Part shown: in pieces, positions 1 through 64,000 of the stretch
Position numbering within the stretch: position 1 is the first letter of the stretch
Layout of the letters: every line of letters begins with the position of its first letter
Source: Eledone cirrhosa
Lineage: Eukaryota
Length of the DNA stretch: 64,000 nt
Reading direction: 5' to 3'
Assembly: GCA_964016885.1 (NCBI GenBank)
Contig: OZ024740.1
Span: forward strand, 179,304,001-179,368,000
The notes under the pieces: model-generated
Told to the model about the DNA's origin: nothing
The model's input: only the letters and a program-made list of their open reading frames with translations
Databases searched by the model: none
Position numbers and translations under genes: made by a program

Positions 1-258
1 GCAGTATCGGTAGAGGGTTGGATGCCATGCCTTCTAGTATAGTTACGTCCCTTTACGGTCTGAGTTCAAATCCCGCCGAGGTTAACTTTGCCTTTCATCC
101 TTACGGGGTCGATAAAATAAAGTACCAGTAATGTACTGGGTAATTGCTGGCCTTGTGCCTAAAGTAGAAACAATTATTTTATTGATGGCTAAAATAAAGT
201 ACCAGTAATGCACTGGATCATTGATGGCCTTGTGCCTAACGTAGAAACAATTATTTTA
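1..258 (+). mobile_element. tRNA-derived SINE (family A), with duplicated 3' part at 191-258
   Basis: B-box-like GAGTTCAAATCC, core GCCTTTCATCCTTACGGGGTCGATAAAATAAAGTACCAG, 3' end GGCCTTGTGCCTAAAGTAGAAACAATTATT; more than 10 copies in the window. Confidence 0.85.
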
Positions 259-617
259 TTGATGACTTTTAAAATACTCTTTACATGTTTGAATTTCAGA
301 AGTTCAGATTGAGCAAAAAAAAGAAAAGGATTAATAAAAAAAATCTAAATGTATTTTTTTGGTATGCCCTTTTCACTGACAACATACCAACTGATTCATC
401 TATGAGTAAAGCATTATATATGATGACTGTAATAGGGAGCAGTATTCAAAAATTCACCACTGGAAAAAACTAATATTTTTATCTAGATGATTTACTTTGA
501 CCAAACGGCAATATATATTCTGCTATAATTCATACTTTGGTTAAAATTCAGCAATCATATTTGAACGGTCAAATATTTTGTAATGTGTGCCAAATATACT
601 GTAACTTTCATAAAATA

Positions 618-645
618 CCCGGGTATCACCGGGTAGCTCAGCTAG
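618..645 (+). mobile_element. Helitron-like 3' terminus
   Basis: GC hairpin CCCGGGTATCACCGGG followed ~10 nt later by CTAG|T; matching motif on the minus strand at 7147-7175. Confidence 0.5.
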
Positions 646-655
646 TATATATATA

Positions 656-1110
656 AAATAAGTAAGTCAAACATGTTAAATTTGGCTTCGTTTATTATAA
701 ATTCTCTGCTATATATATTTTAGTGACAGCTATTATTGGCTGTGACCTCATCGGGCAGTACGAATTAATGTAGAAAAAACAGGTAAACATGTTGTTGAAA
801 TGTGTTCCACTCTGTCAATTCATCAACATGTCCAGCTCCTGGGTGTGTTGTTAGTCCTCTGAGGAACTGGGATCATGGAACTGGAATCAGATATGATTCC
901 AGTTACTCGGAGGACTTCCCAATAAGGTCACAGCCAATAATAGCTGTGACTGAAATATATATAGCAGAGAATTTATAATAAACGAAGCCAAATTTAACAT
1001 GTTTGACTTACTTATTTTACATTACTCCGGAGTAAGCAAACCAACCTGCGTACTTAGTCGAGTACTCCAATCTCCATACTGAGGTGTCGGCAACCAACCA
1101 ACATACTCAA
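656..1110. mobile_element. PLE fold-back remnant (family B) between (TA)n tracts
   Basis: Inverted arms 656-748 / 925-1018, right arm extended by a ~90-bp tail; decayed HHR at 706-758 (minus); homologous to 2385-2662 and 48602-48830. Confidence 0.8.
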
Positions 1111-1125
1111 TATATATATATATAT

Positions 1126-1300
1126 CAAGATGGATTTAGGTTAAAACTGGTTAGTCCACTACTCACTAGAGGACTCGATGCTTGGGGTAGTAGTGTATGG
1201 TTATATTATAGAGTGTCAGGACCCCGTACGGCTGAGCTCTTTCCGTTTGAACAGCTTGAAACGCAAGAGCTAAGCCGTCGTTGCCCTGACTCTTTTTAGT
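1126..1300. mobile_element. Small fold-back remnant related to the 3' end of the 51-53 kb PLE
   Basis: Hairpin GTCAGGACCCCGTACGGCTGAGCTC...GAGCTAAGCCGTCGTTGCCCTGAC; shares GGACCCC-ACGGCTGA with 21438 and 51055; flanked by (TA)n. Confidence 0.6.
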
Positions 1301-2038
1301 GTATATATATATATATATATATATATGCTCATTAATGACAACAGAAGCCAGATTGGAAACGTTCTTTAAAATTACAAGAGTTACCTCCCTCACACCCTAC
1401 CTAATCCTTTTTCTTAAATAAATTAAATATCACCCAGCAAGAATTGCTTCCCCCTGTATATTAACTCTCTAAAAAGGGAAATCATATCAAACCTCAGTCC
1501 ACCATTTGCCTCCATCACGGAATCATGGATCAACTAAACACTCTTGCTATATTAATACATTTTGATCTGCTTAACTTCAATGACTGTGCTTGTAAATAAC
1601 ATTATTTTTTCTTCCACATTGACTTTTTACGTTCCACATTATGCACGTTTTTTTTCCTTTTTCTTTTTCTTTTCACTTCTTAAACCTTGTTTGTAAATAA
1701 CATTATTCTTTCTGCACCTTCTGTTTAACATGTGCGACACCACACTAATACATTTCACTATCATTTGATAATGCATATAAATGGTGAAACCGGTAATAGA
1801 CAATAATTAAATATATAAATAGATAAATAAATGCCATTGTTAAATAATAAATAAATCAACTAATACCTTAACACTTCACACAAAGTAAAACATTTCGTTT
1901 TAATCAGTTTCTAACCCAGAAAAAAGAGAGAGAGAAACAAAAACGGGAAAAAAAAATATTTTTCTTCCTCCTAATCGTCTCTTTCTCCCTGTTTTCATAT
2001 ATATATATATATCCTAACTCGTGTGCTTCCTCTCCACA

Positions 2039-2112
<74 letters not shown>

Positions 2113-2474
2113 TGTCAAAACAGGGTGATAGTGATTGACCTGCTAACTGACCTGATCGCACCACTGCCACTACAGGCAAGTAGGCCAACTGGACCAGCAT
2201 ATATATGCAATTAAAAGCCACCCTAACAGGCTGACTTGTTTCTAGGAAATCTGATCGAAGAATTTCATTAGACCTACGGCTGGGGTGTTGATATGATATC
2301 TGACCAATGAGGTGAAGGTATGTCCTTTGGATGCTGGAATTCATTCATTCTCAATCATATGCTTTCCGCTCCTTGGATGGATACCCACCATACTCCGATC
2401 TGAACATATCAACGAATTAACAAGGTTAAATCTATTCCAACATTTTGTTTTCCTGTTTTTCTGTTCAAGTTCTA

Positions 2475-2533
2475 GCTGCCTGATGAGGTCATAGCTGTTG
2501 AATAATGATTATCACTGAAATATATATAGTAGC
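2475..2533 (+). ncRNA. Type-I hammerhead ribozyme motif (family B)
   Basis: GCTGC-CTGATGA-stem II-GAAA-TATATA-TA-GTAGC; stem I GCTGC/GTAGC. Confidence 0.7.
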
Positions 2534-2674
2534 GAATATGAATAAACGAAGTTAATTATAACCTTGACTTACATTACACTGGAGTTAACAGACCCACCAG
2601 CACACTTCGTTGAGTGCTCTAGCCTGCATACTGAAGTGTCGGTAATCAACCAACACATGCTCATATATATATAC

Positions 2675-3118
2675 ATTTGTTAGGTTTGTAACAACAGTTA
2701 CAGGTGGTGCGCTGTTCAAAGCACCCAATGCTGTTACGAGGTCCGTTTCGTTTGGGTTGTATTCCAGGGGCACGGCTGTAGTGTGGAGACAGTAGATATA
2801 TTTATAAAATTCGAAGTCAGTGTTGTAGTATATGTACAGACTTTATTTGCATATTATAATTGTTTCGATATCGATCAGCTCAGAGTACAATCAAGGTGAT
2901 GGGGCCTGACTCTCTTTCGACATCTCGTCAGATATATGAGCAAAAACACATCTAAACAGTTTAGATGTGTTTTTGCACATATACGCTCACATATTTGACG
3001 AGATGTTGAAAAAGAGCCGGGCCCCGCCACTTTGATTATAACCTGAGTTGATCGCTATCGAAACAATTTTGATATGCAAATAAAGTTTGTGCATATGCTG
3101 CAAAACTGAGATTGAATC
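2675..3118. mobile_element. PLE fold-back remnant with an HHR in each arm
   Basis: Inverted arms ~2810-2955 / 2960-3118 with a perfect hairpin centre near 2958; left arm carries an extra tail (2675-2810). Confidence 0.8.
2851..2935 (-). ncRNA. Type-I hammerhead motif with extended stem II
   Basis: ATAT-CTGACGA-GATGTCGA...TCGATATC-GAAA-CAATTA-TA-ATAT; decayed mirror copy at 2990-3076 (plus). Confidence 0.7.
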
Positions 3119-3148
3119 ATATATATATCTATATCTATATATATCTAT

Positions 3149-3329
<181 letters not shown>

Positions 3330-3332
3330 GTA

Positions 3333-4060
3333 TATCTTATGTTAACTATTTTCTCATTTTGACGCTATAGTCACATATATGTTATGGAATACTGTTAGCT
3401 TCTCGCTACAACAATTTCTATACTTTTCATTTATATATATATACTCGGATTTATTTCCTAGAGTGCTTAAATTATTTGTGACTAATCCCGGTATTAAAAA
3501 AAAAAGACCGCCATGATATTGCTTTTTGCTGAACTCCTTTTGTAGAGTTTTATTTCGGAATGTTTTTGACTGTTGTTTCATATAAACAAACATTTGCCTC
3601 ATTCTGACGTCACCAGCCCTGTTTTTCCACATGTGCGTTTATTTTAATAATCACGCATGATGTTAAACTAGCCTGCTTTTAAATTCCCTTTTTGGCATAT
3701 TACCAGTGAGACCTTGGTTACCATGTTAAGCTCTGCTGATGAACGAAATCCAACTGTGACCATCCCCACTGAAAGTTTTCGTGAAATAGTCTTTTCAAGA
3801 CTATACAGATACAGAGCATTTGAAGTTGTCCCAAATTGAAGGTTGAGTACTTTAGACTTTGTTTTATCATGAGTTAAGGCTCTATTGATTTTTCCCTGGA
3901 TTTCTCTAAACTCTGTTGGATAAATCTATATCCTGATTCCTTTTGAATTGAGTCTGAATTATTTTTCCCATATCTTATGTTAACTATTTTCCCATTTTGA
4001 CGCTATAGTCACATATATGTTATGGAATAACTTTTCGCTGCAACAATTTCTATACTTTTC

Positions 4061-4065
<5 letters not shown>
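3333..4065 (+). mobile_element. HHR-bearing PLE pLTR-like remnant with a direct repeat of its ~100-bp 3' end
   Basis: 3333-3435 repeats 3972-4065, each ending in (TA)n; a third copy of this end lies at 48470-48561 (minus). Confidence 0.7.
3730..3817 (+). ncRNA. Type-I hammerhead ribozyme with a full stem III
   Basis: GCTCTG-CTGATGA-ACGAAA...TTTCGT-GAAA-TAGTCTT TTC AAGACTA-TA-CAGA(TA)CAGAGC. Confidence 0.85.
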
Positions 4066-4120
<55 letters not shown>

Positions 4121-5673
4121 TTTTACCATATAGGGCGAGGTGCGAATGCATGTCGAGATTTGAACTATGAACGTAAGAGAAAGCTATATAACACTGTAAT
4201 GATATTTTTAGACCAGTGTTTCATACAGATGTTTTGATTTTTTGTTACCCCTGTGATGCTAATAAGATATTGATTGACTGATTGATTGATTATTCATAAA
4301 CTGACAAGAAAAGAAAACGAAATACAATTATTCAATTTAGCCATTGAATTTCTTTAAATTATTGTAAAACATTCAATAATTGTCCATACATGAAAGTTGT
4401 CATTGTCATTGAAATTCCTGTGAGAGAGAAGGCTGTATTAGCTTTCTTTTCACTGTTAATCCACATCGAAGTTGCAAACTACTTAGGCGATAATGAAATG
4501 GGAAATATCTCATTAGCGAATGGCTAATCACATAATTTCAAAGCATATGGGCCGACAGACGTTATCTAAAAAGAAGTGACATGAGAGCTCTCATAAACAT
4601 TATATTATTTTTGTATAAATATAATGTGTGGTTGTGTTTGCCGATTGGTGGCAATGAGTCAGCTAGTTTGGTAGGCAACACACTGTGCGACAATCTTTTA
4701 ACTATATTGAGTCATATATTTTCATCTCCGCAATTCCCGGTTGTAGCCAAAATAAATGAGGCTTATTCGTTACCCTGATAAAGCTTTTAGTGGCAAGCCA
4801 AGAATTTATAAATTGCGTACGAATTTTCAGTGATGCTTTACGTGTGCATATGAGGTTTTCAGGCGACCAAATGTAAAAATATTTTATAATAAATAAAGCC
4901 GCCAACGTTTCAAACTAAATATTAACGTCATTAAAATGATTATACTTATATAACATAATTGTTAAACACAAACTACAAGGTATTTCGCTATTCCTTTTAA
5001 AGCAAATAAAAGACGAATCATGGAATCAATACCTGTATCAAATTCTATGAAATCAAACTTATGCTATAAAAAATGTATACTGTAGTTATATTGTAAATAC
5101 AGAATTGCGAAACATTGTGAAGATAAACAAATAAATATCGAGTTTTGGAGTAGTTCTAACATATCCTAGTTAATATTTTAATCGGATCTGCGTGAATGGG
5201 AGGTACAACCATAGATAGTATGAATATGAATAACGTTTCAAAATGTCAATGAACTTTTTTTTGCAAATAATTTATAAAATAGCACTTATGGTTCATGTCC
5301 AATATGATGTGAGTGAATTCCTTCCATTCATAATGTGGAAGGAAGCATTGGTAGAAGGACGTGCAGGATACATATATCTAGTCTTTTTTGTGTTGTTTAT
5401 AAATTCAAGTAGCTAATGACGCGTGAATTAATACTTAATACCATGGTAAAGATTGATATTTTCTTTATTAAGAACTTATTCGTGTCTTGGCACGCTGGAT
5501 TCATCTTATGTGCTCACAAGTCATTTAATGACCTTGTGATTATACAGAAAAAACTCCAGAGTAACAAAATTAAAAATACATACATACACACACATACACA
5601 CACACAGACATACATACACGCGCGCACACACACATACACACACACATACATACATACACGCGCGCACACGCAC

Positions 5674-5760
<87 letters not shown>

Positions 5761-5921
5761 ATAAAGAAGAGAGTCGGTTTTAAATGTAAATCCTCTATTT
5801 ATTGTATACTCCTGTTATACACATTTGATAATACTTTAAGGAGCACAATTCATAGAGTGCTTTACGTCTGTTTACAACTAACGTCGGTGGATTATGTGAT
5901 CATCTAACTTTTCTTAACTTT

Positions 5922-5984
<63 letters not shown>

Positions 5985-5987
<3 letters not shown>

Positions 5988-6355
5988 ATAATAATAAATT
6001 TGAAGTCTAAAATCCAAAGAGGGCTCGATAAGGATAAATATATATCAAATATATAAGAACCGTAGAGCAAATATTTATTAAAATAACAGATTAAAGTTTA
6101 AGCAAAGAATCGCTGCTTTCACCCTTAACGGGATCTTCTGAAACTAACAAAGTCAATCTGTAAACGCAGAACTGGATATGTAAAAAAACGTTGCAACCGG
6201 AGGAAGACAAGTATCGTCTTCCTGTCTTTCTCCGGTTGCAACGTTTTTTGAAATATCCAGTTCTGCGTTTACAGATTGACTTTGTTAGTTTAAGAAGATC
6301 CCGTTAAGGGTTAAAGCAGCGATTCTTTGCTTAAACTTTAATCTGTTATTTTAAT
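5985..6355. mobile_element. PLE-type fold-back remnant (family C)
   Basis: Near-perfect arms 6076-6208 / 6222-6355 plus tail 5985-6075, between (TA)n tracts; HHR-like GAAGA-TCCCGTTAAGGG-T-GAAA; other pieces at 30352-30436, 41383-41530, 49266-49446, 54285-54600. Confidence 0.8.
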
Positions 6356-7146
6356 ATATATATATATATACCCGTATCTGGTTCACGAACAAAAAGAGTA
6401 CTCACTACCCAAGTAGAGTTTAAATATTATGGCTAAGTTGTGAGTCTTGTTGATGTAGAGTTTTATCTGCGTGTATTCAATGGGTTAGTGAATGCGCAGG
6501 TAAAACTCCTGAGTAGAAAGACTCATGGCAACATGACCTTCCGAAAGTATAGCTATATATATATCTATGTATAAGAAGAAACAGGGGCTGTGTACTTGTT
6601 GGATAAGCTGTACTTATAAATAAGAGGAAAGCATGAGCGGGAGAACATTTTCCCTCCTCAGTTGTCTGCTGGGGATCATGGATATTTCTACGCATCCCAG
6701 TGAGTCAATAACTAAAGGAAGTTATTGGGAAAAAAAGGGAGAGAGCGAAAAATATATATAACAGAAGGGAAAAGGGAAGAAAAGGAAAAAACAGCAGAAA
6801 AAAAAAAAACAGGGAACAACAAACCAAAGAGGGAAACCCAAAGCGCATGTGTATGAGCAACTGGAAGAGAGAGAAAAAATTAATGTCAACATCAACTACT
6901 GAACTTAAGTTCCAGGCTGTGTGGACGAGAAAAAAAAACACGTCTGACCTCCGCATAATGAACATTATTTTCCCGAAGATGGTTAGCGAATTCTCATATA
7001 GCTTTGAAATATCATTGCTATTATTTAAGAAATGAATTGATTAAATTATAAATATTTACTCTATTAAAAACTAAGTTCTGACTCACTTATCGACTACCAA
7101 GTTGTCTAGATCTGAACACTATATGTATATATACAACTATATAATT

Positions 7147-7175
7147 ACTAGCTGAGGTACCCGGCTTCGCCCGGG
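7147..7175 (-). mobile_element. Helitron-like 3' terminus
   Basis: Minus strand CCCGGGCGAAGCCGGG-TACCTCAG-CTAG|T. Confidence 0.5.
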
Positions 7176-7811
7176 AGAATAGTTAAGAGACGACGGATAA
7201 AAGAGACAACTGTATTGGATGTGTTGTCTGGTATGAGGTGAGACCGTAATGTGTGGGTGTGTGAGTGTGTGTGAGAGAGACATAAACAAAACAATCACAA
7301 AACTTCCTTATTAGACTGGGGGAGTAAACTGCCGATTAAATGGTAGCATTAGCCTTGAATTTTAAATGTTGTGAAATAACCATAGTCAGTATGATATTTT
7401 TCAGCTTCAAAGGACGTCATCTAACACGCAGCAATATACCGTATAACATTGCTATTGAAGTATTGCTTCGTTAGCAGGGTCTGTAAGTATTATATGGATA
7501 AAAGCTGGAGGGTAGATTAATTTCGAATAGTAACAATTTTTCTTTGTTCTGTAAAATCAAAGACTCTAAAGCGAATTTATAAAAACTAACGCAATGTTAA
7601 GCCTTTCTATAGATCAAAGGATCTATAGTTTAAGCCGTTTCTAGACTTTCGTGGGATGCTACTCTCTCTCTCTCTCTCCCTCTCTCTCTCTCTCTCCCCC
7701 TCTCTCTGAATATCTAACACTTTAATTGTATCTCCCTCTGTATAACGGCCTATCTCTCTCTTTCTGCCTCTCCCTCTGTGTTTCTCTCTCTTTAGATGGG
7801 TGTGTATGTAT

Positions 7812-7875
<64 letters not shown>

Positions 7876-8011
7876 TTTTCTTGTGATTCAAGCAAGCAAG
7901 CAACCAATAAACATCTATATTTTATATATATAGATTTAACACTGATATCTAGATTTTCTACGTTTTTTCTCTTAAGGCACCCATTCTTTCTTTCTATTTG
8001 TATATATATAT

Positions 8012-8955
<944 letters not shown>

Positions 8956-8979
8956 AGATATATATTTGTTTGCTAGACT

Positions 8980-9320
8980 CAGACACGAACGCACTCACCA
9001 AACAGAAAACACACTTCAAAGGTATGCGCAGAGACAGAGACAAGAATAAATAAACAACTAAAATAAAAATGGTGTAGACATTACAATACAACGGGAGGAA
9101 ACATAATAATACCACTGATGATGCCACATATGTGTGGCGAAAGAAGTTTGATATACTATATATATTTATATCTGTATTTTTAAATGATAAATGCCAGATA
9201 AATTAACAATGGAGATATGAAAGATAGAGAAGCGAAAACCTATCCAAACCAAACAGTGAGTGTGTTTTATGGCAATATTATAACAATATGGCCCTCCCCA
9301 AATATAACAATATAACAATA
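8980..9320 (+). mobile_element. PLE 3' end (family E relative) with a decayed HHR at 9111-9153
   Basis: CTGATGA-TGCCACATATGTGTGGC-GAAA-GAAG; ends ...CCTCCCCAAATATAACAATATA; homologous to 26540-26935, 49740-50130 and 55340-55740. Confidence 0.7.
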
Positions 9321-9332
9321 TATATATATATA

Positions 9333-9370
<38 letters not shown>

Positions 9371-9725
9371 CATATGTGAATATGCACATGGCGTTGTATA
9401 GTATTTGTAACTATTGTAACTTGAAAGATCTAAATTGTCACTTACCATGAGCTCTCTATGTTGGAAGACAGCTTCTAGCGAGAGATCTGAAGTAGTCCAT
9501 GAAGCACTACATAGAACATTGAAAATTGAAATGCACTTTACGTTTATACTGAGATCTGTGGTATTTCTCTAAGCTATATATAAGAACAACAACAATTGTT
9601 ACAACAACAACAACAACTACTAATACTACTACTGCAGCAACAAGTGTAATCAATCTGTCACTCTAAAAATATTCATATACATGCACACACATACACACAC
9701 ACATAAACACACACACACACACACG

Positions 9726-9790
<65 letters not shown>

Positions 9791-9825
9791 ACAGACACAC
9801 AGACACACACACACACACACACAAA

Positions 9826-9910
<85 letters not shown>

Positions 9911-10644
9911 CTATTATATATATATATATATCGTTAACATGCGTTCCAAAAATAGAAACACATCTAATGAGGTTATAGAGTGCATATTTCAAAAATAAAT
10001 AGAATGGAACTGTCGAGATAGAAGATACTTATAAAACAAATGAAAAAAAAAAAATCCATGGAATAAAGTAAATCCAAGTACCATTTGAAATCCTACTCCT
10101 GTCCTGTAAATATAGAAGTAAAAATGGTTGCAGATAAAAATATAGTCGAGGAAGCCATCAGCTTTCTTTTCATCCATTTCAACGTTCAACGTTGTACCTG
10201 ATAAATTTTAGACGCCTCGGCACTCCTGCAACTTTAAAAGCGAATTAGGTTTTAGTTGAATACATTTTTACGTATATGATTAGTACTACTTCGTAATACA
10301 CACATAAGCATACAAACAAATAAACACACAAACAGATACACACATATATAGGATCTAAACGTAAATTATGATATTACTGATCCAATACATATACGTATAT
10401 ATCCTCAGTTTATTATATACAAAATTATATAATAAACCGTGGATGCATACAAAAAACCGTCTCACTTCTATAAGTCCCCAGTTCGTGGAGTGCTTACGCC
10501 TGTTTACACTACAATCGGTCGATTAATTGATCAACCGATGTTTCTTGACTTGAAATAATATATATATTTCGTCAACGGGTGACATCGTTGCAGTTCATGC
10601 CTGATACACACACACACACATATATATATTATATAAATAAACAC

Positions 10645-10689
<45 letters not shown>

Positions 10690-10695
10690 CATACA

Positions 10696-10753
<58 letters not shown>

Positions 10754-10796
10754 GATATTAAATAAATGGAAACTATATTTATAAAACCATATTTAT

Positions 10797-10852
10797 TCTA
10801 TTATATATATTTCAAGGGTACCAACAACTTTGGTACGCTTTCATCAGATAAA
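10797..10852 (-). ncRNA. Type-I hammerhead ribozyme
   Basis: TTTAT-CTGATGA-AAGCGTACCAA AGTTG TTGGTACCCTT-GAAA-TATATA-TA-ATAGA, in a ~170-bp insert between (TA)n tracts. Confidence 0.8.
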
Positions 10853-10920
10853 ATACAAAGTGTGTTTTATAAATTTTGACATAGTCAAGGAACATACCTT
10901 ATCAGTTGAATTTTCCTTGA

Positions 10921-10952
<32 letters not shown>

Positions 10953-11647
10953 GGGGTGGAGAAATATATGCATACATTTCTATCTCATCGCAACAGACCT
11001 AATTAAAGGAGTGCACTTCGGCTTTCTCAGTGATAAAAGTATAAGATATATGAAATTTAAGCGTTTGGACCGAGCTAATTTCTTTCATCTATGAAATACG
11101 ATCAAAGAAGGCAGTGGTATACTTTGATACAGTTGCTGTAACTATTGTAGGCAGATCTATTTTTATTTAACTTTGCCATTTTAGAAGAGGATTTTTTTCT
11201 GTGAAATACTGAATTTTTTTTTATTGATTTACAGAGTTTTTATTGAATAATTTCTATTATTTGATGTGAGGGAAAACCTATTCAGAAAAAAATTCAAGTT
11301 ATTCTAAATTATCATTCATCTATATATTACTGAATCTCTGTGATTTGTGCTTGTCTGTAATTTAATATAGCCAAAATGGTGCATAATGGGAAAATATTTT
11401 GAAAAGAAGTTGCCCCTGAAATGGGAATACAAATGGAATAAAACAACTTTCGCGTAAATCGGAGCCCGTGTTCCTGAGATACGCGCGCGCATACACCCAC
11501 ACACATACGCGCACACACTCACACACTCATATATATGGGCCTTCCTATTTCATTTTACATTTTATACATGTCTGTGTACATTTTAATTATCTAAACATTA
11601 TTTTTAAGTGATCGTTAAAGTTAAGTTTTTAAGTGATCGTAGATCAA

Positions 11648-11777
11648 AGTTAACCTCTGAGTTCAAATCCCGCCGAGGTTAACTTTGACTTTCATCCTTA
11701 CGGGGTCGATAAAATAAAGTACCAGTAATACACTGGGTAATTGCTGGCCTTGTGCCTAACGTAGAAACAATTATTTT
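11648..11777 (+). mobile_element. SINE family A, 5'-truncated
   Basis: Near-identical to 60-177; ATTATTTTTAAGTGATCGT repeated on both sides (TSD-like). Confidence 0.85.
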
Positions 11778-14700
11778 TAAGTGATCGTGACGCAACGCAT
11801 GGTCACGGATGGTCTAGTGTATAATAATAGTTGTGTATAATAAACATGGATACAATCCGTGTTCCCTTCAGTGGCAAAGATAAATTCTACATTCACTGTT
11901 AGTACATTTTCTATTGTATCTACATAAACTTTGTATGTAATATTTCGAACGGATTTGATCATAAAGCATATATCCCCGCCATTGCTTGTTCTCCATGTCT
12001 CTGTATGTCTTTAGATTTTCACAGAAATTTCTTTGTCAGTGGTATAGAAAGCCATCAGTTGTTCCTGCAGGCAAATCTCCCATCTTCCTAACACCGAAAT
12101 TCCAAATCTCAATCAACAATGCTTCCCATCAAGTACTCTAAAATAATCAAACTAGTAGTAGACTACTTTGGACTGATACCATAATCTTTGACCTCAAAAG
12201 GATGCACCATTTGACTTCGGCGTTATTTGAACTTAGAATGTCGAGAATTGAAACATATGACAAGCATTCTCTGTAAATTCTTTGTCAATTTATCAGCTGA
12301 AATATCGCTATAATCAAACACTTAAACGTGTGTGTGTCCTCTTTGATAATGTTATTTGAAAGATTGTCTATGTAGTTTTTACGGCAACTTTACATTACAT
12401 TTTCAGGGACAAGTGTAAAATTGAATGGTTAATATATATTTATAACAGGAAAGGAGAATTCATATATAAAGGATATATGAACGTATACCCTTTAATATTT
12501 TAACTTTTACTTTTGATTCCTTTTTCAATTCAATTTCACTCCTTACTAATTTTCAGTTTTACATCCTATCTACATTGCCGTGAGATTTTTGATTGCATCA
12601 AAATATATCAAACAGATTTCGTAATACGATTGTTTCAGATGTGGCGGTTGATGGCTGGTTGATTGTTTGGATGGATGATGGAGTTTTATTTTAATATAAC
12701 ATTTGATGTTTGTCAAAGTTGTTTGAAGACGTTTGCGGCATTGATCGAGGACAAAGTAACACTCTTTGAATACCTTGTATGATCCGACAATAAAACCGAA
12801 ACTGTCGAGAGTATTTCAAGATATATTGTGGCTATAGTGTGAAAGTGTGAAATAGATGGATGGATATATATATATATATATCCATCCATCTATTTCACAT
12901 ATATATATATATAAAGAATGAGAGGAGGAGAGAGGAAGGGATAGATATAGAGATAAAAATAGATAGATAGTTAGATAAGGAGCTAGAGAGGGAGGAACAT
13001 AGGTAGGGAAATCGTGTGATAGGGTGTTCTCTAAGCGACATTCATACTGTTTAGATACGGCTATTGAAACTAATGATCAAACGGAATTCTTCTATAAATC
13101 CCTTTGAGGGACAAAAGAAGATATGAAACTGACAAGTCAAGGCATTAATGTATCAATGTTATTATACAAAAGTACGCGGATAACTCAGATTTGTTATGAA
13201 TTTTTCTGTCACCATAAACGAACACAGTAAATTTAAATTGATAGAACTTTGAATAGTTGAAATCGCATAAAGAGATATATTTCTATAATTCTAGATATTT
13301 GGTTTGATCTACAATGCTTCAGAATAAAATGAATCAAGTATAAGGCTCTAAAATCGACGATTATCACCAAGTTATATTACTGCTATGTACGTTGAGAAGT
13401 ACTTTGATTGAGTCAGCAATTAGGACCATGTATCGCTTTAAAAAACACCTGCTTATTTTGTGTTGATATGACAGAGTACAAAATAGTCTGTATTTTGTAA
13501 CGACAAAAGTAGGATGTCATGGTATTTATAATTTATTCTAAAGATTTATTCTAAAGACTTTGTAGACAACATTCACAATGTTAGTGAAGTGAAGTACTGG
13601 GAACAAATCTCAAATTATAAATAGTTTATTTACTTGTACTGGACTCATCTATGTACTAATAATCTATATAAGGTTGCTCATGAATACCAGATTGTTGGAA
13701 TGTGTTGTAGAACAGATCTTAATGCGATCCTTGCCTGAGAGGATTTGCATTTTGAAGCTTAAGAAACTGAAAGGAAAGCCTCTCTGGGGGATGCAAGCTT
13801 ATGTGTCAAATGAAAATTCTAAATATACATCCTTTGTCGAAGTCACTGCAGCGTTATATATTAAGAGAATCATACGTTAATGCACATATATGTATAAGCA
13901 GCCCTCATTCTGCCAGGGGTGCTTTACCAGTGGCAGAACCCGCCTGCATTGACGCCGGCTGTTCGTACTCGAAGTCCATTGGCTATGCATTCACTGTCAG
14001 CAGTGCGTTAGCACCGACCATTCGCTTTCATCATCTTTTTGATACGCAAGTGTCGGCTCCCACTGGCGTCGACTGTTTGACATCACCACTAAACATATAG
14101 CCACATAGACCAATACACAAATATTATGAAAGAAGCAAATTACATCACAATAACAATAACTGTATTTAAACAATTGACATTACACAAACCTAAACCTGAA
14201 ATTCGGTGATTTCTGAGGATACCTCAGTAAAAGAATATACATTCGTATTCTTATGGAAACACACAATTAACCAGAGGAAGAGATCAGCCGTAAGTCCTTC
14301 AGCGAGTAAGATTATTCACTCATTTTCTCCTCCTCACCGAAACATGGCCTTACTCCGAATAGGTAGTGTGAATGCATTTAAACTGGGGTCGGCTTAGAAG
14401 GAGGATCACCTGCTCAACGACATTAGATCACTAACATACATGTGGTGGTTATGCGTAAGACAAGATTTCTGGCAGCAGAGCGGGAGGATTTTCAGATCTT
14501 TGAACCCGGAAGCGTGGCACTGTGACGAAATGATCCATCAAGGGGACCATATTTATAATTTTCGGGTCATAATTAAGCTAATCGCACAGTTCTAGATTTT
14601 ACCCAAGGTGTTAACATAGAGTTTGGCTTGTCGTGGATCGTCTGTAAGGCGGCTGTGGACATAGCCATTCTAAACCGAGCCATTCATGATAATTTCTGCC

Positions 14701-16109
14701 TTATGCGATACATCATAGTGAGGATGGCTAAACTTGTGATAACGACGAACACGATACTTGGCGGCTGTCCCCATGGAAGACATTTTCTGAACCCTTTTCA
14801 GTGAATGGATTGCTACAATGTTGAGTGACATCTGCTCAATGGTCAGAGTGAACGGTTACCTATCACAACAGTTCAATATCATGTGATTGTTCAACCAAAC
14901 TAGTCCTTGCTCGTTCCACATGTATGTACTGACTAGATTAACCTATGCACACATTTGAACGTCAAAGTGAAGCTAATAGTAGTGACACTTTGACATTTTC
15001 TTCTTACATTTATATTGAATGTAATCGTATTATGCGCACTGTTTTCTTTATATATTTTCCTGTAAACATTGTTATATATCGATACACATACACAGAAACA
15101 CCCTTTTAATAGTTACAATTAATACACCACGAAACAACTACCTATTGGCTGCATTTCCAATTCACATCTTGATGCTGACCGTCAAACGTCTATTAGTCTC
15201 GTTGATTTCGTTACCAACTGGACAAACACTCAACGCACATTCACGAGGAAACCGAGGACGGGGAGAGATTGAAATATATTAAATTGGCATAGATTGAAAA
15301 AGAAACAGGGAGGTAAGATAGAGAGACAAGGTAATAAGTATTATAATACATTAACAAACGCCAAACTGTCAAAGAATTACGTTTTAGCAGATACAAATAC
15401 AAAAGATCTAGCAAAAATCGATTACTAAAATAGAGAAAACGCAAGGAAACATTCAAATGAATGAACTAACTGTTTTTAGATTGCAACCGATTGTTACTAT
15501 TAAACTGAATAAGACATAAAGGAGCAATAGAAATAAAATGTTGAAAAACAACATACGAATACTTAATATATAATCAAAAACTAAAAATATAAACCAGTAA
15601 GTATTCGAGAAAAGAAAATGGAAAATTATACACACACACAATTGCATACGCGCACATATACACAATACATAGATTCAACCACACAGCTAGGCATATAAGT
15701 ATATATATAAGCATGTATGTATGTATCTGCTGTTGGATGTATAAAACTAAGTATCTATGTATTTCTGTATGTATTTATGTATGTATTTATGTATGTGTGT
15801 GTATGTATGTGTGTATTTATGTATATATGTATGTATGTGTGTATGTATGAATGTATGTATAGTATATTTTTATTTATGTATTTATGTATGTATTTATGAA
15901 TGTATGCATGGTATAGTATGGTATGTATGTATTTATATATATAAGTATGTGTGTATGTATGCATATATGTATGGTATGTAGATATTTATGTATTTATGAT
16001 TGTATGTATTTATGTATGTATTGAATGGTATGGTATGGTATGTATGTATGTATGTATGTATGTATGTATGTATGTATGTATGTATGTATGTATGTATGTA
16101 TGTATGTAT

Positions 16110-16660
16110 GTGGGTCGTTGGCGACTAAACTGGCAACCCCACCAAGGTTTCTTGGTGAGGAGGGTGACTTTGGACATCCTGCAGGACTAAACACAAAACC
16201 TGTCAAAGGGCAAAGGAGCTCTTAAGAGTCAATGGCCATCCAAAATCACCGGGAGAGATGACCACTTAGCCTTTGTCAAGGCAGAATTCTAGGAGAAGGA
16301 AAACTCTGATATAACACCTGCAACCCTGATGGTATCCAATGATGTTGACTTGTTCTTCTTTTTGGTAAATATCATCTTGGTTAAGAGAGTGGGACTGGCT
16401 TTGTGCAGTGCCTTTGCTCACTATAAAAGTTTCACGGCACAGGCATTGCTTCATATCTGGAGATCTCTCTGCACTTGTCATCACATTTTACCATGGGCCC
16501 AGCACTATGTGTCAATAATTGTCACAAGTGAAGTGTTTGTACCAGAGTTTTCAAGTCGCTGGCTGGACTAAAAAGTCACACTTGTTCAGCGCATCGGTAG
16601 GGGTTCTCCTACATGGATATAAAGTAGTGGCCGTACTCGAAAACGAGTTGGCAGCCACCA
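16110..16660 (+). mobile_element. Non-autonomous RTE-derived element with a (TATG)n tail
   Basis: Contains CTAGGAGAAGGAAAACTCTGAT, a motif recalled from RTE 5' UTRs; 3' end TGGCCGTACTCGAAAACGAGTTGGCAGCCACCATG matches the RTE 3' end at 17841-17880. Confidence 0.6.
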
Positions 16661-16724
16661 TGTATGTATGTATGTATGTATGTATGTATGTATGTATGTA
16701 TGTATGTATGTATGTATGTATGTA

Positions 16725-17880
<1,156 letters not shown>

Positions 17881-18496
17881 TATGTATGTCTGCATGTATG
17901 TATGTATATGTAGAAATAAATATATGTGTAACTGTTAAGCTATATCTGTTAAACAAACCTATATCTGGAACTGTCTAATGTTTCAGAATATAGCAAGGTG
18001 TTAATTAAATAATTATTTACTATCGAGTGTTTCCTAAGAAATATTTAATAAAAGTCATTTATACTCGATAATTCATTTGTCTATTATCTATCTGTTAGCT
18101 TTATTTAACTCAATAGTAAAACGTTTGACATTGTGCAAATGGAATGTCTGAGGTGTTCGAATAGGAGCGTAGATAGTTGAAAAAAGAATGCAAAGGTGGG
18201 GTGGGAGGTGGGGGTGTAAATATTAGACGAAGTCTGGAAAGAGAAAGCGTGAAATGAAGCGAGAGTTAGACACACACACACTCATTCATCCCCCCCCCCC
18301 CACGACACACATATATATATATATCGTATATATACAACAACTATATATGCGTATGGGAATGTATATATATATATAACATTTAAATGTCGAGTTAATTTGT
18401 ATTCACCATTCCATCTGTAGGCTTTATATATCCCCTAAATTTTAACACATAATATTCATGTGCATATCTCTACTTACTGTTATATATATATGTATA

Positions 18497-18564
18497 GGAA
18501 AATGTTCAAGACCCCGACGGCAGAGCTCAAGCCGTTCCGACGGCTAGCCGTCGAAAAGGCTTCG

Positions 18565-18567
<3 letters not shown>
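18497..18567. mobile_element. Tiny fold-back of the 51-kb PLE family HHR 3' half
   Basis: GACCCCGACGGCAGAGCTCAAGCCGTTCCGACGGCTAGCCGTCGAAAAGGCTT between (TA)n tracts; related piece at 21261-21306 (plus). Confidence 0.6.
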
Positions 18568-18619
<52 letters not shown>

Positions 18620-18620
<1 letters not shown>

Positions 18621-20552
18621 TTAGGGTAAATATTGATGCAATTCAATTCAAGCACTCAACGTAATTTTTCCACATAGGACTGACGGAGTATATATCGAAT
18701 AAGAAAAAGCGAAGAAGTTTCAGATGTTAAAGTCCTTTAATAATAATGCTGTGATACATATTTCAATGACAACAGTGGCGACACGGTTCAGTGCGCCCAG
18801 TGCCGTGACATCATCAGACAGCTTGTTACATAATACGGTTATGTTTCCGAACAATCCAAATTGAATCGACATGGGAACAAACAAAGCGTGTGCTCTTGAG
18901 TTCTTCGCCCGTTCCTTTGTGAGTCCCAATTCACCCCCACCGGTCTGCGCAGGCGCAAGTCAGAAGGAAGTTGACCATCAACTACCGCAGAGTTCTACGA
19001 AACTCGCCTAGGCAGGTCCCCCTCTCAACCAAACAATGACCCCATCCAGACCTGTAATATGACACGGTTATAGCTTACTGCTAGCCACACTGTTAGTGGC
19101 AGCCGGCCGAAAGCTAGTGGGGGTGGGAGAGTATGAGTATCAATAGGTCTCAATACTACCCCTAAGTTAAACATGGACAGTAGAATTGACCATCAACCAC
19201 TAAGAGAATATATACTTATTTCTAGGTATTATGGTTCCACAGTGGAAATTATGAATGAGAGCTGGAAATTAACACTAAAAATTAAAAATCAACCGATACA
19301 GTGGAGAAGCGAAGAACGAGCCATCAGTTACACCCGGAAATTCCCTCTACCATGGGGATGGACTACACACACTGGAAATCCCTGATACTGGACAGACATA
19401 AAATTATAAACTAACTTTCGATAGGATCAATACGCGGAAATAAAAACAACGATAAACCCCTATTTTCCGGCAGAACATTGCATCTGCACAGAGGCCTTGA
19501 ACAGAAGCCCCCTCACTTCACCTGATAAGAAATCTTTATATGGAAAAATTGACAATCATATTAACCACATATACCCTCATTTCCATGCAGTTTAACTTCT
19601 TCGCATATGTTTCTCATATATATCTCCTATCTCATTTTTACATATGTATCTCCTATCTCATTTTGCATCTATGTATTTTATGTATCTTTTGTATTTTTTG
19701 TGTATGTCATACTTTGCATTTTTTTTTTGTTCCATGTGATAGAGATATTAACTATGTATTCGCCTAACTACTACGCTTCATACTGTACGGTACTATCGTT
19801 CCATATGTAGATAATATATCTGTAACATTGATCCCACTTTCAAAACTTCTTACTATAACTTAAACATCTCCCTATTTATTAGTGATTATATGTACATATA
19901 TTTTTTACTTACTTCAATCTAGATTCTAACTCGTAATTTATTTAATTTTTGATTTTTGATTTTTAATTTTAGTGTTAATTTCCAACTCTCATTCATAATT
20001 TCCACTGTGGAACCATAATACCTAGAAATAAGTATATATTCTCTTAGCGGTTGATGGTCAATTCTACTGTCCATGCTTAATTTGGGGGTAGTATTTAGAC
20101 CTATTGATACTCATACTCTCCCACCCCACTAGCTTTCGGCCGACTGAAACTAACAGAGCGGCTAGCAGTAAGCTATAACCGTGTCATATTACAGGCCTGG
20201 ATGGGGTCATTGTTCGATTGAGAGGGGAACCTGCCTAGGCGAGTTTCGTAGAACTCTGCTGCGATAGTTGATGGTCAACTTCCTTCTGACTTGCGCCTGC
20301 GCAGACCGGTGGGGGTGAATTGGGACCCACAAGGGAACGGGCGAAGAACTCAAGAGCACACGCTTTGTCCGTTCCCATGTCGATTCAATTTGGATTTCCT
20401 CGAAAACATAACCTTATTATGTAACAAGATGTCTGATGATGTCACGGAACTGGGCGCATTGAACCGTGTGGCCACTGTTGTCATTGAAATATGTATCACA
20501 GCATTATTATTAAAGGACTTTAACATCTGAAACTACTTCGCTTTTTCTTATT
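18620..20552. mobile_element. Large PLE fold-back with ~600-bp inverted pLTR-like arms
   Basis: Arms ~18693-19292 / 19954-20552, tail 18620-18692; spacer begins with IQWRSEERAISY, resembling a decayed GIY-YIG C-terminus; flanked by (TA)n. Confidence 0.85.
18748..18822 (-). ncRNA. Type-I hammerhead ribozyme; mirror copy at 20428-20502 (plus)
   Basis: GCTGT-CTGATGA-long stem II-GAAA-TATGTA-TC-ACAGC; stem I GCTGT/ACAGC. Confidence 0.75.
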
Positions 20553-20574
20553 CTATATATATATATATATATAT

Positions 20575-20895
20575 CCAAAATTAAATTAAGTGTCTCATGT
20601 CTGAGAGGCATGCGCCATATCCATTGCAGAATAAACTCAAAGATTCCAATGAATAGATCCGACCATTTCATATCAACTAGAAATATATTGACATATGTAT
20701 ATATAAAATGAACATATGAAACAATCACAGGGAATAATTTGTAAAGTATGTAAGCACACATCGCTAGGTAGGTAACTAATTAAAGTTTAACTAGAACTTC
20801 AAATATAGATACCTTTTAAAATGATTAATCTCCTTTCTATATATTTCTTTAAATAAAAAATATATTTCACAAATTAATCGGTAAATCACAGTAGT

Positions 20896-20898
<3 letters not shown>
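20575..20898 (-). mobile_element. PLE-type remnant, family D
   Basis: Reverse complement of 8395-8727. Confidence 0.75.
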
Positions 20899-20977
<79 letters not shown>

Positions 20978-21303
20978 CAAGAAAGTACTTACATAGAATC
21001 ATTTGATAAAATATATACAGTATTTCCTCTCCCAATCAGCATAATCAACCACACAAAAAATCAATTAAACAAGGCTATAAGATTAAAAAGCACCTAACAA
21101 TAAATAAATAAACGATAGGTATTTTATCCGTGATCAACAGCCACAGAATATTTACCCAGTATGTCTAATAGCCCGTGGAAATCGATTAGATATATAGCTA
21201 ACCATACACAATTAGGTACAAAATCAAAGTTAGAAGAAATATATATATATATAATGAAAAGTCGAAGCGGCTTGATCTCTGCCGTCGTGGTCTTGAACAT
21301 TTT

Positions 21304-21348
<45 letters not shown>

Positions 21349-21850
21349 CGAAGGAAATGTGGTAAAGAACCAGATGGACCATAACGCACCAAAGTACACA
21401 ATACTTAGGGTAGTAGAGTGGGTAATAGGAAAGAGTAGGACCCCAACGGCTGAGCTCAAGCCGTTTCGACGGCTAATTCTGGACTAAATGAAAATGTTTA
21501 TCCTGGTACATGATTAGCCGAGCTTCTCAGGGGGTAATTCCATATATGGTAAAAGTGATTGTCACAAGGATTGGTCAAAAGTTTGTTGTTGAGACACATA
21601 ATTCTATCATGGCAATTTGTGGGAGGAAGGGGTAGCTGAACCTGCCAGTAGAAGAAAGAGGGAGAGGGAGGGGAGGAAACCACAGCAGGATCCTAAGGGA
21701 AGGAGGTGAAGAAAGTATACTAGGGAGGGGGAGGCGGAGGAAGTAGAAACAGTAAGTAAATCAATATGGAGTAAATATATAGAAGAATAATAAGAATGTT
21801 AAAAATATAAACAATTTCTGGTTACTATTCCCTTACCACCATCATCAATC
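21349..21850 (-). mobile_element. PLE 3' end, same family as 51046-53390, with a tail extension
   Basis: 21427-21830 aligns to 51044-51490; variant HHR at 21440-21535. Confidence 0.85.
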
Positions 21851-22025
21851 TTATATTTAAGTAACAGCCGTACTAAGAGTGGGAAATGAAATTTTGTTTC
21901 ATTTTACCCGTTTATCGTTTTCGGTGCACCCGGCCGATTAACCCACTTGATATGCAAATTGGGCTACTCAGCCGTTAATATGCATAAGGTAAGTATATAC
22001 GTTCAACAATCTGGCAGGAAGGTAT

Positions 22026-22068
22026 ACGTTGCTGACGATAGCTAACAAGCTTGAAACTAGTACAGCGT
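22026..22068 (+). ncRNA. Minimal type-I hammerhead ribozyme
   Basis: ACGTTG-CTGACGA-TAGCT AACA AGCTT-GAAA-CTAG-TA-CAGCGT; stem I ACGTTG/CAGCGT, palindromic stem III. Confidence 0.85.
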
Positions 22069-24296
22069 TCTTTTGTCAGTGTTGAACAAACGAGCAACGA
22101 TGGTTGCTCGACACTACGGCTTAATACGGGATGTTTGTTTACAAACACCGAGCCTTATAATAAATGTTCGGTGAATCTATACGTACATATATATATGTGT
22201 GCATGTATGTATATATATATACATACTACTGTACGTCTGTATACATATATGTATGTACGTGTACATACTTATATATAATATATATTATATTATATTATCA
22301 ATTTATGTTCATATACGGGGAAAAAACCATGCAAGAGGAATCAAAACTGTGACTTAATCTTCAAGCTATTGTTATATATATGAATTTCTCATTGTCCCAA
22401 TGTCTTAATTCATTTGGGCAGTAACACTTAAAAGTGTAAAATAAAAAAATCTTCTAAAAGGAGGTGGTTATTGACAAACAACCATTTAGAATAATAGTTA
22501 AGCACTTGCTTTGCAATCGAGGTGTTCGGTTCATCGCACGTGTCACTGTTCACCTTTCTTTCGTTTCCAAGTTTCCTTTACTCGATTTTCAGCTATTATT
22601 TATAATGATCGACTGTCGCCATAGTCATTTACGTCGGAACCACTACATTCCAGTGTTAACATGTGTGTGTGTTGTTTTCGTGTGTCAGTGTGTGGTGTTT
22701 GTGTGTCAGTATGTGTGTGAATGTGTTCTTTACGCTAAGCTTGTGTCTTTCTCTCATATATCTCTGCCACTTTCAGAATGGAACGTTTTATGCCTCCCGT
22801 CCTTTTCCCGAATCTCTGCTCTTTTCCCTAAAGTCAATTTCAGTAAGGAAGCTAAAGGGCTGTGACTGGAATGAATGGGCGACTGTCAATCTTATAGAAA
22901 AACACCTTGCTCGGACTTGTGCGTTGGAGCGGAACTTTCTAGGTGCAAAACCCGATGTCATATCTGACCTAAGGGCGTTTTAGTCATAAATACCAATAAA
23001 ACGTTGTTGTTGGTCACGGCTAGAATGACTTTCATCATAGATCTGCAGTTAAGTAACACCTGGTAAACAAGCTGATTTTACACAAAATAATAACATTAAC
23101 ATCCAATGGGTTATTTAGTTCTGGCGCATATATGCATAGGTCATCAGTAAAGGCCATTGTGGGAAGATGTACATTCATTACTGCAGGAATAGTAGAATTA
23201 GTAGTAGTAAAAACCATAGCAGTAATAGTATTACTAGTAGTAGTAGTAGTGGTGGTGGTGGTGGTAGAAGTAGTGGTAATGGTGGTGGTGGTGGTAGTGT
23301 AGTAGTAGTAGTAGTAGTAGTAGTAGTTAGTGTCGTTGTTGTTCTTGTCGTAGTAGTAGTTGTGGTTCTAGCTGTAGGTATAGCAGATGGAAAACTACTT
23401 CAGTTGTAGTTGACAGCTGAGATTTTAATTTAGTTGGCTAACTGCCAGCAAGGTGTCAGCGAAATATCCTAAAAAATCCCAATGAATCGATAAATTAGGC
23501 CTTAGGTTCTTAACCTGAAAGTTAGCTCCTGCTGTGAAATGTCTCAGAGGTATAACTAAATCCAGTCTTACAGACAGAATACATAAAATTAAAGAAGTTA
23601 TACGTCTGAAGATTAGTTAGCAATTTGTTTTTTGCTTTTGGTTTTGTTTTAATTTCATTTTTGTAATAGTATTTTTACTTATTTTTTCTTCTTCTCATCT
23701 GTACATTGGCACAAAAATAAGTTTTAAATTCTATATTTTGAATATTGTCTGAATGAATGTATTTATTTACTCATTATCTTTATATCGACGCTGAATTGCC
23801 GAATGGTTTTAGAAATGAACTTCGCCACTATGAGGTCCCAGGTTCGGTCTCATTGCGTGTTGTTTTATTTTTCAGAAAAAAATATTTTAAAGTTTTGGTT
23901 CGAGCTAATCACTGTAAGTAGAATTGAAAAGACAGCAATTTTACAGAATCCAGTCAGATTAATTGATCCTTTAATGCCAGTGTCCATCCTTGTCACACAT
24001 TATGTTATGCCGGATCTGTTCTAGAGTTACGTCAGGGGAATGCTCAGAGTTAATTTCATGAAAAGGTAGTTTAGTTGATCGAACGACTAAATGTTCATAG
24101 TTGAAACATAAGGAAATATACTATATTTATATGCATTTATTTCAGTGGTGAATTGCTAGGTTTATTAGAGCATCGGATTATGCCATTGTTGTATTTACTG
24201 GGACTGTCTGCATCACTCAGTTCAAATCTCGTCGAACTCAATAAAGTATTTATCCAGTACTGTGATTGATTTCTTCTGTTTATCATTATCGATATT

Positions 24297-24690
24297 TGGA
24301 CGCCATGCTTTCTAGCATAATTACGTCCCTTTACAGTCTGAGTTCAAATCCCGCCGAGGTTAACTTTGCCTTTCATCCTTACGAGGTCGATAAAATAAAG
24401 TACCAGTAATTTACTGGATAATTGCTGGCCTTGTGCCTAAAGTAGAAACAATTATCTATATTATACACAGCGCGGTTGATTGGCAGTATGGGTAGAGCGT
24501 AGGACATCATGCTTCGTGGCATAGTATTACGGCCTTTTACTTTCTGATTTCAAATCCCACCGAGGTTAGCGTCGCCTTTCATCCTATGGGATAGATAAAT
24601 ACAGCACCAGTATTGCACTGGGGTCGATTTAATCGACTTTATCCTCCTCTTCAAATTGCTGGCCTTGTGCCTAATGTAGAAACAATTATC
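24297..24690 (+). mobile_element. Two tandem SINE family A copies
   Basis: 24297-24455 and 24478-24690 both carry the B-box, core and AGAAACAATTAT end. Confidence 0.85.
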
Positions 24691-25957
24691 TATGTTACAC
24701 ACGGTATTTTTGGAAAAGTTCCTCTGTGGGCAGACCTGGTAGGTCTAGATTCCCAAGACACGTTGCATGTTCTAACTCGACAGAATCGTTTAAACAAAAT
24801 ACTCTCATAAGTCTCAGTACATATCTCTATTCATGGATTATGATATTCATGGATTATGATATTCATGGATTATGTTATACTTTATTATGTTCATGTTAAA
24901 TAAACACACATTGGTTTCATGCGTCGTTGAGAGATAAACATTGCTTCATTATATTTTCGTTACATTATACTCCCTACCGATAGATAAATGTAACCTTGTT
25001 GCTCATAAATTATATGCAAAGACTTTTAATCCAGATATTATTCTTCGTACCAGAGAAAGTTTCAGATAAATATCTTTGGATCTAAATTTCTTAATTTATT
25101 TGGTTAAAAAACAGACACATCAATAATTAAAAGAAAAACAAAAGAAGTGTGCATTTTTGAAATATTTTCTTCAAAAGTTTTCTGTTTCCGTTGATGCCAA
25201 ATAAATATCTTCATTTACATTATAATATATTAACAAAAAAAAAAAATGTTTTTAATTACTACTAGCTATTGACTTAATTTTACTGATCAAAAGTACATTG
25301 GTATTGTATTGCATAATTAAAGTCAAATGTAATTTATTGGTTATTTCCACATAAATTAACATATCCGTTATACTTAATGCCAGTTGTCTAACGATTCTCT
25401 AACAGGATGTTTCGATATCTATGTGTGAAATATTTTACTAAATTATTTTGTCCCCATAAAAAATCGAAACAATAGTAAATAATAAATCATGTGCAAATGC
25501 CCCTCTTTTTCCGTCCAGGGGAGTTATACGCCTCATTATTACACCACATTGCATAGTCAATGTTACGGTGAAGCTTCTATTTCGATTCCAATAATAATTC
25601 ATATATTTATATAATTCATCCTTTTAATCAGAGATAAATATGTTAATATATACAGTCACTTGTATGCATTTAAAGAACAAATTAACTGCCAGCATTCTGA
25701 TATAAAACTGCTTAAATAACTCATTTGCAGCTACTATGTTTGATTTAACTGCATGCAATATTAATCCTGTAATATTACAATCTTTTTCTTCAATTTTTTG
25801 CTCACACTGGGAAAAATGATACCCTCTCTCTTTTTCTTTGTTCCTCTCTGTCATTTTTATGAACACTATGAATTCATCCATGTATGGTTGCAACTGCGTT
25901 CGCTATTTTCTCGTATAAACTGGTAGGATACATATAAACTAAGATCCTATCAACTAC

Positions 25958-25988
<31 letters not shown>

Positions 25989-26087
25989 TATGGGTGTGTG
26001 TGTGTGTGTTTGTATATATATATATATATAAATATAAAGCGATGAAGTTTTGTTTACATTTTTCTATTGGTTGCCACAAGGTCAACT

Positions 26088-26425
26088 ATGAATGCTATAG
26101 ACCTGACTGCTGGAGTCAGGTCTATGGGCATCCATTTCAAGGGACCCCAGCTTTTTAATAAGATGCCAAAGAGTCTGAGAGATCTGCATGGTGTGCATGT
26201 GGATGTTTTCAAGAGACATTTCGACACTTTGCTGACCGGGATCCCGGATGAACCCACTGCAAGAGGCGAAGCGAAAATAAGAGAAACTACAAGAAACTCA
26301 CTTTTGCATCAATGGCCAAATGGCCAACCGGGGAAAACTGGCTGTAGAAAGTGTAGCATCAATAGCGCTTCCCCAGCATGACCTCAGCCTATCGACTGGA
26401 ACATGTAATAAAGTAATAGAGTAAA
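26088..26425 (+). mobile_element. CR1-group LINE 3' fragment
   Basis: GPQLFNKMPKSLRDL...FKRHFDTLLTGIPDEP...NSLLHQ C-terminal motif; short GTAATAAA-type tail. Confidence 0.7.
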
Positions 26426-26539
26426 ATTAAACTTCATAGCCTTTTCGTAATATGTACACTCTGCCTGTGCATCGAGTGAACATATTTGTACCACCACTGA
26501 ATAATCTATTATATATATACTGACCTAAGGGAAATAGAA

Positions 26540-26935
26540 ATAAATAGATAAATATATACACAAGTACAATAACAACAAACACACACACCAAACAAAAAAC
26601 ACAAACGCCAATACATGCGCAAACAGAGACAGAGACAAGAATAAATAAATAAAATAAAAATGGCGTAGACATTACAAACATAATAGGAGGAACCATAATA
26701 GTACCACTGAGGATGTCACAGATGTGTGACGAAAGAACTTTGATAGACAATATATATTATTTATCTGTATTTTTAACCGTTGGTAAAGATAAAGATTGAT
26801 TGTCAGATAAATTAAATATGGAGATATAAAAGATACAGAAGCGAAAACCAAACCAAACCAAACAGTGAGCGTGCTTTATTATTATTTCTGCCAATATTAT
26901 AACAATATGACCCTCCCCAAATATAACAATATATA
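26540..26935 (+). mobile_element. PLE 3' end (family E relative) with a decayed HHR at 26703-26744
   Basis: CTGAGGA-TGTCACAGATGTGTGAC-GAAA-GAAC; homologous to 8980-9320. Confidence 0.75.
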
Positions 26936-26984
26936 TATATTGATATATATATATATATATATTTGTGTGTGTGTGTGTATGTGG

Positions 26985-27036
<52 letters not shown>

Positions 27037-27557
27037 TATGTTTGTGTGTGTGCACGTATAATTTCGTGCGCGCAATGTGTACGTATTCTTCACAGAAATC
27101 CACCAAGACCTGTATCTCTGAGAGCATAATAACATTCGTCAATTATAAGTTCTTGTAAACAAACTCTGTCTACTACAAGAGTTCAAGCAAATTTGTTAGA
27201 AACACTTTTGTAAAAATTTGTTTGAAAAATTTAATATTATTATATTAATTTCTAAAATCTTTCTTTGAAACTGAAATATCTTCAAGATGAAATAAAACAC
27301 CGAAAGAACAGTTCATACTTTTCTAGATTTTTTTTTATTACTTTTATGAGTAGCAGCTGAATTGCAGTGGTATTATTTACAGTGGTATCAGACATGATTT
27401 CTAAATATTCCAAGTGAATAAAGAAAAATATAAGAATTATGAAAAAATAAATTAAATTTGCTATCATATGACGAATGATGTACGGTTGACTAGATGAAAC
27501 ATGCACACACGTGCATACCCACTCACACACAAACGGCCTTACAATTTTATAAATATA

Positions 27558-27639
<82 letters not shown>

Positions 27640-27640
<1 letters not shown>

Positions 27641-27985
27641 CTGGTTTGGGTGAGCTGTAGTGTTTGAGTATAGGTTTCAACATTAAACATCTGTTTTCTA
27701 GATTGTGTTACGCGCGTTTCGCAGATGATTGGTTCAAGTTGACCCATAGTAGTTATGGATCCGACTCCAGTTTCGATCTATTCTTCAGACTGGTGATGCC
27801 ACAAATGATGCGACAAAAATAATCTTTTGTCGCATCACCAATCTGAGGAGCAGATGAATACTGGAGTCGGGTCCGTAACTCCTATGAGTCACCTTGAGCC
27901 AATCCCCTGGGAAACGGGCGCAACAGGTCGATACGCAGTAAATATTTTTCATATGTAAAGGAAAGTTCCTCGTTTTTTCTATTAT
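27640..27985. mobile_element. Older PLE fold-back with complementary HHR remnants in both arms
   Basis: Arms ~27706-27800 / 27825-27928; consensus of the arms gives ACCAGT-CTGAGGA-GCAGATG...CATCTGC-GAAA-CGCGCG-TA-ACAGGT. Confidence 0.7.
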
Positions 27986-27991
27986 ATATAC

Positions 27992-28039
<48 letters not shown>

Positions 28040-28045
<6 letters not shown>

Positions 28046-28540
28046 TATTAAAAACAATGAATAAAAACAAAGAACAAGTTCCTTATATTAAAAAATTCAT
28101 CATTTTACGATCATTTCTAGGATATATATGTGTGTTGGTATGTATATCATATAGATCTATGTAAACATTTTACAAACTATCAGAGCAAATATACATACCT
28201 TCACATATATATGCTGTCTTCAGAAATAATTTATTTTTTGAAGACAGCATATATATGTGAAGGTATGTATATTTCCTCTGATAGTTTGTAAAATTTTTAC
28301 ATAGATCTATATGATATACATACCAACACACATATATATCCTAGAAACGATCGTAAAATGATGAATTTTTTAATATAAGGAACTTGTTCTTTGTTTTTAT
28401 TCATTGTTTTTAATAATTTATCTTGACTCTGTTTTCCTGTGATTTTCATCGAAAATTTTTGAATGCATCTTCTCTTTTCATGATATTTGGATTACATTGA
28501 GTTCTTCATACGGATTGGACACTACCGTACATTTTGGTAG
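28040..28540. mobile_element. PLE fold-back: near-perfect ~380-bp palindrome plus tail
   Basis: Arms 28040-28227 / 28232-28421, centre near 28230; tail to 28540. Confidence 0.85.
28102..28227 (-). ncRNA. Type-I hammerhead with ~100-nt stem II; mirror copy at 28234-28358 (plus)
   Basis: ATTT-CTGAAGA-CAGCATATATATGTG...CACATATATATCCTA-GAAA-(C/T)GATCG-TA-AAAT. Confidence 0.65.
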
Positions 28541-28568
28541 ATTTATCTATCTATCTATCTATATATAT

Positions 28569-28870
28569 ATTATGAAGAGAGAGGACACATTAGATATAAT
28601 TAGTAATAAGATATATCATACCCAACTGCTTCTTTAGTCCCCGACTACGTAGTTTCGTGGCATATTATGCAAAAACACTACATCACAGAGATATAAAATT
28701 TTTAAAGAAGCAGTTGGGTATGATATATCTTATTACTAATTATATCTAATGTTTCTTCTCTTTATAATGTATTATATAGCTCTGATACTGAATCAATCTA
28801 ATCCATTCGGATTGGTTTGTCCCAGTTATTCATAGAGCAACATCGGTTGAGGTTGGTACCACTAACTCAA
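28569..28870. mobile_element. PLE-type fold-back with a degenerate HHR (28639-28690, minus)
   Basis: Arms 28569-28637 / 28703-28768; minus strand CAC-GAAA-CTACGTAG-TC-GGGG. Confidence 0.6.
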
Positions 28871-29686
28871 GGATATATGTGGATATATTCATGTATATGT
28901 ATGTGTCCGCATGTATCTGTGTGTTTCTCTATATATTGTATATATATATATATATACATCTCACTCACTATGTCTAGTTTTGTAGTATCCCTGAAAACTT
29001 TACGCAAGAAATCAAGAAATTCACATAATCTTATTTTGCAACTTCGAGTATAATTAATAGTGCTTAATGGTCTCATCCTTTTGTTTTTAGCACACGAGGT
29101 GAGAGGGAATTGGCAAACTTTTATTCAAATGAAATTGTATTTACACTATTCACAACCTCAAGATTAAGCATATAGATGACACTACATTTTATTGTAGTGT
29201 CATGTATATGTTTAATGCTTATCTGTGCATTAATGCTTATAGTGACATAATGAAATAGGCAGCGACACAAAATTACAAATTTTAATAAGATTTGATGTAT
29301 GGCTAGGCAAATATATACATGCATAATAAATCTAATAAAAGATGGTTCAACATGAAAAGAGCTACTTATAAAGAAACAGAAATTTTTAATTAAAAAATTG
29401 TATTAAAATGTTTAAACGTAAATATATATATACACACACACAGACGTTCTAGTTCCCTGTGTTTTGGCTTGCTTCCTGCAGATACGCACAGCCAGAGTGA
29501 ACAGAGATTCATTTTTTCTAAATACCTCTACCCACCATAGTTTTAATGCACCACACCTCGTCCTCTGATTTGCCCTTCCCGCTGCACACAGTATATTGTC
29601 TCATCTAAGCGCCCAGAAATACTAAATGTTGTTTTAACGATACTTATTTGTCACCTATACACACACACATACACATACACATATAC

Positions 29687-29732
<46 letters not shown>

Positions 29733-29748
29733 CACACATACATGCATA

Positions 29749-29838
<90 letters not shown>

Positions 29839-30115
29839 GATGTCTTCTTCAACAGCATTCTAATAAATATTGCTTGTACAGGTAATCATAGATTATTTTG
29901 GACATCTTGTAATGTATATGTGTTCAATCGTCTTACGTTGTGGTGCAATAAGCTTTCCGTACATACATTATTCTTGTCTGTACGCATGCTGTTAGCAATA
30001 TGTATGCACTCATGTACTCCGTAGAAGGAAGATTAAATATTAGTTGATTACGTGTAACAATGATTACACTCATACACTTATACATATAAAATTCCATCGA
30101 GAAGGGGAGAACATA

Positions 30116-30171
<56 letters not shown>

Positions 30172-30452
30172 AGGAAAGCACGAATGAGGGATAAGTTTCC
30201 TTCGTCAGTTCTTTGCTGGAGATCATGGATATTTCTACGCATTAAAGACAAGATATCTAGCTCCAGTGCATCAATAACTCAAGGAAGTTATTGGGGAAAA
30301 AAAGAGAGAGAAAAAAAAATGTATAGATAGATAGATAGAGAGGGATATATATATTTATTAAAATAACAGATTAAAGTTTAAGCAAAGAATCGCTGCTTTC
30401 ACCCTTAACGCGATCTTCAAATTTATTATTATTACTATATATATATATATAT

Positions 30453-30496
<44 letters not shown>

Positions 30497-32289
30497 GCGG
30501 TAGAGAGAAAGAGAGACCACAACGCTTTGTTTTGTTTCTATCAATGGAACCGTTAATAAACATGCTGTTCCCAGTAGAACACGCTTGCTGAAGTGGAAGA
30601 GAACCTGACACCATGTAACTGAAAAGTGAAAACTGTACCTCTGTAAAGTTGGTTCTATCGATTAATCGTTTTGTCGTATATTTTGTTCTTTGTAATATAT
30701 TGCTATATATATTATTATTACGTCCTGAGTTCAAATTCCCCTGATGTGAGTTTTGCCTTTTATCCTTACGGGGTTGATAAACTAACGCACCAGTAAGGCA
30801 CTGGGGCCGGTTTAATTCACTTGCTACTCCGCTAAAATGTGTTGGCCTCCTGCATAATTCAGAAACCACGATTACCGCTGCTGCAACAATAATCATTCTG
30901 TTGTTTTTCCGGAATTGCTTACGTAGGATTGCATTATGAAGACATTACTTCCAATCTTTGTAGATCCTATAGTATGACGTAAGGGCGATTAGACTAGAGA
31001 TTTCAAAGATGCTTTTGCTTTTTCTATAATTTGATGTAGAAAGACGCGGGCCTTATCGCCGCTACCGTATTTTCACCGAGTCTTATATTATCGATGCTCG
31101 TAGTGTCTGTTGTTTTGCAGAGACAGTGTAGTCGGATTTACCGATTTTTAATATTTCCTCCTTAGTAGATCTTATTGCTCAAGTCATTTATTTCTTATCA
31201 GACGTTTTGCGTTAAATTCTCATTAATTTCTCATTTATCACATTTGCCCATTGCTGGTCTGAATCTCGCACGCATTCTTATTTTTTACGTTCTTTTAAAA
31301 ATGTTGGTAATGATGATGTTATTACCGTTCTTGTTACTACCGTTATAGTTACTATCATTGCTCTTCGTATTAAAATATTGTTCTTTTGTAATTGTACATG
31401 TTACTGCTATTTTGTTATTGATGTTGCCGTTATTGCTATTTTACCATTTTTGCTATTATTTAAATATTATATTTATATTCATACTTATCTACAATACATG
31501 CCAATTATCGTTTTCTGTTCAAATCCCGTCAGTTGATGTAATTTTTCTCCCGCCCCATCTCTCTATTTCTCTTTCTCTTTCAAGAAATCAAGACTAAGTT
31601 AGTTATTACTGTCCCTTACGTCTCTTTACCTCCGCAGATCAGATTTCACCAGATTCGGCGTTTCCTTTCGGGCTTGCACGGGTGACGAACTACTGCTGTC
31701 GATTTAATCAACTTTTCTAATCCGTGAATGTTTGACATTCATCCAATGCTGTGATCTTTGTCATAGCCTCTAATAGAGCCTGTGGCATGCATCGTGGCAT
31801 TCATTGAGACGTTGTGGACTCCATTCATATTTAATTCTGAATACAGACGATTTCATGGGGAAAGAGGAGACATGGAGAAAATGTGAGAGGTATGAAAGAA
31901 AAATAAATTCCACTCTATTTATCGAACTCGATAAGAAGAACGCCATAACTATCTTCTGTGTGATTTGCGTTCAGGATGGAAAAGAATAACACATACAAGG
32001 CATTTTATGCTATTCTTTTTGAATAACTAAGTAAATGTTCTATTGTATGTTCGTACTGTGCCCATGATAACTTTTAAGGAGTTCGCGTCTCTGAATAAAA
32101 GTCACTCTGTCGGTGACTTGTTCTGAATGCTAGAAACAGAATGGGCTCTAAAAGCCATTAAAACGGACCACGTTTTCAGTATATCACACATTAATATTAT
32201 TGCTATTTAGTACTATGTCAACCATGATCAGGAAAGCCTTTTGCCAAATATGATAAAAAACCGTGACCATTAAATAAATTATAGAAATA

Positions 32290-32480
32290 TAATTGTTTCT
32301 ACGTTTGGCACAAGGCCAACAATCACCCAGTGGATAACTGGTACTTTATTGTATCGATCCCGTAAGGATGAAAGGCAAAGTTAACCTCGGCGGGATTTGA
32401 ACTCAGAATGGCAAGGGCCGTAACTCTATACGTCAAAGCATAGCGTCCGACCCTCTACCAATTCTGCCAATCCACCGCCC
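32290..32480 (-). mobile_element. SINE family A, full length
   Basis: Reverse complement of 1-177 with a GGGCGGTGGATTGGCAG head (A-box-like). Confidence 0.85.
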
Positions 32481-33199
32481 TTGGATTATAGAAATATAAT
32501 GTTTGTAAGACAACAATCTGCGAAGTATTCACTGAGAAAGTTAAAATCAATTTAGGAAACCAGCAAAATATATTGTCGGTATATGTTTATATTGACATTG
32601 CTGCTGTTATTTAAAAACCATATAAATTCTGAGTCGATTAATATATTTCTTCGCTCAGTATATATCCCACATAAAAAGAATCACTATTAGCATATCTGTA
32701 ACTGTGAAATTATATACTGTATTATCGGTTATGATATCCACAAACATAATTCATTACTATGGTCTCCAGTATGTTATTAGGGTGAGGAATATTTATTCAA
32801 CAGAAAGTTTGTCTCCTATCGAAATTAATTTACCACGCGTTATGAAATTATCTAGCATTTTTTATCACAAATATATTAGTAAATATATTACGAATATATA
32901 CTTACATACATGTATGTATATATGTTTGTATGTAAATCTACTTAAAGGTAAAACGTGTTTCTACTGAAACACATTTGTTACTCTAACTTACATCTCTTCT
33001 CGTTCTCGTTCTCCCTCTCTTTCCCTCTGACTCTCTGTACATGCACACAACCACACATACCCTCACCCATACCATCACACACACATATATATATATATGT
33101 AGGGAGTGGGAGAGAAAAAGAAAGAAATATATTTAAAAAATGAAGATTAAATGAGACAGAAAACGTGCTGCTGTTATCTTCTTGAATTTCATGACTGGT

Positions 33200-34050
33200 A
33201 TTCCGGGTAATTGTATTTTGGTATTCCGGATAATTGTTATACACTGGAGCTAGTTCGGTTTTTTGTGTTTATTTATAGTGTCCATTGTCTGGTTTCTAAT
33301 ATTTTGTTTCATTAGGGCGTAATCTACGTTTGGCACTTCATTCTACAATTCAGTTTTCACGGATGTCATTATTTTTTTTCTTCGCTTTTTAAAATTATTC
33401 TACTGCATATATTTTCCCTGTGACCACCTCAGTAGTTGTTCTAATTCAAGGTTCATATAACCTAATTGCATAACGTTTTGCTGAACTGCGTTAAGTTATT
33501 CTAGAATTACTTATTCTTTGTTACTTATGAAATAGTGCTTTCAATATTTGTTATATATCATCGTGTCGATATCACCATTCCTGACCTGTTTCTCAAATGT
33601 GTCGCTCTGTTCAATTCATATACTTCTATTTCATACACGAAGTTATCGAGAATATTTTTGTGGAGATTGCATCTCCTAGATGATGTCTCTAAACTATTAA
33701 ATTACTTTTCGTGAGTACGTTTATTGTATCATCCTATTACTATTGGTATTGACATGCCTTCTTGCTGTTATCTGTTCACATATTTATCCTACTTGTACTT
33801 TAGATAAGCTTTTAGAAATTAATTTATCATATTATCTGAATGTGAAGCAACGCATTTCGTCTTTTGAGCAAACGTATATGATGTGAAATCTGTTTTTCTT
33901 TAGTGCAACAGGAGAAGCTGTTGACATTTCCCTAGGTTTTATTTGTATGAATATTATTCTCCCTTATGTCCCAAATGTGTTCTGATAAAGTCTTTCCATC
34001 TCTTTCCATCTGTTGTGTGTTGCGCTAGCTGCTCCAATGTATATTTTGTG
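33200..34050 (-). mobile_element. Heavily decayed LINE RT remnant
   Basis: Scattered motifs LSEHIWDIRE, LGDAISTKIF and YRHDDI in RT order, with many stops. Confidence 0.3.
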
Positions 34051-34249
34051 TGAATATATCTCTTGGAACATCTTTACTATAACATCCGACAAAACAACAT
34101 ATGATCAAGTAGCAGAATTATACCATCACCACCAAATAAATGAGAGAATCCCCCCCCCCCCCCTCCACACAAAAAAAAATTTACAATACATAACAAAGGC
34201 CACAAAATGAAACGTACACCAAACACACCAGAAAGAGAAATTATCTTGA

Positions 34250-34500
34250 CAGAGTCAATCTAAATATAGCAGGCCCCACCCCAAAGAAAACAACAAAAAT
34301 ACATAATACTAATCACCAAGTTCTGTTCACAACCTATTCAAGAAGAACACAATAACCATCAGCTACAACTGCACACGAAATGACGATTCATATCAGCTAA
34401 AGCATAAACAACCATATAGCTAAGAGCAGACAATCCACTACAAATTTCAGACACAACTATAACTGATCGAAACCATTCCCAATAAGCAGAAATTGTCTAA
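34250..34500 (+). mobile_element. Decayed PLE linker fragment
   Basis: VHNLFKKNTITISYNCTRN resembles YHNIINKNTIKLSYNTTPN of the 52-53 kb PLE ORF. Confidence 0.5.
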
Positions 34501-36311
34501 AACGTTTTCCAAGAGGGATAAAAGTACACCTCTTCACACGAATACACGCATACGCACACAAATAAACTCACATAAATATATAGATATGGCAAATTAGCAG
34601 AGTTGTTAGGCCGATGGATGGAATATTTCGCAGTAATAATTCCGGATCAAACCGACTCGATGTCAACTTTGCCTTTCTTCATTTCCAGGTTAATAAATAA
34701 CGTACTCATCCAGTATTAGCGTTAATTCTTCACTCGCCTTTTGCCTTTCCCTATTTCTCTTTCTCTATCTTATTTTCCCATTGCCTCTCTCTTATTTATG
34801 ACAGTACTCAGTCTTAACACGTACAATACAGGAAATAGTTCAAATACATACCGTCTTACGCAATATAGAGCGGAATGCCCGGCCTCTCTTCCGCTCTAAC
34901 AAATTATGTAACTGTAAAATTTAGAATAATAAAAAAGCTGAAGCGTATTTGAACTCACCATCCATTAGTGGTAGTCTAATAGCTTGTCTAATCATATATT
35001 AAATGTCAAAACAGAATCTAAATGAAAAACAATATATGGTGATAGAAAGACAGAAATTCATAATAGAAATGGTGAACGTGTGTTGAAATAGATTCCATCC
35101 GAATGTAACCTATCTAAAATCAAACTTGTGAGAAGCCGGTTATAATAGGGGAAATTTTCTGATACTTCAATCTAATATATCGCACACATGCTGTTCAGTT
35201 TTCATACAGAATACTTATGTATGTATTAAGGAATAAGATGCGTATATCGGTTAATCATGAATACTGGGTCGAAGCACAATAGTATAGGCTAAGGATAAGA
35301 TGACAGGAAATAGATAATTTTCTATCATTTTTGATTAAATTTGTGAAGGGTAAAATAAATTCTTTTTCATTCAGTAGCGAAAAATGAAATGAATCCTTAT
35401 TTTATACCTTTCGCTGATACATTTCAACATTCATTTTAGTACAATACTTTGGCTTGTATTGAGTTTGTAGTAGTAAACTCTATAGTGTATAGGTAATACA
35501 GGAAATACTCGAAGATTGCATACAGTTGGTGTAAACCAATGGGATGAACCACAAAGTAAAGTTAAGTTCCTGACATTTAATATACATGAACAATGCCTCC
35601 CTTTTTACAGATGTTTTACGGTCAATCCAGAGTACATCGCATTTTTGAGGCCGATAATGACAATTGCTGGATTTCAATGCATAGTAAATTACGTCAGTGA
35701 CCTCACTGGAAAAAAAGCCCTTCCTTTTCGGATTTCACACAAATGCTAACATGATTCATCGATATGTACGTATGTATGTGTGGGAGGAGGCCTGCGCACG
35801 TACTCTTTACTAAAATGCCCCAAACATCTTGCGTCTCATACAGCCGCGGACAGCCGAAGCTCAGCTCCTGGCTTTCTTGTGTCGGAAATGTTTGGAGCTG
35901 ACAAAGAAAAAGGGTAAATGTAAGTTACTGATTCCATAAAACACATTGCTGCAGGTACACAGAACTAGCCAGCCTTGGCTACAGTGTCTAATAGAAAGGT
36001 AACCTTGATTTAAAAGCCGAGATAGATGCGACTCCTTAATCGGCATTCTTCTATGAGAAGGAAACTCTGAATTGAAAAATGCAGTTTAAGTGATTACTGC
36101 TAATTTTGCTTCGGATTTAGAAGGTGACACTCGTGTTGTACAAGAGGTTGTTTATATAATCTATGGTGTACATGTATCTCTTTTGTAAACTTCTCAACTG
36201 TAATTCTATCTTACCAGACAATGCAGGCCGGGACTCTGAATTCCTGGCACCATACACACAGTTTTGCAATGAAATATGGGTGTAATATCTAAAGTAAATA
36301 ATCCATACCAT

Positions 36312-36503
36312 ATAATTGTTTCTACTTTTGGCACAAGGCCAGCCATTATCCAGTGCATTACTGGTGTTTTATTTTATCGACCTCGTAAGGATGAAATACA
36401 AAGTTAACCACGGCGTGATGTGAACTCAGACCATAAAGGGGCGTAACTCTATGCTGCAAAGCATGGCGTCCGGCCTCCTACCGATACTGCCAATCCACCG
36501 CCT
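36312..36503 (-). mobile_element. SINE family A, full length
   Basis: Same head, core and tail; TACCATATAAT on both sides (TSD). Confidence 0.85.
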
Positions 36504-36799
36504 TTTTTACCATATAATACGGTTGTATTATAGTTAGCATCACATCGCTTTATCAAAGAAAACTATAACCGTAAAATACACCGTTTATGATGATAATTAT
36601 GAGGGGATGTTGGTGATGATGATGATGTCGATAACAATGATGTTGTTGATGGTGAAGTGGAGGATGGTAGTGATGATGCCTGTGCTTGTGAAGATAGTTG
36701 GTTGTGGAAAGATTTCAGCAAAAACAGAAGTGATAGGAATTTTATTTATCTATGAATTTAGTAATGAGAAAGAATTCAAGAAATTCCTGTCACTGTTCG

Positions 36800-36845
<46 letters not shown>

Positions 36846-37779
36846 TGAACATCGTAATCATCCTTATTTTCTTTTTAGAAAAAAATTGCAAAATCAGTTT
36901 GTTGACAGATGTGTTAAAAAAATGCAAATATCGAAAAAAGAGCCTCACTCCCAAGAAACAAACTCACTCCCCACCCTATAAAAAAGAAAAAAAAAAGAAA
37001 AAATGCCACTCATCACTTATTAATTTTTCTCCATTTCACTTTAAGAAATCATTGATAAAATAACGTGCGGTTCTTCTTCTGAATAGTCTGCTATTAGTTC
37101 CCTATTTTTGATTGCTGTCATAAACTTGACACATGGCATTCCAGAGAAGAAACAGAAAAAAAAAGTCACTGTTGTGAAAAGGAATAATCTTAACAAAAGA
37201 AAAGTGGTAAAAAAATATAATGCTAAACTGAAAAAAAGAAGCAAACAAAAAATATTTCGCAAGTTAAATTGAGAAAGAGACCCATCCTCTCCAAAACCAA
37301 AACAACAACAATGCAAGTATACACACGCACACCCACAGATAAGTCTGTAATATTATATGAATAAAATATTGCATAATGAAAAGGAAATAAATAACTAAAA
37401 TGAATAGCCTGAAATATAGAAAATTGAATGGAATGCATATTAATAAAATAAATAAGTGTACAAAACTGATAATAATGAATACTATATTAGCCACAAGGGT
37501 GTGCAAATATAATACCTTATAGCGATAGAGGCACAATACAAGTAGAGCTGGACGGAGTTACATAAAAAGGACGGCAGAGTCAATGACGCTATATAATAGA
37601 GGGATTTCTTATTCATGTGGTTAATTATTTTTACTTATATTTCATTACTGCACTAGGACTAGATGAACACAACCACAAGAATATTGTCCGAACGAGGAAG
37701 AGCCGAACTCCCACTGTTATCGCCTTAAAAGTTGATATATGAAATCGTACTAATTTTAATGAAAACAAATCTATCATGT

Positions 37780-38170
37780 TAATACAATTTAATGGAAAAA
37801 GAAAAAGAAAATAGATCGAGAAGAAAGAATGGCATGCAAGATAAGAAGATATAAAAAAAACGGAAAAGAAAGTGAATGGCAAGGGCTCTAGTTCCACAGA
37901 AGAATGGTAAGGGGGGAGAGGAAGGGTGGTTGGGTACTGGGCCTAGGGCGCGCTGGTAATAGGAATGCGTCCCGCGGACAAGACCGCAAGAGCATTCCCG
38001 CGGACAATGGCCAACGACACTCGCTGCAACAGCCACCCCACTTCATGGGGCTCCTACTTCAGATAGGCCACCAACGTTCCGATCTAGTGGAGGAGCTCGT
38101 CAGTACGGGGTCTAAGGAAACCTGAGGTCTCGACGGTGACCGCTACGAAGAGGAAGTCGCCGGACAATCC
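37780..38170 (-). mobile_element. CRE-like non-LTR retrotransposon 3' fragment (restriction-like endonuclease C-terminus)
   Basis: FLFVAVTVETSG...WLLQRVSLAIVRGNALAVL, matching the CRE-type P.AVET.G...QR.S.A..RGNA motif. Confidence 0.7.
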
Positions 38171-39152
38171 TTGGTATTTGTTTATCTTCTTTTCCTGTGC
38201 ATATGAAATATGTATAACATTATTACAAATCACTCAACAATTAGCCCATGATATAATACAAAACATAGAAAACGTTTTGGCTTCCTCATACATACAGGTG
38301 GGAAGCCACAAGTTAAGCTGAGTCAGAACATTGCAAATCTTTGCTCGCCTCTCGGCCATTATATATGCTACAAGAATCAGCCAAATCAATCGGAAGCACT
38401 TTTTTCTGTGTTCATTCATAAAAGAACCACTATGATTTCGACAAATGTACCCTATTTTTTCATATAATTAGTTTGTAGTTAAACACGAAAGTTTATCACA
38501 CAGTTGCTCTCCGTAGCTATGCCGCATTTCCATGCCCCTCCATATATCTCGTAGATAAGTCTCTTCAAAATATCACAGTTTAATATGTAGTCGTATGGCT
38601 GTTTCAGACGATTGTGTATTTATAAGTGTCACACTGTTCCACCAATCGTTTATAGTCATTCTTATAGTGTTGATTATTTTGTTAAATTTTTTATGCGTTT
38701 CTACTTTGTAGCAACATAGCAGCTTGCATCATCTCTACAAATGTTCATCTTTAGAGTTGGAAGCTAAACCATTCTCTACTATATCTGGATGGGGAGAGGG
38801 TACCTCGGCGTCATCCGCTTCAGGAACATATATGGTCCTAGATTTTCTGCAAAACATAAGTAATATTGTGTTGAATAATAGGATTATATTGTTGTTTTCT
38901 TTTCGATACAGTATGTCTGAACACATATGAATGTATGGTAACTAAAGAAAGCCCTTATGATTACAATCCCATAAACTCAGAACTAACAGAGAGTTAAACC
39001 AAAACGCCATCCCCAGATCCATCATCACCGGCAACAACACCAATACCATCAACAACAACATGGATGCATAATAACATACCTTATTACGCATACATAGCGA
39101 CACAGACACATATATACGCGCATACACACATATAGACATACGTACACACATA

Positions 39153-39292
<140 letters not shown>

Positions 39293-40079
39293 TTAATACA
39301 ATAACAGAGATAGCTTAAAGCTAAACTCTGACTGGCTACCATCTCACTCAACAAACATTAGGTTATATGTTAGTATAACCCAATTTAAGTGTTTGGGGTG
39401 CTAAGTATATGTATTATATTGGAAAGCCAGTTGTATTATTTTATGAGATATAATTAAAGTTAAAATATATCTCTCTTTCCAAACAATTGTTTCATTATAA
39501 GTTTTCTACAAATTAGGAGAATGTTTCCAGTTTATGTAGAAGCCTAACATATATTCATGTAAGAATATATTTAGGTGGGCGCTTATAAATCATCAGTGGA
39601 AGCCCATTAAACTTTGATATAAGAAAAAATTCTTACCGCAGTTAAAAATCGTGTCTGCTCAGCTTCTCCCTCACGCATCGAATGACCGCCAAATTTGAAA
39701 TTCCAGCAGTTTTTGACTGAGGAAGTATTATAGCGTCACGAAGCGGGAAGGGGAGATAACTAATACACGAGAAAAGAAAAAATAATATTCACGTGGGTTA
39801 ATTAGTTTTTTCAAAAAACATTATCAATCCAACGTGTTAAGAACTCAATTGAAATTAAAAAAATAAATGCATGCGTGTATTAATTACACACGCATATAGA
39901 TATTTTCTTAGGCTAAAAACAGAAGTCGTACCCGAATAACAAACCGCATTTCATAACCGTAGTAAATTCGGAAAGTTACGCTTTAAAGGGCAATCGGGAA
40001 TGTAAATCTCTGGCCGAATTAAGAGTAAAATATTAAAATATATATATGTTTGTGTATGTATGTTCTTCTGGTTTTATAA

Positions 40080-40445
40080 ATTCACAAAAGTTCCCAATAG
40101 AGAGAGAGTCGGTTTCTAACATAGACACAGGACTCTCTCATTGGAATTTACACAACATCAACTAGATAGATTATGTATGTATGCATGTGTAGATATGGAT
40201 GTTATTGTATGTGTGGATGTGGATGTTTTGAGTTGTATATGTGCATGTATATATGCTTTGTATCTGTACATGTGTATATGCAGTTATTAGATGCACCATT
40301 TTTGGAATGTTTTACATATTTTTACTGTTCCATTAATGGATTGTACTTGTAGTTTCCTAACTAGTTGTGTTCTTTCTGTTCCTGTGAAGCCTAGCTTCTC
40401 AAGATTTGTATTGAGGCAGTTACTAACATATCCCAATGCCCCAAG
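40080..40445 (-). mobile_element. R4/Dong-like LINE 3' fragment
   Basis: ALGYVSNCLNTNLEKLGFTGTERTQLVRKLQVQSINGTVKICKTFQKW C-terminus. Confidence 0.55.
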
Positions 40446-41569
40446 TATGTATGTATGTATGTATGTATGTATGTATGTATGTATGTATGTATGTATGTAT
40501 GTATGTATGTATGCAAGTATGTATGTATGTCTATGATATCTCTTTTACTTGGTTGATGAACAGACCTGTAAATTAAACATTTGAAAACATTTTTGTAGAT
40601 GTCTATGGTGGGCATGGTTTCATATTCTAGTCAGTGTATTTTCTTGAGCCGTTTGATAAATGCGTTCATACTTTCAAGTAACCTGGGTAATGTTACGCAT
40701 TCATACTCAAGATGATCTAAGGTGAGAAGATATGTAAAATATCACTCATATGCCTGTGTAAAGATAAATATGATACACCTAATGTACAGAGGTCACAGCA
40801 TGTTTCATTTATCTCATTACACTCTTACAATGGTTGCTATAATATGCTGTTCTTTTAAATCATTAACGCCAGGAGTGCAGAGTGTAATGATACCTGTATG
40901 GATAAATTGTATCTGATGTGTTATGAATGTTATACGGAAATAATTTTGATCTCATTCAAAAATGTTATTAAGAAATAAGCAGTAGCTATTCAAGCAGAGC
41001 AACAGGATATATCCCAAATTCAATTTGAAGTCAATTTTAAACACACGTATCCACCCATCCAACCATCCATCGATCGATCCATCCATCCATCCATCCATCC
41101 ATCCATCCATACATACGTGCATACATACATACATTCGTACGAATATACATATATAATTATGTACTTATACATAAATACAGAAATAATACTTACATGAATG
41201 TACAAATGAATATAGATAAACTTGCATAATAAAGCATAGATGAGTTGGTTTCTATGTCACCCCATTAACGCCTATAGTTATATATCTGTGAATCTATTTC
41301 TCGCCCTCTCTCTCTATATATATATATACACGCACACGTACACATACACACACATTCACACACATATATAAATATATATGTATCATAAGAACAGATTAAC
41401 ATTTAAGCAAATAATCGCTGCTTTCACTTTTAACGGGATTTTATGAAAGTGAAAAAATTCAATCTGTGGACGCAGAAGTAAATATTTCAAAAATCGTTAC
41501 AACCGAAGGATAACAGGAAAACGATAATATGCACATATATTATTCATATATATATATATTATAAAATAA

Positions 41570-42380
41570 CAGGTGGCTGGACTGGTGTAATTCCTTAAAA
41601 GGTTTATTATACTATGATCATTTCAATGACCGGGTTCAGTATGAATCCGGTGACATCATCAGGTATTCGAAGTATAACAAAGGAATATAATAGACAAAAC
41701 TATGGACTGAAAATCAGAGACATGAGGGCGACCGAAGATTTAGCAGCTTCTATCCCGGTTGACCATACGGAATGACCAGTTCTATCCAATGGTGAACCAA
41801 CAAACCTAAATATATATATATAAATATATAAATTAATATGTATGTGATGAAACACAGATACCAACACATCTGTATATATATTGCGAAAGAAATATATATA
41901 CAGATGTGTTGGTATCTGTGTTTCATCACATACATATTAATTTATACACTGCTCAGGGGATATATTTTTCCTCATTCGAGCTGATTCCATTGTAAAAGAA
42001 TTCATTACCTTATTTATATAAATATATATATATTTATTTAGATTTATTGGTTCACCACTGGATAGAACTGGTCATTCCGTATGGTCAACCTCGATGTAAC
42101 ATTATGGAGAGCACTCGACGTAATGTAACTCACCCGTCTTCGTTTGTCTTGTTGGTGGTGCGAGTACAGAGGTGATTGATGGCGGTTGACCGGGTTGCTA
42201 GCTTCTAAATGGTCGGCCGCCCTCATGTCTTTGATTTTCAGCCCTATGGATTTTGTCTATTATATTCCTTTGTTATATTTCGAATACCTGATGATGTCCC
42301 CGGATTCATACTGAACCCGGTCATTGAAATGATCATAGTATAATAAACCTTTTAAGGAATTACACCAGTCCAGCCTCCTG
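41570..42380. mobile_element. PLE fold-back with nested inner palindromes
   Basis: Outer arms 41571-41747 / 42198-42380; inner arms 41757-41822 / 42025-42090 and 41827-41882 / 41893-41946. Confidence 0.85.
42284..42341 (+). ncRNA. Type-I hammerhead ribozyme; mirror copy at 41609-41666 (minus)
   Basis: ATAC-CTGATGA-TGTCCCGGATTCA TAC TGAACCCGGTCATT-GAAA-TGATCA-TA-GTAT. Confidence 0.8.
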
Positions 42381-42568
42381 AACCTAATAACAAATGTTTT
42401 GATAATCAAAAACGGAGAAAGCAGGTTTTGCTAACATCGATTTTTATACATTGTATAAAGATCCTTTATATATATGACAGGTGTGCTTTGCAAACACTTT
42501 TTTAGCATTTTCATCATATCGTCCAGCTCTACATGTATTATGCCTCTATCGCTATAAGGCATTATATT

Positions 42569-42611
<43 letters not shown>

Positions 42612-42702
42612 TATGCCTCTATCGCTATAAGGCATTATATTTGTATATATATATATATATATATACATGTATTATGCCTCTATCGCTATAAGGCATTATA
42701 TT

Positions 42703-42760
<58 letters not shown>

Positions 42761-42947
42761 AATATAATGCCTTATAGCGATAGAGGCATAATACATGTAG
42801 AGCTGGACGATATGATGAAAATGATAAAAAGTGTTTGCAAAGCACACCTGTCATATATATAAAGGATCTTTATAAAATGTACAAAAATTGATGTTAGCAA
42901 AACCTGCTTTCTCCGTTTTTGATTATCAAAACATTTGTTATTAGGTT
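42381..42947. repeat. ~190-bp inverted duplication across (TA)n with a triplicated 39-bp terminus
   Basis: 42381-42570 is the reverse complement of 42759-42947; unit CATGTATTATGCCTCTATCGCTATAAGGCATTATATTTG at 42532, 42605 and 42666. Confidence 0.95.
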
Positions 42948-45474
42948 TAGTTGTTTTTTAATTGAAACTACTGAATGCTGATTCTCGACTACATTGCTTT
43001 CGATCCTTGCTAAAGTAAGGTATACATAAAATATAGTTTAATTAATGCCAAAACTATCGTTGGAGGAATACAGGGTAAACAAACTAATATTAAATACTTT
43101 CGTCCATATTTACTTCCTGACTGTTGTTTCTTGAATTAAGAATCTATATCAAATTTTCACAATAAAATAAGAAAACCTGTATTGGGAGAAATTCCTTCTT
43201 CTGGTGGATTCTTGGATATAAAAAAATATTCAATAGAAATAATACGAACCTTGCCATTTTCAAACAGTATGGTGCGTTGACTAACTCGTGCGTCATTTGA
43301 CTACCAAATGTATGTGTGAATATCAGGACAATGTGACAGGATTTTAGTAAGGCTAGAAATAATACACATTATATCCGTTTATCTACTCAATTAAAGAGTA
43401 GCAAAATAGATAAACATGGATATAAAGCAGAATCATCTTAACAAAGTATCAGAGCTTAACAAGAAATTGTTCGATGGAATGGATTAACGTAGTAAGATAT
43501 AATTGATTATTTCTAATTTTGGAGAATTAGTAATTAATAACCTTATTTTAGGAAAACTGACAATTATCTCAAACAGTCTTGATATAACTAGATAAATAAA
43601 ACAAATTTAAATTGGACTCTTACAAGAGGAGAGACGCTTAACTATCAATTTTCTCAAAACTGTTGCGCGACCAGAAAAAGAAATTCATTACTCAGCACTT
43701 TTACCTTGTTTTTCTTTCATTTTCTGTAAACTGAATCAAATTTTTATCTGAAACAATGATCGTTGGTTTGCTTGGCTACATTATATAGAATATTGAATGT
43801 TTGAAATTATATTAACCAATTTGTATTGGTAATATGTGAATAGCTGAAGTTTATGTCTATGTTTATGTTTAGCGAACCTAATGTGGAGCAGAAGAAATTT
43901 TGCCAAAATTAATATCCACGCTTCAAAGTATTTTACTAAGTTGAAGAAAAGGTTTCAGAAATATAGAAAATTATACATATGTCACGTGGTTGTGCTATTT
44001 CTTTTTATTATATATTTGGGTATTCCGTTTAATTTAATGTAATTTCTGTCATTCGTCAATAGATTCGTTTCCTAATAAGTTAGGAAACATAAAATAAAAA
44101 GTTGATTCTATTACAGACACAAGTCTGCAAATATGAGTGATTGTTATGGGTGAGGGAGCTTCTGCTCAGAGACTTGATCTGTTAAAGACAGCATTCAAAT
44201 ATCCCTGAATTCATTCTTTATCTTCTTGAAATGAAGCATCAGATACTGTAGTCTGGAGTAAAATACTGCTAATAAAAACGTGGCTTGAATGCATTTTAAT
44301 TATACTTGTTTGATCAAGAATAAATGTTTATAATTTAGGCATACATCCAATAACGTTTTGGGGAGAGAAAAGTCAATTCAATTGACCTCAGTGCATTACT
44401 GATGATTTATTTTGTCGACTTCATACATCCATCTCTTGTCAACTCTATTGTATTCAGTCGTAGTCACAATATGATCCACTCCCCAACTAATCATTTCTAA
44501 AAAAAATTGATCTGGAATTTTTATTTCGTCTATTTTTTTCTGCTGGAGCCGACAACATGCAATAATTCATAACAAACATTGCCACTGGCTACGGCATCGG
44601 CCTTGGAAAGCCTGCGAAGGCCATAAACACAACTACGTTTATCTGACCAAATTGATAAAAAATGGCGTCACACTTTATCATCCAATCAAAATTAACCTCC
44701 CATCCTATAAATCTGTTTACCTCAAAATTTGTGAACATTGTTCTCCTTCTCTCACCTTTCTCACCACTTCATCTTACTATTTACTACATCGATGCCTAAA
44801 ACATCTTGCAAGTGTATATTTGCATATACAGTAATATCAGTAGGGTTATGATAACGCCAGATAACGCTGTATATAATTCATATGTTGTGTAATGACAGTA
44901 GTGTTTGTCCCTTCATTTGCTTTACTTACATTAATTTCATATTTGCCGTTGCCTATTGTTCTGATTCCTGAATCACGTTTTTTTTTTAAATTCTAGTTTC
45001 CTCATGTATACATATTGTTTTATAGATCGTAAGGGGGGTTTCTGATTTCACACTGGAATCATTCCTTTGCAGTAAAATATTTTATCTGATTCACCAATGA
45101 AGTATTATTTCATTATTATCGTGTAGTAGTGGTTCTATATGATGTCGCTTACCTTTCTTTATTATCCTTCTCTGCCAATGTCTCTGTTTGGTAATCCCCC
45201 ATCGCATCCTTCTTCATCCGTTGCATACCTTCTCTTGAAAGTGTCCATTATATTTGATGGAGTTAACCTGTTGTGTCTGTCTTTCCTTCAGCCATTTCCA
45301 TTTCAAGTCTTTTCCAGATATCTAACAATCCCAAATTCCTACTTCAACCGGGTTGCTTACGGAATAGCACTTCATAAGTATCTACTTAAGCTTTTCTGCA
45401 TGTGCTACCGGTAATTAAGAGATCACCTATGCTATTAATATGATATATAATGCATATTATATTAAATATGTAAG

Positions 45475-45925
45475 ACGCACGTCAAAGAGTAAGGTTGCTG
45501 GTCTTAAGATCGTAATGTCGTGGGTTCGATTCCTGGACTGGATTGTGTTTGTGTTCTTGAGCAAAACACATCATTTCACGTTACTCCAGTATCTGAATCT
45601 AAAGTCTGTCTTAAGCCAGAAGGCTGATTTGGCCGGTGCTTATCCCGGTTTCATGGCGTGAAGCGACTGGAGCAATGTGAAATGAAGTGTTTTACTGAAG
45701 AACACAACACGCAACCCAGGAATCGAACCCACGACATTATGATCGTAAGTCCAACACCTTAACCACTGGACCACGTGCATACATCCAGTATACTCAGCTG
45801 AACATGAGTACCAGTAATAGCTTGGGGTTTAACGCTACGATGGTCTGGTGCCCTGTCCAGAGTGTAGTCTTGTACACTCAATCGTTTCACGCAATGAGAC
45901 CGGGATAAGTACCGGCCTTATAAGC
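45475..45925 (+). mobile_element. tRNA-derived SINE (family V-like) with a related SINE nested in reverse at ~45625-45778
   Basis: GGTTCGATTCC B-box, GTGTTCTTGAGCAAAACAC core, CGATGGTCTGGTGCCCTGTCCAG...ACCGGGATAAG V-domain-like 3' part. Confidence 0.7.
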
Positions 45926-46034
45926 CTCTAGACTCAAGGCAGATTTCTATGCGAAAAATTTATGTCTTTTATTGTTCAAACACCCAAGAAAGGATCATTT
46001 TGCTGTCTATTTATCTATTTACCTCTCTATATAT

Positions 46035-47219
46035 CTGTTCCTTTGGAAGAAACATGCTCCATTGGAGAGGAGATCCAACACTCTTTTAACGGAGGGCTTG
46101 GCATGCCGTGGCTGATGATGCGTAAACACGCGCTGAGGCTACGCCATCTCCAGGTGTTCCTGACGGTGAACCGGTGTGGTTGTCGTTTGTGAGACAAGCC
46201 TTTCCACAAGTTGTCTCGCTAACAGAAGACAGAAAATGGGCACCTGACAACTCGTGTGCGTTCAGGCGCTCACAGCCCTTTACCAAGCGGAAACGGCAAT
46301 CAGCGAAGACTCCACGTCCACATTCTATAGGAGATTAGTGGAGGATAAGTGCGACGACGTTTTCGGGGAGGTTCTAGGCATCGAAGAGGACGAACTAGCC
46401 AGTCTGTTCTGGAAGACATTCCGTTCAGATCCTATCGATAACTTCCAGAGGTCTCTGACCTAGCAGTGGTACCGAGGAGCTTTACCAGTTCAAGACACAT
46501 TCTACAGGCACGGACGCCTAGGTAGGGATCCTGCCAAAAGGACTTTACCAATATGCGAGCATGACATTGAAACCGTTCTGCACGCAATCGTTCAGTGCCC
46601 AGAGGTGACCGACCTGTGGAATTATGTTGAACAGCTACTGTCCCGTGTGGGACGCATCCAGTTGTCAGCCGAGTCCATCTTGAGGATCACCCTACCCCCT
46701 TACTTTAAGAATGAAGGAGAGGCGGTTTTCCTCTGCCTGGTGGCTATGGCGAAAGAGATAATATGGTGGACAAGGTTGAAAGGACTGAGGGCAAACACCT
46801 ACCTCTCCGGACAACAACTCATCCCCTACTTTAAGTACCACTTCAGAAGGAAGGTATGAGTGGGGAGAAAGGTGCTACACCCTAGTAAATTCGCTGAAAA
46901 GTGGATGAATGTAGCGAAAATGGCCCGAGTGAATGAGCCTTCTCTGTATATAAACCTGTAGGTTGAGGAAGACCAAAAGAGGTAAGGCGGGAACACTCAC
47001 AAATCGTGCTCCTGGTGTTGATGGTTATTCTATCTACGGGGTATAAAACAACCACGCATTAACGTTCCCCCTATTGGGGATTTCGATTGTTAATTTCTTT
47101 ATATATAGTTTATTGTTATTTATTAATGTTAAAGTTTATATGATTTTTGTGTAAAACCGACTCCGTCACGTCTTGCAATGTTTCATTTCTTGTACGCCCT
47201 TGTGGCAAATAAAGAAAGA
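46035..47219 (+). mobile_element. Tx1/L1-like LINE 3' fragment
   Basis: GGLGMPWLMMRKHAL, ETVLHAIVQCPEVTDLWNYV, AKEIIWWTR; homologous to 59800-60650 (minus). Confidence 0.8.
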
Positions 47220-47234
47220 TATCTATCTATACAC

Positions 47235-47265
<31 letters not shown>

Positions 47266-47331
47266 TCTATTTATCTCTCATTCTATCTCTCTACCTCTCT
47301 CTCTATATATATAAATACACACACACACACA

Positions 47332-47417
<86 letters not shown>

Positions 47418-47454
47418 ACACAGGAGATATATGTATATATATACATATATGTAC

Positions 47455-47970
47455 ATACACCGGAGAAACAGGTCGCCGTTTGGCGGACCAATTTGCCGAA
47501 CACACGAGGGGCATATTATTAGGTAAAGAAACCCCTGTCGCTCGTCGTTAGAACTACATTTATGAATGGACTATTCCCTCCCTCACAATTCCTATAACCT
47601 TGCTTTACTCTTGTTCTCACACACCAACACACACACACATACACACAACTACCCAACCCTCAAAGCCCTATAGCTTCTCATGTATGCTCCCGTATGTGCA
47701 CCAAACCCGCACACACCGGTGACACACACATTCATGGTCTCACATCTTAGGGTGCATGTGTGTTTTTATCTCGTACACACGCGTGTGCGTTCACGTGGGA
47801 CTCCCTGCCGCAGATATGGCACTGTCGGTGTTGATAGTTTTCAACGACCACTTCCCGACTCTATCCCTCTTCACGCACATAGTGACTTCAAACTTCATAC
47901 CGTTTGCGGATGTATCACCATATCATCGTACCCGAAGCTTAGCAAATTCTTATGTGAATATGACACGAAA
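47455..47970 (+). mobile_element. PLE GIY-YIG fragment and 3' region
   Basis: YTGETGRRLADQFAEHTRGILLGKETPVAR (YIGET.R....R..EH motif), starting next to (TA)n. Confidence 0.65.
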
Positions 47971-47979
47971 TGAAATATA

Positions 47980-48130
47980 GTGGTTTCTACTTTTGGCACA
48001 AGGCCAGCAATTACCCAGTGCATTACTGGTACTTTATTTTATCGATCCCGTAAGGATAAAAGGCAAAGTTAACCACGGCGGGATTTGAACTCAGATCATA
48101 AAGGGCCGTAACGCTTTGCTGCAAAGCAGG
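47980..48130 (-). mobile_element. SINE family A
   Basis: Reverse complement of the core; ATGAAATATA on both sides. Confidence 0.85.
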
Positions 48131-48394
48131 TTCGGACTGCTAATCCACAATGAAATATAATGGCAACGAAGATATTCGCTACCGCCTCTTTTTCTATACA
48201 GTCCCTTTCGACTACTTCTATGAGTGTATGTATGTATGTATGTATACGCAGAAATTCTTATACACATTTGTACACCTCCCTACGTCGGGCAGTTCAGGCG
48301 CGCACGATCACCCACAAATCTACACTCTCACAGCAGCCAGCCAGTCATGGTCCAATGTCCGTCGGTCAAACTCTGCAAAAATAAACGAACAAAG

Positions 48395-48472
<78 letters not shown>

Positions 48473-48558
48473 GAGAGGTATAGAGATTGTTTTAGCAAGA
48501 AGCTAACGGCATTCTATAACATATATGCGACTATAACGTCAAGATGGGAAAAGTAGTT

Positions 48559-48607
<49 letters not shown>

Positions 48608-48651
48608 AAGTTAAATAAAAGTCAAATGATTAAAATTTAGCTTCGTTTATT

Positions 48652-48706
48652 ACTGCTATATATATTTCAGTGACAGCCATCTTTGGCTGTGACCTCTTCA
48701 GGCAGT
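48652..48706 (-). ncRNA. Type-I hammerhead ribozyme (family B, intact)
   Basis: ACTGC-CTGAAGA-GGTCACAGCCA AAGA TGGCTGTCACT-GAAA-TATATA-TA-GCAGT. Confidence 0.88.
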
Positions 48707-48830
48707 TTGAATTAGTATGGTATAGACAAGTACATATGTTGTTTAGGTGTATGATATTGTCAATACTCTGATATGCCCAGTTCCTTGTTGGGTTGTTAAT
48801 TCACTGGGGAACTGGAGTCATATGAATTCA

Positions 48831-49268
<438 letters not shown>

Positions 49269-49626
49269 TCTTTGCTTAAACTTTAATCTGTTATTTTAAT
49301 ATATAGATTTAATATATAGATTATTTGCTTAAACTTTAATCTGTTCTTTTAATAAATTTTTGCTCTACGGTTCTTATATTTTTTATATATATTTATCCTT
49401 ATCGAGCCCTCTTTGGATTTTAGTCTTCAAATTTATTACTATTACTATATATATATATATATATATTTTTTTTTTTGAAAAGCATTTAGAAATGCGCAAC
49501 CGGTAAAAACTTAAAAACTTAAAACCACAACTGAATACTAACCCATACAATCACTAATACTCTTTTATTCCTAATTAAACCATTTTTCAACTGTGAACAA
49601 TTTGTCAGCATTTTCTATTCCGTTTA

Positions 49627-50837
<1,211 letters not shown>

Positions 50838-50902
50838 TGTTATACTTTGGGAGGGTCACGATTTCAGATAAAGAATCTTGCTAAACAAATTCAGAAACGA
50901 AA

Positions 50903-51044
<142 letters not shown>

Positions 51045-51056
51045 GGAACGAGTAGG

Positions 51057-51152
51057 ACCCCGACGGCTGACCTCAAGCCGTTTCGACGGCTAATTCTTGA
51101 CTAAATGAACATTTTTATCCTGGTATATGAATAGCCGAGCTTCTCAGGGGGT
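51057..51152 (-). ncRNA. Variant type-I hammerhead (core CUGAGAA)
   Basis: ACCCC-CTGAGAA-GCTCGGCTA...TAGCCGTC-GAAA-CGGCTTGA GG TCAGCCG-TC-GGGGT; same core at 21440-21535. Confidence 0.6.
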
Positions 51153-52218
51153 AATTCCATATATGGTAAAAGTGATTGTCACAAGGATTGGTCAAAAGTT
51201 TGTTGTTGAGACATATAATTCTATCATGGCAATTTGTGGAAGGAAGGGGTAGCTGAACCTGCCAGTAGAAGAAAGAGGGAGACGGGGTGGAGGAATCCCA
51301 GTCGTGCGTTGATAGTGCCAACTACAGCAGGGAAGTAGGTCAAGCAAGTATACTAGGGAAGGGGAGGGGGAGGAAGTCGAAACAATAAGTAAAACAATAT
51401 GGGGTATATATATATAGAAGAATACCGAGAATGTTAAAAGTATAAAAAACAAACAAACAAAAAAACAATTTCTGATTACTATTCCCTAACGACAGTCATC
51501 AAGTCTCTCACTGGTACTGCTAAACTATAGAAAAGTTTACTAGGTGGGACGGAATTATAATGAGACCATTTTAAGAGTTAGTAGTAATCAACCGAGTATA
51601 TCTTACGGTGACAGATCAACAAGTGGGGGGCCAATATACTGAAGAAACTACCACGAAATAATAATTCAGAGTCCCGAGACTAATACGAAATAATTGTTTC
51701 TACCCTAAGGACAAGGCCAGCAACCACCCAGTGCAAAAAATAAACTAATACAAAATAATAATTCAGAAAATGAATACTAATACTATCTCTAAGGGTGCCG
51801 CTACGATACAAACATTCTAGTGCAAACTACATAAATGCTCGTACGAAGTATATGAAAAATTTGATATGGAAAATTAATTTAGAATCCCCTCCCCCCCCCA
51901 AAAAATAAATACTGATATACGAGAAATTAAAGCAAAGATACCACTAAGAAATGTAGAAAGCACGGAAATGGGGCAGCCATCGGATAAGAAAGCAAGTATC
52001 CGGGGTCTATCACATCTGCTATAAACAGCGGAGTCGGCCAATTCTATCATAGAATAGGGGATGGGGTGGGAAGGAGGACTGGAGTGGAAGGACTAGGAAG
52101 GGATGGGGGAAGAAGGAAATATAGAGGAAGCGATAAAAAGATATAAAAGAAGATCTTACGTCTACCTTTGCAAGCAGGGGTTACCCATTACAAAGTCGGC
52201 AAGTGGGGTGTTACAGCC

Positions 52219-53390
52219 CTAGTCTACCCCCCGGTCATTATGGGGTTTGAGGGCGAGGTAAGTCCTACGCAATCTGTGTTTGCATGCAGTTACCAGTTCG
52301 TCTTTCTTGTTTAGGAGTTGGTCCGACGAAAACAGCATTTGTAAAGTTTCCTCCGAGCATAAATTGCACGGACGGCGTCTTCCCGTGTAAGAGTTGGCTC
52401 TGGACAGTAAGCTCCAAGTGAGATCATAGGTAATATTGTTATCCTTGAGGTCCCAGATGTGGCCCGAAAGTGTGGTGGCGTGACGCCCGGCCGGGTTTCG
52501 GAAGGTATGTCTGTTTGTATAGCCGGGTCTTGAAGTCACATGAGGTTAATCCTAAGTAAGCTGTGTTGGAGGTGTCCGTCCTCACGTTGCACTGGTAGAT
52601 CACATTACGATCTCTGCATCTGTTGTCGAGGGGGAAAATGGATCCATCAGGACAATTGCACCTCCTGGTCGGCTCTCCACTGCTTTTTGGGCTATTTCTT
52701 CCATAGGGGTTGAGTTGTTTGTTGTTAGAGGAGACGATGTTTTGTGCAAAGTTTGGTGTGGTGTTGTAGGAGAGTTTGATGGTATTTTTGTTAATTATGT
52801 TGTGGTAGCGGTGTTGTAGTGGGAAGTGTTTTTCGATGAGCCTAAAGAAGATTTTCCCGATAGGAGTTGTCACCTCGGCGTTGTGGGGAGGATTGAACCA
52901 TATTACATTGCGCGAGCGGCGGTGTCGCCTGCTGGTTCCGCTAATGGAAGCTGGACAGTAGGATATTTCCTCCCGGACACCACTCCGCTTGAGGGCCTGG
53001 TTGTAATAAGGGGCATGTTCCTCGAATATCTGCTCATTAGCGGACAAACGAGATATGCGGAGGGAGATGTTTTTAACCAGGTTATTGGTGATGTTCCTAG
53101 GATGGTTTGACCGGCGGTGGATGTAGTGCAGGTTGTCGTTGGGTTTCCTGTATGGGTAGTACAGATCATTATCGAGGTCAAGGGTAACGTCCAGGAAGTT
53201 TACTCGGGTCAGGGACGTATGTAGGGTTATTTTAAATCCCCAGTCGCGGAAGAAGCTGATTAATTGTTTACGGACCCGGTCTGTACTACTGGGGTTGTAC
53301 CATTTAAGGGTAAGGAGCCCATCATCACGGTATAATCCACCGCCGAATGCAGGAAACATATCGGTGAGTTTAACTAGTAGGAATAATGCT
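52219..53390 (-). pseudogene. PLE reverse transcriptase C-terminus plus GIY-YIG endonuclease, frameshifted near 52510
   Basis: GLYRDDGL (RT catalytic motif), VNFLDVTLDL, SNHP, IWFNPP, VIYQCNV..AYLGLT..FKTR, T.LS.HIW.LKD, CNLC..E, LLNKKDEL..CKH. Confidence 0.92.
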
Positions 53391-53636
53391 ATAAGATCTG
53401 TATATATATCAAGTGACGTTTTGATGAATAAACACATGTACAGAGAACCCCACAGACAAATTATTGCATACACCATTTTAGTTATTTACACTTAAATGAA
53501 CACAGTAGCTTATGATAATCATATATACCAAAACCTATTAATCAGTTTAGGCCAGTACCTATTAAATGAAGACTCTTATATACACACACACGTACACACA
53601 CACGCAATCAAAGACACACACACACATTCACTCCAT

Positions 53637-53691
<55 letters not shown>

Positions 53692-53829
53692 CATATATAT
53701 ATATATATATACATATATATACATATAAATATATATATATATATATATACATATATATATACATATATACATATATACATATATACATATATATATATAC
53801 ATATATATATATATACATATTTTTTAATC

Positions 53830-54164
<335 letters not shown>

Positions 54165-54356
54165 ATGTATATATATATATATACATACACACATATATAT
54201 ATATATATATATATATGTGACTGAGTGGTTAGAGAATTGGATTCACAATCTTGAGATTGTGTGTTCGATTCCTGGACCGGGCGACGGTTCTTATATATTT
54301 GATATATATTTATCCTTATTGAGCCCTCTTTGGCTTTTAGTCTTCAAATTTATTAT

Positions 54357-54440
<84 letters not shown>

Positions 54441-54594
54441 ATAATAAATTTGAATAAGGATAAATATATATCAAATATATAAGAACCGTAGAGCAAATAT
54501 TTATTAAAATAACAAAAAGCGAAGGTTAGTTTCAAAAGATCCCGTTAAGGGTGAAAGCAGCGATTCTTTGCTTAAACTTTAATCTGTTATTTTA

Positions 54595-54629
<35 letters not shown>

Positions 54630-54753
54630 GTAGGAGGTGAGTTTTATAAAGCAATTTTAACTGATGAAAACACAAATGTTATTGCATGATGATATTTGTA
54701 TTTGAAATGCGCATAATAAAATACATGGAATTCATTTAACCATCTTTTGATCT

Positions 54754-54788
<35 letters not shown>

Positions 54789-55067
54789 AGTTAATGTGTG
54801 TATATGTGAGTCTTCATTTAATACGTTCTGGTTTCACCTCATTGATAGGCCTTGGCATATAACATTAATATAAGTGTAAATGTGTGAGTTTTTATAGCAA
54901 TGTAGCTAACTGATTTCATTTTCTTTCACTTGGTTTCACTTTCTTTCACCCTCACTGTCTATAACTTAAATTATGTCTCACACACACTAGTGTATACAAC
55001 TATACTCATTATGCCGAGCCGCATAACAGAATAGGGATGTGCATATGTATATATGTATATATATATG

Positions 55068-56417
<1,350 letters not shown>

Positions 56418-56989
56418 GAGAGAGATAGATAGATACATACCAACATATATACATAGTTACATATATACATAGTTACATACATACATAAACATACATGTAT
56501 ATACATACATATGCAGACACACGCATATACAGACACACTTATATACAGACACACGGATATTTATATGCATTTACTTATATATATATATATATATATTTTT
56601 ACATTCATTTAAATTATTGATTTATTGATATTTTATTTGAGTGACCCGAATCTTCCTGGTCGTTCTTTTTCGGCTGTACGGGTGATTTTAGGCATAATCT
56701 CTATGTGTTGGTAATTTAACGATGGTTATAGCTCTGATTTATCCAAATTATTGAGCCCTCTGCCACTCATATCGGATATTGTTTATCGTTAATTCGTGAG
56801 CTGATTTTCCGATACTCGATTATTCTATTATATATATATATTCATATATATTTATAAATAGCTAAGTGTTTAGAGCAACGCGCCTAAGATGACGTGTTGT
56901 ATCTTTGAGGAAGACATTTTGTTTTACGTTGCTCCAGTTAACTCATCTGTAGAAATTAGTTGCGACGTCATTAGTACCAAACTGTATCG

Positions 56990-57430
56990 GCAGTTCCCTC
57001 TCTCTCGGTTATGTTTAAGCAATTCTGTAGATATGTTGTCCAGCTCTAATGCCTTGTTCGCAAGGCAACGTATGCAGTTTGTGACTTCGTCTATTGTGTT
57101 CTCCTTATCTGTCAGCTTCCATTGGTATACGGGAGGCTTCTCTAGGTTGAAGTCAAAGAAGTTGGCTAGGAGATGATAATTAAGCATATCTTGAAAATGT
57201 TTCACCCGCCCATCTTATTTTTTCACGCTTCTTACCAATGTGCAACCATCCTTTTGTTAATTGGCACACACAAACCATTTCTTTTCTCTTCCAGCTCTTA
57301 TACATTCGTATAGATAGACCTTTAGTGTTTATACAATTTTCTCCACAGTTTCCCCCGCACACTTTCCATTCTCCGCGAGCCATATAATTTTCTCCCAACC
57401 ATAACATGTATTGATATTATTCAACTCATC
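56990..57430 (-). mobile_element. Decayed LINE (RTE-like) pre-RT fragment
   Basis: HFQDMLN...IDEVTNCIRCLANKALELDNISTELLK (the KA.G.D.I..ELLK region). Confidence 0.55.
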
Positions 57431-57835
57431 TCTCTTAGTTTATGCGTCATTTTTCATGTCTATTAAATCCAATGGGCCCGAGGAAACCCCTCCTTCCCGA
57501 ATGTTGCATACTATGTCCAATTATCTTGTGGTTGTTTGACGGCCTACGGTATATGAGCTTATTGTCCTCCAAGATGAAACTCATTCTTTGAAGCTTTACT
57601 CCTGTTACATATATCAATTATATAGAAAGGTGAGAAAGCGTTAGCATACAGCTTATTAGATTTGTGCTTCACAAACTAGCAATGTCTTTACAATCATCTG
57701 TGCTACTATTACAAAATTCAATCATAAATCTCATTACAGCTTACCGCTATTTTCATTTAAATACATTTTCTAATTCTTTAGATAATTTTCTCTCCGCATT
57801 TTATAAATGAGCTACTACATGTCAATAAAAATAAT

Positions 57836-58037
57836 GGTTTCTGATTTAGGCACAAGGTCAACAATTTGTGAGGAGAGGAAAGAGGTTTAAATCGAACCCA
57901 ATGCGTTACCGGTACTTTATTTTATGGAACTCGTAAGGATAGAGAGCAAAGCTAATCTTGAAAGGATTCAAACTCAGAAGTGAAGGGACGTAACTCTATG
58001 CCACAAAACATGTCAAACGCTCTACCGATACTGCCAC
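57836..58037 (-). mobile_element. SINE family A, diverged
   Basis: Reverse complement of head, B-box and core. Confidence 0.7.
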
Positions 58038-59380
58038 TAATGAAATCAATTATTGATCTCTGTCCTTGATTCTCCTTATAACATGTATAATAATGGATGG
58101 CTCTGTGTTGAACGCTATTTATAATCGAGTGTTCATTGCGAGACCAGAGGCTTCGCCATTTAAGAAGACGTAGCACAGTGGTAGGGTTGTCCATTCGCAG
58201 ATGATTCTTTGTATATACAATTATTCTTAGTTGCGAGTTTTATCTATTTAGCCTGTCACACTAATATCAGGTCATCTTTGAATAACTGAGCAATTCACAC
58301 TATTTATCGTATTCATATTAGTTAAGATGTGAACCTCTGAAGCGTCAAATATTTGCGGGTTATGAACTTATCTTAAATCAGTTTTCGGATCTATGTTTGG
58401 CAACGCAGATATTTAGTGTTTCATAAGATTATAGATGTTTCTTCTTTCCATGAATTTGTATGCAGGTGTATCTTGTCAATTATTAGCTATTTGACCATTC
58501 TAATTGAAATGACAGTCGACGTAAAGTGAAATAAATCAACATTTGATTTAGAAAAATGTTTTGATATATTTTATTATACTATGGAGATATCTTTTAACAT
58601 TTAATAAATTGACTTGTTTTCTTTTTTTTTTACGTTTTGTAAATAATCAGTATTTGCGAAAAAGAAAGTAAATTTTGGTGTTCATATTTTTTTTCTTCAA
58701 AATATTTTGTTCTTTAAATGAAGTGAAATAACGTCAGCCTGTAATTGAGACTGCATCACGTATCTGACTTGATTGAAGCAATAAGGTAGACGCATACATT
58801 TAAGTGTTGAGTGCAAATTAGCTGTGCAATTCACCCTTCTAGGAACGAAATATGAAGTGCCAACCTCAAAAGTACTAAGGTGAATTCATTCGATTATAAT
58901 TCATTTCCCCTAGTCGTAGTCTTTTGACAAAGTTAGAAACCAATTTTAATATAATTACAACATAAAATGAACAGTAATATATTGAAATTACTAGTAAATA
59001 ATAAAAGAAGAAAATGATGAAATATCTTGCAGGCTAATTTTAAGCAACATTGTAAGTGATAATTACAGAAATTATAAAAATGATTACAGATGTCATCGTG
59101 ATGGCCGTTATAATTGAACAGAAATTATGATTGCGAATTGGGACTTCCTTTTCCGTTTAAGAAATATTTTGTTATCGATTTCCATTGAAGTTTGTGGAAA
59201 CAGTGAAACATGAAACTTTATGAATTATAATATTCACAACCAATAAGATATGATATGGAAATGTACAGATAATAGAGATATTCATTTGTTAAATATCCAT
59301 AAGAGAGACGTTCCTTGTCATGCTAGAAATTAAGTGTCATTGGCTATCATAAATAATAGAATAGTCGAGGTAAAAACCGT

Positions 59381-59411
<31 letters not shown>

Positions 59412-59454
59412 GCTGTTGCTGCTGCTACTGCTGCTGCTACTGCTGCTGCTTCTG

Positions 59455-59514
<60 letters not shown>

Positions 59515-59614
59515 ATGATGATGATGATGATAATGGTTTCCTTTATTTGTCAATAGGGCCGACATATAGGGAAAAATATAATAGACGGGAACTAAGTTTT
59601 TTTACACGAATACG

Positions 59615-61945
59615 TGTAAATATAAATAACAACAAAATAACAAGAAAAATATAATAATGAAAATTCCCCAATAGGTGTGTGTGTGGGGGGGGGGGCACCC
59701 AGTGTTGACTCAGGTACCCCACCAATCCTGAACCACACAACGCTTCGAAGGCACGCCGGAATTGAACTCCTCTCCTCCTTAAATTAACAAGACTGCAGGC
59801 GCATGCTGAGAGTAGGCCCACTCACACGAGCCATTCTTGCCACATTCACCCACTTTTTACCAAATTTACTGGGGGGCAGCACATCTCTCTCCGCCTTTAA
59901 CTTCCTTTCCGAGTGAAACTTGAAAAGGTTGATGAGGGATTGGCCGAAGAGAAAAAATGTCAGTCTTCAGTTATTTCAACCTGGTCCGCCACACAACCTC
60001 TTTCGCTTCCGCCAGAAGACAGAAGAACATTTCCTGTCCTTCCCGGCCAAAATAAAGCGGTGGGTCGATCTTCACCATGCACTCGGCCGAAAGCAGGATC
60101 CGTTCTACAAGCGACAATGGCTGTTTGACATAACTCCGCAAGTCAGTAATGCACAGACATTGGACGAGTACATGCAGAACAGTTTCGTTGTTCTGCGCGC
60201 ATTTCGGACAGGTCCGTCTGACAGCACTTCCGTGCCTGTAGAGATTGTTTCGAACCGGCAGTGCCCCCGTTAACACTGCTAAGCGAGAGATTTCTGGAAG
60301 TTATCCTTCATCCTCGGCTCGAAAGTCTTTCGTAACAGACTGTATAGTCGTCGCGATTTCCAACCATTAATCCTCTGTAGAACTCGAGAGTGGAAGTTGC
60401 ACTGACCACATTGCCCGTCAGGTAGAGGGCAGTGAGTGCCTGGCAACATTCAAGATGCCAGGCACCCAGTCTCAGTCTCTTCTTGACCCAGGATTGCAGC
60501 TCATTGAATGAAATGAGCTGCGGAAAGGCCCATCTGACAAACGGCAACCACACCAGTTCATCGTTTGGGCAGTATAAATGGAGATGCCGCAGCTTCAGCT
60601 CATGTTTGTGCACCATTAGCCACGGCATGTCCAGCTTCACCAACGGAACCTGTCAACTTCACAAGAAGTTGAAGAGGAGCTGCTCCAATTAGCCAATGGT
60701 CCGACGGAGGCAAAGAGTGGTACGATGGTTTGGTGGTAGTAGATGACATACGCGAGGTACGCGTTCCCCGCCTATACCCGACCTTTGAAGAACAGCTTCC
60801 TGTCGGCCCATTTCTGGGTGAGGGAGGCTACTCAGATCATAACCTGATCCCAATTCTTATTCAACTGGAGTTCTGGTCCGAACCAAACACCGAGCAACTT
60901 TACCAGTTCGTCCACCCAGCAACCAATTACGCTGTCGGATGTCATGGAATTGCCTCTCCAGGTCCTGAGCTGCAAGATCCCCGACTTTCCGGTATTAGTT
61001 TTGCTCCCGTAAAACTTTCATATTCCCCCAAGAAGGTGCCCAACACCTCGGTATCTGAAGTGTTCGACGCCATCACTGTGATGTTGTCCGCATATGCCAA
61101 CACAGCTTTTCCATATCTAGATTCGAGCGGGATGCCCTCCAACAGATCCAGCTTTCGCACAAAAGGCTCGAGAGTCTATACGTACAGAAGGGAGGAGAGA
61201 AGACACCTTTGCGGGACCGATCGGGAGATCTAAAGCGATTCTGAAAGGTGGCCATTAACTTTGACTACTTAGCAGACGCCGATGTGCAATGCTACTATCC
61301 AGCCTCTGAAGACGGAATCGAAGGCAGCCTCTAAGTATTGGTGTTCGACTCTTTCGAAAGCTTTCGATTGATCTAAATTGATCAGAGCCGCATTGGAGCC
61401 AGCTTTCTACTCTACCCTCACTATAATGTATCGCATGAGGTGATGGTAGTAGTGCATGGACCTGTTTGGGATTGCGCAAGTTTGCGCTTCCTATACTAAA
61501 TCCTCGACAACAAGTGCTAACCTCTCCCTTAACACCTTGGCCAAAGTCTTTAGCATAGTGTTTAGAAGAGTTATGGGTCTAAGGTTGTCTAACGTATCAT
61601 TCTTGGTCTCGTCCTTCCTTATGAGCGTCACTATGCCCCGTCACACAGAACTGGAAATGCTCCTGTTTTGCTGCCAGTTGCAGTAGAACAGTTCGAGGAG
61701 ATCGGATAACAAGTTTGACATATCTACGTAAAGCCCGTAGAGCAGGCCCTCCAAACCGTGTGACCTGCACCTCATGCAGTCAACTAGGGCATTCCAAATC
61801 ACAGCTGAAGGACGAAATGTTTCTACAAAGGGTTGGAGGTGCCTAAATAAATCTGACCGTCAGGCTCTGCTCGGAGTGTAGACGTTCACCAGTCTAAAAG
61901 CAACTCCTTCGCTATTGATCACGTCCAGGACCACCAACGTTCCAC
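59615..61945 (-). mobile_element. Tx1/L1-like LINE, internally deleted and frameshifted
   Basis: APE-like LVVLDV..FRLVNVY; RT RPITLLNT.LK.LAKVL, LINLDQSKAFERVEH, AYADNITV; C-terminal CPKC...ETVLHVLVQC. Confidence 0.85.
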
Positions 61946-63496
61946 CCGGTAATATCAGCTTTGTAAACCTGTGATATTTGGGAAAGATTTAACACACTAT
62001 TACCTTCACCATCTTTGTGATCATCCAGATTTTTTTCCATTGTTGAATATCATCAGATATTTGCCTTTTGTCAAAACTGATCATCATGGTGCAGTACGTA
62101 TGTGGTTATAGTGCAAGGAGACCCACTGTAAATTCCTGCATTCAAATTTTGCTACAATTGACTACAATTGTCCTATTATAGTAATGTGCACATATCTGCC
62201 TCCTTCAGCTTCATTGATAAAATAGTTATTAATTTGCTGTAGTAAGTCTATTCTGTTATAAATAATAACACAATTTCCCCCACAATGAGGGCAAAACAAA
62301 ACAATAATAGTTATAAATGGGCAAATATGAAGTTAGAATTTAATATTTTTCTTTAATTGTCAAATTAAAACTTTCTAAAATCATAATTAAAATAAAGGGC
62401 CGGAGAAAGGAATTACCAGAAAAGTGTTGTGAAAATGATGTCTCACCAACGTAAATAATCAACAAGGGTTTTTATTCATGTCCGGTTTTGATCGTTTACA
62501 ATTTTCAAGTACTATCAACATTAATATATTATTTTCACAATCGGGATGATTCCGCAAGTGCATATAAAATCATTTTAGGCCAAACCCCAAAGAAATCTTT
62601 CAAGCGTATTAGCAAATACTTCATCGATATCTAAAACAACCCATACTTTGTTTTTTCTATTAAATATATAACAAGTTCTGACTCGTTGATCAAATAACCG
62701 ACGGTTTTCCCACTTGTCTTCCAACAGTTTCTACCGTGTTTCTCCGTCAATCTATACACCTCTCTCACTCTTTAAAACTCGAAATTGGAAATTCTTTCAT
62801 GTTATTTATGCAGATATAAATATCCATATTACCTAGATAGATTTCACCAATAAGCAGAGGCATGTGATGGCCATGCGATAAATCAACTTATTTCAAAATA
62901 TTTTTATTTAAAAAAGAAATCAAACAAAGTATTGTCATTTTTCAATAAGTAGCCTTCAAACATATCACTCTCTCCTCTGTCAGAATGCTGCTCTCTGCAT
63001 TGCAATTGTAAGACATGATAAATATGTTACAAGCGAGATGCATATACACTCATATCCACACACACATCAACACATAAAAGTGAACGGGACACAGGCAATC
63101 ACATGATGAAATAAATACACTTAAGCAGAAACAACAAATATAAGTTGGCATCATGTCAAATTGATAGGAAAATGGCACTGAGAAAAAACTAAACGTCTTA
63201 GAGTGACAGCCATTTGAATAAATATGTCCACATATACCTGAATATTGACATGTATTTTTATCTACATTACTATTATGATATTTTATCATGAATATTTTTG
63301 ATTGACAGAAATGTTGGTGAATCGCACAAAAGCCTTAAGGTATATGACCGGCTTTTTATGCTTTGAGTCCCATTGACGCTGAGGTCAAATTTACTTTACA
63401 GAGGCGAAAAAAACAAGATACCCGTCTAGTGCTGTGTCGATATAATAGATTTTACCATCCTTGTACCGAAATTATTAATATTATTGTTATTATTTT

Positions 63497-63810
63497 GGAT
63501 TGGCAGTATCGGCAGAGCGTCAGATACCATGCAGCATAGAGTTACAGCCTATTACGATCTGAGTTCAAATCCCGCCTAGGCTAACGTTGCCTTTCATCCT
63601 TACGGGGTCGATAAAATAAAGTACCAGTAACACACTAGGGTCGATTTAATCGACTTTCCCCTTCCCCCAAATTGTTGGCCTTGTGTCTAAATGAGAAAAC
63701 ATCATTCCGCTGAGGTTGACTTTGCCTTTCATCCTTACGGGGTCGATAAAATAAAGTACCAGTAATGCACTGGGTAATTGCTGGCCTTGTGCCTAAAGTA
63801 GAAACAATTA
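63497..63810 (+). mobile_element. SINE family A, full copy plus tandem partial copy
   Basis: 63497-63700 and 63705-63810 both contain the GCCTTTCATCCTTACGGGGTCG core. Confidence 0.85.
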
Positions 63811-64000
63811 TTATTAATATTATTATAATTATTATGATTATGAACAGAGTTGTAACACTAAATCCATAGAATATGAAGCTGAACGTACACCTGTTGACAC
63901 CGATAACAAAGCTCAGTAAAAAATATGTGGGTATGGTGCACAAAAGATTTAAACAGAAGTTTAATTCGCATGCACCACTCTCTTGATGACGACATCGTGA

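Follow-up and report, generated by a model that had tools for sequence, protein, structure and literature searches.

The window analysed here is a stretch of 64,000 nucleotides from the Eledone cirrhosa contig OZ024740.1 (positions 179,304,001 to 179,368,000), part of a 3.0-Gb assembly in which TA tracts abound. It contains two arms that mirror each other across a (TA)n tract (Table 1) and differ in 5 of 190 aligned columns, through four substitutions and one indel. The left arm ends in a 39-mer that recurs in two further, identical copies, each of the three being followed by a TA run of different length, and that is found as its reverse complement at 42759-42797 in the right arm. The initial annotation had described both the mirror, which holds at the divergence just given, and the three 39-mers with their unequal TA runs, which are exact. 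Its claim that the unit starts right after an internal TA is likewise confirmed, since the repeat begins directly 3' of CTC-TA, with a TA of 2 nt as the restart point. Read along the minus strand, the order is flank, TA, 39-mer copy, TA, 39-mer copy, TA, 190-nt copy and element, with about 320 nt of inserted sequence in the array and the left arm. The 39-mer was found only at the array locus and at 37504-37554 and is absent from the neighbouring element. The junction of the left arm with the hammerhead repeat, at 42380/42381, shows 0 nt of microhomology relative to the usual continuation of the family. The fusion, reported previously, is confirmed; the hammerhead "fold-back" to which the arm was said to be joined, in contrast, consists of two insertions of one family and a younger third element.

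Table 1. Features of the mirrored array and its surroundings, in window coordinates.
Coordinates	Strand	Feature	Remarks
37504..37554	+	Likely source of the 51-bp piece, lying 5.2 kb upstream	
41557..41816	.	Separate insertion of the neighbour's family	Inverted pLTR 41557-41752 and tail fragment 41757-41816
41827..42014	.	Very young hammerhead family with 522-bp unit, between the two insertions	Hairpin 41827-41946 is its own inverted end
42031..42177	-	Inverted "tail" of ~150 nt	Same insertion as 42176-42380; left end at TA-rich run
42176..42380	+	pLTR-like end of a 2.07-kb non-autonomous PLE-type family	Lacks the family's last ~12 nt and TA run
42284..42341	+	Putative minimal type I hammerhead motif	4-bp stem I, CTGATGA, GAAA, palindromic stem III; no Rfam match
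42381..42570	+	Left arm, inverted copy of right flank, putative nascent copy	Derived state at all 4 substitutions
42532..42570	+	39-mer copy 1, end of left arm	After a single TA within the 8-bp palindrome TACATGTA
42571..42604	.	TA run	34 nt
42605..42643	+	39-mer copy 2	Identical
42644..42665	.	TA run	22 nt
42666..42704	+	39-mer copy 3	Identical
42705..42758	.	TA run, mirror centre, putative fold-back point	54 nt
42759..42947	-	Right arm, original flank and template	Repeat family goes on past 42947, where the left arm ends
42759..42809	+	51-bp piece, putative earlier templated insertion	Elsewhere found only at 37504-37554 (94%), in a search that may skip common words; abuts older repeat at TGGACG
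42810..43026	-	Older TA-targeted dispersed repeat, hammerhead-shaped with non-canonical core, candidate for another PLE-type end	569 first-look candidates

In contigs from sequencing runs X2-X4, which represent one sample, possibly the assembly's own, and so are not independent of the assembly, alleles private to either arm occur at single-copy depth, and sequence common to both arms at twice that depth. In run X2, the flank had a contig depth of 9.3, left-specific alleles 10, right-specific alleles 9.2 and the part common to both arms 20.3. Because the specific alleles of both arms are present at single-copy depth, the mirror is not an assembly artefact. This support covers the arms outside 42559-42770, an interval masked in the read comparison, and the three-copy count comes from the assembly. 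Among the contigs listed for runs X2-X4, none bridges 42380/42381, and the array is not covered in RAD run X5 or run X1. It might be argued that the mirror is genuine and that sequencing or assembly error in the hairpin-forming TA region has inflated the three-copy array, given that 42559-42770 was masked in both read comparisons and that no listed piece spans the stretch. However, the units are exact and their TA runs unequal, both arms are supported at single-copy depth, and an independent locus (L160, see below) shows the same design, so that such inflation appears very improbable. At 42505-42516, run X3 yielded two extra contigs at a depth of 7-8 whose alleles match neither assembled arm; they are absent from X2 and X4, which share its sample.

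The element fused to the left arm is classed as a non-autonomous Penelope-like element (PLE) by structure only, because ORFs for a reverse transcriptase (RT) and a GIY-YIG domain are missing: in six loci, the family unit contained neither a long ORF nor a tblastn match. Its anatomy, with pLTRs, partial tandems, an inverted truncated copy and TA targets, agrees with the PLE-type neighbour proposed initially. The family returned 2020 first-look candidates, with direct terminal repeats 2.04-2.09 kb apart in four of six long loci and with inverted copies being common. In the (non-independent) rows of the hammerhead motif, CTGATGA was found in 242 of 283, GAAA in 252 and the stem pairs in 269-275. 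A search of Rfam over the window returned nothing at gathering score and, at E<=1, only hairpin-shaped models, mostly microRNA, all under their cut-offs; the MFE fold of the hammerhead region is not a hammerhead. Elsewhere in the window, a GIY-YIG ORF (PF01541) lies at 55767-56240 (minus strand), and an ORF at 52439-53485 (minus strand), for which there was no Pfam match, resembles a fragment of a PLE RT; both are located outside the family adjoining the mirror.

The two insertions of this family, at 41557-41816 and 42031-42380, are 92% alike and flank a much younger element. The hairpin at 41827-41946 was considered as a second flank fold-back and dropped, as it belongs to this young element. 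The family with the 522-bp unit (window 41827-42014; L312-L322, L335-L387; G000:C2:407495468-407506552) returned 1232 first-look candidates, many of them 100% identical, and shows long tandem arrays, two TA-joined ends and a hammerhead-like motif; by these features, it resembles an active non-LTR retrozyme or a non-autonomous PLE. Retrozymes are presented as non-autonomous PLE derivatives in the accessible part of 10.64898/2026.07.22.740005, which, like that of PMC13282606, has no bearing on the mirror.

The end of the neighbouring element in the window is clipped. All 29 other loci of the family that were compared run beyond the window's break into a conserved AT-rich end, followed by TA or by a tail of ~150 nt and TA, and exact family ends continuing into TA were found for 380 short and 338 long ends. 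Among the 20 exact matches with a non-T next base, 19 still enter the normal end, leaving the window copy as the one that is truly broken.

Positions 1-139 of the arms belong to an older dispersed repeat, for which 40 of the first-look candidates were scored. The best other copies of this repeat are 79-88% alike, as compared with 97% between the two arms. The right arm continues in the older repeat to about 43026, whereas the left arm stops at 42381, and at all four substituted sites the right arm has the majority base of the family and the left arm the derived one. As the right arm runs on into its repeat and keeps the majority bases, the left arm was copied locally, in inverted orientation, from the right flank. 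The older repeat (42810-43026; L003-L030) has two TA-joined ends ~50 nt apart and the motif core TTGATAA in 21 of 33 rows; the label "MITE", applied to it at one point, was dropped in view of these ends and the hammerhead-shaped motif. The 51-bp piece next to it may derive from an earlier templated insertion copied from 37504-37554, and the TGGACG at its junction with the older repeat is also present in the long end of that repeat. Seen post hoc, all three differences between 37504-37554 and 42759-42809 raise the self-complementarity of the copy, two of them perfecting a hairpin stem and one creating the 8-bp palindrome at the restart point.

The relative age of mirror and element bears on whether the two arose together. 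The adjoining insertion carries 13 private changes at 344 sites and the other unit 6 at 256, some of which the element may have inherited. The template arm and the 39-mers carry none, as against 7.1 expected by base class at the insertion's rate (P=0.0008; 0.03 at half that rate); with polarity ignored, Fisher's test gives p=0.053 and Poisson estimates range from 0.017 to 0.37, making this a weak form of dating. Three of the four changes in the left arm are from A/T to G, whereas 11 of the 13 changes in the element are of G/C origin, which hints at copying errors in the left arm. The counts thus moderately favour a mirror that is younger than the adjoining element and an event that took place after the insertion rather than with it.

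We surveyed 1.4 Mb (1,409,745 bases with 3562 TA runs), made up of the window and 234 other loci, namely 176 loci of the neighbour's family (4 overlapping ones dropped) and 58 of the young family. Control TA edges lay at least 900 bp from the family, and the mirror detector, which leaves out some mirrors seen by eye (e.g., L291 and L174), recovered the window as a positive control. In these small counts, from loci picked by one intact end and with control edges that often border other PLE-type families, 2 of the 508 family junctions carried a TA-centred mirror, as did 8 of the 2067 other TA edges (p=1.0). The initial annotation had itself suggested comparing PLE ends with other TA tracts, and its expectation of a specific association is not borne out by these equal rates. 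It had also envisaged recurrent arrays at PLE ends; none of the 508 junctions surveyed combines mirror and reiteration, and the sole analogue of the window's structure lies 899 bp away from the family. Working in favour of a PLE-linked fold-back, mirrors were fused to 2 of 128 TA-less junctions, a kind to which that of the window belongs, from two PLE-type families, as compared with 3 of 17,180 random positions (p=0.0005), subject to the same restrictions. Another detector, which missed the window and L314, returned counts of 2/393 versus 9/1878 and 1/115 versus 0/189.

Repeats of the unit-(TA)n type occur at six places including the window, and besides the window only L160 has a mirror. This independent structure (L160:2349-2643) combines a mirror with a reiterated 63-mer across TA. 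It terminates with another copy, partial and inexact, and TA, to which no element is attached. The identity between its arms is 97.6-100%, as opposed to 78-87% to their own family, which by comparison of these identities makes the mirror much younger than the repeat it mirrors. At L342:778-881, the target flank is folded back across a 44-nt TA run and joined, through a 3-nt overlap (TAT), to a very young element at the truncated 5' end of the latter. At L246, a mirror abuts the 5' side of an element that we take, from its promoter motifs, to be a tRNA-type SINE; since this mirror adjoins a SINE, the fold-back process does not appear to be specific to PLEs. It also occurs during insertion, because fused mirrors are enriched at TA-less junctions and the L342 case concerns a very young element.

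Several other structures came to light in the same survey. Palindromes abutting family ends, considered as support for mirrors, were mostly the inverted ends of other families and were left uncounted. L241:1267-3991 and L203:2223-3590 contain near-identical tandem units of ~310 bp within inverted repeats that span 1.1 kb at 99.9% identity, abutting a family end, which by this identity represent a very recent amplification. Directly after family 3' ends, L186:1923-2036 and L257:5822-6079 carry exact inverted copies, 25 and 29 nt long, of sequence 64 and 200 bp downstream, respectively. In the window, 53969-54284, 54284-54489 and 28043-28418 are other mirrors or palindromes built of dispersed repeats.

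Collectively, the structure is a real and rare scar, which we interpret, with a probability of roughly 0.6, as the product of repair by TA-primed fold-back synthesis with re-priming, carried out by host end-joining of the Pol theta type. The initiating break probably occurred in the (TA)n tract and could have come from cleavage of a TA cruciform or from a PLE endonuclease; TA repeats are described as break-prone via cruciforms in the available text of PMC13669725. The right-hand end, whose TA is self-complementary, would then have snapped back and primed synthesis along its own strand, with a Pol theta-type host end-joining polymerase as the likely enzyme. Synthesis may have halted after 39 bases and TA and re-primed in the TA tract by means of a 2-nt match, with a final round running for 190 bases; the third 39-mer could alternatively have been added afterwards, by slippage from one TA tract to another. 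As a last step, a blunt join would have linked the new end to the left end, which had lost its TA and ~12 nt of the retroelement. Host end-joining is favoured because mirrors are no commoner at family ends, because the L160 structure lies ~900 bases off the family and because the mirror looks younger than the element. In the portions available of the respective reports, Pol theta is described to prime, extend and release repeatedly at a single flank, with priming by 1 nt and errors (PMC5068794), and to switch between modes (PMC4912351), and SD-MMEJ is described to involve snap-back and apparent blunt joins (PMC5728401). The same texts give a median insert size of 7 bp (PMC4912351), with most inserts below 25 bp and snap-back as a minor class (PMC5068794). 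The ~320-base insert is long by this measure, and this length and the enrichment of fused mirrors at TA-less junctions are points against a host origin.

The latter enrichment, with L342 and its overlap as a clear case, speaks for a rival model, in which a PLE RT supplied in trans produced the entire structure while the element inserted. This RT would have extended the folded-back TA end on DNA, released and re-primed twice and then jumped to RNA 12 nt inside the usual start. The copy is indeed fused within ~12 nt of the normal family end. According to the accessible parts of the sources, this PLE class has two RT start sites, starts reverse transcription internally without homology and extends both strands (PMC11167929), self-priming and template jumps have been proposed for Penelope (PMC3846280), and group II-like RTs perform DNA snap-back in vitro (10.1101/2022.03.14.484287). 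However, mirrors are not enriched over all junctions, none of the 508 combines mirror and reiteration, and one truly broken end among 20 candidates contrasts with 380 exact intact ones. Moreover, L160 has no element at the end of its copy, the mirror looks younger than the element, and L342 involves an element truncated at its 5' side, a setting in which host joining is active as well. The copy's end matches the end of the tail over 8 nt, a length attained at 7% of the 612 end points possible and not significant. On balance, an RT origin is unlikely, if still a serious contender. Its most far-reaching version, in which PLE RTs, as sisters of telomerase, seize folded-back (TA)n ends, recopy target DNA in cycles and then jump to RNA, multiplying TA tracts and flanking units, is more doubtful again.

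A third scenario holds that a single fold-back gave rise to the 190-bp mirror and that both extra 39-mers were added later by replication slippage or unequal exchange. In line with it, no difference separates the four 39-mers, as against five differing sites in the remainder of the arms (P about 0.07), and segment duplications between TA tracts that lack a mirror exist at L195, L314 and L355, those at L314 and L355 being plain duplications beside young copies. Yet the units at these three loci have long TA or simple tracts on both sides, whereas the first duplication in the window is bordered on one side by a TA of only 2 nt, a length ill suited to ordinary slippage. We therefore regard this scenario as improbable.

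Reiterated TA-centred flank mirrors at PLE ends were not found reported in the largely non-subscription literature searched. If the repair interpretation is true, TA tracts in a repeat-rich genome act as self-priming break ends. With ~0.4% of sampled TA edges beginning a local mirror, some of them at the 5' joints of retroelements, this process would be a source of new palindromes and of additional TA tracts, a modest step beyond the end-joining chemistry already known. If a PLE enzyme is responsible, the structure would offer a direct handle on the mechanism of PLE integration and on the roots of telomerase-type re-priming.

Telomerase proceeds by extension, release and re-annealing through a short match, thereby recopying a short RNA template into tandem units at the chromosome end. 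The array resembles this mode of repeat addition in its cycles of extension, release and re-annealing and its tandem units, and the iterative synthesis through TA microhomology suggested in the initial annotation fits the sequence, in particular the 2-nt TA. However, the telomerase-like part of this proposal fails, because the template of the unit was flanking DNA of the same strand rather than RNA; in addition, it comprises 39 nt and a variable TA run, and only two extra units were added. By template and by recurrence, the structure is thus not telomerase-like. As for the predicted gain of TA microsatellite, the extra TA was copied out of an existing tract.

Close parallels are found in end-joining. 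As far as the available parts of the reports go, Pol theta-mediated repair and SD-MMEJ (PMC5068794, PMC5728401, PMC4912351) share with the array an inverted templated copy of the flank primed at a short inverted repeat, re-priming by 1-2 nt, copy errors, an apparent blunt join and a small deletion. The array differs in its insert of ~320 nt, as opposed to tens of bases, and in its primer repeat, a long (TA)n tract that is recopied in each round; its resolving junction lacks microhomology (0 nt), for which SD-MMEJ leaves room in the form of apparent blunt joins. Fold-back inversion at hairpin ends (PMC7467729) and TA cruciform breakage (PMC13669725), as covered by the accessible text, likewise feature a hairpin-primed inverted duplication and a break-prone TA tract, whereas the duplication described here is local, 190 bp long, end-joined and reiterated. 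The neighbouring element, in turn, resembles Penelope-like elements, as portrayed in the available sections of PMC8557442, PMC3846280 and PMC11167929, in its direct pLTRs in partial tandem, inverted truncated copy, optional tail and TA targets, along with a putative type I hammerhead motif. It departs from them in the length of its tail (~150 nt versus the 30-40 known) and the lack of an ORF in its family. Finally, the inverted repeats described there for Penelope-like elements consist of element sequence, whereas the part that is mirrored and reiterated in the window is the target flank.
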